From IMG/VR virus record IMGVR_UViG_3300025133_000030, positions 64,001 to 128,000 of that record: a stretch of 64,000 nucleotides of DNA; one strand, written 5' to 3'. Shown one piece after another: positions 1-64,000 of the stretch. This stretch comes from a virus. Both the position numbers and the translations under genes were made by a program. Position 1 is the first letter of the stretch. Each line of letters opens with the position of its first letter. Under the pieces are notes generated by a model. That model searched no databases. It saw only the letters and a program-made list of their open reading frames with translations, and had not been told where the DNA came from.

Positions 1-120
1 GAGTTTGGCGTTGGCATACTCGTAGAGATTATGTTCAACAACTATCGTGTCCTTTACCCAAGTGGCAAATGGTATTGGACCACCAAACCAGATTTGGAGT
101 TAATCAGTGAAAATCGGTGA
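1..120 (+). CDS. SH3/KOW-like mini-protein, array member 1 (5' truncated)
   Basis: Frame 1 reads EFGVGILVEIMFNNYRVLYPSGKWYWTTKPDLELISENR* and ends with the family C-terminal motif LE(L/V)(I/V)SE(N/S)R. Confidence 0.75.
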   Translation, partial: EFGVGILVEIMFNNYRVLYPSGKWYWTTKPDLELISENR

Positions 121-307
121 TCTGGTAAGATGTCCGAAAGAAGACCGCTACTGGTGGAGTGAGCAGGTTGGATTGGTTATAGGCTACGGTTATGGTGATC
201 AGGAAGGTGATGACCGAGATAAGTCTGCCTTGCACATTCTCATCGATGGCAACAAGCATGCAAGGTTCGGAGCCAATTTCTTGGAGTTGGTCAGTGAAAG
301 TCGGTGA
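107..307 (+). CDS. SH3/KOW-like mini-protein, array member 2
   Basis: MKIGDLVR...VGLVIG...FLELVSESR; GGAG SD upstream of GTG. Confidence 0.8.
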   Translation: MKIGDLVRCPKEDRYWWSEQVGLVIGYGYGDQEGDDRDKSALHILIDGNKHARFGANFLELVSESR

Positions 308-500
308 TCTTGTTAAATGGAGTGACTTTCAAATTGCGTGGAATTTAGTACACAATTCACATTTAAGAGACTTGACAGGCCAACGCCAGTGTGGTATTAT
401 AATAGATAATAACCCGATGTATTTTTTTATTCGCTGGGAAAATGGAGAAGTCCTTGCACAGAAAGAAGATGAACTCGCTGTCATCAGCGAAAGTCGGTGA
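294..500 (+). CDS. SH3/KOW-like mini-protein, array member 3
   Basis: GTG at 294 in the junction gives MKVGDLVKWSD...CGIII...FIRWENG...LAVISESR; the ORF-track start at 192 is an upstream extension. Confidence 0.8.
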   Translation: MKVGDLVKWSDFQIAWNLVHNSHLRDLTGQRQCGIIIDNNPMYFFIRWENGEVLAQKEDELAVISESR

Positions 501-687
501 TCTGGTAAAGATTGAAGGTGGGACGCTCAGGCCAGACTGGTACGGAGCGGTCGGAGTCGTCACTTCTCTAGAAAGCGAATGGGCCTATCGTATTTCAAAC
601 CATACTTGGTACAAAGTCGCGCTGCCTTCCCATGGAACAAAGATAATTCGCAATGATATGTTGATGGTGTTGAATGAAAGTCGGTGA
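469..687 (+). CDS. SH3/KOW-like mini-protein, array member 4 (junction start is GCG)
   Basis: AKVGDLVKI...AVGVVT...YKVAL...LMVLNESR; the junction start at 487 is GCG, nearest in-frame ATG at 469. Confidence 0.65.
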   Translation: MNSLSSAKVGDLVKIEGGTLRPDWYGAVGVVTSLESEWAYRISNHTWYKVALPSHGTKIIRNDMLMVLNESR

Positions 688-865
688 TTTGATTAAAGAT
701 AAATATGCATCCATTCCCAATTGGGGTCTTATTGTCTACAAGGATGAATACGGTGATGTCAATGCATATCATGTGTTGGTAAGCAATGGTAAGTTAGATT
801 ATCTTTCAAGAGATTATGTTGAAAACAGATGTGAGGTAGTCAGTGATTGTCGGAAAATTAGTTAA
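674..865 (+). CDS. SH3/KOW-like mini-protein, array member 5
   Basis: MKVGDLIK...WGLIV...YHVLVSNG...CEVVSD. Confidence 0.8.
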   Translation: MKVGDLIKDKYASIPNWGLIVYKDEYGDVNAYHVLVSNGKLDYLSRDYVENRCEVVSDCRKIS

Positions 866-1037
866 GATGTCTTGCCCGACTTCGTTCAGGTTACGTGGCT
901 ATGGGCTGGTGACGAAGATATCACACTACGATGACATCACTAGGTTGCCAAAAAGAGTGTATGTCCAGTGGCAAAAGCTGGTTGGTGAGCGTAACTGTGG
1001 AGTGATTCATTTGGAGGTTGTCAGTGAAAATCGGTAG
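843..1037 (+). CDS. SH3/KOW-like mini-protein, array member 6
   Basis: MIVGKLVK...YGLVT...VYVQW...HLEVVSENR; GAGG SD. Confidence 0.8.
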   Translation: MIVGKLVKMSCPTSFRLRGYGLVTKISHYDDITRLPKRVYVQWQKLVGERNCGVIHLEVVSENR

Positions 1038-1236
1038 TTTAGTGAGGTGGGCCAATCCGGCCGCACCGGGATTTGGCATCGTTGTCGGTGAATATGAGAA
1101 TCTCAGCGCCCTCGACGTCCTCAATGGGCACATTCTAGTCAAATGGTTCGATGGGGTTGGTTCTGGGGTAATCCCTAAAAATCATAAGTATTTGGAGTTG
1201 ATAAGTGAAACCCGGCGATCTAGTCAGGTGGTCTGA
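1024..1236 (+). CDS. SH3/KOW-like mini-protein, array member 7
   Basis: GTG at 1024 with GGAGG SD: MKIGSLVRW...FGIVV...ILVKWFDG...YLELISE. Confidence 0.8.
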   Translation: MKIGSLVRWANPAAPGFGIVVGEYENLSALDVLNGHILVKWFDGVGSGVIPKNHKYLELISETRRSSQVV

Positions 1237-1408
1237 CTGCATGAGTGCATGGCTTCGCCGCAGTAATTACTTGCACGATATAAGTCACCATCGGCAGCGT
1301 GGAATTATTTATGGTGAGAATCGAAAATACTATTTCGTTCGCTGGGATAACGGAGAGCGGCTTGCAGAAGCACCAGAGAACTTGGAGGTAGTCAGTGAAA
1401 ATCGGTGA
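1205..1408 (+). CDS. SH3/KOW-like mini-protein, array member 8 (paralog of member 3)
   Basis: MKPGDLVRWSD...RQRGIIY...YFVRWDNGE...NLEVVSENR. Confidence 0.8.
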   Translation: MKPGDLVRWSDCMSAWLRRSNYLHDISHHRQRGIIYGENRKYYFVRWDNGERLAEAPENLEVVSENR

Positions 1409-1574
1409 TTTGGTTGCTCATACAATGGACAGTGGTCCACCCGGCGTTGGGTTGGTGGTGGAGTTATCAAAAATAAGGCCCGGATGGGCCATGTGCAAAT
1501 TTATATGCAGGGATCAAGCGTGGTGGTATCCAATGAGTGTCTTGCATATTAAAGGATATAGAGAAAAGAAATGA
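1395..1574 (+). CDS. SH3/KOW-like mini-protein, array member 9 (59 aa, not in ORF track)
   Basis: GTG at 1395 with GGAGG SD: MKIGDLVAHTMDSGPPGVGLVVELSKIRPGWAMCKFICRDQAWWYPMSVLHIKGYREKK*; lacks the terminal junction, so it ends the array. Confidence 0.75.
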   Translation: MKIGDLVAHTMDSGPPGVGLVVELSKIRPGWAMCKFICRDQAWWYPMSVLHIKGYREKK

Positions 1575-1687
1575 AAGAATTTGGTTTATTTTGTGTGGGA
1601 TTCATCACCGGCTGTATTGTCGGCAAGGATTCAGTGTGCGCCCTACTCCACAAACTACAGGCATATGTGATGGGAATGGTGGGATAA
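1571..1687 (+). CDS. Small hydrophobic hypothetical protein (38 aa)
   Basis: ATGA overlap with the previous stop; MKEFGLFCVGFITGCIVGKDSVCALLHKLQAYVMGMVG*. Confidence 0.5.
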   Translation: MKEFGLFCVGFITGCIVGKDSVCALLHKLQAYVMGMVG

Positions 1688-1857
1688 TGAATAAAGAACA
1701 AGCAAGAATGCTCGCGAGGAAAATCTATAATCTCCCGAAAGGAGAAAGAACTCAAACCCTTGGGGCTTTAGACACGGACTCTAGGATTTTGGTTGTGAAG
1801 GAGTTATACTATTTGAGGGGTGATGCGCCTCCCGGTAAGGCACCAAGCTGCTCCTGA
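1687..1857 (+). CDS. Hypothetical protein
   Basis: TAATG-coupled start; MNKEQARMLARKIYNLPK... Confidence 0.55.
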   Translation: MNKEQARMLARKIYNLPKGERTQTLGALDTDSRILVVKELYYLRGDAPPGKAPSCS

Positions 1858-1885
1858 TTATTCTATAAATGGGGTCACTTTTTTC

Positions 1886-1914
1886 TTGACTCGGCCTTAA
1901 TCTTATGATAGTAT
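1886..1914 (+). promoter_or_regulatory. Sigma70-type early promoter, copy 1
   Basis: TTGACT-17 bp-TAGTAT with extended -10 TG; preceded by TATAAATGGGGTCACTTTTTTC. Confidence 0.8.
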
Positions 1915-1942
1915 TATAATACAACGATTGAGGAACAAGCAA

Positions 1943-2137
1943 ATGCCAACGTATAGAGTGCAAGTAGCGCAGATGATTAGAGAATATGCAACGGTCAATA
2001 TCACAGCCGACACCGAAGAGGAAGCAGTTAAGCAAGCCCGCGACCTCGACTGGCAGGACTTCATTGTATATAACCAGATCCGCCAAGACTATCATCACAC
2101 GGAGTTCCTCGAACCCATCGTAGTCGGTGAGCAGTGA
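1943..2137 (+). CDS. Small phage protein (V-x-A-x-T-EEEA motif)
   Basis: GAGG SD; MPTYRVQV...VNITADTEEEAVKQA. Confidence 0.65.
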   Translation: MPTYRVQVAQMIREYATVNITADTEEEAVKQARDLDWQDFIVYNQIRQDYHHTEFLEPIVVGEQ

Positions 2138-2234
2138 ATTAGAATCGGGCTATCGAGTAAAAAGAGTGCATGTCGTGTGCGGATCCGCCATAACTGACGA
2201 CCTCTGTGCCACCTTTCTCGATTGTCCACCAGAT

Positions 2235-2388
2235 TTCGATGCCAAGTGGCTGCAATGCGTGACTAAACGCAGCATCTTATTGCAGACCTTCGAGCTTAAT
2301 GTCACACTGGGGTTGCTCCCAGAGTGAAGGAAAACGCGGCTAGACAAGCCCCCGATTGGACATGGATGTTCCAACGCTTGGCATCGAA
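2235..2388 (+). ncRNA. Candidate multibranched structured RNA of unknown family
   Basis: Perfect 12-bp closing helix TTCGATGCCAAG/CTTGGCATCGAA enclosing four smaller stems; no convincing ORF. Confidence 0.4.
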
Positions 2389-2417
2389 TTTATTTTATAA
2401 ATAGGGTCACTTTTTTC

Positions 2418-2446
2418 TTGACCAGCCCATGATATTGTGATAGTAT
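2418..2446 (+). promoter_or_regulatory. Sigma70-type early promoter, copy 2
   Basis: TTGACC-17 bp-TAGTAT, extended -10; nearly the same upstream TATAAATAGGGTCACTTTTTTC as copy 1. Confidence 0.8.
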
Positions 2447-2476
2447 ATATACACAAGATGAGGGAAGGGTTTTATT

Positions 2477-2722
2477 TTGTTGGAATCGATACGCGAGAAT
2501 TTGCAGCAGCGAGAAGAGTTGATTTCTCAATTGCAGCGCCAATTAGACTTTGAACGTGATTTCGGCATTGTAGCCCACGAGATCCAATCCATCCGAGTTA
2601 GAGGTCGAGGGACCAGTAACCGACAGAGTTGGGTCACTATGAGAGACGGAACCGAGCACCACGTTGTTGGTGTAGATGTTAAATTTGCCTTAGATGGCGT
2701 TGAAGATTGGAGAGTCCAATAA
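2477..2722 (+). CDS. Hypothetical protein with N-terminal coiled coil
   Basis: ORF directly downstream of promoter copy 2, coupled to the next gene. Confidence 0.6.
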   Translation: MLESIRENLQQREELISQLQRQLDFERDFGIVAHEIQSIRVRGRGTSNRQSWVTMRDGTEHHVVGVDVKFALDGVEDWRVQ

Positions 2723-2967
2723 TGAGTAGAGTTAGAAACGAAGTAGTTGTGCGCCGATGGGCCGCAGGCACCGAAGCAAGCAACCATCAAGGTTCGTTCA
2801 GGACCGATGGCAAGCGGTTGTTTTCTTACGAGTTGCAGATCGGTGATACTACCGATGGCATCAAGGTTTTGCGCGACTATAGCGCAAAGGGGCGGCACGG
2901 ATTCAAATCCATGACCACCAGCCAGCACGTTGGCAAGGCCCGAATGTGGGCCGACATCATCGATTAG
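2722..2967 (+). CDS. Small phage early protein (SY...YS...TTSQH motif)
   Basis: TAATG coupling, GGAG SD; LFSYELQIG...DYSAKG...SMTTSQHVG. Confidence 0.65.
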   Translation: MSRVRNEVVVRRWAAGTEASNHQGSFRTDGKRLFSYELQIGDTTDGIKVLRDYSAKGRHGFKSMTTSQHVGKARMWADIID

Positions 2968-3244
2968 GAGAGTTTATTATGATTCGCTTGAGTTCTTATA
3001 CCGTGAACTATTCAACTCGACGACGACCCCGTTTAAGGCGGCGAGTTCGCCGCGATTTTTTTGGAGTCTGAAATGCATTGTTGCAGTGTTAATACACTTT
3101 ATCCTTGTTCGTCGTGTCACCGACCGACGAATCGAATGAAATATCTGAAGATGGCCCACCACCGCGGCGTTAGTTCCCCGCTCAAGGCAATGCGGCTTGA
3201 TGGCCGACGTGGCACATCTTCACAGACGACACAGGCTAAGTAAG

Positions 3245-3445
3245 GTGACTATTTTGGGATTCTTTGAAGGAATTGGTACGACGTGGCGATACGCACAGAG
3301 GCAGGCCATTGCCGAGATGAGCAGGGCCGAACTGGTTGAGTGGTTGGAGTTCAGGGGCATGGCTTGTTATGATGATGAGTCAACCGAACTGCTTCGAGAG
3401 ACGGCACTCGAAGACTATGATGAAGAGCAGGGTAACACTGCTTAG
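3245..3445 (+). CDS. Hypothetical acidic helical protein
   Basis: MSRAELVEWLEFRGMACYDDESTELLRETALEDY; start uncertain. Confidence 0.55.
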   Translation: MTILGFFEGIGTTWRYAQRQAIAEMSRAELVEWLEFRGMACYDDESTELLRETALEDYDEEQGNTA

Positions 3446-3448
3446 GGC

Positions 3449-3532
3449 GCTCATGGTTGGGGCGTTGCTGGCGCGACCGGTAACGAGTCTGCATGTGGTT
3501 GGTAGGAGATACGCCTCGCGCCAACCATGAGC
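3449..3532 (+). other. Long stem-loop element
   Basis: Perfect 12-bp inverted repeat GCTCATGGTTGG/CCAACCATGAGC with inner GGCGT/ACGCC. Confidence 0.55.
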
Positions 3533-3567
3533 ATTGAAATTATTTTCACTTTCATGTCGTTTTTTTC

Positions 3568-3596
3568 TTGACATGGGGGTGAAAACCTGATAGTAT
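3568..3596 (+). promoter_or_regulatory. Sigma70-type early promoter, copy 3
   Basis: TTGACA-17 bp-TAGTAT, extended -10, followed by ACACAAGATGAGGG as in copy 2. Confidence 0.85.
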
Positions 3597-3669
3597 TATA
3601 TACACAAGATGAGGGTGCGGGCAAATTCCGCACCAAACCAAACACCAATGAAACCGAAAGGTACTTAGA

Positions 3670-3930
3670 ATGAATCAAGACGAACTAGACTTAATGAAAC
3701 GCATCGCGGAACTGGAAGCAGCCGAAGCCGAACTCAAAGCCCTCAAGAGACGAGCGGCAAAGGTTGTTCGCATGAAGGTTAGCCAGAAGGGTGCAGTTTC
3801 GATCTACGGCATGCGCCGACTCCCGATCACCCTTTACAAGAACGAAATCAACCAGATCCGAGACCTCTTCGACTCGGGTCGCATCGACAACTTCATTGAA
3901 GAGAACAATGCAACTTTAGCGGATCGCTGA
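3670..3930 (+). CDS. Conserved small bacterial-type protein (coiled coil plus KVSxKGAVSxYG motif)
   Basis: RMKVSQKGAVSIYGMRRLPITLYK resembles a recurrent bacterial hypothetical family, recalled from memory. Confidence 0.7.
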   Translation: MNQDELDLMKRIAELEAAEAELKALKRRAAKVVRMKVSQKGAVSIYGMRRLPITLYKNEINQIRDLFDSGRIDNFIEENNATLADR

Positions 3931-4093
3931 TTGGTGTTTCAGCGACACTTAGGTTTGATCTGTTGCAACATTCCCCGGCAACAGAGGGATTCATCACGAA
4001 GTTTCTAGGGCTACGAGATGATGCGCGAATTCGGTGGGGTTTTCGCGCCATTTTTTATTAACTAATAACAAAGCGATTCGAGAGTAAAACATA

Positions 4094-4300
4094 ATGAACA
4101 ACCAATGGTACTATAGATTGGGCAATGAAACAGCCCCTTTCCTTTGGACAGGTCGCATCACGACGACCACACCAATCACCAACAAGCAGGCAAAGCACAT
4201 GATTCGACAGAAGCATCGACTGGCGCGGCTTCCCGGCTCCACACTCGTGGTGCCCAGCAGCACCTTGGAATTCAACGGCGAAGCACGGAGGGTCTGCTAA
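4094..4300 (+). CDS. Hypothetical protein
   Basis: ATG with GAGAG upstream; coupled to the next gene. Confidence 0.55.
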   Translation: MNNQWYYRLGNETAPFLWTGRITTTTPITNKQAKHMIRQKHRLARLPGSTLVVPSSTLEFNGEARRVC

Positions 4301-4509
4301 TGTTTGTACAGAGTAAATCAACAACCGTACATGGTGAGCGCAATGGGGTTTGCCTTCGCAGTCGTCGTGGTGGTCAAGAGCTGCTTGTAAAGTGGTCCAA
4401 CGGGCAATGCCGATGGGTCGATTGTGATGACATCAAGGGTGAGATTCGACTCATCGACGCAGAGGGCCGCAACTACGAAAACCAGAACGCGGAGGACTTC
4501 GCACTGTGA
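4300..4509 (+). CDS. Small beta-rich protein, possibly SH3-like
   Basis: TAATG coupling; NGVCL...ELLVKWSNGQCRWVD pattern. Confidence 0.55.
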   Translation: MFVQSKSTTVHGERNGVCLRSRRGGQELLVKWSNGQCRWVDCDDIKGEIRLIDAEGRNYENQNAEDFAL

Positions 4510-4543
4510 GCAAGAGATCAACAAAGAAGACGGTACGCAAGAC

Positions 4544-4753
4544 GTGGACAAAAACAAAGAAGCGAGGATAAAGAAAGGCGACCTTGTAACGTGGGGTCTA
4601 GATCAGAAAGCAGGAATTGTGCTTGGCTTCATCGGAGGAAAACTCTTCGAGGGTGATAATATTATAAAGGTATTAAGCACACACAGCCAGAAGCCCGCGC
4701 TAATCATGGAATCTAGAGCCCGCCCTATTACAGAGAGTGAAGATCCGCGATAG
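4544..4753 (+). CDS. SH3/KOW-like mini-protein, outlying family member
   Basis: IKKGDLVTW...AGIVLG...IIKVL...ITESEDPR*; start uncertain. Confidence 0.55.
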   Translation: MDKNKEARIKKGDLVTWGLDQKAGIVLGFIGGKLFEGDNIIKVLSTHSQKPALIMESRARPITESEDPR

Positions 4754-4871
4754 AATAGAAAAGAAGATTATTCCAGTAGCCATTACAGCTACAGTAGGCA
4801 TAGCGTTAGCAATAGCTGTTCATGCCTTTGTCTTATACTCAGATATAAGAGCCTATAGAGAAGAGAGATAG
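4737..4871 (+). CDS. Small single-pass membrane protein (44 aa)
   Basis: GTG in a junction-like overlap; MKIRDRIEKKIIPVAITATVGIALAIAVHAFVLYSDIRAYREER*. Confidence 0.45.
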   Translation: MKIRDRIEKKIIPVAITATVGIALAIAVHAFVLYSDIRAYREER

Positions 4872-5360
4872 AGAAGAACTAAATGAGCTTTACAAGAAAC
4901 TGGAAGAACTCAACGCTAAGTGTATGCTTTCCCCATAGGTCAGCAAGGCGTTTCGGTTATAGTCATTCAAGGTTTTATGAGTCATGGGACTATTACACGA
5001 GGTTCTGGATTCTGGATCTTTACTTTGTGAGTCTGCTGTTTGGTAGGCCGTGAAGCATTATAGCTATATTAGCCTATGCCCCTTGCATAGTCTATGCAGT
5101 TAGTTTATTAACGGGTTTTTTACTTTTATTAATGGAGGGCGTTAGCTTTTGAACGAGATGGACCTAATACATATACAAGAGCGCCTTGTCAACGATTATT
5201 TATTAACGCTTGCCGATGCTAGGCGTGAACGTGACCGTCATATACTTGACAGCGTTAGGAATGTAACGGCTGCTAAGTGTGCGAGATCATTCAGGTTTCC
5301 TAGGCGCATGCAATACGACGAGACCATGACGGGACTTGAAACGACAATAGATTGACGGCT

Positions 5361-5640
5361 GTTTCACGGGCACACTAGCCCGAAAGTGCCGAAAACCTAA
5401 GTGACTGATATCATTAGGGTTTTCATTTTTATTTGATTTAATGCGTTTTTTATGAGATAATATATATAACAGGTTGAGGGAATGACCAGCAGCCAGTTCT
5501 TTTAAAATCAGGTTCTAAGTTTCACGGGCACGGCAGCCCTTAAAAGCCAAAAAGCTAACTACTTGAAATCATTGGCTTTCGTAAATAAACTTGATTTATT
5601 TCAAAAAGAATGATATAATATATAAAGAAAGTGAGGGAAG
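5361..5640 (+). repeat. Diverged tandem duplication (158-bp period) of a promoter and IHF-site module
   Basis: GTTTCACGGGCAC at 5361 and 5519; IHF-like sites at 5398 and 5556; TTGATT -35 boxes at 5433 and 5591; all offset by 158. Confidence 0.75.
5591..5619 (+). promoter_or_regulatory. Sigma70-type promoter
   Basis: TTGATT-17 bp-TATAAT with extended -10, followed by GAGGGAAGGG as in promoter copy 2. Confidence 0.8.
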
Positions 5641-5696
5641 GGTTTCCTCGCTACTAAACACCATGCCCACAAGGGCAAAACAAAAAGGGGTCCATC

Positions 5697-5930
5697 ATGG
5701 CCATTTCACGACACACATCAAACATCATCAATTTGGGTTTCGTCTGCATGAGCGAAGACGACAAGGCCGGAGTAGAAATCAATCAGAGCATCGTTAACGG
5801 TTGCTCCGCTGGGGTTTCTGTCCGCACCATCAACGGAGCGCGTAAGAGCGCCAGCATCCGCTTGGATGATCAGGCTGCGCGTGACTTGCACGCATGCTTG
5901 TCTGAGATGTTGGAAAACTTGGATAGCTAA
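5697..5930 (+). CDS. Hypothetical early protein
   Basis: Lies between the 5591 promoter and the 5953 terminator; AAGGGG SD. Confidence 0.7.
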   Translation: MAISRHTSNIINLGFVCMSEDDKAGVEINQSIVNGCSAGVSVRTINGARKSASIRLDDQAARDLHACLSEMLENLDS

Positions 5931-5952
5931 ACCGTCAAAATCCCAACGCATT

Positions 5953-5983
5953 GAGACCCGGCCATCGTGCCGGGTTTCTTTTT
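5953..5983 (+). terminator. Rho-independent terminator
   Basis: GAGACCCGGC-CATCGT-GCCGGGTTTC followed by a T run. Confidence 0.8.
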
Positions 5984-5996
5984 ATCTAAATTCAAC

Positions 5997-6079
5997 CGTC
6001 AATAATATGACGCTGTCAAACCAATGACACCGCCAGAACTATGACGCGCCAAGCAATTGACACCGTCAAAGCTTTGACA
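5997..6079. repeat. Five tandem palindromes YGYCA-N6-TGACR (16-17 bp period)
   Basis: CGTCA-ATAATA-TGACG, TGTCA-AACCAA-TGACA, CGCCA-GAACTA-TGACG, CGCCA-AGCAAT-TGACA, CGTCA-AAGCTT-TGACA. Confidence 0.85.
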
Positions 6080-6133
6080 TTCGCGATAATAAAAGAAAAG
6101 AACCCAAAAAGAACAAACGTTTTTCTCTAATAA

Positions 6134-6146
6134 AATCAAACACTTA
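6134..6146 (+). promoter_or_regulatory. IHF consensus site
   Basis: AATCAAACACTTA matches WATCAANNNNTTR exactly. Confidence 0.5.
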
Positions 6147-6286
6147 GGGGTCTCCCCCTCCCCCCTACCCGAATGTATGTCCCTCCGGAGCGTCAATCCC
6201 TTGACGGTGGCTAAGTACACGCGATATAGCTCCAAGAAATTTCACAGATTTGATTAAGTCCAGCATAATTATACCGAGGAGAAAAA

Positions 6287-6556
6287 ATGGAACTTTTCAA
6301 ATATACAGTTTGGTCGGTTAATACAAAGTTGGATAAGCCGCTATGGAAGATGGCTACCTATAAGGGGCGTGAGAAGGCGATAGACCACGCTGAGCGCATT
6401 GTTCGAGAGGCAGGTGGAGCTAACCCCAAGTTTCGCGAAATCAAGTATCCAGAGGCCCCGGAGAGCATGCAACAAGTTGAAGCCATTCTTTGTGAGGATA
6501 GTGATTCAGTAGTTGGAGCACTTATTGAAGGCCTTAAACTTACAATAAAGCTATAA
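6287..6556 (+). CDS. Hypothetical protein
   Basis: GAGGAG SD, 89 aa. Confidence 0.7.
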   Translation: MELFKYTVWSVNTKLDKPLWKMATYKGREKAIDHAERIVREAGGANPKFREIKYPEAPESMQQVEAILCEDSDSVVGALIEGLKLTIKL

Positions 6557-6687
6557 CTCCGGCAGAAAAACAAGCAAACACAACAGTGAGCGAAAAGGCC
6601 TAGGCGAAGCGCGTTGATTTTTGATTGAATACGTAAAAAACCCCAAGAAAAAAAGTAGATATTGGCCAATGCCGGCATAGTTAGTAT

Positions 6688-7116
6688 ATGAGAAGGTTAA
6701 AAATAGCACTGATGGTAATGCTTTGCGCGTTCCTAACGCAGTGCTCCGCTCCGCAAAAGACCCGCAGCGACGTTCTAAGAGTCGTAGAGTATCAAGGGTA
6801 TGTCTCAGAAGGTTCATTAAAAGAGTTAGTTAGGTATAATACCGAAGCCGGTGAGGATATAGTTCTCATATTCGCTGCCGATTGGTGTAAAGCATGTCAA
6901 GGATTAAGGCAGCTTATGGATACCGGTGGTATTAGTGCAAGTTCAAGTTCGATTGTGTTTGTCAATGTTGATGAAAGTTGGGCAGCTCACCTAGCACAAG
7001 TACTGGGGGTACTTCAGATACCCGCCATGATCCATTTTAATTCAGAAGGTGATGTCCGCAAGATAAGTTTTGGTCAGTATAAGATATTAGTTTATCTGTT
7101 AGCGCATTTTCGTTAA
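6688..7116 (+). CDS. Thioredoxin-fold protein with signal peptide (probable lipoprotein)
   Basis: FAADWCKAC CxxC motif, FVNVD, IP cis-proline region; hydrophobic N-terminus ending in Cys. Confidence 0.8.
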   Translation: MRRLKIALMVMLCAFLTQCSAPQKTRSDVLRVVEYQGYVSEGSLKELVRYNTEAGEDIVLIFAADWCKACQGLRQLMDTGGISASSSSIVFVNVDESWAAHLAQVLGVLQIPAMIHFNSEGDVRKISFGQYKILVYLLAHFR

Positions 7117-7183
7117 AGTTGGTGTAAGTTTGAATAAAATTTAGTTTAATAAGTTCATAATAGAACCTTAGGAGGTTTTATAG

Positions 7184-7423
7184 ATGATATTGAGAGCAAT
7201 ACTTTTGGTGATAATATGTGCACCTTTAAGCGCGTGGGCAGATAGCAACGCAAAAACTAAGTTTTATAATTTCGATGAATTGCTTATTGACGGCAAGATT
7301 CAAAGACCTAAGGTTCTTTGGACGGATACTCGTCAAAAAGCAAAGTTCGAAAAATTACTTAAGCTTCGCAAAGATTTAATACCAAGACTGAAAGCGACCG
7401 CAAGAGATCCTGCATTAAGGTAG
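7184..7423 (+). CDS. Secreted CglF/GltF-like small protein
   Basis: Signal peptide (SAWA), then YNFDELLIDGKIQRP...RQKAKFEKLLKLRKDL, which parallels the myxobacterial CglF core as I recall it; AGGAGG SD. Confidence 0.55.
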   Translation: MILRAILLVIICAPLSAWADSNAKTKFYNFDELLIDGKIQRPKVLWTDTRQKAKFEKLLKLRKDLIPRLKATARDPALR

Positions 7424-7554
7424 TAAGGTAGTCGCTACGTTTTGTTGATAATTGCTAGCAACTAGCAGTCGACTGGGTAAGTAAAAAAAATCCCGTCGCA
7501 AAAGAAAAAATTTTCGGCCGAAAGGCACTACTTACTGATATACGAGGAGTGCAT

Positions 7555-8040
7555 ATGAAAGTTTCAAAAAACCAAATTATCCAAATCATAAAAGAAGAAG
7601 CCGCGGCTTATGTCTGGGGTGTTAAGAGCCCGGGCCGTGTTGCTAACATCTATTCTGTCGATCCCGCCAAACAAGTTATCAAGGAAGATCATGATAATGT
7701 AACCATGGCTCGAATGTCTGGCCCTGCTGGGGTTAACCCTGCCGGTGACGAGGACTCTGAAGCCAGAGCAGTTGTTGCTCAATCGTTGCGAGATATGCAA
7801 GTTCCTGTTCCCCCTCCTGTTGAAAAGATGCATGCCTTGTGGTATCAACTTAATCTTGTGCTGAATCGAAACCATGGCTTGGAAGACCTCAAACAGATTA
7901 TGCAACAGATATCAAGGGATCCTGACGCTGCTTTCCCAGAAGAGGAGGAAGTTCCCGCGGATACTGGACTTCATCATCCACAAATGGGGCTTCGGAACCA
8001 TCCACAGCCGGGCGTATATTTTGAAAAGAAAGAAAAATGA
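7555..8040 (+). CDS. Putative head-associated protein
   Basis: N-terminus MKVSKNQIIQIIKEE; GAGGAG SD; CTACTTA motif upstream. Confidence 0.6.
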   Translation: MKVSKNQIIQIIKEEAAAYVWGVKSPGRVANIYSVDPAKQVIKEDHDNVTMARMSGPAGVNPAGDEDSEARAVVAQSLRDMQVPVPPPVEKMHALWYQLNLVLNRNHGLEDLKQIMQQISRDPDAAFPEEEEVPADTGLHHPQMGLRNHPQPGVYFEKKEK

Positions 8041-8411
8041 AACTTTTTCGACCTTCAGAGTGGAAGCCTTTTTTTATTGAAAACTCTCGTGTTCCTCTTT
8101 TCTTGGAGAAGTTTGCCCCAATAAAGATTGCTGCTATTACAATTGGGCCCCTTGTTTTTTGTCGAGGAAAAGTTAACGAATCAAATATTCGACATGAAAC
8201 TGTCCATTTTCAACAACAGTTGGAAACATTGTTTGTTGGCTTTTTATTATTGTATATATATGACTACCTTATTGCTCTCTATATTAGAAAACTTACAGGC
8301 CGGCATGCATACCTCGCAATTCGAGCAGAAGTTGAAGCTCGACAATCCGGATGGAAGCCGGGGTACCTAAAAACCCGAAAACGGTATCGGTGGATTTTGA
8401 ATTTTATTTAA
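8037..8411 (+). CDS. Zincin-like HExxH protein
   Basis: IRHETVH plus downstream EVEA. Confidence 0.6.
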   Translation: MKLFRPSEWKPFFIENSRVPLFLEKFAPIKIAAITIGPLVFCRGKVNESNIRHETVHFQQQLETLFVGFLLLYIYDYLIALYIRKLTGRHAYLAIRAEVEARQSGWKPGYLKTRKRYRWILNFI

Positions 8412-8413
8412 AC

Positions 8414-8438
8414 TTAAGGCGGCCATGTGCCGCCTTAA
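8414..8438. terminator. Perfect hairpin, probable terminator
   Basis: TTAAGGCGGC-CATGT-GCCGCCTTAA immediately after the stop codon. Confidence 0.6.
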
Positions 8439-8475
8439 ATATATAAGGACAATCTGATATGATCGTTTATAGGAT

Positions 8476-8961
8476 ATGAACAATTTTATTGAAAATAATT
8501 GGCACTCAGGTTCTGAGCGGCCTGTCAAGTTTAGCGAAATAGTGCTTCAAATTAAGAATTGTGTCCAAAATGGTGGCAAAGTCTTTATTGGTTCAGATTC
8601 CTTTATCAGCAAAAGAAAAGTTACTTTTGCTACAGCCATATGTCTTCATGGGGATCGAAAAGGAGGAAGGTATTTTTTTACAAAAGATTACTCCCCGATT
8701 AGTCACTATACGGTATTGGTATCCAGAATGACCGAGGAAGTAAGAAGATCTGTTGAGTTAGCAGAGCACGTAATGGAGGAATATAATATCGATCCAAACT
8801 TTTTCGAACTTCATGTCGATGTCTCCCCGTTTGAGTTAAAGATGGCCACTTCTAAATTTTCAGATATGTTAAGTGGTTATGTCTCGGGTGCTGGTTTCGA
8901 GTGTCGTATAAAACCAAATGCTTGGGCTAGCCAAACTGTAGCAGATAAACACTCCAAATGA
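8476..8961 (+). CDS. RNase H-like protein, YkuK/DUF458 family
   Basis: VFIGSDS, GGRYFF, RMTEEVRRS, ELHVDV, IKPNAWASQTVAD. Confidence 0.8.
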   Translation: MNNFIENNWHSGSERPVKFSEIVLQIKNCVQNGGKVFIGSDSFISKRKVTFATAICLHGDRKGGRYFFTKDYSPISHYTVLVSRMTEEVRRSVELAEHVMEEYNIDPNFFELHVDVSPFELKMATSKFSDMLSGYVSGAGFECRIKPNAWASQTVADKHSK

Positions 8962-9272
8962 AAGAAAATCAGTTAACCCTAGATCACGTATGTTACGCGG
9001 TTTCTTTTCGAGATCTTGTCGAGTCGTGGATTGATTTATTTCATAGAGATTCTCACTTGATGGTAATTTTCGACCCAATCAAGCATATAAAACTGCTTTC
9101 CAAGTTGGGTTTCTCCGGCGAGTCCAAATATTATGAAAGTAAGATTTTGATATCAGAAATGGATTCACTTGATTCTGTCATGTTATTGAGCAGAATGATT
9201 TCTTCAGATACCGGGCCGTATATCCAAATATGGTCCTTGGGCCACTACATTACCGATAATATCGATAAATAG
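8958..9272 (+). CDS. Hypothetical protein
   Basis: ATGA overlap, 104 aa. Confidence 0.6.
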   Translation: MKENQLTLDHVCYAVSFRDLVESWIDLFHRDSHLMVIFDPIKHIKLLSKLGFSGESKYYESKILISEMDSLDSVMLLSRMISSDTGPYIQIWSLGHYITDNIDK

Positions 9273-9331
9273 CTATTTTTTAAAAATAGCATACTTACTC
9301 TTTATACAACGAACCTAAGAGGTAATTCCCC

Positions 9332-9409
9332 ATGGATTCTATTAGCTTATATTTTATTATACTCTCAACTGCAGCGATTATTGTGGGATTAACTCTTCGT
9401 AAAAGGTAG
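9332..9409 (+). CDS. Tiny membrane peptide (25 aa)
   Basis: GAGG SD; MDSISLYFIILSTAAIIVGLTLRKR*. Confidence 0.45.
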   Translation: MDSISLYFIILSTAAIIVGLTLRKR

Positions 9410-9452
9410 ATAGTTGATGTGTACCAACTAGTTAAAATAGGAGGTGCGCAAA

Positions 9453-9623
9453 ATGAGTAATTATTTAATACCGATCGAGTTGTTGATACGAGAACTAGAG
9501 AAAATGAAGGATGAATCAGAATGGGCACCGGTTCCGTTGCATCTAGAACTTGAGCTTCCGCGAGAAGAAGACGACGTCGTTGTTAATGATTCAAGGAAAA
9601 CTGTTATCATAATCGATATTTAG
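9453..9623 (+). CDS. Small hypothetical protein (56 aa)
   Basis: GGAGG SD, CTAGTTA upstream; MSNYLIPIELLIRELE...RKTVIIIDI*. Confidence 0.6.
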   Translation: MSNYLIPIELLIRELEKMKDESEWAPVPLHLELELPREEDDVVVNDSRKTVIIIDI

Positions 9624-9638
9624 TGACTAATTAATAGT

Positions 9639-9803
9639 ATGAAAATAGAAATACCTATTTTAATCACTATTCTCGGCGCGGCAATTACCTTCGGTGGGTT
9701 TTACTATTCTACCAGTCATAGGCTTGGTGCGTTGGAGACTCAAATCGAATCAATCGACAAGAGAATCAACAAACTAAAGCGCCTTAAAAACAACAGGAAT
9801 TGA
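9639..9803 (+). CDS. Membrane-anchored coiled-coil peptide (54 aa)
   Basis: MKIEIPILITILGAAITFGGFYY followed by a heptad-rich tail; CTAATTA upstream. Confidence 0.55.
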   Translation: MKIEIPILITILGAAITFGGFYYSTSHRLGALETQIESIDKRINKLKRLKNNRN

Positions 9804-9805
9804 AC

Positions 9806-10132
9806 ATGAAAGATTTTAAATTACTCACAGAAAATTGGAGAACATTCGTCAACGAAGAAGATAGTCAAAAAGTTGACGCAACGGCTCAAGCACTTAGCAT
9901 GAAATCTGATGATGTAAGAAGGATGAACAATATCGCAGCCAGATTGGCAGAAAAAGGCGTAACTTCTGACGATATATATGATGGACAGCACGGTGAGATA
10001 CAACATATTCGAAAACTTCTACCTTTGGTCGGTATAGAGGAAGACCAACTTTACGATAGGGATTTAGAAGCAATACAAATGGCGTTCCCGATTCCTGATG
10101 ATTATTATGACCTCACTCTTGACGAAGAATGA
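9806..10132 (+). CDS. Putative head-associated protein
   Basis: N-terminus MKDFKLLTENWRTFVNEE. Confidence 0.6.
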   Translation: MKDFKLLTENWRTFVNEEDSQKVDATAQALSMKSDDVRRMNNIAARLAEKGVTSDDIYDGQHGEIQHIRKLLPLVGIEEDQLYDRDLEAIQMAFPIPDDYYDLTLDEE

Positions 10133-10150
10133 TCAAAAGATGGCGATGAA

Positions 10151-10339
10151 ATGTGTATAATTTGTATAGAACTGCAAAAAGAAAAATTAACACTGCTTGA
10201 AGCTAGAAGAAACTTCTTCGAGATGTCAGAAGGTTTAGGCTCTCATGCAAGAGAAGTGGATGAAATACTTTCTAAAAGAGAGTTTGAAAAAATGCTGGAG
10301 CAATTTATCGAAGAAATAGAGTTTTGGGTTACTGATTGA
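10151..10339 (+). CDS. Small CxxC protein
   Basis: MCIICIELQKEKLTLLEARRN. Confidence 0.6.
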   Translation: MCIICIELQKEKLTLLEARRNFFEMSEGLGSHAREVDEILSKREFEKMLEQFIEEIEFWVTD

Positions 10340-10354
10340 AAAAATGGCGGTAAA

Positions 10355-11182
10355 ATGAACAACTTTAATAAAAAATGGACTAATTTTCTCGAAGAAGCTG
10401 AATTTGATACTTCAAATTTGCAAATAAAAGATGAACTTCATCCCGATTTCTGGAGAGCCGGCCATCTTGATGAAGAGATCCTGCAAAAACTACAAGAAAT
10501 AGCGGAAGATGCGTACAACAGCCTCGAATTAGATGACGAAATGAGCGATCTGATCGTAACAGGGTCGATTTCAGGCTATAATTGGCACAAAAAATCCGAT
10601 ATTGATCTTCATATTTTGCTAGATTTTACAAACATAGACAAAAATTATGATCTAGTGAAGAAATTTCTTGATTCCAAGAAAACACAATGGAATAAAGCTC
10701 ATAAAATCATGATTCATGGCCACGAAGTTGAAATATATTTTCAAGATATTAATGAAGAACACGTATCTTTGAGCGTTTATTCCCTCATTACTGATGAGTG
10801 GCTTGTCAGGCCAATTAAAGTCGATCCAGAAATTGATATAAAAGCAGTAGAAAAAAAGGCTGCTGGTGTAGCAGTTGAAATTGATCACCTTCAAGAGCTT
10901 ATGAGCGACAACAAATACAAAGAAGCTTACGATTACTCCCAAAAAATTAAAGAAAAGGTCAAAAAATTAAGATCATCTGGCTTAGAGGGAGATGGCGTGT
11001 TCTCAGTTGAAAATTTAGCATTCAAGTTATTGAGAAATGACGATTATCTGAGTACCTTAATGTCTATTAAGACTCTTTCTTACGATAAGATGATGTCTGT
11101 GGGTTCGAGTAGCAACCAAGACAAACAACTCAAAGTCAAAATCATGGAAAATTGGCTTAAATTTAGTCGCGATGGTGTATAA
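10355..11182 (+). CDS. Pol-beta superfamily nucleotidyltransferase
   Basis: DLIVTGSISGYNW..KSDIDLHI (GS plus DxD) and a third acidic residue in VEIYFQD. Confidence 0.75.
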   Translation: MNNFNKKWTNFLEEAEFDTSNLQIKDELHPDFWRAGHLDEEILQKLQEIAEDAYNSLELDDEMSDLIVTGSISGYNWHKKSDIDLHILLDFTNIDKNYDLVKKFLDSKKTQWNKAHKIMIHGHEVEIYFQDINEEHVSLSVYSLITDEWLVRPIKVDPEIDIKAVEKKAAGVAVEIDHLQELMSDNKYKEAYDYSQKIKEKVKKLRSSGLEGDGVFSVENLAFKLLRNDDYLSTLMSIKTLSYDKMMSVGSSSNQDKQLKVKIMENWLKFSRDGV

Positions 11183-11222
11183 GAGCCTTCCGGCAACTAA
11201 TTAATGAAGGGTTTGTCAAAAT

Positions 11223-13895
11223 ATGAAAAATGATTTCTATAAATTGGTCCTTGAACAAGTTGAGGAAGCAACACGGCACAAGAAAGCCGGCGTCGAGCTT
11301 CCGAGCCAAGTCGAAGAGCTGGAAACTTACGTTCAAAATCCTGCAAAATACTTTATTACCTTTACTTCCGACTTGAGCACCAAATTAAAGAAGACAAATG
11401 AAATAAAAGGCCGAAGAAAGAGAAAAAAACACCCTGAGCGGAGTGGTTTGCCGTGGTGGAAAAAGATACCCGGGTCAACAAAGGGCCAAAAATCCCCAAC
11501 AATACCAAAACTGGGTATAAATCCGGCATCGGCCTATAATACCCCCAACGGAATATATAGTTACCCCTTAAATAGAAAAATATTTCAGCAATTACGACAA
11601 GGTCAGCTGCCATTTGCTCAAGATAAGCCTTATTTTTCTATTTTTGAAATAAGAGAAGGTAAAAATATAATAACCATTAACGATGATGGCCAAGTTGACG
11701 GACTCGGTGAACAAGAGTATCAAAATTACCTAGATAAGATAATATCAGATGACTTTTTTGACAAAATATCCCAAAAACGTATCCAAGGCCAGAAAGATTC
11801 TCAAAATTCCGAAGATTTTTGGAAAAATTACAAAAAAGCGCTTGATGCATCAAAAAATGTGGATTATTCTAATATTAAAGATGGATTTGGTGGGGAGTTC
11901 GTTAAGAAATATTTAAAACCAAGAATCGAAAGCATGGCGAGCTACCACAGAGTACATACAGCAAACTTAAGCAAAACAGGTCAAGTATATTTAGAGTTAA
12001 GTCGATTGCTCGACGAAGAATATGAAGGAACGCCGGATGATGTGGGAACAGATCGATATCAATACTTAGATAATTTCGAAATTTTCATAGAAGACTTGTC
12101 TGCTTTGTTGTTTGATTGGAATCTTACAACCAGAAAAGAGGAGGAGTCTGATCTTAGGCGCTCTGGGCTCGATTTGTTAGGCGCAAGAATATTCAAGAAA
12201 TCAGAAGACTGGAAGAATTTAAAGGGTATTGATGAGTGGTCAGAAAAAATAAAGAAAATTTCGGAAGAATCAGACCATTGGCTGGAACAAAAAACATATC
12301 CTCAACTGACAGAATTTGATATCCGGGCTGTGAGATCCGTATTTCAAGCCTATCAAGATTATATAGAAGAAGATGGTAGCGACTTACTGCCTGAAAGATT
12401 AATGCCACTATTAATCAGCACAGTGATTGCTGAAGTTCTTACTGTAAACAGCGAATTAGACGGTACGGGAACACAACCTAAAAAAGGAAAAATAGAAGAT
12501 TTTTTAGATCTTGAGGCACATGATAGAATTCATCCAAAAGATACCGATTTTATAAAAAATATAGAGAACTTAGCACTTATAGATACACCTTTTGGAAAGT
12601 TATGGGCAATAACTAGGATTTTGGCCGATACCGAAGCTGATCCTATGAGTACCAACAAATGGGCTAGGATTTGGAGAAACCTAGGAATAGACGGAATAAT
12701 AGACCTCGGCAGGGGACTGATTCACAGTAGCGAACCAAGTCAGGCTCTGTTTTTCAGTAGAAGCACAGTAAGAGAGGTCAAGTCATTCGACAATAAATCA
12801 ACTCCAGATAAACTTAGGCTTTACGGCGTTCACAAGAGGCTCCAAGGTCAATTGCGCGGTAACCTGTTCGCCATCGCTAGAAAAAATTATGGATCTTCAT
12901 CTTTACCAAAAGAATATTTTCAATTCTTACACGGACTTGTAAAATCTACTGCAATGAGAGGCAATATGGGATTAGAAAATCTTCATGCTATGATAATCAG
13001 GAACATGAATCACTTTCCAGCAACAAATGAAGATCTAAAGGCCCGACTCGAAGATAAAAATTACAAAAGAGGCAAGCCCGAACAAGACGATAGGCTAATA
13101 GACGGCTTTAGTTTGGGTAAGCTGGCTGTCAACGATATTGAAAGGGTGTATAATCTTGGGTTTTTGCCGCTTTTGTCTCCTGAGTATATAAATATGTTTT
13201 CTATTCGAGCCAAGAGCTACAATCATTGGATAAGACTTGGCCGGGAAAAGCGAGAATTGACAGGAGAATTTAATAAGGCAAACGCCCAGTTCTTCGGCGC
13301 TTTAAAAAAAGCAAAAGAAGAGGGAAATAATAAAGCCGTAGAAATAGCTAGAGGAATGTCAAGCGAAGTTCTCAATAGACTACAACTAGATGGGCCCACG
13401 TGGAGCACTATCAAGGGATACATAAAAGCTGCACAAACAGAGGGGATAAAAACTTTTAACTTGCTGAATATAGTAGGCAACCTTTCAAAACTAGATATGA
13501 CTCTAGAATCAGCAAAAGCCCTATATGAAGAAATAGGAGAATCAACGAGAGACATATCTGAAATAGAACAAACTGATGGCGCTGTAGTAGCACATATGTC
13601 TCTAAAGGAGAGGTACAAGACATTGTCTTCTCTCGTTGACTCTTTGCTTGGTGGAAATTTAAACGATAGTGCTTCTTTGTTGAAAATACAAAAAAGAGCT
13701 TTTCCTTGGAACCCTGATGGTTCATCCAAAGTCACCAAAGAACCAACGACGCCACCTTGGTTCTCCGAAGCCCGAGACGAAGAAGTGGGCATATATTTAG
13801 AGTCTAAGAGTAGCGTCAAAACAAAGAAAATAATCATGGCTGCAGAGGATATGGTAAATCCAGATATTCCAGCTCCATGGGAGATTAAGAAATGA
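11223..13895 (+). CDS. Large putative virion protein (890 aa), possible ART-like domain split by an insertion
   Basis: KLGINPASAYNTPNGIYSYP near the N-terminus and LGIDGIIDLGRGLIHSSEPSQALFF at about aa 490; N-terminal VLEQVEEA helix. Confidence 0.5.
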   Translation: MKNDFYKLVLEQVEEATRHKKAGVELPSQVEELETYVQNPAKYFITFTSDLSTKLKKTNEIKGRRKRKKHPERSGLPWWKKIPGSTKGQKSPTIPKLGINPASAYNTPNGIYSYPLNRKIFQQLRQGQLPFAQDKPYFSIFEIREGKNIITINDDGQVDGLGEQEYQNYLDKIISDDFFDKISQKRIQGQKDSQNSEDFWKNYKKALDASKNVDYSNIKDGFGGEFVKKYLKPRIESMASYHRVHTANLSKTGQVYLELSRLLDEEYEGTPDDVGTDRYQYLDNFEIFIEDLSALLFDWNLTTRKEEESDLRRSGLDLLGARIFKKSEDWKNLKGIDEWSEKIKKISEESDHWLEQKTYPQLTEFDIRAVRSVFQAYQDYIEEDGSDLLPERLMPLLISTVIAEVLTVNSELDGTGTQPKKGKIEDFLDLEAHDRIHPKDTDFIKNIENLALIDTPFGKLWAITRILADTEADPMSTNKWARIWRNLGIDGIIDLGRGLIHSSEPSQALFFSRSTVREVKSFDNKSTPDKLRLYGVHKRLQGQLRGNLFAIARKNYGSSSLPKEYFQFLHGLVKSTAMRGNMGLENLHAMIIRNMNHFPATNEDLKARLEDKNYKRGKPEQDDRLIDGFSLGKLAVNDIERVYNLGFLPLLSPEYINMFSIRAKSYNHWIRLGREKRELTGEFNKANAQFFGALKKAKEEGNNKAVEIARGMSSEVLNRLQLDGPTWSTIKGYIKAAQTEGIKTFNLLNIVGNLSKLDMTLESAKALYEEIGESTRDISEIEQTDGAVVAHMSLKERYKTLSSLVDSLLGGNLNDSASLLKIQKRAFPWNPDGSSKVTKEPTTPPWFSEARDEEVGIYLESKSSVKTKKIIMAAEDMVNPDIPAPWEIKK

Positions 13896-14083
13896 TATTG
13901 GAGTTTATTATGTTAGAATTTATAGTTATGAGTTTTGCCATAAACTTATTTGGACTTATCGGGCTGCATTTAGTCCAGAGTAAAATAAGGGAACAAATAC
14001 GTAGGGATATTTATCTTGCATCGCCGAGTGCAGTGAGAAAAAAGCTACGCGTCAGACAAGAATATAAAAAATTAACAAAATAA
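13892..14083 (+). CDS. Small membrane protein
   Basis: Hydrophobic N-terminus and basic tail; ATGA overlap. Confidence 0.55.
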   Translation: MILEFIMLEFIVMSFAINLFGLIGLHLVQSKIREQIRRDIYLASPSAVRKKLRVRQEYKKLTK

Positions 14084-14326
14084 ATGATAACAGGAAGTTA
14101 TAGCCCCGTAGGCGCACAAGAAGTGATGAATTACTTTTTTGGCATCGGGTCTTCTTCTATAGAACCAGCGTCGGAGGAAGAGCAGCTAACATTTAGTTCT
14201 CTACTTGACGCGGCGCCCCCGTTAGCTGTAGATTTTTTAAATTGTTGGCTTATATTAAAAAATAAACCCCGACTTCCTAGGAATTATTTAATGAATCCTC
14301 AGGAAGATGATATAATCCACAAATAA
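14084..14326 (+). CDS. Hypothetical protein
   Basis: Abuts the previous gene. Confidence 0.5.
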   Translation: MITGSYSPVGAQEVMNYFFGIGSSSIEPASEEEQLTFSSLLDAAPPLAVDFLNCWLILKNKPRLPRNYLMNPQEDDIIHK

Positions 14327-14353
14327 CCAATACTATTCATCAAGGGGTACAAA

Positions 14354-15352
14354 ATGAATGCTGATATTATTGTAGATCTTCAATATGGCGATTGCGGAAA
14401 GGGCAAAGTCGCTCACCATCTTTGCAAGTCTGGAAAATATACACATGTTGTACGCTATAACGGCGGCTGTAACGCTGGTCACACCATTTATCATGAGGGT
14501 AAAAAATTTGTTACGCATCACATTCCTTGTGGCGTCTTTTTTGGAATAAGATCGATCATCGGACCCGGGTGTGTCGTTAATGTTGATCAATTTTTCAAAG
14601 AAATAAAAGAATTAGAAGCTGCAGGTATAAACACCGCCGGTCTTGTTAAGATTGCAGCCAATACTCATGTCATTACAGACTTTCATATAAAACAAGATCA
14701 AAAAGATGAAGAAATAGGCACCACAAAAAGAGGAAACGGCCCTGCATATAGAGATAAATATGCTAGAAAGGGAGTACAAGCTCTGGAAGTGCCTGAACTT
14801 GACGAATATTTGATAGATATGTACGAGGAATTATACCACAACGATGATGTGAAAGAGGTCAATATACTATTTGAAGGAGCCCAAGGGTTTGGTCTTGACG
14901 TTGATTGGGGAGATTACCCCTATGTTACATCGAGCCACTGCACAGTCGGGGGAGCGATATTGAACGGAGTGCCGCCCAAATCAATAGAAGATGTATGGGG
15001 TGTTGCTAAAATATATGAAACTTATGTCGGAGCGAAACTGTTCGAAGGTATAGATGTTGCATTTGAAAAAATAAGAAATTATGGTGAAGAATATGGTGCA
15101 ACGACGGGAAGACCTAGACAGATTAATTGGATGGACTGGAGGTTGTTAAACCAAGCTATTGATATAAACGGAGTAAATAAGCTGATTATCAACAAACTTG
15201 ATGTGCTAGAAAAGGTTGGAGTATATAAAATATACGACGGCATAGAATTACTAGAATTTGACTCGATTGGCGATATGGAGTATTGGATTGCTGATAATTT
15301 AAAGTCTAAAGATGTTGAGATAATATTTTCACGAAACAAAGACGGTTTCTGA
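14354..15352 (+). CDS. purA: Adenylosuccinate synthetase (short form)
   Basis: QYGDCGKGK P-loop, NAGHT, IGTTKRGNGPAY, EGAQG, DYPYVTSS, EYGATTGRPR, NKLD. Confidence 0.92.
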   Translation: MNADIIVDLQYGDCGKGKVAHHLCKSGKYTHVVRYNGGCNAGHTIYHEGKKFVTHHIPCGVFFGIRSIIGPGCVVNVDQFFKEIKELEAAGINTAGLVKIAANTHVITDFHIKQDQKDEEIGTTKRGNGPAYRDKYARKGVQALEVPELDEYLIDMYEELYHNDDVKEVNILFEGAQGFGLDVDWGDYPYVTSSHCTVGGAILNGVPPKSIEDVWGVAKIYETYVGAKLFEGIDVAFEKIRNYGEEYGATTGRPRQINWMDWRLLNQAIDINGVNKLIINKLDVLEKVGVYKIYDGIELLEFDSIGDMEYWIADNLKSKDVEIIFSRNKDGF

Positions 15353-15395
15353 ACTAGTTATGTGAGTACTGGTGTATCTTTTTTGGGGGACTCAT

Positions 15396-16223
15396 ATGTC
15401 AACTTACCGAACTATTTTTGAAATTTTTGATAATTTTGTCAAAACCGAAGAACTTAAAGAAATAGAGAGAAGAGGAAGAAGAGAAAGAGGAAAAAAAACT
15501 CAAGGCCTTGAAGTCCTCGATGATATTGCTGGATCTAAATTAGGTTCGCCGGTGGCGGATCATCCAGATTGGAAAGATTTGTGGGCGGATATTTACACAT
15601 TAGCAGATAATGACCCTGTTGCAACAGACGGTGAAAAAGAAGAAGTAGCAAACCTTGCGGTAGCACATGCGCTGACCAAAGATATATCCCCAGAAGAATA
15701 TAAGAAGGAATATGTTAGCGCGCCCTCACCTAAAATGAATGATTTTACCAGCCAGCCCGGGACGGTCTCAGGATATGTCGACTCTCTTAAGAGTATATTA
15801 GCTTCTGGTGAAAATGACCTAGCAGCTACTGAAGATGAGCCTGAAGATGGAGACGTTGTTCCAGATTTCGACGACCCTCGATTTGACGGGGGAGAATCAG
15901 AAAGAGAACCAGAATCAGAGTCACCTTCGAGAGTGTCTGTACAGAACGATATATTAGATCCTCTTTCCAAGTCTTACCCGGGAGTATACGATCATTATTC
16001 CAACCTTATGCGTATGACAGGTAAAAAAGTGGTAGAGCCAACTGATGGCACCATCAGCACTAGAGATCTCGCGAATATTATCGGAAAGATTGCATCGCCA
16101 GAAGATACTGAAAAAATCGTAAAACTAGCAACGAACAAGAAGATCGTCGCCGAGCAAGCATTAAAAACTTATATAGAAATAATTTTGGAGAAGACACTCC
16201 GTGAGCGCAATAAAAACACTTAA
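15396..16223 (+). CDS. Acidic putative head-associated protein
   Basis: MSTYRTIFEIFDNFVKTEELKE N-terminus; CTAGTTA upstream. Confidence 0.6.
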   Translation: MSTYRTIFEIFDNFVKTEELKEIERRGRRERGKKTQGLEVLDDIAGSKLGSPVADHPDWKDLWADIYTLADNDPVATDGEKEEVANLAVAHALTKDISPEEYKKEYVSAPSPKMNDFTSQPGTVSGYVDSLKSILASGENDLAATEDEPEDGDVVPDFDDPRFDGGESEREPESESPSRVSVQNDILDPLSKSYPGVYDHYSNLMRMTGKKVVEPTDGTISTRDLANIIGKIASPEDTEKIVKLATNKKIVAEQALKTYIEIILEKTLRERNKNT

Positions 16224-18834
16224 ATACCTAAAAGATAGTCTCTTATCTCATTGTCAAGAACAATTGAACATCAAAGAGGTGCCTCACATTTCTTTTGTTG
16301 AGGATATTAATAATGCAGAAAATATATTAGGGAAAACTGCCTACTATGATCCAAACAATAGCGAAATAACAGTATTTGTAACCAACAGGCACCCAAAAGA
16401 TATCTTCAGATCTGTTGCTCACGAGATAGTTCACCATGAACAAAACGAAAGAGGCGAAATGGACCCAGAGCTTGTCGGAGAGTATGGAGAAGGATATGCT
16501 CAAACTAATAAACATCTTAGAAACCTAGAAAAGGAAGCTTATTTAGTTGGTAATATACTGTTTAGAGACTGGGAAGATAAAATAAAAAAGGACAACCACA
16601 CAGCTATGAGAGAGACCCCGATGGTTAACCCAAAAAATCTTTTAATGGAAGGCGGAGCTGCAGGGCATATGAGGCACCCTTTTGATTTACCGTCTGTGAA
16701 GACTGGTCAAGATCTTATCGAATTTTTCGAAAAAGCCGCAAACTACGTAAAAGAAAACCCAGCTAGTGTTAAAATTGATGGTGTCAATGTCAGCTTTAAA
16801 CTCGTGGAGGGCCCTTCCGGCAAGGAATTCGCAGTTGATCGAGGGAGTTTGAAACCAATCGACATAGAGGGAATAACTTTAGATAGATTGGGGGAGAGAT
16901 TTCCAGAAGGTCACGGTATGCGTGACGCTGTGGGGACTCTTTTATCTATATTCAATAAGGCAATACCGGATATACAAAGAGAGTTAAAAGAATTAGGAAT
17001 GTGGGATGATCCCACAAGATTTTTCAATACTGAGTATGTATCAAAAACGACCAATGTTACAGAATATGATCACAATTTCTTAGCTATTCATGGTATTAAT
17101 CAATTTTACCAAAAGAAGCATTCAAGATCTGGAGCCGTTCGGCCGGGACTACACAGGCCAGATGGATTAAAGGACCCATCAACTGAAGTGGAATATTCTC
17201 CCGATGTGTTGAGTAGATTAATAAGCAAAGTTGCTCCCATTGCTAAATCTGCAGATTTTGAAGTATATAGTGATATACCAACATCTGCAATAGAAGACGA
17301 AAAAATTGATATGTCATCCGGACTAAAAGACGCGCTTAATCAAAATTTCTCTATAATAGGTCGCGATAATGCATACGAGAACAGTCTCGGAACTTGGCTG
17401 GCTTCTGCAGAGAATCCCGTTGATGAAAAAGTTATGTTAAAAGATGGTCGCAAAGTCGGAGCCTTATCTAAGTTAGTTTATACTGAAGTCTTGGGTGGTA
17501 CATCATTATTTGATTTATTGGCTGACGAGGATGATGTCAAATCAGCTATTGACGGTGCAGTCTTTTACCATGCCACAAGGATGTTGGGAAATGTGATTTT
17601 AAGGGCCCTAACAAGCGCTCTGGGGGACGTTGTCGACCACGAGGGGGTAGTACTAAGGGACGTCTCCTTATTTGGTCCAGCGCCTGTTAAAATCACTGGT
17701 GAATTTATACTCGGAGGCATGGCAACGGGATTCAGAGAATCTTTGGAGCTTAACGAGGCATTAAGCCCTCCGGTTGAACCGAAAATATCTGGCCACATAC
17801 TGATGATACCCGGAGGATTCAAGCCGCCCCATAAAGGCCACCTAAGCATGATCCAGCAAGCTATCGATTCGGCAGACCCAAATCCATCCAAAGTTGTTAT
17901 ATTTACAGGTGAGAGCGCGCGTGGGAATTTTACACTTCAACAGACCCTTAAGGTTTTGCCTATCTTTTTTGAAGCAGCAGGAATGAAAGGGTTTGATATA
18001 TCGGTTGTACCGGTTGGCGAAGAAACAATGGAAGACATGTATGGCCAACCTAAGGTGTATGCCTCAAACAAGGCGAATATAAAGAAAGGCCGTGTAGGAA
18101 AGCCAATGACAACTCCTAGCCCAATGAATGCGATGATAAAATATGCATTGAATCCTAGAGAAGTTCCTGACAACTATAAGGTCTCTGTAGCTTTTAGTGC
18201 TGACGACCCCCAACACGGAAATACTGTAGAGGTGATTAAGAATTTCGCAGAAGCCAGAGGCAGAATGATTCATTCTCAAGCCATCGTATTGGACCGCGTT
18301 GCTGATGAAGAATTAACAAAAGTTTCTGGGAAGCTGCAAAAAGTTAGCTCTAGTAGTCTTCGGCCGGCAATTGAAAACGGAGATTTTGAAAAATTTAAAA
18401 CTTTCATGCCTAGAGAGCTTGAAGAAGAAGATATAGAATATATCTGGACTGATATTTATGGTAAAGATATGCCCGAACCAGAGGAGGATTCCGCTCCCTT
18501 GACTTTTGAGGGTCTTTTTGGTTTGGTGGGTTCATTGTTAGAAGAAGATTTTCAATCAAAAATGAAAAAAAGACTAAAAAAAGCTCACGAAGACCTGCTC
18601 GATGGTGGACCCCAAAAAAAGGGAAACTACGGAGAAAAAAGAGGCGGATATCCCACATCTAACGCCTTCGTAGCAAAGGAAAATCAAGATCAAGACGAGG
18701 AAACAGTCGAAGAAACTAGCTCAATGGGCGGCGGCAATGTTCATATTGGCGCTGGGTCTTTTATTGAGTTTACTGATAAAGATAACGAAGAGCACAAAAA
18801 GACTGTTCAAAAGAAAAATAAGAAAACTAATTAA
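16201..18834 (+). CDS. Multidomain protein: HExxH peptidase, ligase-like nucleotidyltransferase and HxGH nucleotidyltransferase
   Basis: AHEIVHHEQ; KIDG, FNTEYV, EGVVLR and PVKITG ligase-type motifs; PGGFKPPHKGH. Confidence 0.7.
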   Translation: MSAIKTLKYLKDSLLSHCQEQLNIKEVPHISFVEDINNAENILGKTAYYDPNNSEITVFVTNRHPKDIFRSVAHEIVHHEQNERGEMDPELVGEYGEGYAQTNKHLRNLEKEAYLVGNILFRDWEDKIKKDNHTAMRETPMVNPKNLLMEGGAAGHMRHPFDLPSVKTGQDLIEFFEKAANYVKENPASVKIDGVNVSFKLVEGPSGKEFAVDRGSLKPIDIEGITLDRLGERFPEGHGMRDAVGTLLSIFNKAIPDIQRELKELGMWDDPTRFFNTEYVSKTTNVTEYDHNFLAIHGINQFYQKKHSRSGAVRPGLHRPDGLKDPSTEVEYSPDVLSRLISKVAPIAKSADFEVYSDIPTSAIEDEKIDMSSGLKDALNQNFSIIGRDNAYENSLGTWLASAENPVDEKVMLKDGRKVGALSKLVYTEVLGGTSLFDLLADEDDVKSAIDGAVFYHATRMLGNVILRALTSALGDVVDHEGVVLRDVSLFGPAPVKITGEFILGGMATGFRESLELNEALSPPVEPKISGHILMIPGGFKPPHKGHLSMIQQAIDSADPNPSKVVIFTGESARGNFTLQQTLKVLPIFFEAAGMKGFDISVVPVGEETMEDMYGQPKVYASNKANIKKGRVGKPMTTPSPMNAMIKYALNPREVPDNYKVSVAFSADDPQHGNTVEVIKNFAEARGRMIHSQAIVLDRVADEELTKVSGKLQKVSSSSLRPAIENGDFEKFKTFMPRELEEEDIEYIWTDIYGKDMPEPEEDSAPLTFEGLFGLVGSLLEEDFQSKMKKRLKKAHEDLLDGGPQKKGNYGEKRGGYPTSNAFVAKENQDQDEETVEETSSMGGGNVHIGAGSFIEFTDKDNEEHKKTVQKKNKKTN

Positions 18835-18856
18835 ACTAGAATTTGGAGATGAATAT

Positions 18857-19819
18857 ATGTCGTCTAGAGAACAATTTGCCGACGAAATAGCCCTCAGGGA
18901 AAACATACGTAAAATCATTGGCATTTCAAGAAATCGTAAAAACAAAGCCACGAGAGATATTATAATCAGTGAATTAAATCTTCGTTGCGCATTGCAGGAT
19001 CTCATCTTCCAAGAAACGGTAGGATTACTAAAAGAGGGTGATAAGAAATTATACCCAAATACTGGTTTAAATAAATTATCTGATGCTTTTGCTCTAACAA
19101 TTGAGAAGATTGGTGATAAATATAAAGCACTTCAAACTAATGACATACAGAGGAGAGCTTTCGTGGTACATTTGGAAGCAGCTTTTTCCAACCTTGAAAG
19201 TCAATTAATCAATCAAGATGCTGCAGCTGATGAAGCCGAGCAAGATCTACAAGAAGAGGACGAAATGACTGTCAAGGTTGAAAAGGAGCCATTCCTTTTC
19301 AACAAAGCGGAAGAAGAGCCAGATCCAGAACCGGAAGAGACCTCTCCTTCTATTGATGGCAAAAGAGGGCCTGAACTCAAGAAAGAGATTCAAAAGTTCT
19401 TTCAAGAAGTCTCACCCACAGGTGAAAATATTGACGATTGGCAAGAAGGTAGAGAAAGAGCTGAGGAAGCTTGGGCTGAAAACGGTTGGGCTTTTGCTGA
19501 GTATTTTCCTAGATCAAAAGATGACCAAAGCATGTTTATAAAGTGGCGCAAAGAAAACTTCAAGGAGTTTTACAAGACATGGGAAGACGAAATAGCCGGC
19601 CCTGAAACTGTTGGATTAGATATAGATAACAGCACACCAGAGCCTGAAATTTCATCAGAGCTGCCTCCAGCAGGCCTCGGTGATCAAGAAGTTTTCTCTG
19701 AGGATGGGATAGGATCAATGCCATCTCCCATATATGATGATACCGAATTCCGAGAAGATGTAGAGGCCTTCATAGCAGAGGAGGAGGACTTCGATTCCTT
19801 CTTATCGAGAATCTTTTAA
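18857..19819 (+). CDS. Acidic putative head-associated protein
   Basis: GGAG SD before ATG 18857; EIALRENIRKII and LLKEG motifs; acidic Pro-rich tail. Confidence 0.6.
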   Translation: MSSREQFADEIALRENIRKIIGISRNRKNKATRDIIISELNLRCALQDLIFQETVGLLKEGDKKLYPNTGLNKLSDAFALTIEKIGDKYKALQTNDIQRRAFVVHLEAAFSNLESQLINQDAAADEAEQDLQEEDEMTVKVEKEPFLFNKAEEEPDPEPEETSPSIDGKRGPELKKEIQKFFQEVSPTGENIDDWQEGRERAEEAWAENGWAFAEYFPRSKDDQSMFIKWRKENFKEFYKTWEDEIAGPETVGLDIDNSTPEPEISSELPPAGLGDQEVFSEDGIGSMPSPIYDDTEFREDVEAFIAEEEDFDSFLSRIF

Positions 19820-19873
19820 AAAATATCTTGAATTCATAATCGATATATGATATGTTATATACCTGAAGTATGA

Positions 19874-20236
19874 ATGGTTATGATCAAAAAGAAGATTCCA
19901 GACTATAATAAAGGTAGAAACCACTACCAAAGTATATCTAAAAAACTAAGAAAAGAAAAAAAGATAGATACAAACTTTGAAGTTAAATTTTCTAGTCTAA
20001 CATTAGAAGAAATTATAGCTCTTAAGTTAGAATTGTCTGCCAGCATGGTAAGAGGTAAATTGTTTGGCCTACCTATAGCTTCAAATATCAATACCCTAAT
20101 TAAAGATTCCTTAATTAAATTTGCCCTCTCAGCTACAAATTCCCATAAAGAGGCCGCTAATCTTTTAGGTTTATCAGTTAGAGAATTAAAGCGCTTTATA
20201 AAAAAATATAAAGTAAATGAATATTTAGATCCCTAA
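19874..20236 (+). CDS. Protein with C-terminal Fis-type HTH
   Basis: ALSATNSHKEAANLLGLSVRELKRFIKKY; TTGAAT-17 bp-TATGTT promoter at 19828-19856. Confidence 0.65.
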   Translation: MVMIKKKIPDYNKGRNHYQSISKKLRKEKKIDTNFEVKFSSLTLEEIIALKLELSASMVRGKLFGLPIASNINTLIKDSLIKFALSATNSHKEAANLLGLSVRELKRFIKKYKVNEYLDP

Positions 20237-20264
20237 TTATAGTTATACTTAGGAGAGATTCATT

Positions 20265-20360
20265 ATGAAAAAATTAATACATAAATCAGTTACATTGTTA
20301 GATTCAGAGCATTGCTGCAGCTGTTGCGGATGTTGTGCATGCGAAAGTGGCTGCTGTTAA
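20265..20360 (+). CDS. Cys-rich 31-aa peptide (metallothionein-like or RiPP-precursor-like)
   Basis: AGGAG SD; MKKLIHKSVTLLDSEHCCSCCGCCACESGCC*. Confidence 0.65.
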   Translation: MKKLIHKSVTLLDSEHCCSCCGCCACESGCC

Positions 20361-20371
20361 AGGAGAAGAAG

Positions 20372-20488
20372 ATGCCAAAATTTTATGGACAAAATAAAAA
20401 ACGAATAGATCCAAGGTATTTCTTAAATGAAACGCAAACCATCAAGCCATTGATAAACCGCCGCAACCTTGCTGGACCACGAAGGTAA
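20372..20488 (+). CDS. Small basic peptide (38 aa)
   Basis: AGGAG SD; MPKFYGQNKKRIDPRYFLNETQ... Confidence 0.5.
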   Translation: MPKFYGQNKKRIDPRYFLNETQTIKPLINRRNLAGPRR

Positions 20489-20599
20489 TTTTCCGCGAGA
20501 CCGGTCATGGACAAGTCCGTCGACTGCCACCGCGGTGGGTCAAGATTTCGAGGCGCCTCGCCCTAGGTTGCCCCGATCGGGATTCCTCGACTAAAACTC

Positions 20600-20628
20600 T
20601 TGATCAATAAAGATTTTTATGCTATATT
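20600..20628 (+). promoter_or_regulatory. Sigma70-type promoter of tmRNA
   Basis: TTGATC-17 bp-TATATT with extended -10, 11 bp before the tmRNA 5' end. Confidence 0.65.
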
Positions 20629-20639
20629 TAAAAAATAAT

Positions 20640-20943
20640 GGGGGTGAACAGGTATCGACAGGGTAAGGATAATAATACGTGCAAGGCTGTGTGAGTGAGG
20701 ACACAGTAAAAACACTCAAAACTATAAATGCCAATGATAACATTGAAATTTTCGAGGACTTTGCGCTTGCCGCATAGTTCTTGAGGAGGTTTCCAGATAC
20801 CTTCTTAATCGAACATCTGGATTTGTTATATTTTGTGATATATTTGGTGCTCAATGGCTGTCTAGGGCCAGATCTAGACTAATCTTGTGAATGACGTGTT
20901 ATTTGAGATGTTCTGGACGCGGGTTCGACTCCCGCCACCTCCA
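20640..20943 (+). ncRNA. ssrA: tmRNA, tag peptide ANDNIEIFEDFALAA (20730-20777)
   Basis: 5' GGGGGTG...TCGAC; 3' GCGGGTTCGACTCCCGCCACCTCCA T-arm and acceptor stem with G3-U; ATAAAT before the resume codon GCC; ALAA* end; CCA not encoded. Confidence 0.95.
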
Positions 20944-21059
20944 CTAGTTTTAAAACTCCAAAAAATGTTCCGTTACCATACGTGTCAAATAGTTTTGGTT
21001 GCATATACGTTCTTCGATCTGTTTTTGTTTCTGAGGGAGATTAAATTATACAGTATATA

Positions 21060-21377
21060 ATGATACAATTGAATATGATCAATATATTATTAAGCATTAT
21101 GCTACTTGCTCCCGTGACCGCAACTTACCAATCGACCAAAGCCAAGGTTGTGCAAAACAAGAAACAAAAACAAAAACCTCGCCGATTAAAGAAGCGCTCT
21201 TATTACAAGAAATATAAGAATCGCAAACACAAAACAAGAAAAGTTTATCATCGAGCAAAGCCAAAACCCAAAGCAGTCAAACCAAAGCAGATCAAGAAAG
21301 CAATAAAAAGAAAACCCAATGAATACAATCGCATGATTGATCTCTGGGTGATTGATGTACTCAACAATAAATTGTAG
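21060..21377 (+). CDS. Signal-peptide-bearing, very basic (K/R-rich) protein
   Basis: Hydrophobic N-terminus followed by KKQKQKPRRLKKR... Confidence 0.55.
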   Translation: MIQLNMINILLSIMLLAPVTATYQSTKAKVVQNKKQKQKPRRLKKRSYYKKYKNRKHKTRKVYHRAKPKPKAVKPKQIKKAIKRKPNEYNRMIDLWVIDVLNNKL

Positions 21378-21452
21378 CTTCTATTACTCCACCTCCATCA
21401 AATTATCACACAACTGTTACGTATTTATGGGAAGAGTATATCTACATATAAT

Positions 21453-21743
21453 ATGAAACAGTTTTTGTTTATATTGTTGCTGCTCTTTTCTATTCCTGCA
21501 GCCAGTCATCCAAAATTTTGGTTTTCTAATAAAGCCGAGATAGGTTTTGGTAAAGTTTTTATCAACGAGACTGTGACTGTAAAAGAGGGTATTTTCACAA
21601 AAAATAGACTCGCGACCGGCCTAAAATTTAAAGTGTCTGATACTATCAGATATAAAACCTTCTATCTTCTAGAAAATAAACGGAAAAATAACTGGGCAAA
21701 AGACCACTTCCTAGGGGCTATGCTTGAGTTTAGACTTAAATGA
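21453..21743 (+). CDS. Secreted small beta-strand protein, outer-membrane-barrel-like fragment
   Basis: Signal peptide ending PAAS; alternating strands NRLATGLKFKV, YKTFYLLE, HFLGAMLEFRL. Confidence 0.5.
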   Translation: MKQFLFILLLLFSIPAASHPKFWFSNKAEIGFGKVFINETVTVKEGIFTKNRLATGLKFKVSDTIRYKTFYLLENKRKNNWAKDHFLGAMLEFRLK

Positions 21744-21789
21744 GCGACCACAGTTAGGTTTTTTTCATTCTTTGGTGACTAATTAAGGT

Positions 21790-23478
21790 ATGTCAAGATC
21801 ACATATACATGGCAAACAGATAAAAGATGATTCAATTGGGTCGGCGGATATAGCCACCGGATCTATTAAGGCTAGCGAACTACACGCAGAAGCCATTTCT
21901 GGCCAAACAATCATAACATCAACAGACACTTCGAATGATTATCTTTTAATTTTTGATGCAACGGACAGTACACTAAAAAAAGTGGCTGTGACTCATCTAG
22001 GTTTGGGAGGAAGTGGAATTTCACACGATGGCAGCACAGCAGACGGCGTTCTTACATATAAAGATTCGGACGAAGCCACCGTTGAATCTAATCTTACCTT
22101 TGATGGTTCTACCTTAACAGTTGCTGGTGATATATTGGTCAATCAATATATCAAACACGGCGGCGATGAAAATACGCTCATCAATTTTGCTGATGATAAA
22201 ATAATCCTCAAGGCGGGTGGTAAGGCATTCCTTACCTTAGAGGAAAAAGGTTCTGCACCCCACGAAATTACACTTAATGACGGAGCCAACAATATTGACT
22301 TTGTTATTAAGGGGAATGGTTCCAATGCAGGCAACCCCGGGGTGATGTTTGATGCATCTAATAACAGGCTAGGAATCAATGGAGTAGGTACTCCCTCTTA
22401 TGAACTAGATGTTGCTGGTGATATTGGACTTAATGAGTATATTTACCATAAAGGTGATGATGACACTTTTGTTCGATTTGAAACCAACAATATTAGTCTA
22501 TCAGCCGGCGGCACCGCAATGACTTATGATGGAACAGACTTAACTGTTCCGGGTGCTAGCAGTATTTATGTAGACAAAATAAGACGAGCATCAGATAGTA
22601 GTACTACTACAAAGATACTTCTCAATGACGAAGCAATTAAGTTATATGCCGGGCACTCATCAGACAACATCTGCACTATAGATTCCACTGGGCTAAAAAT
22701 AGACAATGGTAGTTTAGAGACGGCGACGATAGATTACACAGATGGCGACCTGTCTATGACCATCGCCGATGGGGGCAAGGTTACGTTTGCAGCCGGCTTT
22801 GACGTCGGATCCGATGCCGCTGGTGATATATTGTATCACAACGGCACCAGCTATGTTCGACTAGCTAAAGGTTCAGCAGATCAGGTATTAACTATGAATG
22901 ATGCAGCTACAGCGCCCAATTGGGAAACCACGTCCGGTGGTTCTTCAAACGAATATTTTCATTTTCACATTTCTGGCAGAGTTAAAAACTCTTCAACTAC
23001 GGGCCCCGTTGGGCATCTCGCCTACCCTTATAGTGCAAACGAATCAGATTGGTCTTATTCGATGGCTTCAATTATTTCAAGTTATTCGGACGGAGATGCA
23101 ACTTTTGTAGGCAGCTATGTTAATGCGATGTTGTATTGGACTATTGGTGTTGCTCCTGCGGCGATGGCTTTGACGTCTGCCCGCGTTGCTTATTATATGG
23201 CTAACGATAATATGACGGATGATTATATATGGGAGATTTGGAAAGCCACGCCTACAGATGGAACTTCATATAGCACGACTTTGACTTGGACCAGAATCGG
23301 CTCTTTAGATCATGGCGGAGATCCTGCTGCCACAACATTTTATGCAGCCAATGATACTTTTTCATCTGGAAACGACGTGGCTGCAGGGGACTTAATTGGC
23401 TTGACCGTTAGAAACGGCGATAGTTATACTAACAAATATCACGGATTCCACTTAGCAATGAGATTTACATATTCATGA
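21790..23478 (+). CDS. Tail/whisker fibre-like virion protein
   Basis: Gly/Thr/Asp-rich beta composition; internal repeat VAGDI..N.YI.H.GD..T...F....I.L.AGG twice; RLGING.GTPSYELDVAG fibre motif. Confidence 0.7.
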   Translation: MSRSHIHGKQIKDDSIGSADIATGSIKASELHAEAISGQTIITSTDTSNDYLLIFDATDSTLKKVAVTHLGLGGSGISHDGSTADGVLTYKDSDEATVESNLTFDGSTLTVAGDILVNQYIKHGGDENTLINFADDKIILKAGGKAFLTLEEKGSAPHEITLNDGANNIDFVIKGNGSNAGNPGVMFDASNNRLGINGVGTPSYELDVAGDIGLNEYIYHKGDDDTFVRFETNNISLSAGGTAMTYDGTDLTVPGASSIYVDKIRRASDSSTTTKILLNDEAIKLYAGHSSDNICTIDSTGLKIDNGSLETATIDYTDGDLSMTIADGGKVTFAAGFDVGSDAAGDILYHNGTSYVRLAKGSADQVLTMNDAATAPNWETTSGGSSNEYFHFHISGRVKNSSTTGPVGHLAYPYSANESDWSYSMASIISSYSDGDATFVGSYVNAMLYWTIGVAPAAMALTSARVAYYMANDNMTDDYIWEIWKATPTDGTSYSTTLTWTRIGSLDHGGDPAATTFYAANDTFSSGNDVAAGDLIGLTVRNGDSYTNKYHGFHLAMRFTYS

Positions 23479-23494
23479 GAGGGTTGACTTAATA

Positions 23495-23740
23495 ATGATT
23501 ACTGGCAAGATTTATTCTAATGGATATTGGGACGGCCTCGAAGCTATATTTTTAAAAGACGACCCATCCCATCCCGGCTGGGTTTATGTTTTGGCCATGG
23601 AGCTACCTGACAGTTCAATATCTATAAATCATGCAATCGGTTCGAGAACTCTTTGTTTTCATGCTAAAATCGAAGCAGATACTCCAACTATACCTGAACT
23701 TGAAAACATTTCGTATATGGTTTATGTGAAAAAAACCTGA
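23495..23740 (+). CDS. Hypothetical protein
   Basis: GAGGG SD, 81 aa. Confidence 0.55.
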   Translation: MITGKIYSNGYWDGLEAIFLKDDPSHPGWVYVLAMELPDSSISINHAIGSRTLCFHAKIEADTPTIPELENISYMVYVKKT

Positions 23741-23773
23741 AAATGGACGAAGAATTTAAAAATTTGTTGAACA

Positions 23774-24382
23774 ATGATAAGAATAATCGGAAAAATACCG
23801 CACCGTATAACAGTGGCATGCTCTGGGGGAATCGACTCCATGGTAATATTACATTTTCTAATGCAGTCTCGCCGCCAAATCGACGTAGCCTTCTTTAATC
23901 ATGATACCAGTCACTCGAAAAAAGCGCAGAACTTTGTAAAAAAGTTCTGCGCTGAGCATAAACTTATTTTGACCATAGGTCGAGTCAAAGGAATGAAAGG
24001 GAAACGATCACTTGAAGAGTTTTGGCGAAATGAAAGGTACGCCTTCTTTGACAGTCTCGGAAGCGACTTTGTCATCACATGTCATCACTTAGACGACGTG
24101 CTTGAGACTTGGTTGATGTCTTCTTTCCATGGTACTCCAAAGGTAATTCCATACAACCGCAACCCAAATATTTATCGTCCGTTTTTACTAACAGAAAAGA
24201 GAAGTCTGATTTCTTATTGTGAAAAACACAAAATAGAATGGATAGACGACCCCTCAAACAAATCGGTAATACACGCTCGAAATCGAGTCCGCCACAATAT
24301 AATACCTGAAGTTTTAAAAGTGAATCCGGGAATTAGAAAAGTTATTCGTAAAAAACTCGTACAAATATATGATAAAGTCTGA
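23774..24382 (+). CDS. tilS: tRNA(Ile)-lysidine synthetase, catalytic domain only
   Basis: VACSGGIDS PP-loop, EEFWRNERY, HHLDDVLET, YRPFL, WIDDPSN, RNRVRH. Confidence 0.9.
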   Translation: MIRIIGKIPHRITVACSGGIDSMVILHFLMQSRRQIDVAFFNHDTSHSKKAQNFVKKFCAEHKLILTIGRVKGMKGKRSLEEFWRNERYAFFDSLGSDFVITCHHLDDVLETWLMSSFHGTPKVIPYNRNPNIYRPFLLTEKRSLISYCEKHKIEWIDDPSNKSVIHARNRVRHNIIPEVLKVNPGIRKVIRKKLVQIYDKV

Positions 24383-24397
24383 TATTATATAAACAAT

Positions 24398-24472
24398 GGG
24401 CCTTTAGCTCAATCAGGTTAGAGCATTCGACTCATAATCGACAGGTTCTCGGTTCAAATCCGAGAGGGCCCA
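24398..24472 (+). tRNA. tRNA-Ile2 (anticodon CAT at 24433-24435)
   Basis: Cloverleaf with GGGCCTT/AGGGCCC acceptor stem, CGACTCATAATCG anticodon arm as in bacterial Ile2 tRNAs, C4-G69 and C5-G68; adjacent to tilS; CCA not encoded. Confidence 0.9.
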
Positions 24473-24492
24473 CTAAATAAACAGGAGTTAAG

Positions 24493-25140
24493 ATGAGAGA
24501 TTATTTTTGGGGTTCGCAAGAAGAGATGATTTTTGAAGAACAATCACCAGAGCGAACTAAAAGCAGTTATTTTCCTTTTGAGAATAATACGTCAGAGGAT
24601 TTCAATAAAGTAGAATTTACCAGCAATCGGGTTTATTTTTATTCTAGTGTATCAAGGCCTAAAATCCTTCGCCTAAACAAGGCAATCACTAATTTAAACT
24701 CCAATCTACAGGCTAGGCAAATGGTCTACGGAGGAAGCGAGCCTGAGCCTATTAAGTTGCACATAAATAGCTATGGTGGATCAGTTTTTGCCGGCTTGTC
24801 TGCTGTTGATTATATTTTAACATCGAAAGTGCCTATACATACAATAATTGACGGCTGCGCTGCGTCTTCTGCAACTTTGATGTCCGTTGTTGGTTCACGA
24901 AGGTTTATGCATAGAAATGCATGCATGTTAATCCATCAATTATCGGGCCACATGTGGGGAAAATACCAAGACATGCAAGATGACATGAAAAACTCAGAAA
25001 TGTTAATGGATAAGATTAGGTCAATATACAAGACATACACAAGGGTACCCGAAAAGGAACTTGATGAAATGCTGAAGCATGATTTGTGGTGGAATGCAGA
25101 AACATGTTTGAAGTATGGTTTGGTCGACGAAATAATCTAA
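24493..25140 (+). CDS. clpP: ClpP-family peptidase
   Basis: LHINSYGGSV, GCAASSAT (Ser), MLIHQLSG (His), HDLWWNAETCLKYGLVDEII. Confidence 0.85.
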   Translation: MRDYFWGSQEEMIFEEQSPERTKSSYFPFENNTSEDFNKVEFTSNRVYFYSSVSRPKILRLNKAITNLNSNLQARQMVYGGSEPEPIKLHINSYGGSVFAGLSAVDYILTSKVPIHTIIDGCAASSATLMSVVGSRRFMHRNACMLIHQLSGHMWGKYQDMQDDMKNSEMLMDKIRSIYKTYTRVPEKELDEMLKHDLWWNAETCLKYGLVDEII

Positions 25141-25142
25141 GT

Positions 25143-25334
25143 ATGCCTATATATCGTTGTAAATGTAGAAGTTGCAACTTTGAAGACGAAGTGCTGCTAT
25201 CTATGAAACAAAAGAGTCTTACTAAAGATGTAAGACAGTGCCCAAGATGCAATAAGGATGAGTTTAGATTTGTACTGGGTAAATCGTCCTTTAGATTAAA
25301 AGGTGAAGGCTGGTACAAAGATGGCTACACATGA
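25143..25334 (+). CDS. FmdB-family zinc ribbon protein
   Basis: MPIYRCKCRSC...CPRC...FRLKGEGWYKDGY. Confidence 0.8.
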   Translation: MPIYRCKCRSCNFEDEVLLSMKQKSLTKDVRQCPRCNKDEFRFVLGKSSFRLKGEGWYKDGYT

Positions 25335-25631
25335 GTGAAAAAGGAAAATAAAATGATAACAATCGAAAAATCAGAGTCAATTTTAAGAGAAGTCTTTTCT
25401 GAAGAAGCTGAATTTATAGGTATAGAGTGGGATAACCATAGAGAATCACCATTTTTAGAAAATACGTTCCAAGTAACGTCAAGGATCTTATCAATTGACT
25501 CTTTAGTTAGGTTGCTGGAGCATCCAGACGTGAAAAACGCATATTTTCAACCTAGATATGCCCCACCAGACCCCCAGAAGCGCTTCGCCGCCGTCACCCT
25601 TCAATATCGATTATATATTCAATACAACTGA
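25335..25631 (+). CDS. Hypothetical protein
   Basis: ORF in operon order. Confidence 0.55.
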   Translation: MKKENKMITIEKSESILREVFSEEAEFIGIEWDNHRESPFLENTFQVTSRILSIDSLVRLLEHPDVKNAYFQPRYAPPDPQKRFAAVTLQYRLYIQYN

Positions 25632-25638
25632 AAACAAA

Positions 25639-25806
25639 ATGAAAAAAAAAGATAATAGCATCGACGAATTAAAGTTGATTATAGAAGAATTAGAAAAAGA
25701 TATATATTTAGCACAAGTATCTGGAAAGCCTTTTTTTGCGTCTAGACTGGCGATTATACGAGACAGGAAGCAGAAAAAGCTAGATTCTTGGATAAATCAA
25801 AATTAA
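25639..25806 (+). CDS. Small helical hypothetical protein
   Basis: MKKKDNSIDELKLIIEELEKD. Confidence 0.5.
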   Translation: MKKKDNSIDELKLIIEELEKDIYLAQVSGKPFFASRLAIIRDRKQKKLDSWINQN

Positions 25807-25815
25807 GTTTGAAAG

Positions 25816-26589
25816 TTATTCTGAATATTTTTTATTTAGCATCGTTTCATACCCCTCTTCGATGAAGGACATTGTTTCGTAATAATTTGAAATCAATGAT
25901 ACGTGGTTGAATTTCTGAGCCGTCGCGTACAATATCCCAACGAGAGCCATTTTTTCGTTGAGCACTCCACTACCAGAACTGCCTCCAATTGCAGGGATTG
26001 TCGTCATTGCATTCGGTCCACCGGGAATCATTCCACTGAACAGTCCCATTAGAATAGGAAAGGTTGGTGGGTGAAATATACCAACCGGAGCAGATAAGGA
26101 AATCACTTCTTCGCCAACTTTGGGAGGCCTTGAGGATATTTTCACTCCTTTGGTTTTGAGATTTGGTACATATAACATACAGAGGTCACGAGGGTCCATA
26201 TCCCCAGACGTCATAGAAATCACACTTCCAGTTTCAATTTCTCCTAAAATATTTTCAGCCTTTAATACTTTCTGAGCGCTTTCAATCGTCACAGCATATT
26301 TTCTATTCATAGAGACATAACACATATGTCCAGCAGTTAATATCACAGACCCTCCTTTATGCATTCCTATTGAAATTCCACTCCCAACAGAGGTAAAGGT
26401 GCTAATTTTACAGATGGTGTCTTTTTTACACTTATCTATTGAAAACATTCTGTGTATTTTTACGAAAGATTTGGTTGGTATTATTCTTTTTGTTTTTATT
26501 GGGCTATTATTATGCTTGTTATTCTTTATTGTGCAACTTGATAAAGAAATACATGCAAAAAACAGCACAAAGATTAGTAATTTATTCAT
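25816..26589 (-). CDS. Trypsin-like serine protease, lipoprotein
   Basis: ILTAGH, DLCML and GGSSGSG triad motifs; lipobox-like LSSC; AGGAG SD on the minus strand. Confidence 0.85.
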   Translation of the reverse strand: MNKLLIFVLFFACISLSSCTIKNNKHNNSPIKTKRIIPTKSFVKIHRMFSIDKCKKDTICKISTFTSVGSGISIGMHKGGSVILTAGHMCYVSMNRKYAVTIESAQKVLKAENILGEIETGSVISMTSGDMDPRDLCMLYVPNLKTKGVKISSRPPKVGEEVISLSAPVGIFHPPTFPILMGLFSGMIPGGPNAMTTIPAIGGSSGSGVLNEKMALVGILYATAQKFNHVSLISNYYETMSFIEEGYETMLNKKYSE

Positions 26590-26672
26590 GGATGCTCCTA
26601 TATAATAACTATAGGAATACAGTTGTTTTTTTGTAAAAAACTATTCTCAATCTGTATGATCAAGGAAAAGTA

Positions 26673-26903
26673 ATGAAGACTCTTATAACAATTTTTGTTT
26701 TCTCTGCAGCAGGAAGCATAACAAACCAGACATCGAAACCAAACAATAACCCAGTCCAGATTGTTTCTCCAAGTGAAATTTCAATTCTAAAAAAGCAATT
26801 TTCATTCGAAGGCCAACTAAAAGTGACTCCGCACAACGAAGGTCAAGTAAAACCCGGTTCACAGTTTTATAACGTACCTACTGAGTGGGTAAAAGTAAAG
26901 TAG
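26673..26903 (+). CDS. Hypothetical protein with hydrophobic N-terminus
   Basis: AAGGA SD. Confidence 0.5.
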   Translation: MKTLITIFVFSAAGSITNQTSKPNNNPVQIVSPSEISILKKQFSFEGQLKVTPHNEGQVKPGSQFYNVPTEWVKVK

Positions 26904-26937
26904 AAGCCTAGTTACTCTATAAGAAAGAGAGTTTAAC

Positions 26938-28260
26938 TTGGTTAAGAAAACATACGTCCTAGATACTAGCGTTTACCTCACAGATTCGAAATCCTTAGAA
27001 TCTTATGGAAATAATGATATTGTTATTCCACTGAAGGTTTTAGACGAAATAGATAAACACAAAAAAAGACAAGACCCCGTAGGAACTCAAGCTAGAGCTA
27101 CTATAAGAAAGCTAGACGCCCTTCGCGAAAGAGGTAACTTATGCAAAGGTATGCGAATAGACAAAGGCAAGGGTATTCTTGTAGTTAAGAGTTATGATCC
27201 CTTTGTTATGCCAGATGATTTAGACCTAGAAGATCCAGATAATCAAATAATTGCCACTGCACTCACAGAGAGGAGTAAAAATCCAAAAAGAAAAGTAGTG
27301 GTGGTTTCAAGGGATATTAATATGAGAGTCAAGTGTGATTCTCTAGGGTTAATATCAGAAGATTATTCTCTAGAACATGTCATAGACGATGCTGGTGGGT
27401 TGTTTTCAGGGTATATAGAGCACCTAGTGGACGATCAGATTATAGAATCGTTCTATGTAGACGAGCCAACTTACTTAGATCGCGCCGAGATAGTTGTGCA
27501 TCCAAACCAGTTTGTTATGTTGGTCTCCAACTCTAACGATAAAAAAACAGCCTTAGCTAGATTTATAAACTACGAAACGCCCCTTAGTAAGATTCCAAAT
27601 TTCAAAAGAGGTATCTGGGGAGTTAAAGCAAGAAACAAAGAGCAGAGCTTCGCAATAGATCTATTGATGGATCCAGCCGTCCCAGTGGTCAGCCTAGTGG
27701 GAAAAGCCGGATCAGGTAAAACACTATTGGCTCTTGCTGCAGCCTTAGAACAAACATTTGGCTCAGACGGCAAAGCACGCACATATAACAAGATAGTAGT
27801 AACGAAACCAGTCGAGCCGGTAGGTAAAGATATAGGCTTTTTACCCGGGTCTTTAGAAGAAAAAATGATGCCATGGCTAGCCCCGATACAAGATAACTTG
27901 CAAAATCTATTCGGAAATGATAGAATGACATTAGATCAACACGTTCACGAAGGAAGAATAGAAATTGAAGCAATGACTTATATAAGAGGGCGTTCTATTG
28001 CTAACTCGATAATAATAATCGACGAAGTTCAGAATATGACACAACATGAGATAAAAACAGTCCTCACTAGAGTAGGGGAAGGTACTAAAATTATACTTAC
28101 TGGAGATGTGGAACAGATAGACAACGTATATATAGATTCCACTAATAACGGGCTAGCATATGTCGTTGAAAAATTAAAATCTGAATCGATTTCTGGACAT
28201 ATTACCCTGCAAAAAGGCGAACGCTCAAAAGTTGCTACAATTTCTGCAAAATTACTATAA
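26938..28260 (+). CDS. phoH: PIN-PhoH (PhoH2/YlaK-type) protein
   Basis: YVLDTS PIN start, DNQII, SRDINMR; GKAGSGKT Walker A, IGFLPG, YIRGRS, IIDEVQN, GDVEQID. Confidence 0.92.
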   Translation: MVKKTYVLDTSVYLTDSKSLESYGNNDIVIPLKVLDEIDKHKKRQDPVGTQARATIRKLDALRERGNLCKGMRIDKGKGILVVKSYDPFVMPDDLDLEDPDNQIIATALTERSKNPKRKVVVVSRDINMRVKCDSLGLISEDYSLEHVIDDAGGLFSGYIEHLVDDQIIESFYVDEPTYLDRAEIVVHPNQFVMLVSNSNDKKTALARFINYETPLSKIPNFKRGIWGVKARNKEQSFAIDLLMDPAVPVVSLVGKAGSGKTLLALAAALEQTFGSDGKARTYNKIVVTKPVEPVGKDIGFLPGSLEEKMMPWLAPIQDNLQNLFGNDRMTLDQHVHEGRIEIEAMTYIRGRSIANSIIIIDEVQNMTQHEIKTVLTRVGEGTKIILTGDVEQIDNVYIDSTNNGLAYVVEKLKSESISGHITLQKGERSKVATISAKLL

Positions 28261-28262
28261 AA

Positions 28263-28940
28263 ATGAAAGAATATATTAAAAAATCATCCCAAAAGAGGGT
28301 GGGTGAGTTTCCAATTGTGGGTTGGGGAATCAATTTGGTCGTTGCGGACCCCATCACAAATAACGTCTCGCCAACTTCAGTCATAGAAAGACTTAAAGCT
28401 AAGATACCTCACAAATATATAGAAAACATCGATGCTATATACGTGGGAAAATTTAAACACCTAGAGAAAATGGACCACAACGCAAGCTATATGGATGGAG
28501 TAATATATGTAACAAGCGAACAAGACTCAGAATATGATATGCTTGACGACATTGTTCACGAAATTGGCCACGCAGTCGAAGAGTTGTACGGTATGTCCAT
28601 GTATGCAGATAAGAAAATCGAAAGGGAATTTCTAGGTAAACGCCATCGATTATATGATTTGCTAGCTTCGGAAGGATATGACGTGGAACCTTATCAGGTA
28701 GATTTTTTGTCTCCTGATTATAATCAAAGATTGGATTCTTTTTTTTATATGGAGGTTGGATATCCCTTTATGGAGATGTTGTCTTCTACTTTATTTTATA
28801 GTCCGTACGGCGCAACCAGCTTAAGAGAATACTTCGCAAACGGGTTTGAGTCTATTTATTTTTCAAACAACGGTAATCGACTAAAAAAAATAAGCCCCAT
28901 ATTGTATAATAAGATAAAATCAATAGAAGGGAATGAATAA
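28263..28940 (+). CDS. Zincin-like metallopeptidase-fold protein
   Basis: IVHEIGHAVE and YGATSLREYFA. Confidence 0.65.
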   Translation: MKEYIKKSSQKRVGEFPIVGWGINLVVADPITNNVSPTSVIERLKAKIPHKYIENIDAIYVGKFKHLEKMDHNASYMDGVIYVTSEQDSEYDMLDDIVHEIGHAVEELYGMSMYADKKIEREFLGKRHRLYDLLASEGYDVEPYQVDFLSPDYNQRLDSFFYMEVGYPFMEMLSSTLFYSPYGATSLREYFANGFESIYFSNNGNRLKKISPILYNKIKSIEGNE

Positions 28941-29305
28941 TGATTGAAATTAAGACAGAAAACAACTCTATCACTGTTAGTGTGGAATTGGAAAAGAGAA
29001 CTTATGCGAAAGATGAGATAACATCATTTTCTAATTCTCAAATTAGGAATATGTTGGTTGATTTGGGTCATAATTTGGATTTTTTTGAGATGACCAAGCA
29101 AGGATATGTGTCAAATAGGACTGACAGGCAATTGTCCGATAGTTGGGTTTTTGTAAAGAAAAACTTGCAAACTTCTGATGTTTCTGATATAATAGAAACA
29201 AAGAAAGAAGTAAAAAATGTCAAACCAAAACCAAAACCAAAATCAAGGACTACTACAAATAGAAGAGCCTCGCGTACCCGAAAAACAAAAAAAACCACCG
29301 ATTAA
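28940..29305 (+). CDS. Hypothetical protein with basic tail
   Basis: TAATG coupling. Confidence 0.6.
   Translation: MIEIKTENNSITVSVELEKRTYAKDEITSFSNSQIRNMLVDLGHNLDFFEMTKQGYVSNRTDRQLSDSWVFVKKNLQTSDVSDIIETKKEVKNVKPKPKPKSRTTTNRRASRTRKTKKTTD
29165..29193 (+). promoter_or_regulatory. Sigma70-type promoter inside the upstream gene
   Basis: TTGCAA-17 bp-TATAAT with extended -10, 23 bp before the nuclease start. Confidence 0.6.
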
Positions 29306-30077
29306 AGAGCATGTAAGTTTTTCTGAACTGAAGAACTGGATGACATGTTCATATTATCACAAAGTCGTATACATCGATGGAAATAAGTTTTTTATGGGTA
29401 ACGAGTATACTGCTTTTGGTACAGCTCTACATTCCTTATGTGAAGCGTGGGTGGAAGATAGGTTAGATACGACGCCTGAGAAATTCTTTGTTAAAGAATT
29501 TGTAAAAGAGATTAAGGGTCTTCCTGATTCTCTAGAATTGAATAAAAAACTTTTGCTAGATATGAAAATACAAGGCGAAGTATTGGCTCCAATGACCATT
29601 CCATATTTGAAAAATCACTTTGGTGAGTTTGAATTGGTATCCGTCGAAGAAAAACTCATGGAGCCAATCACGGAGTATAAAGCTTCAGATTATAAATTTA
29701 AAGGCTTCATCGACCTCGTAATAAAAGACGCCAAAGGGACATATCACATTATAGACTGGAAATCCTGCACATGGGGCTGGAACGCGAAGAAACGCTCTGA
29801 TCCAGCAGTAACATACCAGTTAACGTATTACAAAAACTATTTTGCAAAAAAGCACAATATCGATCCATCAGATATAAAGACTCACTTTGCATTGTTGAAA
29901 AGAACCCCAAAAAGTAACCAAGTAGAAATATTTGAAGTTACTTCCGGACCAGTAAGAACTAAAAATGCTGTTAAATTACTTAAAGATATGCTTTATAATG
30001 TAACAGAAGGCATCGTTGTGAAGAATCGACTTTCTTGTGAACGATGCGATATATATAAAACTGAATATTGCATTTAA
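29217..30077 (+). CDS. PD-(D/E)XK exonuclease, RecB/AddB/Cas4-like
   Basis: HVSFSE..WMTC, GTALH, VEEK, KGFIDL, IIDWKS, YQLTYY, C-terminal CERC.....C. Confidence 0.85.
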   Translation: MSNQNQNQNQGLLQIEEPRVPEKQKKPPIKEHVSFSELKNWMTCSYYHKVVYIDGNKFFMGNEYTAFGTALHSLCEAWVEDRLDTTPEKFFVKEFVKEIKGLPDSLELNKKLLLDMKIQGEVLAPMTIPYLKNHFGEFELVSVEEKLMEPITEYKASDYKFKGFIDLVIKDAKGTYHIIDWKSCTWGWNAKKRSDPAVTYQLTYYKNYFAKKHNIDPSDIKTHFALLKRTPKSNQVEIFEVTSGPVRTKNAVKLLKDMLYNVTEGIVVKNRLSCERCDIYKTEYCI

Positions 30078-30089
30078 CAGGTATACAAC

Positions 30090-31352
30090 ATGTCTAAAAC
30101 TAAAAAAACCGTGATTACGATAAGTGACCACCCGTTTTCACCTAGCGGAGTGGGAACGCAAACTAAGCACTTCATTGAATCTATGCTTGAAACTGGAGAA
30201 TACCGGTTTTTGAGTTTGGGTGGTGCCATCCGTCATAATGATTATACGCCATCGAAAACTGAGAAATGGGGGGAGGACTGGGTAGTAGTGCCCGTCGACG
30301 GATACGGAACAAAGGAATTCATAAGGCACTTGCTGGCAGCAGAGAAGCCAGATGCTTTGTGGATTATGACAGACCCTAGATTTTGGGGTTGGCTCTGGGC
30401 CATGGACAATGAAATAAGAACAAACGTTCCAATTATATACTATCATGTTTGGGATAATTACCCATTTCCTACTTTCAATAAGAAATACTATGAATCCAAT
30501 GATTATATTGCAACAATATCTAAAGTAACTGACGACATTGTAGCGAATGTAGCACCTTCTGTAAAGAGGAAATATATCCCCCACTCAGTCGATTCTGATA
30601 TTTTTTGCACCCTTTCAGAAAAGGAGACGAAAGAGTTTAGGAAAGTTTCTTTTGGCGATGAGAAAAAGAAATTCACAGTACTTTGGAATAACCGGAATGC
30701 AAGAAGAAAGCAGTCCGGATCTTTAATTTTCTGGTTTAAGGAATTCCTTGATATTGTTGGTCATGACAATGCTAGATTGATTATGCACACGGAGCCCAGT
30801 GATCCCAACGGTCAGGATCTGATGGCTATCATGAAGAACTTAGACCTTTTAAATGGTCAAGTTATGCTTTCTACGGAAAAGATGCCCCAGCCATCGTTGG
30901 CCAGAATGTACAACATTGCTGATGTGACAATTAATGTCTCTGATGCAGAGGGTTTTGGTCTTGCAACTTTGGAATCACTATCTTGCGGCACTCCAATTAT
31001 AGTGACAATGACAGGGGGCCTTCAGGAGCAGGTCACTGATGGTAAGAGCTGGTTTGGAATTGGCATTGAGCCCTCGTCTAAGGCTATTATCGGATCCCAA
31101 GAGGTTCCTTGGATATACGAAGATAGAATCAATAAGAAAGATGTTGTTGATTCGCTTGTTAAGATGTACAACATGACAGATAAGGAAAGGATTGAACTTG
31201 GGTCTAAGGGTCGTGAGCATGTTCTTAAGAACTATAATCCCGAAGTCTGCAAACAGAAGTGGATTGATTTAATGAACGAAGTAGCTGAAGATATGGGCTC
31301 TTGGGAGAATAGAAAAGGCTATGACAACTGGACAATGGAGAAAATAGCGTGA
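30090..31352 (+). CDS. Glycosyltransferase (GT-B, GT4-like)
   Basis: SDHP..PSGV, RNARRK, EGFGLATLESLSCGTP. Confidence 0.85.
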   Translation: MSKTKKTVITISDHPFSPSGVGTQTKHFIESMLETGEYRFLSLGGAIRHNDYTPSKTEKWGEDWVVVPVDGYGTKEFIRHLLAAEKPDALWIMTDPRFWGWLWAMDNEIRTNVPIIYYHVWDNYPFPTFNKKYYESNDYIATISKVTDDIVANVAPSVKRKYIPHSVDSDIFCTLSEKETKEFRKVSFGDEKKKFTVLWNNRNARRKQSGSLIFWFKEFLDIVGHDNARLIMHTEPSDPNGQDLMAIMKNLDLLNGQVMLSTEKMPQPSLARMYNIADVTINVSDAEGFGLATLESLSCGTPIIVTMTGGLQEQVTDGKSWFGIGIEPSSKAIIGSQEVPWIYEDRINKKDVVDSLVKMYNMTDKERIELGSKGREHVLKNYNPEVCKQKWIDLMNEVAEDMGSWENRKGYDNWTMEKIA

Positions 31353-32638
31353 TCAAGTTACTGGTAAGAGGACCGGCACTAAGCCGCTCAGGATATGGCG
31401 AGCAGACAAGGTTTGCAATGAAAGCCCTTCGAGAAGAAGAGCACAAGTATGATATATATCTGGAAAACGTTGGCTGGGGCCAAACCGGAGTCGTTGCTGA
31501 AGACACAGATGAAAAGAGGTGGTTGGAGTCTTTAGTCGCCAAGACCGCAGCCTATAAACAGTCCGGCGGCAAGTACGATATTTCTTTACAAGTGACTATT
31601 CCAAACGAATGGGAAAAATTGGCCCCTATTAATGTTGGGTACACTGCTGGCATTGAGGTCGACCGAATATCACACGTGTGGATCGAGAAAGCAAAAATAA
31701 TGGATAGAATTATTGTAATTTCAAACCACGCAAAAGACACCTTTAATAGCACTAAATATGATATGCTTGACAACGATCGGAACCCGATCGGCACCTTAGA
31801 AAATAAAACTAGAATAGATGTAGTAAACTACCCAGTAAGGACATGCTCCCCCGGTGCACCACTTGAGCTTGATTTGGAGCACGACACTAATTTTCTGGCT
31901 GTAGCACAATGGTGCCCTCGAAAGAATTTTGAAAACACTGTTCGCTGGTTTTTAGATGAGTTTAGGAACGACGAAGTTGGGCTTGTTCTAAAAACCAATA
32001 TTATGAACAATTGTAACATAGATAAAGAGCACACGAGAGATAGACTCAGAGCCTTACTCGATTCCTACAAAGATAGGAAGTGTTCGGTACACCTCATTCA
32101 CGGAGATATGTCAGAACAGGAGATGGCCTCATTGTACACTCACCCTAAAATTTCAGCACTTATTACGCTAACTCATGGCGAAGGGTTTGGCCTGCCTATT
32201 TTTGAGGCAGTATGTAATGAGTTGCCAGTGATCGCACCAGACTGGAGCGGTCAAGTCGATTTCTTATATGGTGAAGTCAAAGAAAGAAAAAAGGTTCGGA
32301 AAAAGGTTGTTACAAAAAATAAGAAAAAGGCACTATTTCTTCCTGTCTCCTATAAGCTCGCCCCGGTCGCACCTGAGTCGGTTTGGGATGGGGTTATTGA
32401 AGCTGGTTCTCACTGGTGTTATGCAGATAAAACCTCTTATATGGGCTGCTTGCGAAAGTTTACAAAAAATAAAAAACTCTACCAATCATGGGCCAAGAAG
32501 TTGAAAGAATATGTATTTGAGCATTTCTCCGAAGAAAAGCTCAACACTATGATGAGGGAGTCAATTCTCCTCGACCACCCCGGCTTGGCGAATTACAATG
32601 AAAATGTAGCAGATACAAGGATTCGGGTATTCAACTAA
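31349..32638 (+). CDS. Glycosyltransferase (GT-B, GT4-like)
   Basis: SRSGYG, PRKN, HGEGFGLPIFEA. Confidence 0.85.
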   Translation: MIKLLVRGPALSRSGYGEQTRFAMKALREEEHKYDIYLENVGWGQTGVVAEDTDEKRWLESLVAKTAAYKQSGGKYDISLQVTIPNEWEKLAPINVGYTAGIEVDRISHVWIEKAKIMDRIIVISNHAKDTFNSTKYDMLDNDRNPIGTLENKTRIDVVNYPVRTCSPGAPLELDLEHDTNFLAVAQWCPRKNFENTVRWFLDEFRNDEVGLVLKTNIMNNCNIDKEHTRDRLRALLDSYKDRKCSVHLIHGDMSEQEMASLYTHPKISALITLTHGEGFGLPIFEAVCNELPVIAPDWSGQVDFLYGEVKERKKVRKKVVTKNKKKALFLPVSYKLAPVAPESVWDGVIEAGSHWCYADKTSYMGCLRKFTKNKKLYQSWAKKLKEYVFEHFSEEKLNTMMRESILLDHPGLANYNENVADTRIRVFN

Positions 32639-34249
32639 ATGGATATTGTATTTGTTTCTGATTTTTTCTTAAGGCAGGTAACTGGTGGGGCCGAATTGGC
32701 CGACGATTGTCTTATTAAGTATTTGGTAAATTTTAACAATAATGTTGAACTATGCTCAGCAAGAAACACCAAGTTTCTTTTCGAAACCATCAAATCAGAA
32801 AAAGAATACTATTATATAGTTTCTAATTTTACCAGCCTGTCGGAGGAGTCAAAACAGGCATTAATGACTCAGAAGTATTCTATATACGAACACGATCACA
32901 AATACCTACAAGAGCGAAACCCGTCCATATATAAAGATTTTCTGGCTCCTGAAAATCGAATAATAAATAGAAGGTTCTACAAGAACGCTCACCATGTGTT
33001 TTGTCAATCTAAGCTGCATGCCGAGGTTGTTGAAAAGAACTTAAAAATAGAAAATGTCGTAAATCTTGGATGCAGCATTTGGCACGAGCAGCACTTAAAT
33101 TCACTAAGAAACGCTATCGGCACAGAGAAGGTTGCCAAAGCTTGTATTCTTGATTCTGAAAATTCAATAAAAGGAAAAACACAAGCGATAGGTTATTGTA
33201 AAGACAATAAAGTGGAGTATGATTTAATTGGCTCCAGCAATTTCGACGAGTTCGTCGGCCAAATGGCGAAGTACGAAAGTCTGGTGTTCTTCCCTCAAGT
33301 GTTGGAGAGTTTCTGTAGATTGGCTATAGAAGCTAGGATTTTAGGCTGCAAGCTTGTCACGAATGAATTACTGGGGTGCACTTCTGAAGAATGGTTTCCG
33401 GAATATAAAGGCGAAGAGCTTCTTGATTTTATACAAAACAAACAGCTTGAAGTGGTATCTAGGTTTGTAGAATTAATCAAAAGTGATGTCGTCCGAAAAT
33501 CCGAGGTCGCCGATTTGACAGTTGTGTTGAATTCTTACCGCAGGCCATATAATTTGAAAATGCAGATAGAAGCCATTAATAGACAAACAGTAAGACCTAA
33601 ACAAATTTGGCTGTGGGTCAACGCCCATGAGGATAATGAGGGATTTGACTACAGTGAGTTAGGTGTAGATAGGATTTTCAACAACGACTATAATTGGAAG
33701 TTTTACGGTAGGTTTGCTGGAGCGTTGCTGGCAGATACTGAATATTTAGCAATTTTTGATGATGATACGATCCCCGGTGAGCGGTGGCTCGAAAACTGCT
33801 TAGAGACAATGGAAACTAATGAAGGTATTCTTGGTTCAGCCGGCATAATCCTCAACGACAAGTTCTATATTCAGCACGACCGCTGTGGTTGGCCCACACA
33901 AAACAGTGAAATAACAAGAGTAGACTTGGTAGGCCACGCTTGGTTTTTCAAACGAGAGTGGCTGTCTCACTTGTGGAGAGAAAAACCAACAACTTGGGAT
34001 AACGGCGAAGATATCCAATTCTCTTATTTGGCTCAGAAATACGGAAATATCCAAACCTACTGCCCTCCACACCCACCAGAAGATAAAAGCCTTCATGGAT
34101 CTGTTTTGGGCAACGAGTTGGGTATTGATATAAAAGCAACCTCAACTAACCAAGCGATATCACATCAGCGCTTTTTCAACGAAAGAGATATCTGTATTCA
34201 GACAGCGATCAAAGGTGGTTGGAAAACTGTGAAAGCAATTAAAGCATGA
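32639..34249 (+). CDS. Fused glycosyltransferase (GT-B-like N-terminal, GT-A/GT2-like C-terminal)
   Basis: GGAE, ESFCRLAIEARILGC; then NSYRR, FDDD, GED. Confidence 0.75.
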   Translation: MDIVFVSDFFLRQVTGGAELADDCLIKYLVNFNNNVELCSARNTKFLFETIKSEKEYYYIVSNFTSLSEESKQALMTQKYSIYEHDHKYLQERNPSIYKDFLAPENRIINRRFYKNAHHVFCQSKLHAEVVEKNLKIENVVNLGCSIWHEQHLNSLRNAIGTEKVAKACILDSENSIKGKTQAIGYCKDNKVEYDLIGSSNFDEFVGQMAKYESLVFFPQVLESFCRLAIEARILGCKLVTNELLGCTSEEWFPEYKGEELLDFIQNKQLEVVSRFVELIKSDVVRKSEVADLTVVLNSYRRPYNLKMQIEAINRQTVRPKQIWLWVNAHEDNEGFDYSELGVDRIFNNDYNWKFYGRFAGALLADTEYLAIFDDDTIPGERWLENCLETMETNEGILGSAGIILNDKFYIQHDRCGWPTQNSEITRVDLVGHAWFFKREWLSHLWREKPTTWDNGEDIQFSYLAQKYGNIQTYCPPHPPEDKSLHGSVLGNELGIDIKATSTNQAISHQRFFNERDICIQTAIKGGWKTVKAIKA

Positions 34250-34307
34250 CTTTTGATAATTTTAAAAACTTGCACAATGTTTTATTAATCAACAGGAATA
34301 TAAAATA

Positions 34308-35297
34308 ATGATTTTATTAAGTTTCGGAACCCGCCCAGAATTTATCAAGATAAAACCGGTAATAGAAAATTTAGAGATACCATACAAATTGTTGTTTACA
34401 GGTCAACATGAAGACTTGCTAAGTAATATAGAGGAAGAAGTGATCAAGCTTACCATCGACTCAGGCCAAAACCGGCTTGACTCTATAGTCTGTTCTATCT
34501 TAAACAAGGACGATATATTTGAAGGAGTAGATGCAGTAATGGTTCAAGGGGATACAACTTCCGCCTTTTCTGTTGCTCTCGCTGCTTATCATAGGGGAAT
34601 TAAAATAATTCACCTTGAAGCTGGGTTGAGATCGTTCAATAACAAGCACCCATTCCCGGAGGAGTTCAATCGAAGATCAATATCGTGCATGACCGATATA
34701 CACCTGTGTCCGACTAAGCATTCTGCGAAAAACTTAAGAGCAGAAAGTATAGATGGAATCATATATAACGTCGGTAACACTGCCTTAGATAATATAAAAG
34801 ATCTAAACAAAGTATACGGCCAGAAGATTCTAGTAACATTACATCGACGAGAGAACTTTCCGATAATAGAAGAGTGGTTTACTGAGATTAACCGATTAGC
34901 CGAAGAGCATCCTGAACTGGAATTCATCTTACCGATCCACCCAAACCCCTCTGTCAAGAGGCACGTTGGCCTATTGAAGAGCGTCAAGGTCGTAGAGCCA
35001 ATGGCCCACAGGGAGTTTCTGGAGCTTTTGGCCTCGTGTAAATTCGTGATAACTGATAGTGGTGGCCTGCAGGAAGAAAGCTCGTTTCTCAGGAAAAAGT
35101 GCATAGTGTGTAGAGAGACCACAGAACGTCCAGAGGGCGTACATAAGTTTGCTTGGTTAGCCAATCCTAAAAATCTTGAGAAGGTTTTCAACAGAGTCAA
35201 TAGGGACTTTGTTCCTCATTCTGTCTGTCCGTATGGAAACGGAAGGTCTGGACCGAAGATAAACAAAGTTTTGAAAAAGGAATTAGGTTATGAGTAA
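34308..35297 (+). CDS. wecB: UDP-N-acetylglucosamine 2-epimerase (non-hydrolysing)
   Basis: GTRPEFIK, TGQH, VQGDT, HLEAGLRS, PFPEE, HRREN, TDSGGLQEE, TERPEG. Confidence 0.92.
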   Translation: MILLSFGTRPEFIKIKPVIENLEIPYKLLFTGQHEDLLSNIEEEVIKLTIDSGQNRLDSIVCSILNKDDIFEGVDAVMVQGDTTSAFSVALAAYHRGIKIIHLEAGLRSFNNKHPFPEEFNRRSISCMTDIHLCPTKHSAKNLRAESIDGIIYNVGNTALDNIKDLNKVYGQKILVTLHRRENFPIIEEWFTEINRLAEEHPELEFILPIHPNPSVKRHVGLLKSVKVVEPMAHREFLELLASCKFVITDSGGLQEESSFLRKKCIVCRETTERPEGVHKFAWLANPKNLEKVFNRVNRDFVPHSVCPYGNGRSGPKINKVLKKELGYE

Positions 35298-36078
35298 GGA
35301 TTTTACAGAAGAGTTCGACAAATTGTTGGATAAATTGAAGACTGGTGAAAATTTTGCATTTGTTAGATTCTCTGATGGGGAAATGTTTATAATGCAGAAT
35401 AAGCAGGTCACTTTAGCGGAAAACCACTTTGTAACTGGCGACAGAAAAGGCGCAGGCAGATACCCTGCAGAGGAACAAAAGGAGTTTCTACCAGAAAAGC
35501 ATCAATTTTATAGAGAAAAATTAATAGATGCTTTAAAATTCTCAAAAGAGAATTATTTGAAGGGAATCTGCTGTAGGCAGGACGTAGGCGAAGAGGCATT
35601 TCAATGGCAAAAGGATCTCGCCGGCGGAAACGAGGAAAATTTAACTTTTGCAAACCTACTCATAAACAACAACTATAAAAGATTTGTTGAAGAGTTGGTT
35701 CCACTTTTGAGAGACAGGAAAGTTTTATATGTCGCTAACGAGGCAGCTGACACTGATCGGTTACCATTTGAGGTGAAAGAGGTTTTCTCTATTGGTTCTA
35801 ATTGTATGATAGATGACTATCATGTAGTAGAAGAGGTAAAGGAATATATCGAAAAGAACAATATCAAAGACCACGTTATATTGTGTTCCGCGGCCAGTCT
35901 CAGTAACTACATCATTCATGAGTGCTTCAAGGAGAACTCGGAAAACACCTTTCTAGATATAGGCAGTTGTTTAAATCCCTATCTTGGATTAGAGGGGTGG
36001 AAATATACGAGAGGATACTTGACACACTACTGGTTAAATAGCGGAAGTCCATATGGAACACAAATCGATACATGGTAG
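35290..36078 (+). CDS. GT-D-fold (DUF1792-like) glycosyltransferase
   Basis: FAFVRFSDGE and FLDIGS. Confidence 0.65.
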   Translation: MSKDFTEEFDKLLDKLKTGENFAFVRFSDGEMFIMQNKQVTLAENHFVTGDRKGAGRYPAEEQKEFLPEKHQFYREKLIDALKFSKENYLKGICCRQDVGEEAFQWQKDLAGGNEENLTFANLLINNNYKRFVEELVPLLRDRKVLYVANEAADTDRLPFEVKEVFSIGSNCMIDDYHVVEEVKEYIEKNNIKDHVILCSAASLSNYIIHECFKENSENTFLDIGSCLNPYLGLEGWKYTRGYLTHYWLNSGSPYGTQIDTW

Positions 36079-36475
36079 TCGTCTAACTCTCGTACCAAAC
36101 GAGGAAAAGTATTACTCATTCATACTAAATCTCAGGAACAACCCTGAAGTAAAACAGGGCTTTATAAATCAAGATCACATAGATATAGAATCTCATTTTA
36201 CATTTATGAAAAACTATGGTAGTATGTATTACATATGCTTGCTCGACGGAACACCTGCTGGGTTTGTCGGTCAAATAGATAAAGATATAAGAATCGCAAC
36301 ACACCCGGATTTTCAAGGCCGAGGTGTAGCGAGATTTATGATTGTAGAACTTATGAAGCTCCATCCTGACTCTATTGCTAAAGTAAAAGTGAAAAACCAA
36401 GCTAGCTTAAGGTTGTTTGAATCTTGTGGGTTTAAAAAGAGATATTTTATATTAGAGAAAGACAATGCTTCATAA
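36053..36475 (+). CDS. GNAT acetyltransferase (PseH-like)
   Basis: LRNNPEV, HPDFQGRGVA, NQASLRLFESCGF. Confidence 0.8.
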   Translation: MEHKSIHGSRLTLVPNEEKYYSFILNLRNNPEVKQGFINQDHIDIESHFTFMKNYGSMYYICLLDGTPAGFVGQIDKDIRIATHPDFQGRGVARFMIVELMKLHPDSIAKVKVKNQASLRLFESCGFKKRYFILEKDNAS

Positions 36476-37085
36476 TCCGTACAAAATAGTCAAAATGTTT
36501 GAAGAGGAAGTAGCTCACTATACTGGTGCACCATATGCTGTCTCTGTTAATAGTTGCACCAACGCGCTGTTTTTGGCCTGTATGTACGAAGAAGTACAAG
36601 GAAAAGAAGTAACAATACCTCAAAGAACATACATCTCAGTTCCACAATCGATAATATTAGCTGGTGGTAATCTCTCTTTTGAAGATTCCGAATGGAGGGG
36701 CATATATCAACTGAAGCCGTTTCCCATTTTCGACGCGGCCAAAAGATTCACTTCTAACATGTATATTCCCGGCACTCACATGTGCTTATCCTTTCATATA
36801 AAAAAGCATTTAAAGATAGGCAAAGGTGGAATGATCTTGACAGATAATCCCGAGGCGGTAAAGTGGCTTAAGAAAGCACGATATGAGGGCCGTACAGAGG
36901 GTGTAAGGTACCAAGAGGATAATATTGATATGATGGGGTGGAATATGTATATGACTCCGATACAGGCCGCCCATGGGCTGTCCCTCATGCAAAACTATCC
37001 GCAAGATGTACCTGACATACTAGAAGAGCCGCCATATCCAGATCTAAAAAAATTCCAGCTATTTAAGGACGTACCAGTAAGATGA
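36465..37085 (+). CDS. DegT/DnrJ/EryC1/StrS aminotransferase, short form
   Basis: FEEEVA, AVSVNSCTNAL, DAA, SFHIKKHL..GKGGMILT. Confidence 0.75.
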   Translation: MLHNPYKIVKMFEEEVAHYTGAPYAVSVNSCTNALFLACMYEEVQGKEVTIPQRTYISVPQSIILAGGNLSFEDSEWRGIYQLKPFPIFDAAKRFTSNMYIPGTHMCLSFHIKKHLKIGKGGMILTDNPEAVKWLKKARYEGRTEGVRYQEDNIDMMGWNMYMTPIQAAHGLSLMQNYPQDVPDILEEPPYPDLKKFQLFKDVPVR

Positions 37086-37780
37086 GTAAATTAATATTTG
37101 ATATAGGATGTAATCTAGGAGAATTCTTCGAAGCGTGTGTTCGAAAGTTTGGCCGAGACAATAGGTTTGTGGTTGTTGATGCAAACAAACAAATACTAGA
37201 CTATTGGTCTGCCCCGGGCATCGATGTGGTCAAAGTTAACGCAGTCGTCGCCAATGAGAGCGAAAGATCTGTACCATTTTTTATATCAATGGAGGATGGC
37301 ATATCCACAGCATCAGAAGATTTCATGCGCAATTCAAGATTTGCAAAAGGAAGTAAAAATCTTCCATTTGTTTCCAGATGGTGTGACCCTGTTTACGTGC
37401 CAACAATCACCATAGATAAACTAATAGAACTGCACGGCACCCCAGATATAATTAAGCTTGATATAGAAGGTTATGAACTTCAAGCCCTTCTTGGCCTCAC
37501 TAAAAAAGTAAATATGATATGTTTTGAGTGGAGTGAGGAGTTCCTCCCTGATTTAAAAAAGTGTATAAAGCACTTATCATCACTTGGGTACGAGAAGTTT
37601 GGAACAATAGGGTACTTCGACGAATTGCCAAATGATCTACCTTTGACGCACCATGACGCAGGAGATCCGTACTTGGTGGAGCCAGACAACTACGTATCAG
37701 CTGCAACATTGGTTGAATCTCTTGAATCCGTATGTAATATAGATAGGAGAGTAAATTACGGAATGTGTTTTTGTAAATGA
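37082..37780 (+). CDS. FkbM-family methyltransferase
   Basis: FDIGCNLG, TIDKLI, IKLDIEGYE. Confidence 0.85.
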   Translation: MSKLIFDIGCNLGEFFEACVRKFGRDNRFVVVDANKQILDYWSAPGIDVVKVNAVVANESERSVPFFISMEDGISTASEDFMRNSRFAKGSKNLPFVSRWCDPVYVPTITIDKLIELHGTPDIIKLDIEGYELQALLGLTKKVNMICFEWSEEFLPDLKKCIKHLSSLGYEKFGTIGYFDELPNDLPLTHHDAGDPYLVEPDNYVSAATLVESLESVCNIDRRVNYGMCFCK

Positions 37781-38664
37781 TTACTTTTTCTGAATTGGGA
37801 AGATATGGGAGGCTGGGAAATCAGTTATTCCAATATGCTGCAGTAAGGTCCTTGTCTTTGCAGAATGGTTATGAGTTGAAGATACCAGACCCATCAATGA
37901 TGCACTGGCATGGCCAACCGTGTCTATTGGGAGAATTTTCCATACCATGCGGATTCTTAGAAAAGACAGACGTTTCAAAAATAAAATATTTTTACGATGA
38001 GTCAGATCATATGAAGTATGATTTTAACTTCTATAAAATCCCAGACGCTACCAACGTCCGAGGCTTCTTTCAAAGTATGAAATATTTTGTAAAAAACGAA
38101 GATCAAATAAAAAAAGAATTAACCCCGAAAAAGAATCATCTTGATGCAGCAAAACAAAAATTAAAATCATACAAGGACAAATACCCAGATCACAAAATAG
38201 TAAGTGTTCATCTCCGCCGCGGCGATAACACCAACCACACAAACCCCAGCAAAGAACTGAACAACATGTATGGAACAAGCCAGATGGATGAAGACTCCTT
38301 TTACGGCGCCTATTTGAAAAAAGCATTTTCTGTATTTGCAAATCAGAATGTTAAGTATCTGATATTCTCAGGAGGTTCACGAGCTGAAGGCAATGATAAC
38401 TCCAGCGACCTAGAATGGTGCAAACAAAATATCACAGGTGAAAATATCTTGATAGCAGATCCTGCATCGACTATAGAAGATTTTAGTCTAATTACTTCAT
38501 GTGATCACAACATTATATCACCAATTAGTAGTTTTGGTTGGTGGGCCGCATATGTAAACAACAACGAAAACAAGATAGTGGTAGCGCCTGAGCGCTACCA
38601 CCCAGACATTCCAAATTACACACACAGAGAGGGTTTCTACCCGGAAACTTGGAGATTATTGTAA
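37777..38664 (+). CDS. GT11 alpha-1,2-fucosyltransferase-like protein
   Basis: GRLGNQLFQYA, GFFQSMKYF, SVHLRRGD, SSFGWWAAY. Confidence 0.88.
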   Translation: MITFSELGRYGRLGNQLFQYAAVRSLSLQNGYELKIPDPSMMHWHGQPCLLGEFSIPCGFLEKTDVSKIKYFYDESDHMKYDFNFYKIPDATNVRGFFQSMKYFVKNEDQIKKELTPKKNHLDAAKQKLKSYKDKYPDHKIVSVHLRRGDNTNHTNPSKELNNMYGTSQMDEDSFYGAYLKKAFSVFANQNVKYLIFSGGSRAEGNDNSSDLEWCKQNITGENILIADPASTIEDFSLITSCDHNIISPISSFGWWAAYVNNNENKIVVAPERYHPDIPNYTHREGFYPETWRLL

Positions 38665-38665
38665 A

Positions 38666-40303
38666 ATGAGAGCAGCAGAAGTTAAAAAACCAGTAAGAAT
38701 AGTCGGTTTTCATTCCGGCCATGATTGTGCATACTGTATATTGGAGGATGGAATTCCTATCATCCATGAAGAATATGAGAGAATCTCAAGAATAAAAGAA
38801 GGTAACGGCGACGCTTTAAAGCTATATTGGGAGAGACAAGAAGATCCTAAAGATATTCATTTTGCGCATGTAATGCACCAACCCGGTGGAGCAAAATCGA
38901 TATATCCAGAATCATGGAACGCAATGAAGAAAATAGTTGAAACCAGCGGTGGTCTCTATTCTGAGCCGGGGCACCATCAAGCCCACGCTGCCAATGCGTT
39001 CTTTACTAGTGATTTTGACAAGTCTCTAATAATAACTTTTGATGCTGGAGGTTGGGATTATACCCACTACGTTTCTTCAAAACTCTACGGGGCAATTATG
39101 GATGAGAAAAAGCCAGTAATCGTAACGACCTCAGCTTGGAGAGGGAAAGACAACATAATCTCACCAGTAATTTTGGAGCCGTGGACGGGTGTGAATATAG
39201 GGCACCTGTGGCACGATATTTTAAATCCCGTGTTTGGATTGTCTAGCGGCTCCCCAAAGGGAAATCAGGCGGGCACGCTCATGGCCATGGCATCGGTTGG
39301 AGACAAGTCCAAGTATCGCGATTTATTTAGGGACAATTTTCACCCAAATTATATATCGAATCATTTTGATTTCCTAAAGAAAGAACATGAGAATACAGAA
39401 CAAGCCAAGTATGATATCGCAGCAGCGCTTCAAGATGTAACAGAAGAGGTAATAAAAACTTTTATATCTGATCATATCTCGCCTGAAGACAAAAATATTT
39501 GTTTGGCAGGTGGGGTTTCTCTGAATTCTGTAGCTATAGGTAAAATATATGAGTGGTTTCCCCAAATTGAAAACATTTTCGTCCCACCAGCGCCATATGA
39601 CGCAGGTCTGGCCATCGGAGCAGCACAGTTTATGTACCATCAATTGATGGGATATCCTAGAATAAAGAATGGAGCTAACGCTTCTCCATATTTAGGGAAG
39701 ACATATAGCGAAAAAGATATATTGGAAGCGATAAATGACACGCAAGTAGAAATACAGAGCGTGGACTCCTCCGTAGACGACCTAGTAGAAAAACTTGCAG
39801 ACGGGAAAATAGTATCAGTATTTGCCAGTGGATCTGAATCAGGACGCCGAGCATTGGGTAATAGAAGTATTCTAGCAGATCCAAGAAGACCAGACATGAA
39901 AGATAAGATCAATGAAAAGGTTAAACACCGACAATGGTTCAGGCCATTTGCACCTAGCATTTTAGCTGAAGAGGTTAAGAATTGGTTTGTAAGAGACGTA
40001 GATAGCCCTTACATGTCTGTCGTTATACCTTTCAAAGAAGACGTTGTAGACAAGGTACCTGCAGTTGTTCATTTGGATGGGACTGGACGCCTACAAACAG
40101 TCACAGATAAAACTAATCCTTGGTATTATTCTTTCCTGAAAAAGTGGCACGGTCATTCTGGTGTGCCTATAATACTTAATACCAGTTTTAATGATAGGGA
40201 GCCAATTGTCGAAACTCCTCGTAACGCAATTGATTGTTTTCTCAAAACCAACATAGATTATCTATATTTTGTTGATTCTAAATTGATGATATCTAAAAAA
40301 TAA
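38666..40303 (+). CDS. Carbamoyltransferase, NodU/CmcH family
   Basis: HDCA, ERISRIK, HHQAHA, LAGGVSLNS, GRRALGNRSILADP, KHRQWFRPFAP, LNTSFN. Confidence 0.92.
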   Translation: MRAAEVKKPVRIVGFHSGHDCAYCILEDGIPIIHEEYERISRIKEGNGDALKLYWERQEDPKDIHFAHVMHQPGGAKSIYPESWNAMKKIVETSGGLYSEPGHHQAHAANAFFTSDFDKSLIITFDAGGWDYTHYVSSKLYGAIMDEKKPVIVTTSAWRGKDNIISPVILEPWTGVNIGHLWHDILNPVFGLSSGSPKGNQAGTLMAMASVGDKSKYRDLFRDNFHPNYISNHFDFLKKEHENTEQAKYDIAAALQDVTEEVIKTFISDHISPEDKNICLAGGVSLNSVAIGKIYEWFPQIENIFVPPAPYDAGLAIGAAQFMYHQLMGYPRIKNGANASPYLGKTYSEKDILEAINDTQVEIQSVDSSVDDLVEKLADGKIVSVFASGSESGRRALGNRSILADPRRPDMKDKINEKVKHRQWFRPFAPSILAEEVKNWFVRDVDSPYMSVVIPFKEDVVDKVPAVVHLDGTGRLQTVTDKTNPWYYSFLKKWHGHSGVPIILNTSFNDREPIVETPRNAIDCFLKTNIDYLYFVDSKLMISKK

Positions 40304-40304
40304 T

Positions 40305-40333
40305 TTGTATATCCGCGCAACTTGTGCTATAAT
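40305..40333 (+). promoter_or_regulatory. Sigma70-type promoter
   Basis: TTGTAT-17 bp-TATAAT with extended -10. Confidence 0.65.
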
Positions 40334-40356
40334 GATTTCAACAATGAGGTCTTAAC

Positions 40357-41312
40357 ATGAGTATATTTTGGAAAAATAAAAAAGTATTGGTAACTGGTGC
40401 CCATGGCTTTGTGGGTAAGAATTTAGTCGAACTTTTACTAGAGAAGAAAAAAGCAGTCGATTTCGAGTTGCTTATGCCGACGCACGAAGAGTTAGATCTT
40501 ACAAGAGAGATCGAGGTTAATTCTTATTTTGAATTAAATAAGCCAAACATTGTGTTGCACTTAGCAGGCAAGGTCGGAGGAATTGGAATAAACAAAGCCA
40601 AACCTGCCGAGTTCTTTTATGATAACATCATGATGGGCACCTTGGTCATGGACCAGTCCTGTAAGCATGGTGTTGAGAAGGTGGTGGCTCTCGCCGCCGG
40701 ATGTGGTTACCCAAAGATGCTAGAAGTGCCCTACACAGAAGAGGACTTTTGGCGCGATCTTCCTGATGAAAATTCAATTGGATACTCTATGGCCAAGAAG
40801 AATTTAATCATACAGTCTTGGACGTATAGAGAGCAATACGGGTTCAATTCAGTTGTATTACTTCCCGCTAATTTATATGGCCCACATGATAATTTTAATT
40901 TGGAGACTTCTCATGTCGTCCCAGCATTAATTAGAAAGTTTGTTGAAGCAGAAGAATCCGGAAATGATGTTGTTAGTGTTTGGGGCACCGGAGAGGCTTC
41001 GAGGGAATTCTTGTATTCTAAAGATACTGCGCAAGCAATATTGGATATCGCTGAGCGGGTTCATGAATCTGGGCCATTTAATTTGGGCACCGGTACAGAG
41101 ACGAGTATAAGAGATTTAGTACTCTCAATAAAGAAGGTTACTGGATATACGGGAAATATTGCTTGGGATTCGTCTAGGCCAGACGGCCAGCCCCGGAGAT
41201 TTTACGACATGTCTAAATTTAAAAAAGCCTTGGGGTACGTGCCAGACACTTCCGTAGAGGATGGCCTAACTAAGACCGTAAAGTGGTTTAAGGAAAATAG
41301 AGATAAAATAAA

Positions 41313-41316
<4 letters not shown>
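40357..41316 (+). CDS. fcl: GDP-L-fucose synthase-like protein
   Basis: TGAHGFVG, HLAGKVGGI, YSMAKK, NLYGPHDNF, SHVVPALIRK, WGTGEASREF, PDGQPRR. Confidence 0.85.
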
Positions 41317-43555
<2,239 letters not shown>

Positions 43556-43578
<23 letters not shown>

Positions 43579-43915
43579 GCACGTAGATAAAGGGTGGGGC
43601 TATGAAAAATGGATAGTAAACAAGCCAGAGTATTGCGGAAAGTTGTTGTTTTTTAGCGCTGGAAAAAAGTGTTCTTGGCATTTTCACAAACTTAAAGATG
43701 AAGTTTTTTATATACAATCTGGAAAGATTTTGGTAAAATATAGTGATCACGACGATATAAGCGAAGCCAAAGAGATAATACTAAATCCGGGAGACAATTT
43801 TCATGTGTATGTTGGATTGAGACACCAAATGGTTGCGTTAGAAGATACAGAGTTGTTCGAGTTTTCAACACAACATTTTGACGCAGATAGTCACAGAATT
43901 CAAAAGGGGGACTAA
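43556..43915 (+). CDS. Cupin protein (sugar isomerase-like)
   Basis: KGWGYE.W, SWHFHKLKDE, HQM, EFST. Confidence 0.8.
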
Positions 43916-44317
43916 GTGAGAAAATACCTACCAACTCTATCAGAATTGATAGATAGATTATCAATAGCACAACTCAAGGAGGTGTTCATAATAGATCACA
44001 AGGATGAATACTCCCAAGAGATATCAGACATTTGCCACGACATCGACCTGATATTATCAGACTCAGAGGAAGTCACAGCAGATACTATCCGTGCAATAGT
44101 GGTTTTGTCTCAAATGAACCTGCACATCTGGCATAATGAATCAAATTACAGAAAAGGCATCAAAGATGGCAACAACCTTGAACTAACTCACGGGTTAAAT
44201 GGAATTAGAAATACAGCTAAAAATAAAATTCAAGAAGTTGTCGGAGGGCGAAAAGATTACAAGATTGATTGTCTTGCAGCAGAATTCAAAGATTGGGAAA
44301 TAAGTTGGAAAAAATAA
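43916..44317 (+). CDS. Hypothetical helical protein
   Basis: SELIDRLSIAQLK...NLHIWHNE...NGIRN. Confidence 0.65.
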   Translation: MRKYLPTLSELIDRLSIAQLKEVFIIDHKDEYSQEISDICHDIDLILSDSEEVTADTIRAIVVLSQMNLHIWHNESNYRKGIKDGNNLELTHGLNGIRNTAKNKIQEVVGGRKDYKIDCLAAEFKDWEISWKK

Positions 44318-44601
44318 CACTTAAGGAATATTATAAATATTATTTAACCCTTCACGATAATCATATGTGTCGAAGAATGCATTTTATAGGCCAACTTGCA
44401 ACAATAATTTATATAATAGTGGCGATCCCGCAGAGTTTATTTCTGTTGCTTTTAGCTCCTTTTGTAGTTTATCCATTTGCATGGTATGGCCACTTTCGTT
44501 ATATGGGCAATACTCCAGCAGCCTTCACCGACCCAATTAAGGCAAAAATCTGCGATTGGATTATGTTCAGAGACATTATAACAGGAAAGTTGTCAGTATA
44601 A
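44305..44601 (+). CDS. DUF962/Mpo1-like membrane protein
   Basis: YYLTLH...RRMHFIG...FAWYGHF...N.PAAF..P....CDW.MF; start uncertain. Confidence 0.75.
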   Translation: MEKITLKEYYKYYLTLHDNHMCRRMHFIGQLATIIYIIVAIPQSLFLLLLAPFVVYPFAWYGHFRYMGNTPAAFTDPIKAKICDWIMFRDIITGKLSV

Positions 44602-44602
44602 G

Positions 44603-45346
44603 ATGAGAGTATTGGTTATAGGCGATAGTTGTCTGGATGTATATAAATATGGAGAGTGCGATAGGTTATGTCCTGCTGCTCCTGTGCCTGTGTTTGTGCC
44701 TCTGAATGAGAAGAGGAATTACGGCATGGCAGGGAATGTCTACAATAACTTAGAATCCTTAGGAGTAGCGTGCGACTTGGTTACAAATCAAGAGCAAGTA
44801 CTTAAAACCAGATTTGTCGATATATCATCAAACCACATGATAATGAGGATGGATCTAGGAGAGTCAGAAGTCAAACGAGTCTCAAATCTTCACAGGAGGT
44901 CGCTGAGTACCTTTGGTACAATAATAATATCAGATTATGATAAAGGTTTTTTAACCAGAGACGATATTAAGTTCATATGCGAAAATAACTCAAATGTTTT
45001 TATTGATACAAAGAAGATATTAGGCAATTGGTGCAGGGATGCTAGGTTTATAAAAATAAACCACCACGAATATAAAAGATCTATTCATTTTATAGAGGAA
45101 AATGATTGGGTACAAGAAAAGTTAATAATAACAAGAGGCTCTTCCGGTGCGGAACATAGGAATGAAACTTTTCCTGTAGAAAAGGTCGAAATTAAAGACC
45201 TTACAGGAGCAGGAGACACTTTCCTAGCAGGGTTAGTCTGTCAATTTGTCAAAACAGAAGACATAAGTGGATCTATAATTTTTGCGAATGAGTGTGCAAC
45301 AAAAGTAGTACAACAAAAGGGGGTTAACATATGTGGCGCAAAATAG
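44603..45346 (+). CDS. Heptose-7-phosphate kinase, RfaE/HldE domain I (PfkB family)
   Basis: [12 protein letters not shown]...[28 protein letters not shown]. Confidence 0.85.
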
Positions 45347-45735
45347 AAGAGAAGAATGTCTGGGTAAACGGATGTTTTGATGTTCTCCATCGCGGCCACA
45401 TAGAAATGCTTAAATACGCGAAAAGTCTTGGAACTCATTTGACAGTCGGCATAGACTCTGATAATAGAGTTAAGTTAGCAAAAGGGCCCAACAGACCTTT
45501 TAATACTGAAGAAGATAGAAAATATATGTTAGAATCTATAAGCTGCGTAAATAAAGTTGTCGTTTTTGACACCGATGAAGAACTTAAGGAAAATATAAGA
45601 GAGAGCAATTCTTCCCTTATGATCGTAGGTTCGGATTGGCAAGGAAAAAAAGTGATAGGCGAAGAACTAGTAGAAAGCGTTTCTTTTTTCGATAGAGTTG
45701 GAGACTATTCCACTACAAAGATATTAGAATCATGA
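45331..45735 (+). CDS. Heptose-1-phosphate nucleotidyltransferase, RfaE domain II-like
   Basis: [29 protein letters not shown]. Confidence 0.85.
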
Positions 45736-46682
45736 AATTGATAGTAGTAACAGGTTGCTTAGGGTTTATTGGGTCTCAAATCACTAGAGATTGCTTATCT
45801 AGGGGTTGGCGAGTTTATGGCATAGATAAGTTAACATACGCTGCAAACACAACATTATTAGACGAATTTTCGGAAAATGAAAACTTTTCCTTTGAGTTGA
45901 AGGATATTTGTGAATTAAAAAGCATACCAGATTGCGACTACGTGATCAATACCGCAGCAGAAACCCATGTAGGTAACAGTATTATTGATAGCACTGAGTT
46001 CACAAAATCCAATGTAGAGGGAACCAGAAATATTCTAGATATAATAAGAGCAAAGCCAAGCAACATATCAGAAAAGCCAGTTTTGTTACATTTTAGCACT
46101 GATGAGGTATACGGGGACATAACCTCAGGTGCTCACACCGAGAAAGATCTGTTAAATCCAAGTAATCCGTATTCTGCTTCAAAGGCTGCAGCAGATCTCA
46201 TGATAACTGCATGGTCAAGAACATATGGTTTAGATTATGTAATCGTCAGGCCCACAAATAATTATGGGAATTATCAATACCCTGAAAAATTGATCCCTCT
46301 ATCTGTTAAACACCTGCAACGGGGGAAAAAAATACAACTTCACGAAGCAGGAGAGCCAGTAAGAAACTGGCTACATGTGGAAGACACGTCAGCAGCTATA
46401 TTGCAAATAATAGATAGCAACCAGAGAAACCAAATATTTAATATCTCAGGCGGATTCGAGCAAAAAAATGCAGAAACTGTTAGAAAGATAATTAATTCCT
46501 TTTTTGAGAGTAAAGTCAAATGGAAGCGGTATGTCGACCTAGAGCACACTCGTTTGGGTCAAGACGTGAGGTACTCTTTAGACGATTCTAAAATAAGATC
46601 AATTGGCTGGTCACCAGTTAAGAAATTCGACCAAGAAATAGTAAAAATAGTTAACTTTTACAAAGAAAATTTCAGATGGTAA
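45732..46682 (+). CDS. rmlB: dTDP-glucose 4,6-dehydratase
   Basis: [49 protein letters not shown]. Confidence 0.88.
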
Positions 46683-46701
46683 AACTAACAAAGGAGTTAA
46701 A

Positions 46702-46932
46702 ATGAAACTTTCAAATCAAGCAATAGGAGCACTTATGATGGCTCTTCAGAAGTGCATCATGGAACAGATCGACATCGTGGAAATCTTACAGGATTTTGAA
46801 TTGGACACAAATGCAGATAACCAGATAGTGGTAAGTAATTCTCCACTTATCTCAGCACCAACAACCACAGATTTAAAAGAGCAAGCATCAGCGTTTGCCG
46901 ATGAGACCAACAGTACTGTTGGTTCAGATTGA
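46702..46932 (+). CDS. Hypothetical protein
   Basis: AAGGAG SD; MKLSNQAIGALMMALQK. Confidence 0.7.
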   Translation: MKLSNQAIGALMMALQKCIMEQIDIVEILQDFELDTNADNQIVVSNSPLISAPTTTDLKEQASAFADETNSTVGSD

Positions 46933-47186
46933 TGCCGAAGTATTTCTATCGGTGTAGTTCATGTGAAAATGAATTAGAAGTTTACCACTCTATGAGTGAA
47001 AAGCTTAAAGATTGCAAGGAGTGTGAGACATCCGGGTCTCTAGTCCGTGTGCCATCGCTAGCTGGCACGACAAAGTTTGTAAAATCTTCACCCACCAAAG
47101 CCGGCGCAGTCGTACGCCAGTTTATAGAAGACGCTAAGGCAGACCTTAAATATCAAAAGAAAGAAGCAAAAAAGGAGGGCTTGTAA
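46932..47186 (+). CDS. FmdB-family zinc ribbon protein
   Basis: MPKYFYRCSSC...HSM...CKEC. Confidence 0.75.
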   Translation: MPKYFYRCSSCENELEVYHSMSEKLKDCKECETSGSLVRVPSLAGTTKFVKSSPTKAGAVVRQFIEDAKADLKYQKKEAKKEGL

Positions 47187-47503
47187 TGTTATACGTCATG
47201 TTGGGTATATCTTTGGTAGCTAATATTGGATTTATATTATATTTAAAGGTTGTATTACAGAAATTATACTTTGTGTCTGAAAATATATCAACCTTGTTAT
47301 CGATGGTATCACAATACGGCTCACACCTAGGTATAATTAGTGAATCTGAAATGTACTATGGAGACGAAAGTTTGCAGGCCCTTCAGGATCACACTAAGAT
47401 GATATTAGAGGAAATTGAAGAGTACAAGGAAATATATTCTCTCTTTGACAGTGATATAGATATAGAAGCAGAACAGTCAGAACAGGAGAGTCCAGATGCC
47501 TAG
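47186..47503 (+). CDS. Membrane-anchored hypothetical protein
   Basis: N-terminal TM helix; GGAGG SD. Confidence 0.65.
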   Translation: MLYVMLGISLVANIGFILYLKVVLQKLYFVSENISTLLSMVSQYGSHLGIISESEMYYGDESLQALQDHTKMILEEIEEYKEIYSLFDSDIDIEAEQSEQESPDA

Positions 47504-48182
47504 AAAGAAAAAGAAGAATTATTATTTTACACAAGTCCACGAAGATGCAATAGCAGAGTATATCTTATCTGAGGATCACTCACACAGGTCAGACCTTTAT
47601 GTAAAGGTAATTGGACCGGCTCTAAATGAAATGGTTGATAAAATAATTTATACTTACAAATTTACGACTCTTCCAAATATAGATTCACTAAGAGACGAAT
47701 GCAAAGTGTGGTTAACAACGGTAATAGATAAGTATGATCCGAACAAGGGATCAAAAGCATTCTCCTATTTCAGCGTTATAACCAAGAATTGGTTTATTCA
47801 TAAAGTTAAGAAAAATTCAAAAAAGACAAGAATCGAAGTAGGTTATGAAGATCTTCCAAAAGAATTAGAAATGATTCATATGTCGGCCCAAAACACCTAT
47901 GTACAAGACCGCGAAAAGTTAGAATTCATGAATCTACTGAAAAGAGAAATGGATTCGTGGGACACGGGCAAGCTTAAGGAAAACGAAAAAAAGGTATTAG
48001 AAGCTGTTAAAATACTCATGACTGACGCTGAGGATATCGAGATTTTCAACAAAAAGGCTATTTATTTATATATAAGAGAAATCACTGGATTAAAAACAAA
48101 ACAAGTAGTCAACAACCTTAATAAGATGAGATCTCGATATAAGATTTTTGTCAGGCGTTGGCACGAGGGTAGCATTAGATGA
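47496..48182 (+). CDS. Phage sigma-like transcription factor (T4 gp55-like)
   Basis: Region-2-like KYDPNKGSKAFSYFSVITKNW; C-terminal HTH-like IREITGLKTKQVVNNL. Confidence 0.6.
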   Translation: MPRKKKKNYYFTQVHEDAIAEYILSEDHSHRSDLYVKVIGPALNEMVDKIIYTYKFTTLPNIDSLRDECKVWLTTVIDKYDPNKGSKAFSYFSVITKNWFIHKVKKNSKKTRIEVGYEDLPKELEMIHMSAQNTYVQDREKLEFMNLLKREMDSWDTGKLKENEKKVLEAVKILMTDAEDIEIFNKKAIYLYIREITGLKTKQVVNNLNKMRSRYKIFVRRWHEGSIR

Positions 48183-48469
48183 AGAGTTTCGATGAATTTG
48201 TGGAAGAGGCGTTGAGAAATATAAATGAAGACAGGGCTGCAGCCAAGAGTTTGCTAACAGATGTTATGCTTTATATTAAGAAATCTGACGATAGACAGAG
48301 AGAATTTGGCCTCATCGCCGCAAAATACCTCGAAACCCTCCAGAGGTCAAATGAGCAAATGGTCAAATTGACTTCTATAATGCATCGTCGAGATGATACT
48401 TCTACTGAATTATCCGAGGAGGATAAGCAGAATGTTTTTGATATTATAAACGAAGAGGAGAAATCTTAA
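48179..48469 (+). CDS. Small helical protein (possibly small-terminase-like)
   Basis: Two long helices, GLIAAKYLETLQRSNEQMVKL; functional resemblance is weak. Confidence 0.45.
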   Translation: MKSFDEFVEEALRNINEDRAAAKSLLTDVMLYIKKSDDRQREFGLIAAKYLETLQRSNEQMVKLTSIMHRRDDTSTELSEEDKQNVFDIINEEEKS

Positions 48470-48470
48470 A

Positions 48471-49898
48471 GTGGTTAAGGTTTTGCCACAGGCATCTAGA
48501 TTTTCGGGCACCAAGCGAAAAGATAATGCGATTCTCAAGAATGTTCAAACAGACCTTGCTAGAAAGCTAGCCGAGCAGGCTCTTTTAGAGCAAAGCTTTT
48601 ATTCAAATAAATATTATTACGGGATCGTTGTCGCCCTTGAGCGAGTCAACCAGTCGACACCTAGGAACAAGACACCAGCAGACGAAGAAGCCTCAGCCGG
48701 CGGAGCTAATTTTGGTGATCTAACACCCATCGACGGTGGCGACCTAAATCATTACTCTGCAAGGATACATGTCCCTAGGGCATCCTCTGTTCCTTCTCCT
48801 AGGGCTGTTATTGAACTCGAAAAGGATCCAAAAAACAGAGACATGCATGATGCTCACATGTATCCGATAGCAAGAGGGCAAGTACCCGGAACTCTTAGTC
48901 CCGGAGACGTTGTAAAAGTCCGACTAGTTCCAGATACAGATGAATTTTTTATTATTGCTGCTTTTGAGTCTACTGGTTTGACTCCTTGTGATTTGTTAAG
49001 TGAAAATTTTGATGGAACCGAGCCGCACATCGATGCCGAAAGAGCTGAAAGCAGAGACGACACAGAACGAAAACAGGTTCCAGCGCCTGCAACATGCGAC
49101 GAGCACGTAAAGGTGGGAGATGATGAAGGCACCGCCGCAAAAGTCTGGGATTTTCGGTCCCCAATCAAAGACACTACATGGGCAAATAATAAATCTAGAT
49201 GCTTCTATTCATCTCGTGGAAAAGGTGTGACTCACTATGGTATAGACTTGGGGACTACGATGGGCGAAGAAGTCTTTGCATGCGGCTACGGGGAGATAAG
49301 GACTGTACGCCCTTATCATGTATACCAATCAGCAGTTAAAGCAGTGTATGAGTACCTGAGAAGCAGAACAGATCTGAACCCCGATGGATTTATGCCGGCA
49401 TTTAGTACCTTACTAGCTTCAGAGGGCTCGGACCCTGCCCGCGGCGCTATAACCAATAAAGTCTTTTCAGACTTCATCAAGAAACGTCTCTATCTTGAGT
49501 CCGAGCACGAGCAGATCCGGAGAAAAGTGAGTACTTATCGTGCCGGAACATTTCTTGAGATTAAACACATCGGTGCCCCTGCAAAGTTGGTTAGTCGTTA
49601 TATACATGTAGCTCCCCTAGCCGGGTTAAGTGCCGGCGACATCGTCAAAGCCGGCGACCTAATCGGCCACGTTACAAAGACTGGAATTATCAACGGCCGT
49701 CCACATGTTCATTTTGAGTTAGTAACCGACAATGATACTGTCTGGGCTCCATATGGCGTTCGACCCGGTCCGAAACAATCTGGATATAGGAAATTTGCCG
49801 TTAACCCCGGAGCGCTGATTCCCGGCCTCGAAGCATGGATTCACAATTGCCCAGAAATGACCCCCCATGGCGGCGTCACTTGGACAAACTGCAATTAG
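48471..49898 (+). CDS. Baseplate-region protein with C-terminal M23 peptidase
   Basis: HYGIDLG (HxxxD), RYIH and PHVHFE (HxH); N-terminal beta-rich part with PGDVVKV. Confidence 0.75.
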   Translation: MVKVLPQASRFSGTKRKDNAILKNVQTDLARKLAEQALLEQSFYSNKYYYGIVVALERVNQSTPRNKTPADEEASAGGANFGDLTPIDGGDLNHYSARIHVPRASSVPSPRAVIELEKDPKNRDMHDAHMYPIARGQVPGTLSPGDVVKVRLVPDTDEFFIIAAFESTGLTPCDLLSENFDGTEPHIDAERAESRDDTERKQVPAPATCDEHVKVGDDEGTAAKVWDFRSPIKDTTWANNKSRCFYSSRGKGVTHYGIDLGTTMGEEVFACGYGEIRTVRPYHVYQSAVKAVYEYLRSRTDLNPDGFMPAFSTLLASEGSDPARGAITNKVFSDFIKKRLYLESEHEQIRRKVSTYRAGTFLEIKHIGAPAKLVSRYIHVAPLAGLSAGDIVKAGDLIGHVTKTGIINGRPHVHFELVTDNDTVWAPYGVRPGPKQSGYRKFAVNPGALIPGLEAWIHNCPEMTPHGGVTWTNCN

Positions 49899-49913
49899 CA
49901 TAAGGAAGGTACG

Positions 49914-50933
49914 ATGTCAGGAAAGAACTCTCTACAAACAAAACTACCGGTAGAATCTCGCGGCCGAAGACATAATAGTCAATATTTGACCCCGAAGCAA
50001 ATAAGGCAAAACAAGGGAAAGCCCGAAGAAGAAGCAGGCCTTTTTTGCGACATCAATAATTTTGATCCTATACCGTTATATAGAAAGGCTCCGGGCGAGA
50101 CCGTCGTCGGTTACGCAAATAACGCAATAATTGTAATAGGTCACGATCGACCTGCAGGTTTTGATAGCGGTTATGGCGGGAAGGGATTCAACGCGGCATC
50201 TGACATCTTTTTATGTGCCGGCCTAAATGGTACTGACCCAAAGGCATATTTCGACGGATCTAAAGTGGAAGTGGATAGAAGCCCCCACAATGATTCCGCT
50301 TTCATTCATATAAGTCAAATGAGCGACGTGGATGAAAATTTGGGCCTAGGAACGACGTTCTTGGGCACACCAGACGAATATATACATTCAGCAGGTAAAT
50401 CCTCTATATCCCTCAAAGCTGATCATTTAAGGATTGTAGGGAGAGAGGGCGTCGTGATTATGGGCCGCGGCACAGATTCTAGAAACTCCCAAGGTGGGGG
50501 GATAATTGGCATTCCCGGGGTTCACTTGGTCGGCAACTGGGAAAACGAGGCGATGATGGGACAACAAGAGCCGCTAGTCAAGGGAACTAAACTAGTACAG
50601 TTTTTGGAAGAGTTCATGAGCGAAATGCAAGAGTTTGTCGACACGTTTAACAAATTTCTCAATTTCCAGATGAAATTCAATGAGGCCATCGCGTCTCATA
50701 GTCACATCGGGTTTATGGGTGTCAATGTGATGCCTTCGATAAAGTTGCAGCTTCAAGGTATAGAAACACAGTTTAAATCTTTTGACGTAGCTCTCGACAC
50801 CCTGAAGGGCGACTATAGCTCGCAAGGTATGTCCTTTCAGTATCTCGGCGGCGCAGACCCTAAGACAGGAATTAAATCTGAACCCGGCCTTCTTTCTGAT
50901 CATATTTTGAGTAAACATAATACAACAAATTAA
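49914..50933 (+). CDS. Baseplate spike/gp5 C-terminal-like protein
   Basis: SSISLKADHLRIVGREGVVI beta repeats, EPLVKG.KL...L, ASHSH (HxH) apex-like motif. Confidence 0.55.
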   Translation: MSGKNSLQTKLPVESRGRRHNSQYLTPKQIRQNKGKPEEEAGLFCDINNFDPIPLYRKAPGETVVGYANNAIIVIGHDRPAGFDSGYGGKGFNAASDIFLCAGLNGTDPKAYFDGSKVEVDRSPHNDSAFIHISQMSDVDENLGLGTTFLGTPDEYIHSAGKSSISLKADHLRIVGREGVVIMGRGTDSRNSQGGGIIGIPGVHLVGNWENEAMMGQQEPLVKGTKLVQFLEEFMSEMQEFVDTFNKFLNFQMKFNEAIASHSHIGFMGVNVMPSIKLQLQGIETQFKSFDVALDTLKGDYSSQGMSFQYLGGADPKTGIKSEPGLLSDHILSKHNTTN

Positions 50934-50968
50934 TTAATTTTCTAATTAGGTACATAAAGGCTTAAAAT

Positions 50969-53900
50969 ATGGCAAGAATACCCGGAACAGCAGTAACCCA
51001 AAGATCCCCCATGACCCAAGCTCAACGCGAGCTTGAGAATTCATACGACTGGAGAACTCTAGAAGAGCCCAAGTACGTCCCGAATGAGGCGGCATACGTC
51101 GTTAATATAAAGACTCCATACGCTTCATCTCGCGGCGGAGGTATCGGAGTTGATGAATCTCAATTAGCTGATATAAAAGCATGGGCCCGAACTCAGGCCA
51201 TAAAGAAGATCTTCGACTTTTATGATAAAAAGTGTGTATTCTTGTCTGGTGGCAACCCGGAACCGCACGATTCTTGGAGACAGAGATATCCGGGACTGGG
51301 TGAGGGCATACACGAATCTTGGAGAAACTATCTAATAGAGAGTAATCCTCCAGCCAGTGGAGAGAGATCTGTTGACGGGTTCACGTGGAATTCTAGAGAA
51401 TTAGCAGGGATTCTAGGAATTACCTTTGAAGAGATAACTATAGAAGATTATTATAATGAACCATCTTTCGGTGACCCAACTGATTGGTTCATTTCCAGTC
51501 GCCCCGGATCAACAATACAAGTTAAGGTGCTTTTTGCAGCAGACTATGTAGACGCAATTCCTCAAAATATAGAAGGGTACACTGGCTCTGGAGGCCTTTC
51601 TCGTAACGCCAAAAAAAGTCTCATAGCGAAAATGGCAACATACCCTCTCTTCGGGACACCAGAAGAGACAAGAAGAGGAAGAACAATAATAGATCCCGGC
51701 TCAGCCCGGGCAAGAGATTATTCAGACGTCAGAAGAAACGTAGGAACTCTAGATGCTGCGCTTTCAGGCGACGAAACCGCGAAAGACACTATTAGAAAAT
51801 CAGCCCAGCGAGGGTTCGAGCAAAGCAGAACAAAGAGGGAGTTCGATTATTATAATAGAAAGTTCAAACTAAAGGGTCCGTATCGCCAAGACCAAGATCC
51901 CTTTAGTGCACCAGATAATCAATCGTTTACTAGCGCTATAGCATCGGCAAGAGACCAAGGCGCTTTGGTCGGGGCGAAAGTTTTAGCTAGAGAGTTAGCA
52001 GTAAACGAAGGAAAGAATTACTTAAAATCTTCAATGAAGCAAGGTGCCAATGCTGCCTATGACAAATCTGCAAGAAAAGCCGCCGTCGCCGCAGCAAAGT
52101 CCAACAACAAGAAGGGTGAAGATTTAGCTAATATTGATAGTCCAGTCGTGACTAGGAGATATGAAACTAGAAACTTTTTGGAGAAAATTGAATTTGTAGC
52201 AAAGTCTCTAGAGGAATTTGACAAAGATGTTAAAAAATTCAGGGAGAGCGGTGGAGAAATTTACTTCTCGTTTCTTGCACCATTCGAAGGGGAAGCAGAG
52301 GAAATAAAAAGACAACAAAAAGAAGCTCAAGAGAAAATTTATTCTGATAAGAGAAAAGGTGTTTACGGTACCGGCCCTGAGCGCCATGACAAGGCAGCAC
52401 GAGCCGTCGAAAAGTCAGATGAAGAGGTAATCGCTCGTATCCATTCCCAGAGCATGCAGAAATTAAATCTAAAGAGGGAGGCAAATAGCCTAAGGCAAAT
52501 AGCGAATAGCCTTGCAGGGTTTTTATCAGACAATACGGAAGTATACAAGAAGGATCACAAGGAAAGGTGGAAAGCTGGCTCTGGCATACCCATGTCGCCG
52601 TTTAATCAGGGTTTCGCAGGGCAAGGTCCATTTTTGGATATCAATTTCCACATATTAAACAAACAAACTGAACCACTGATTGACATTGATTTCCCGACAG
52701 GCACTGCCCTGACCGCGGCTATGGATTATCATGGCCCCGGAAGACACAAGAAATTCCCAACAGCAGACGCTATAGACGAAGAATTGTCTCAATATATTGA
52801 GGAGGTGGGCATCAGTGGTCGACTCGCCAGTGTTACATATATCGACAAAGGATTTGTCGAGTATCCCTGCCTCTATAATGTCGGTGCATTCATGAAATCG
52901 GGAGGCTTCACTAACCCGGTATCTGTTGGGTATCTTTTCCAACTAGACACGATGTATGATGAGCTTATGGCACTAAACAGTTGCCGCGAGATTGGCGCTG
53001 GCATACCATCATTTCCGTTCATATTTAGATTTACGTATCCGGGACTTCAAATAAAGCCAGCAAAACCAACGGCTAAAGCTAAATTTAAGCTAGGAAGCTC
53101 TGTAAAGACTGAAGCCGAAGGTATAAAAGAAGACGCAATATATAGCAGCAAGATGGCAAAACGCGATGCTGGCGGCGCTCTCAAGGGTGCTTCGAATTAT
53201 GTAGCGCAAAAACTACCGTACGGCAACATATGCACGCTCAAGGAGCTTCATCAAAAATTCCTGAAAAAGTTCAGCCTTAGTAAAATCTTGTGTGATCTTT
53301 ACGCCTGTTTTCAGCTTCCCGGAATTCCAGACATAAGCTTGTGGCAGCCGAAGTTCTCGATGCCCAAATTTAAGAAGTCTAAAACCGGCTGGCCAAAGAT
53401 AAATCTCAAAGACGCATTGAAAGAGATGATCGTGAGGTTTCTTTGCGGATTAATTACAGAATTGATAAATGCAGTCAATTCCCCTGATTGCGATGCTTGG
53501 AAGGAATTTGCAGGAGATCTTATTGGAGGCATAATAGAGGATATAAAGGCAGAATTGAATCAGGCACTCGAAAATATAGTTCCGGGCCTAGGTCAAGCAG
53601 CTTTCGGTCTACCGGAACTAGAAAGAGAAGATGCCTGCCCAGATCTTGGAGGTGTTACTCCGACACCCAATAGATTAGGTACGCAAAACCAACAGTTACT
53701 GTCTGCTTCGTCTGTGTCCGACTTGGTTGAAAAGCTTTCTCACGCTCTCCGTCCAAGTGAATTTTGCTCTCTCTTGGCTGGCGAGCCTGACGAAATGACG
53801 TTGCAAGTAGTAAACGTCATGATAGATTCTAGATATCCCGCGCTTAGAACTATTTTTACTACAAATGACATCATAATGAGTGTTTTTTCAGCCCTTGGAT

Positions 53901-56900
53901 CAACTATTATTGGACAAGATCTGTGTCAGTTGATGTTGGGTGCTGTATCAGGACCCAGCGGCCCAGATGCTCTGTGCGATGTGGACGCATTCAGACAAAG
54001 AGTTTTAGCAAACAGAGTTTCGAAAGATGAATTAGACGAACAGGTCGAAGCCGATAAGCGCCGGCGAAATAGGCTCTACAACAAACTCAAGAGACTAGCC
54101 GATTCACAAAACATTTTATCTGGAGTCGTTCCAGACAACATCGTTGGTGGTACACCAGATTCTGACAACCCTGCTTTGGTGCCGTTGTATGTCCCGGGAA
54201 GTAGAGTCGACGCTGCTGCGGACATAGCAATAAGGACAGTCTTTAATGCAATAACAGCGCCCTATGACGTGGAAGTAAAATCATTCAAAAATCGGATGAG
54301 AGGCCCCGCGCTCGGGCAGGCATCTGCAGGCTCAGCTCCAAGCGAACCCCCAATTGATGCACTTAGATTCAGAGCTTTGATGGACAACCCAGATAGTGTT
54401 TTTTATAACCCGACTGGGATACAGCCAGATTGGTATACCGGGCAAAACTTGATGGACGATACAGAGTTGTTGTCTAGAATGTTCGAAGCATGGCAGAATT
54501 ATAACAAGACTCTGAATCCTGACCCACAAGGGGAGACGGAAGCTGTATTTGCTGAGAAACTCATCATGCTGTTGAGAGATTTTAAGTCAATAGAGCGAGT
54601 ACAAACAGAAGATAGGGTCGCCAAATTCAAACTACTTGTAGAACCAGATGAGTCTCCGGATGATGATATGGGTGTTGAAATAGAATATTCTCACAAGCCT
54701 AGTACTTTTTGTATAACAGACACATACAATTTGAAAGACACTTATTCTGTTTCTATATCTGGCGAAGGCATGCAGCATGAAATATCATTCGATGGCAGCT
54801 CAGAAGTTGATATTGAAGGAGAGGCCATAAGGGAACAGATTTCCGACTACGATATTAAAGAATTTAGAAGAGAAGATGGACTACCCATACAGCAGCAAAT
54901 ATATGCATTCTTCGCCGCCGATATTTGGTCCGAATATTTCGGCCATGGATTCAAGTTCAATAATCATAATTCTGGCTACGGTTCTCCATTTTTCTCATAC
55001 ATGGCCAGCAACCAATTTTACACTGTAATAGAATCAATTTTGCAGACAATAGCAAAAAGGATAGCAGAGTCAGATTTGATAACCAAGGACGAGTTTGGTC
55101 GATACGGCCTTGAAAATATTGATCTGAATCCTGTGTTTGATAGCGACGGTTGTCGCCTAGATGGTTTAATTTCCATAAACTCGGCGATCCAATCAGTTAA
55201 ACAGCACTTTTATGGCTTAATGGGGCAAGAAGATCAAGATTATGACCCCGGTCCATTACCGCTGTCTATGGCCTCCAAGGGTGTCACATCCATTCTTGTT
55301 AGGTTGATGATTGTTCAAGTTGTCTTAGAGGGTATTGTATCCTTTAAAGAATTTGGAATAAACACATTATATGAAGATGAGATGTTAGTCCACTATATGA
55401 TGAAACGCTTCGACACAATGCTGCAAAACTTCGATTCGCCAGCAGACTATACAGGTAATGGCGACTACAGCAATTTCTTTAAGATGTTTCAGCTTCTTTT
55501 AATTTTTTCTGAGAGGGAGCAAGTCACAACAGACGAAGTGAGCAATCTGTCTGCAGCATTGGTGACCTTATCTGCCCCTTCAACCACCATGGATGAGGAG
55601 GAATTCGAAGCTCGACATCCTGATCTTTTTAGCGAGATTGAATACCAAGCAGCACTAAAGAAATCTATAATCTCTAACAGTATGCTTGTGGCTGACTCCG
55701 TAAGGACAATAATAGGTGCAGCCACTAGAGACATCTTTCTGGCATATGCCAACAACTTAGACGTCATGGACGTTGCAGCAAGCCGTCATAAAATTGACGG
55801 CTGGGAAGATATATATGGCACCGCCGACACCGGAGGCCGCTTGGGTCATTCATCCCTCGCCGAACTCGAATATAACGACGAATTAAGACACGAAGACGGG
55901 TTTAGACGACATATCGAGCAGGTAATAGGGCCCTTTCCTTACAACCCAGAAGAGAAGAATAGGTTTTATAATCCGGACGGAACGCTAAAGGCAGGCATGG
56001 AATCTTTCACCGATGGAGGATTCGTGCTGGAAAAATTCATAAAGATCCAAGAAGTAAATTGGAACGACGAAGTATTCAGAGGGTACTCCAATGGAGTCTT
56101 GAACGCTAGAGATGAGCAAAGAGTTCTAGTTCGACATCCTGAAATCACAGAAGCTCCAGCAGGAAACTTAATCCCCGTTGAGAGCTTCAAGGAATGGGTA
56201 TTTGAGATGGTCGGCAGACCACCAACACAAAGAGGGGATGAAGATTGGTTCGGAGCCTATTTCGACTGCTCTAACACATTTTATGGTACAGCGACAGCAT
56301 GTGAGGAGAGACTTTCAGATGAAGATGGATACGGACCAAACGATGTCGGATACGATGAAACAAAAGATCTCTATGGATTAACCCCAGCATATCTTCCAAA
56401 TGGACACCATGACTTTGGCGACGACGGTAATGGCCATTACCACGAAAAAACAGATCAAAACGGAGGATCAGATAGTAATATTTTATTTACAACTGGAAAA
56501 TTGCCTATACACACAGGGGACACTTGGGGCCCAGACAATGGAATTTCCATAAGAGGTTACGCTACACCACAAGGCCGCTCAGCAACTGACACCGGCCCGA
56601 ACGCCATCGACAAGCAGATAGAAAGATATCTTCTGGATCCTGCAAGTTCCCAGAACCCATGGGTACCGCTTAGGTTTGAAAAAATAAGGTTCATGTACAC
56701 AGAGGATCAACGAACGTCGGATAAAAATCCATTCTTAAGAACGAAGCTGGATACATTCAGAAGAAGATCTCCATCACTTTCTCCATCTCGATATATCGAG
56801 GATTTCACCAATGACGGCTTATTGGGCATGTCAACAACTGAGACTGATAATTCTATTGAGCCAAAACATAATGACACTTGTGGCACAAAATATGTAATAT

Positions 56901-59900
56901 ATTTCGTTGATGCAAATGCTTTATTTGCGGATTTTCCTAGAGATTCTTGGAGAAGAAACCCCGCAACCGGAAGATATGAATTAATAGACCAAGCGTCAGC
57001 TGCGACTTTACCGAAATCACTACAAAGCTTGAACCCAATCGCACCACCAAAGTCACTAATGGCAAACAAGCTTCAAGGTGCTATGGATTATGAAAATTAC
57101 ACCGACAAGAATAAAGTAAGGCTGACTGTAGTCGATAAAGAGACTTGGACAAGTTTACATAAAATCTGGGCCGGTACAACAAGTCAGAAGCTATCAAGCG
57201 GAGCAACAGTCGAAGACCTAATAACTAGAAGTAGGAATGTGCAGGTATCACGTGATGACGTGGCATCTATAGCTGCAATCAAAGAAAGGGAAGTGTTTTG
57301 GGAAACAACATATAAGACGTGCTTATATAGTACTCCCGAGGAAGAGCACCTACACAAGGGTATAGCAAAATCGATTGGCCAAGACGTAACTGGAAAATCG
57401 ACCGTAGATGAAAAAGGCAACATGACGGGTAATAGATTTTCGATATCTGGCCGGCAAATAACTGTGAGAGCAGTTCCTCCTGAAAAAGGCGGCTCATATG
57501 CAGAGCAGCAAGCATACACATACGTATCCAGAGGGCGATACCTAGGCAAAGCCCCAGAAAGAACCGAAACATTCGGTGAAGCAGCAGAAAACTGGTGGGA
57601 TGAATATGGAGATTATGTAACAGCAGTCGGCGCGGGAATAGCAATCGGCGCTTTGGCCGCGGCCACCGGTGGCGCAGGCCTAGGTGCACTAGCTGCAGGT
57701 GTTGGCGGTGCCGGCGGTGCCGGCGGAGGTGCATTAGCTGGCGCAGCAGCAGTTGCTGGTGCCGGTGCCGTCGCTGGTGCTGCCGTCGGCGCTGCCGGCG
57801 GCGCTGTTGCGGCCGGGGTAATGGCTATTGAAGATGCTTTAGAGACCGAAGCAGGAATAACATCTACCGTCAACACTTTGCGAAGCGATGCAATTGCAAG
57901 AAGACAAGAAGGTTTTCTAAAAGAAGAGAAAAATGCCACGTCTGTATTCCAAGGAAATGGAATCCAAATGGGCGATCTTGTAACTGTTTGGGCCGACGTC
58001 GACTGGCGCGATTATCTATCGACGCAGGATTCTGGCCGAAGTCGCTTTGGTTGGTTTACTGACAACTGTTATCGTTATGGGTTCGATCGACAAATAGAAG
58101 CCAACGACCCTACTATCGAAGGGCCATGGAGTCGGAGAAACGATACCAGTTTGCCGTATTGGTATGACCGAGCAGGGGGGTGGTTTTTTACATGCGGTAC
58201 CGCAGTTAATTACGCAGTCGAGCCATATTGGACCAGTGATCCGGGCGCCCGTCACCCTGCAGATTTCCAGTCTAATTCCGACTCTCCGTTGAACGTGGCA
58301 ACTAATATGTCTGCAGACTTGCCGAATAACCTTGCACTTCGTGATTACTTGGAATCAAATAAAGCCATCGAGCGCCATATGGGGTTAGATTTTGAGTCTG
58401 GATTGAGCGTCGACGGCAACGCTCATCACACAATGTTTAAGAACTGGCCAGTCTACTCTACTGGTCGACCCGGATATCAATATGTTGGGTGGTTGAGTAG
58501 TGATATTAGAGTAAATGGCAACACGACCATCACAAATCCCGAGGACCCAATTCTTACAACAGAGATGGAAACCACACCAGCAGAAGACTCAGTGACAACG
58601 CTTAGTTCAATTATTTCAGGAAAATCCACATATATTCACTCAAGTGGGAAATCAATTAGAGACAATAACTTGTCCGCCGGATTTATAAACCTAAATGAAT
58701 CTTTGCTTACTGCAGCTGACTATAACAATTGGGCCGACGTAGTTCGGCAAGGCGGAGACCCAACACTAGTTCACACATTAGAGCAGAGCAAAATTGCACT
58801 CGAAAACGAATTGGCAGCACTGCCGGCAATTACTTTAAGGGCAAATAGTCCTGAACTATTAGAGAGGAGGGAGATAGAACAACGCATCAACGACCAGATA
58901 GCATTTATCGAATCTGTACTAGATCCAATCGGATCCTTTGGCGATATCGGAGCGTACGAGTTTCTGTCTGCAATCCACGGCCGCACCAAATGGTACGGGT
59001 CCATGCCGGTAAGATTATCGGAAAGGTCAGAATTTCTAGCCTTGGGTATTGATGCGAACGGGGTATATCTTGATCAAAACAACGACAGCAGTAAATTCAA
59101 CCCAGACGAAGAAAGACTTTCTTTTGCTTCAACGCGTGGCATGTACACAAAAAGGGAAGCAAATCCATACTTCTGGATGCCCAGTTCCATGTTCTTTTTA
59201 GGTGGACTAGGAAACCAAGGATATAGAGTAGAGAACACCTCTGAGTTCGGAGCAGAATGGCAAGCCGGCGGCGGTGCACGAGACCAGCCTTCTAATGCAG
59301 AAGCTGAAAACCCAGCTTTATGTAGAGAATATTATATACCATCTCCATTTGGCATACACCCTAACTTGGGTTATGATACTCGTGGCACTGGCGGCGTACG
59401 CTCCGGTGATCCGGTTTCATGGAATAGGCTCGGTTATAAAGACAAAATGAGCCTGCATGATATCTACCAGTCCGATTTCCCGGGATCTGACGCGAGTCTT
59501 CACAACGCCGGCTTCACCTACGCCCGGGATTCGAAAGCGCCGGCATACTACTGCGAGCCGGGACACACTTTAGGCATGGATTTCCCCGGAGAAAAAGATC
59601 CAGATGAGTTAGGTCAGAATGTTATTAGGGACTTGATGACTTATGGTATTTATAACGACGATAGTAACTTTGATGATATTATAAACTCAATCGCCAACGG
59701 TACCGGAGAAATATCGTACAGAGACTGGTGGTTCACCAGCGGTAGATTTGCCCATGAACACGATACGCAAGATTACCCCTTGCCGAGAATCACCCGAGAG
59801 GAAGGCGAATCCGATGATGAATTCGAACGAAGAAAAACCTCAGAGCAAACTGCATGGAGATCCGCCCGAAACGCCGACATTAAAAAATGGTTCAGTTCTG

Positions 59901-62479
59901 GCGGCCGCAATAAGCGCAACGCCAAGAGTCACAGTAACATCAATAGGGGAAATTCATCGCAAGATACATTAGACATTACTGATCACCACCTATTAAGGGC
60001 TTTCAGTTACGTTAGAACAGTAGGAGCAAAACGTTACTTGTTTCAATTGGAGATACTTTATCGTGCCACCTCAACAAACACGACAAGGACGGGAGACAGG
60101 ATCTACTTATCTCCAACAAATTTGAGGTCGTACCAAGCCGATCGTAGTAAGATCTTGGGCAGGGATTATTTTTATGAACCATCCGGCCACAACAAAAGAC
60201 GACACTCGGATTCTCCAAACCAAGCAAGGTATAATACAAATTATTATAGGCTTTTCTCCACCACTCAAGGCCGCGACCACAATAGCGATTATAATTATAA
60301 GGTCGAATCTGTTCTGCGAGCATATGATTTGTCTGCCATCATGTCCGAACATGGAACCTATCGTGAGACTGCCGGCATGCCGACAGGCTTCCCGGACCTA
60401 CCCCCAGACGAGCTAGAAAGAATAGAACTAGCTTTGGAAACTCTGGCACAAGACTATCTAACGGACTTGAAAGAAAATAAGCCTATCTCTGTACCTTATG
60501 AAGCTCCCGGAGGAAAAACGAAATATATGATCCGTGATGCTAAATCATATTTAAGAGACGGCGAGGGCTGGGCATATGATCCTTCCCAATTTGCTCTTAA
60601 AAAGTGGTGGACGGGACGAAGAAAAGCCCGCGGCGACAAAATCGAAGCTGCATCTGTGGATACTTGGTACGACATCGCACTTCGAATAAACCTTCCGGGT
60701 AAGACATATGTTATGAAGAGGGTATTTCTGGCGAACAATACTGCGAAAATTAATACTACTGATGTTTACAACGTTGACTTGATGACCGGCATTGATTTAC
60801 CGGGCGACATAGATGAGATATTAGAGTCAACAGAACTTAACTTCGCGATTACCCCCGAGAAGAGACTAAGACTTAAAGCTCACGAAATTGAAAACTGCTA
60901 CAATTTTGTCCGCGGAATCCGACAACCAGCCTCTTTTATCAATTGGATTGAGAGCTATCGAGAATGGGCAGAAGACGGACAAGCTATATTGGAAGAGTTA
61001 AATGGCCAATTGAATAAGTGTAATATGGAATTTGGAATGAGATTGACTTACGTCAACGCTCTAGATGATGAATTTTCAAACAGTGAAGTCTCAGAGACCA
61101 ACGAGAGATTTCATAATGTGGAGTTTCCTACGGAGGCGCCAGATGTAGTGGAGGAGCCCGAAAGCCCATTTTCGTCGATCCCAAGTACTTCAACTATCCA
61201 GAGAACGAGGATGCCTCCTAGAACGAGTCCCGACCCAGAAGCGCTACTTACGGAGTTGGACCCTAACATAGAGCCAGTGGGATTTGGAAGAGGTCGAGAT
61301 GATAGGGTATATTCTCAAAAGAAGTTTAGAACGACAGAGAATTTTTATGCTCCACCTAATACTCGGGACGAAGAAATGTTGCGACACAAATATATATATT
61401 CTATGCCAATCATAGAAAAGACGGTACCGTTTAAGTTATCTAACATATTGACAATAGAGAGACAGGACTTTTCAGAGGTTGCTATGGATGCACTTCGCGC
61501 CGCCGACAACGCAGCTATCCCACTAACAGGAGAAGTCCGAGATCAGCTCAACGAAATGGCCAACACCGCTGATGATCCGAGTTCTGCCGCGGGATCTTAT
61601 GGAAATGAAGCTATTTATGACGCCCCACAACCTATAGGGGCCCCTGAGAGAGAATCGGGGCATTCTCCAGAAGACCCAACGTTTATAAATGTAGTTCAAT
61701 ATACAGAAGGATTGTCACCAGAAGAGTTCCTCGCAGGCCAATTCGCGACTATAGACACAGGAAATCTCGATGTGCAGGGATATTTAAAAAACAAAATAAT
61801 AAGCTCAGATGAATTTAATATTTTCTTTAAATATTTATTTCCGATAAAGAGGTTTTCGTCTGTGATGGCAATTTACAACGTCCACGCCACTTCAGCAAAT
61901 TATGATTTAGACAAGATGTTTGATCGTACCAGAGGCCTCACAATGTTAATAGCAAAAAATATGATGGTCTCAGACTGGAGAGGAATTCAGGTTGATGCAA
62001 ATCCTATCCCAGAGGGATTTGACATGAGTCAATATTCGATAAGTCCAGATGATCCAAGTCTTGGTGAGATAATTACAGACTCTCTAATTAGAATGACAAG
62101 GGGTTTAGCATATATGACATCCCCCGGTTATCGAGCAATGTATAAACCGTTAAATGATTGTAACTTGACTTCAGGATTGACGTGGGGTTCTTTTCAGGGT
62201 CGACCTGAAAGAAGGACAGGCAGAAACGACTTCAGGCCATGGGATATGTATCCGCCAATCCCCCTACTTGCAGGGCAGCATGGCTTGTACGAGTGGCCAA
62301 ATGCACCGTTTATGGGTGCATATCTTAATCCGCTGGTAACGGTGGCTCTTTCGCTTCCTCACTTGGAAGGAGAGTCGTCAGATGCAGTATGTAACCAGTA
62401 TCGTTTTGAACCTAGAAGACAGGTGAACTGTTTAGAGAAAGGAATAAGAAATCCACTAGAAATAAAAAAGAATGATTAA
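50969..62479 (+). CDS. Giant 3836-aa virion structural protein
   Basis: Uninterrupted 11.5-kb ORF between spike-like and gp25 genes; CTAATTA upstream; internal Gly/Ala hydrophobic segment. Confidence 0.75.
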   Translation: MARIPGTAVTQRSPMTQAQRELENSYDWRTLEEPKYVPNEAAYVVNIKTPYASSRGGGIGVDESQLADIKAWARTQAIKKIFDFYDKKCVFLSGGNPEPHDSWRQRYPGLGEGIHESWRNYLIESNPPASGERSVDGFTWNSRELAGILGITFEEITIEDYYNEPSFGDPTDWFISSRPGSTIQVKVLFAADYVDAIPQNIEGYTGSGGLSRNAKKSLIAKMATYPLFGTPEETRRGRTIIDPGSARARDYSDVRRNVGTLDAALSGDETAKDTIRKSAQRGFEQSRTKREFDYYNRKFKLKGPYRQDQDPFSAPDNQSFTSAIASARDQGALVGAKVLARELAVNEGKNYLKSSMKQGANAAYDKSARKAAVAAAKSNNKKGEDLANIDSPVVTRRYETRNFLEKIEFVAKSLEEFDKDVKKFRESGGEIYFSFLAPFEGEAEEIKRQQKEAQEKIYSDKRKGVYGTGPERHDKAARAVEKSDEEVIARIHSQSMQKLNLKREANSLRQIANSLAGFLSDNTEVYKKDHKERWKAGSGIPMSPFNQGFAGQGPFLDINFHILNKQTEPLIDIDFPTGTALTAAMDYHGPGRHKKFPTADAIDEELSQYIEEVGISGRLASVTYIDKGFVEYPCLYNVGAFMKSGGFTNPVSVGYLFQLDTMYDELMALNSCREIGAGIPSFPFIFRFTYPGLQIKPAKPTAKAKFKLGSSVKTEAEGIKEDAIYSSKMAKRDAGGALKGASNYVAQKLPYGNICTLKELHQKFLKKFSLSKILCDLYACFQLPGIPDISLWQPKFSMPKFKKSKTGWPKINLKDALKEMIVRFLCGLITELINAVNSPDCDAWKEFAGDLIGGIIEDIKAELNQALENIVPGLGQAAFGLPELEREDACPDLGGVTPTPNRLGTQNQQLLSASSVSDLVEKLSHALRPSEFCSLLAGEPDEMTLQVVNVMIDSRYPALRTIFTTNDIIMSVFSALGSTIIGQDLCQLMLGAVSGPSGPDALCDVDAFRQRVLANRVSKDELDEQVEADKRRRNRLYNKLKRLADSQNILSGVVPDNIVGGTPDSDNPALVPLYVPGSRVDAAADIAIRTVFNAITAPYDVEVKSFKNRMRGPALGQASAGSAPSEPPIDALRFRALMDNPDSVFYNPTGIQPDWYTGQNLMDDTELLSRMFEAWQNYNKTLNPDPQGETEAVFAEKLIMLLRDFKSIERVQTEDRVAKFKLLVEPDESPDDDMGVEIEYSHKPSTFCITDTYNLKDTYSVSISGEGMQHEISFDGSSEVDIEGEAIREQISDYDIKEFRREDGLPIQQQIYAFFAADIWSEYFGHGFKFNNHNSGYGSPFFSYMASNQFYTVIESILQTIAKRIAESDLITKDEFGRYGLENIDLNPVFDSDGCRLDGLISINSAIQSVKQHFYGLMGQEDQDYDPGPLPLSMASKGVTSILVRLMIVQVVLEGIVSFKEFGINTLYEDEMLVHYMMKRFDTMLQNFDSPADYTGNGDYSNFFKMFQLLLIFSEREQVTTDEVSNLSAALVTLSAPSTTMDEEEFEARHPDLFSEIEYQAALKKSIISNSMLVADSVRTIIGAATRDIFLAYANNLDVMDVAASRHKIDGWEDIYGTADTGGRLGHSSLAELEYNDELRHEDGFRRHIEQVIGPFPYNPEEKNRFYNPDGTLKAGMESFTDGGFVLEKFIKIQEVNWNDEVFRGYSNGVLNARDEQRVLVRHPEITEAPAGNLIPVESFKEWVFEMVGRPPTQRGDEDWFGAYFDCSNTFYGTATACEERLSDEDGYGPNDVGYDETKDLYGLTPAYLPNGHHDFGDDGNGHYHEKTDQNGGSDSNILFTTGKLPIHTGDTWGPDNGISIRGYATPQGRSATDTGPNAIDKQIERYLLDPASSQNPWVPLRFEKIRFMYTEDQRTSDKNPFLRTKLDTFRRRSPSLSPSRYIEDFTNDGLLGMSTTETDNSIEPKHNDTCGTKYVIYFVDANALFADFPRDSWRRNPATGRYELIDQASAATLPKSLQSLNPIAPPKSLMANKLQGAMDYENYTDKNKVRLTVVDKETWTSLHKIWAGTTSQKLSSGATVEDLITRSRNVQVSRDDVASIAAIKEREVFWETTYKTCLYSTPEEEHLHKGIAKSIGQDVTGKSTVDEKGNMTGNRFSISGRQITVRAVPPEKGGSYAEQQAYTYVSRGRYLGKAPERTETFGEAAENWWDEYGDYVTAVGAGIAIGALAAATGGAGLGALAAGVGGAGGAGGGALAGAAAVAGAGAVAGAAVGAAGGAVAAGVMAIEDALETEAGITSTVNTLRSDAIARRQEGFLKEEKNATSVFQGNGIQMGDLVTVWADVDWRDYLSTQDSGRSRFGWFTDNCYRYGFDRQIEANDPTIEGPWSRRNDTSLPYWYDRAGGWFFTCGTAVNYAVEPYWTSDPGARHPADFQSNSDSPLNVATNMSADLPNNLALRDYLESNKAIERHMGLDFESGLSVDGNAHHTMFKNWPVYSTGRPGYQYVGWLSSDIRVNGNTTITNPEDPILTTEMETTPAEDSVTTLSSIISGKSTYIHSSGKSIRDNNLSAGFINLNESLLTAADYNNWADVVRQGGDPTLVHTLEQSKIALENELAALPAITLRANSPELLERREIEQRINDQIAFIESVLDPIGSFGDIGAYEFLSAIHGRTKWYGSMPVRLSERSEFLALGIDANGVYLDQNNDSSKFNPDEERLSFASTRGMYTKREANPYFWMPSSMFFLGGLGNQGYRVENTSEFGAEWQAGGGARDQPSNAEAENPALCREYYIPSPFGIHPNLGYDTRGTGGVRSGDPVSWNRLGYKDKMSLHDIYQSDFPGSDASLHNAGFTYARDSKAPAYYCEPGHTLGMDFPGEKDPDELGQNVIRDLMTYGIYNDDSNFDDIINSIANGTGEISYRDWWFTSGRFAHEHDTQDYPLPRITREEGESDDEFERRKTSEQTAWRSARNADIKKWFSSGGRNKRNAKSHSNINRGNSSQDTLDITDHHLLRAFSYVRTVGAKRYLFQLEILYRATSTNTTRTGDRIYLSPTNLRSYQADRSKILGRDYFYEPSGHNKRRHSDSPNQARYNTNYYRLFSTTQGRDHNSDYNYKVESVLRAYDLSAIMSEHGTYRETAGMPTGFPDLPPDELERIELALETLAQDYLTDLKENKPISVPYEAPGGKTKYMIRDAKSYLRDGEGWAYDPSQFALKKWWTGRRKARGDKIEAASVDTWYDIALRINLPGKTYVMKRVFLANNTAKINTTDVYNVDLMTGIDLPGDIDEILESTELNFAITPEKRLRLKAHEIENCYNFVRGIRQPASFINWIESYREWAEDGQAILEELNGQLNKCNMEFGMRLTYVNALDDEFSNSEVSETNERFHNVEFPTEAPDVVEEPESPFSSIPSTSTIQRTRMPPRTSPDPEALLTELDPNIEPVGFGRGRDDRVYSQKKFRTTENFYAPPNTRDEEMLRHKYIYSMPIIEKTVPFKLSNILTIERQDFSEVAMDALRAADNAAIPLTGEVRDQLNEMANTADDPSSAAGSYGNEAIYDAPQPIGAPERESGHSPEDPTFINVVQYTEGLSPEEFLAGQFATIDTGNLDVQGYLKNKIISSDEFNIFFKYLFPIKRFSSVMAIYNVHATSANYDLDKMFDRTRGLTMLIAKNMMVSDWRGIQVDANPIPEGFDMSQYSISPDDPSLGEIITDSLIRMTRGLAYMTSPGYRAMYKPLNDCNLTSGLTWGSFQGRPERRTGRNDFRPWDMYPPIPLLAGQHGLYEWPNAPFMGAYLNPLVTVALSLPHLEGESSDAVCNQYRFEPRRQVNCLEKGIRNPLEIKKND

Positions 62480-62493
62480 TTAGGAGAAACAAG

Positions 62494-62910
62494 ATGGCAT
62501 CAGGAATAGGACCAAAATTACCACTTTTACCAGATGACGTCGACGGCGCATATGCCTTGACAAAAGATCTTAAGGACACAATAAAGCAGAATTTTAGAAA
62601 CTTGATGTTGACAATTCCCGGCGAAAGGATAATGCTTCCTGACTTTGGTGTTGGCATAGCTCGATATCTGTTTGAAAATCAGACGAACTCAAGAATGTTG
62701 CTGTCATCAATAACGTCTAGAGTACAGGATCAAACAAAAAGGCATATGCCCTTTATAACTATAAACTCTGTAAATATGAATACGGCTGAAAACGACCCAA
62801 CGATGTCTCCGCATACAATGATACTTTATGTGGAATATTTTATAACTCCTCTTAATCAAGGGGATTCTTTGGAAATAGGTGTCGATTTAACCGGCGAAGT
62901 GATTTTATAA
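62494..62910 (+). CDS. Baseplate wedge protein, gp25/GPW family
   Basis: IKQNFRNLMLTIPGERIMLPDFGVGIARYLFE...MPFITI. Confidence 0.9.
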   Translation: MASGIGPKLPLLPDDVDGAYALTKDLKDTIKQNFRNLMLTIPGERIMLPDFGVGIARYLFENQTNSRMLLSSITSRVQDQTKRHMPFITINSVNMNTAENDPTMSPHTMILYVEYFITPLNQGDSLEIGVDLTGEVIL

Positions 62911-62957
62911 TTCTCCAATATTTATTCTTTTTCCTACTTATATAGAGGACATAAATT

Positions 62958-64000
62958 ATGAGCAACTCCCGTAAGAACAATCTTTCGATAGATTACACCA
63001 GTCGCGACTTCGAATCAATACGAGAAGATCTTATTGATTATGTAAAAAGATATTATCCAAATACTCACAAAGACTTCAACGAAGCTAGTTTTGGAGCTAT
63101 GATGATAGACACCGTTGCATATGTAGGTGATATGCTGTCATATTATCTCGACTACAGTCTCAACGAGACCTTTCTGACAACCGCGTCAGAGAGAAAAAAT
63201 GTCCTAAAGATAGGTCGCCAGCTTGGGTATACATCCCCTGCAGTTGCGTCTTCTGTCGGAGACGTATTTCTTTTCATAAATGTCCCTGCTAAATCTGATG
63301 GGTCGCTAGATTTATCGTATGCTCCTGTTTTGCGAGCGGGAAGTACGTTTGCAACAACCAATAGGAGCGTGTTTACTTTAATATCGGATGTTGATTTTTC
63401 AAGTGCACTCAATACTGTTGTCGTCGCAACCGTTGACGATACGTCTGGCATTCCCCTTAATTATGCAATTCGGGCCCCCGGTAGAGTGGTGTCAGGCGAA
63501 CGAAAGCAAGAGACGTACACAGTAGGGTCAGTTGTTGATTTTCTTCGCTTAGAGATCGAAGATTCAAACGTGACAGACGTTATTTCAGTAGTAGATGAGG
63601 ATGGCCATGAATACTATGAAGTGGAAGCACTGTCCCAAAACGTAGTGTACAAAGAAGTTACCAACAGGGGTGAGTTCAAAGAGATGGTGCCCTCGATCAT
63701 TAGGCCTATTTCTGCACCTCGCCGTTATATCATAGAAAACGCCGGAGGCAGCACTTTTGTGCAGTTCGGCAAAGGTTCGGAAGAAGAACAAACAGCACAA
63801 GATATAGTGGATCCCTCAAACGTAGTTCTGGATATATATGGAAAGAATTATATAACAGACTTCTCTTTTGATCCGTCTAAGCTCCAGAGAACTGATAAAA
63901 TGGGAATATCGCCATCAAACACTAAGATCTTTGTCACATACAGGACTAACAGCAATGGCAATTCGAATTGTGCCACTGGGGCGCTCAACGCCGTTTTAAG
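62958..64000 (+). CDS. Baseplate wedge subunit, T4 gp6/baseplate J-like (3' truncated)
   Basis: MSNSRKNNLSIDYTSRDFESIREDLIDYVKRYYP...DFNEASFGAMMIDTVAYVGDMLSYYLD...ETFLTTA; runs to the window end. Confidence 0.88.
   Translation, partial: MSNSRKNNLSIDYTSRDFESIREDLIDYVKRYYPNTHKDFNEASFGAMMIDTVAYVGDMLSYYLDYSLNETFLTTASERKNVLKIGRQLGYTSPAVASSVGDVFLFINVPAKSDGSLDLSYAPVLRAGSTFATTNRSVFTLISDVDFSSALNTVVVATVDDTSGIPLNYAIRAPGRVVSGERKQETYTVGSVVDFLRLEIEDSNVTDVISVVDEDGHEYYEVEALSQNVVYKEVTNRGEFKEMVPSIIRPISAPRRYIIENAGGSTFVQFGKGSEEEQTAQDIVDPSNVVLDIYGKNYITDFSFDPSKLQRTDKMGISPSNTKIFVTYRTNSNGNSNCATGALNAVL

Follow-up and report, generated by a model that had tools for sequence, protein, structure and literature searches.

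The first 1,574 nucleotides of the window, the 64,000-nucleotide stretch of DNA analysed here, carry the end of a chain of small head-to-tail genes that, taken as a whole, is probably best explained as part of a library of barrel-protein genes, exchanged between phages as whole cassettes through homology within a short junction that is itself coding. The window corresponds to bases 64,001-128,000 of a 153.8-kb virus record (85% complete), whose phage was found in marine metagenomes and which, judging from the large ORFs of the genome, we take to be a T4-like myovirus. The genome encodes 24 genes of the family (49-74 aa), of which 16 form a main chain (window positions -1344 to 1574), seven form a second chain (about -4860 to -3606 in window numbering) and one is solitary, outside both chains. 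An initial sequence-only reading had placed an array of genes of 59-72 aa at positions 1-1574; the nine chained ORFs, with eight junctions between them, are indeed real, but the array starts upstream, these being the last nine genes of the 16-gene chain, and the genes in the window measure 49-70 aa. The 14-bp overlap that the same reading regarded as typical was found at six of the eight junctions, the other two being 23 and 32 bp. The features are as follows.

1-120, + strand: 3' part of a cassette gene of 49 aa, starting at window -29, eighth of the 16-gene chain
94-127, + strand: junction 1, with SD, GTG start and upstream stop, 14-bp overlap
107-307, + strand: cassette gene, 66 aa
281-314, + strand: junction 2, 14-bp overlap
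294-500, + strand: cassette gene, 68 aa, modelled as a barrel whose first loop contains a helical insert
372-400, + strand: predicted sigma70-type promoter inside the coding sequence of cassette 294-500
474-507, + strand: junction 3, degenerate, with GCG replacing the GTG start and without GGAG
487-687, + strand: cassette gene, 66 codons, without canonical start
661-694, + strand: junction 4, ATG start, 14-bp overlap
674-865, + strand: cassette gene, 63 aa
830-863, + strand: junction 5, divergent, 23-bp overlap
843-1037, + strand: cassette gene, 64 aa, deviant start IVGKLV
1011-1044, + strand: junction 6, 14-bp overlap
1024-1236, + strand: cassette gene, 70 aa, modelled as a five-stranded SH3/KOW/Tudor-like barrel
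1192-1225, + strand: junction 7, 32-bp overlap
1205-1408, + strand: cassette gene, 67 aa, old paralogue of 294-500 (51% aa identity), without -35 box
1382-1415, + strand: junction 8, 14-bp overlap
1395-1574, + strand: last cassette gene, 59 aa, without LEVISE end and with no 3' junction

The shared start and end motifs described earlier hold for most genes, the exceptions being the deviant start of 843-1037 and the missing LEVISE end of the last gene, which overlaps an unrelated gene downstream by 4 bp. Likewise, most junctions supply the SD and start of the following gene, as had been proposed, but junction 474-507 has neither GTG nor GGAG, and gene 487-687 consequently lacks a canonical start; it may be silent, or N-terminally extended from an in-frame ATG at 469 or 442, and it has no close relative among the 1,027 cassettes listed. 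Same-strain contigs deposited in ENA, JGI and Logan agree at 99.96-100% identity and in gene order, and unitigs of three runs cross the junctions without differences, demonstrating that the array is not an assembly artefact. Within the genome's own strain the array is invariant across eight contigs, suggesting that the rate of variation is not high within a clone.

The eight 33-nt junction copies in the window are 73-82% identical to the reference copy. An 18-nt junction word (allowing up to three mismatches) occurs six times in the window, compared with 0.09 expected in shuffles, and the genome carries 14 copies of it, all within the two arrays. Each ~33-bp junction serves two genes: it codes for the final strand and the stop of gene n, and to gene n+1 it contributes the ribosome site, the start and the initial strand. 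Across 509 distinct 14-bp junctions taken from related phages, L-E-V-I-S-E-S-R-stop is read in the upstream frame, and the downstream frame provides the SD, a GTG or ATG start and then K-V-G-D-L-V; the L-E codons of the upstream frame give the GGAG, its S-E codons give the GTG or ATG start, and the TGA stop of the upstream gene comes from the G-D codons of the downstream frame. Direct reading revealed an invariant GGTGA core and two TC(A/G)GTGA words 10 bp apart.

Conservation of the junction DNA goes further than the amino acids require. Comparison of synonymous sites inside and outside the junctions, as the sequence-only reading had proposed, showed a GTC:GTA ratio of 203 to 40 at a position that is synonymous in both frames in 314 de-replicated junctions, counted with the search pattern excluded, compared to 55% in gene bodies. 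The junction Asp, Leu and Ile codons are also biased, although incompletely (GAT 78%, TTR 71%), and a conserved internal Gly, serving as internal control, uses all four codons about evenly. At junction sites without dual coding, GGT is present in 106 of 153 cases, compared to 30% in gene bodies, which argues against the possibility, raised at the outset, that the two overlapping frames fully explain the conservation. Binomial p-values for the codon bias were set aside in favour of the de-replicated counts and the internal control, because the junctions are related by descent. The incomplete bias is as expected from homogenisation through repeated exchange, and it is possible that the junction has been selected for swappability.

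A scan with the junction word identified at least 118 viral stretches, giving, together with this genome, at least 119 loci with at least 1,027 family genes, which fall into 828 families at 80% identity among those listed; these relatives are metagenomic assemblies picked by the junction word, and the sample is biased towards consensus junctions. Searches for orthologous loci with flanking genes were dropped, since one yielded a single weak locus and the other none. Within this sample, strains sharing 99-100% identity, in pairs or sets, have whole-cassette differences whose breakpoints lie in the junctions (L007/L008, L074/L148/L113, L052/L108, L076/L079 and L025/L049). Junction-bounded gain, loss, replacement and reordering, predicted from the single sequence, were therefore seen among near-identical strains (L007/L008, L074/L148/L113 and L052/L108), in place of a fixed gene order free of junction indels. 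L007 carries one 176-bp cassette extra compared to L008, with a crossover identity of 20 bp; the cassette is absent from eight further contigs and present in one, mostly from one sampling campaign and not fully independent. The L074/L148/L113 locus occurs as X-Y-Z (three records, of which one is a Logan unitig), Y-Z and Y-X'; an interpretation of the L074/L113 difference as a swap through circle re-insertion was rejected, given that L148 favours two independent insertions. L076, L152 and L153 have a cassette that is missing from L079 and L151, and L052 and L108 differ by a changed order and replacements. A relative's unitig matches window 104-310 at ~86% and then continues into unlike sequence. 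Separate records from ENA, JGI and Logan, among them a k127 assembly and unitigs, show the alternative forms again.

Exchange between phages is also reflected in the loss of neighbourhood. The downstream neighbour is kept in four of the 138 homologous pairs at 75-97% identity, compared to 54 of 56 at 99.5% identity or above, and downstream synteny at 85-97% identity is 16% for cassettes versus 88% for other DNA of the same loci, used as control. The body of cassette -29 to 120 is 95% identical to a cassette of the distant phage L079, in which the neighbours differ, and the core genes of both phages share 67-72% identity, a comparison that indicates a recent single-gene transfer between distant phages. 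No adjacent or ≥90% identical duplicate is present within any of the 119 loci listed, at odds with the local duplication of whole genes suggested initially, and the within-locus homologue pairs in these 119 loci number three (79-87% identical, none adjacent). This near-absence of recent within-locus duplicates suggests that gains came mostly from other phages, and import seems to dominate over local duplication. In some variants (L151/L153) one breakpoint falls inside a cassette, showing that exchange is not strictly junction-limited; the alleles L151:3191-3397 and L153:718-924 are unlike L079 in the first half only, and recombination inside related cassettes apparently makes chimeric genes besides whole-gene swaps.

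The same data allow a by-product account, which we regard as unlikely, in which an ordinary paralogue family of old duplications retained its junction for translational coupling and fold, with no selection for swappability, and crossovers fall at the junction because it is the sole common homology and the only viable breakpoint. The mechanism would be identical to that of the exchanged library, the difference being confined to whether swappability is selected. Dual coding accounts for most of the fixed bases (GGT-GA giving the stop and L-E the GGAG), the strong but incomplete bias at GAT and TTR might reflect passive homogenisation, the genome contains old paralogue pairs, and indels also occur at promoter repeats outside the arrays in these phages. 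However, the silent bias persists at the GGT sites without dual coding, and the 828 families among 1,027 listed genes, with almost no recent local duplicates, are better accommodated by import from a shared pool.

Alignment of recombined loci placed the crossovers within the junction but not at one position. The match to the upstream cassette persists as far as about +9 and has disappeared by +15 to +21, and the match to the downstream cassette begins near -12 and reaches completion at about +16 to +22, with crossover windows spread from -13 to +20. Near-identical pairs gave mutually exclusive windows, some upstream of -7, -5 or +1 and others downstream of +1 or +15. Neither this genome (85% complete) nor any of five relatives rated complete by CheckV gave a match to a tyrosine or serine recombinase (Phage_integrase, PF00589, or Resolvase), in keeping with the earlier suggestion of an integrase-free system. 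Junction hairpins have mean dG values of -2.1 and -1.0 kcal/mol (z -0.6 and 0.0), none of them stable, and an attC-like R''..R' pattern is found in just six of the 1,027 cassettes listed. Given the dispersed crossovers and the absence of a recombinase match and of an attC-like hairpin in these searches, exchange is most likely to proceed by short-homology recombination; T4 recombination needs under 50 bp (PMC2839356). Joints in the read overlay that resembled deletions or circles were rejected, as they are 21-33-nt junction k-mers common to many phages, and neither a circle nor a recombination intermediate was seen in the contigs.

An unrecognised site-specific or targeted recombinase, of phage or host origin, for which the junction would be an att-like site as in integrons, appears very unlikely. 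The very sharp breakpoints, the invariant GGTGA core with its two TC(A/G)GTGA words and the indel that used only 20 bp of identity would all be consistent with such an enzyme, but no match to the corresponding domains was obtained in the genome (85% complete) or the five complete relatives, the crossover windows are incompatible with a single cut site, and neither a stable hairpin nor more than the six attC-like patterns was found. An artefactual origin of the shuffling, through mis-assembly of metagenomes at a short repeat common to many phages, is hardly credible: junction 31-mers reach a depth of 200-2,200 compared to 6-20 for the genome, scaffold gaps lie at junctions in L138 and L151, and L066 and L077 share 100% identity on the downstream side of a junction but are unrelated on the upstream side, as a chimera would look, but the same order over 7-15 cassettes is found across separate samples and assemblers, both indel forms recur in separate records, Logan unitigs carry alternative neighbours (L149 versus L150; X2 record 14), and the moved cassettes are 85-97% identical alleles rather than copies.

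Alignment of the 24 members is confined to four parts, the KVGDLV start, a central G-hydrophobic strand, a VxW strand and the LEVISESR end, with a mean column identity of 24%; only the barrel core is conserved, and the loops differ in both length and sequence. Structural models of 1024-1236 (pLDDT 86.1) and 294-500 (pLDDT 89.7) both contain five strands, of which the first follows KVGD and the last is LEVIS; from general knowledge of the SH3 fold, these two strands presumably pair to close the barrel. Fold searches with both models returned KOW, Tudor, PWWP and other SH3-like barrels (Z 6-7.6, with ties across families), the best matches having an rmsd of about 2 Å over 50-56 residues at 9-25% identity, and nearly all being SH3-like; with all Z values below 8, the matches are generic. 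The models (pLDDT 86 and 90) and fold searches thus support the assignment of these two members as five-stranded SH3/KOW/Tudor-like barrels, in agreement with the fold first read from the sequence. Spt5/NusG KOW, the UvrD C-terminal Tudor, CarD and YorP similarly form five-stranded barrels of about 60 residues, although the known SH3/KOW/Tudor barrels share 9-25% identity with the members and none of these families is clearly favoured. Among phage folds, the SH3/Tudor-like clusters are the largest, and they represent the commonest unexplained phage fold (PMC12487901).

Searches of Pfam, PHROG and PADLOC gave no family at useful E-values for the 24 members, and 71 relatives produced scattered weak hits alone in family libraries. 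Profile hits to named barrel families were weak (PWWP E 0.034, Spt5 E 0.4). Atlas neighbours (DHFR_2, DsrB and SH3-C_UBE2O, 0.86-0.87) were below lead strength. Profile search expanded the family to 5,782 clusters at 50% identity; P0083 (1,712 aa, 13 stretches) was discarded as a spurious HYR-repeat match and is not a family member. P0001 (127 aa) consists of two family domains fused at the junction, indicating that a frame change at the joint can yield tandem barrels. The dN/dS of cassette bodies is 0.16-0.21, and an ORF of 40-85 aa follows 279 of the 286 strict junctions, suggesting that the proteins matter; the cassette proteins are under purifying selection.

Strong early-type predicted promoters precede the chains, and the array sits in a small-gene region that holds eight of the ten strict sigma70-type promoter matches of the genome. 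No promoter-like site was found in the junctions themselves by promoter search. The predicted promoter inside cassette 294-500 (TTGACA-17-TATTAT, extended -10, score 11/12) is present at the same site in two homologous cassettes of other phages (L016:7035-7235 and L035:11162-11371), in which the boxes are kept and the spacer is changed. Such internal sites were observed in five of 943 cassettes, compared to 0.75 expected, three of them in the 294-500 family, and cassettes of this type may boost transcription mid-array.

A role in host interaction or counter-defence, by analogy with the T-even IP proteins, would be consistent with the early-type promoters, the fast turnover and the sharing among phages, a proposal to which we would give roughly even chances. 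A narrower alternative, in which KOW/Tudor folds would mimic transcription or translation factors, is rather improbable. Mimicry of the RNA-polymerase-binding Tudor (UvrD, CarD) or KOW domains in particular is not claimed, because the fold ties are not above background.

Combining these analyses, we favour a library of single-domain SH3/KOW/Tudor-like early genes that would be swapped whole between related marine T4-like phages by recombination within 20-33 bp of homology that is itself coding. Since the junction supplies the last and first barrel strands, a crossover anywhere within it would keep both genes intact and in frame, each with ribosome site, start, stop and undamaged terminal strands. 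The exchange would be carried out by phage RecA/UvsX-type recombination or by short-homology annealing at replication forks, mainly between co-infecting phages; a RecA-family gene is present in the genome (E 4e-36). Repeated exchange would homogenise the junction, and translation is likely to be coupled along each chain from sigma70-type early promoters. The most speculative step, which could equally well turn out right or wrong, is that the fixed barrel would display variable loops binding varying host proteins, possibly defence systems or the transcription/translation machinery. We put forward only tentatively, and with some doubt, the full form of this proposal, a self-perpetuating and enzyme-independent binder library traded gene by gene across a marine phage clade, in which the scaffold's terminal strands would carry both the recombination site and the expression signals, the junction would be selected for swappability, and thousands of loop variants would serve as affinity reagents against host defence or expression machinery.

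Integrons, which comprise IntI, attI, attC and Pc, resemble the array in that promoter-headed single-gene cassettes are gained, lost and reordered, occasionally with a cassette carrying its own promoter (predicted in the case of the array). However, integrons have IntI, an attC hairpin and a fixed crossover, none of which was found here, and the array cassettes, unlike those of integrons, are all paralogues with a coding joint. The comparison to integrons in the sequence-only reading is therefore useful as an analogy and does not extend to the mechanism, given crossovers without a fixed site and no attC-type hairpin. In polymorphic toxin loci (CdiA VENN, Rhs and MafB), cassettes are exchanged through conserved coding motifs, and there too a conserved coding motif provides the homology for swapping variable modules. 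These loci fuse a silent C-terminal module onto one long gene, whereas an array cassette is by itself a whole gene that looks expressed, and the motif common to the array is read in two frames.

The closest precedents come from T4-type phages. PeSL (promoter-early stem-loop) cassettes were described in phages RB49/phi1 (Arbiol et al. 2010, PMC2839356), whose authors also drew the integron comparison and demonstrated mini-circles. Similar to the array, PeSL are repeated short linkers in an early, variable region of a T4-type phage, with no integrase, and bound indels and replacements of small genes, in their case ORFans moved via homologous recombination. The PeSL linker is intergenic and contains a promoter and a stem-loop, whereas the array junction is coding in two frames with neither promoter nor hairpin; moreover, PeSL carry unrelated genes, whereas the array joins one protein family and its junction encodes the terminal strands. 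The T-even IP/ip1 loci (Repoila et al. 1994, as described in PMC2839356), with more than 30 variants, likewise place small variable genes at a repeat-associated locus of T4-type phages, and IPI* is a counter-defence inhibitor (PMC4437046). These loci have few genes and promoter-based repeats, compared to 24 genes per genome and thousands of one-fold variants for the array, and the IP proteins are packaged in the capsid through a capsid-targeting N-terminal peptide; the array proteins show no sign of packaging, and in the two modelled members the N-terminus belongs to the barrel. The array was not found described in a literature search, most subscription papers lying outside its coverage. The initial view of an undescribed system can hence be retained for the architecture, as far as searchable papers go, but the principle of linker-mediated modular shuffling has been published (PMC2839356).

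The novelty lies in a linker that codes in two frames, forms part of the fold and serves one very large paralogous family common to phages. The junction does five jobs, providing stop, ribosome site, start, both terminal strands and crossover homology, and the system is a remarkably clear natural example of Botstein-type linker-mediated modular evolution, with breakpoints in many wild genomes mappable to a window of 33 bp. The family is large, uncatalogued and under purifying selection, and the array offers a large natural variant set for testing what SH3/Tudor-like barrels do. If the members were binders of host defences, the family would supply new inhibitors in large number and a naturally occurring library built on a small scaffold.

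A family member searched against 50,697 GenBank phages had no match, and the AAA ATPase beside the arrays reached at best 24-28% identity in the same set, so that no cultured relative can be assigned. The junction word was also found in seven GTDB contigs (L129-L135), all from marine MAGs labelled Halobacteriovorax, Legionellales, Flavobacteriales and Acidiferrobacteraceae; five of the seven match proteins of this phage, and these contigs are probably mis-binned phage DNA. The MAG labels were consequently discarded as host evidence.

Just upstream of the arrays lie a pair encoding a MoxR-like AAA ATPase and a DUF2201 (metallopeptidase/VWA) protein, and a thrombospondin type 3 repeat protein (L001:3722-6081 and L001:7771-9081); the AAA-DUF2201 pair is near the arrays in many related loci. 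Two more divergent family-like genes upstream (L001:6255-6684 and L001:1469-1801; HMM E 0.0006-0.05) have no junction and are possibly older or founder members. Between the two chains, a tRNA gene (L001:11495-11567) with the anticodon TTT on direct reading, for Lys, was the only match in an Rfam search. Just downstream of the array, three promoter-containing direct repeats (window 1858-1914, 2390-2464 and 3540-3615), of 57 nt, up to 84% identical and with a common 19-nt tail, head small-gene modules and resemble PeSL. Among the relatives, indels at promoter-like repeats outside the arrays were observed in L043/L068 and L052/L108, and L074 and L150 differ by an indel at a 78-bp repeat.
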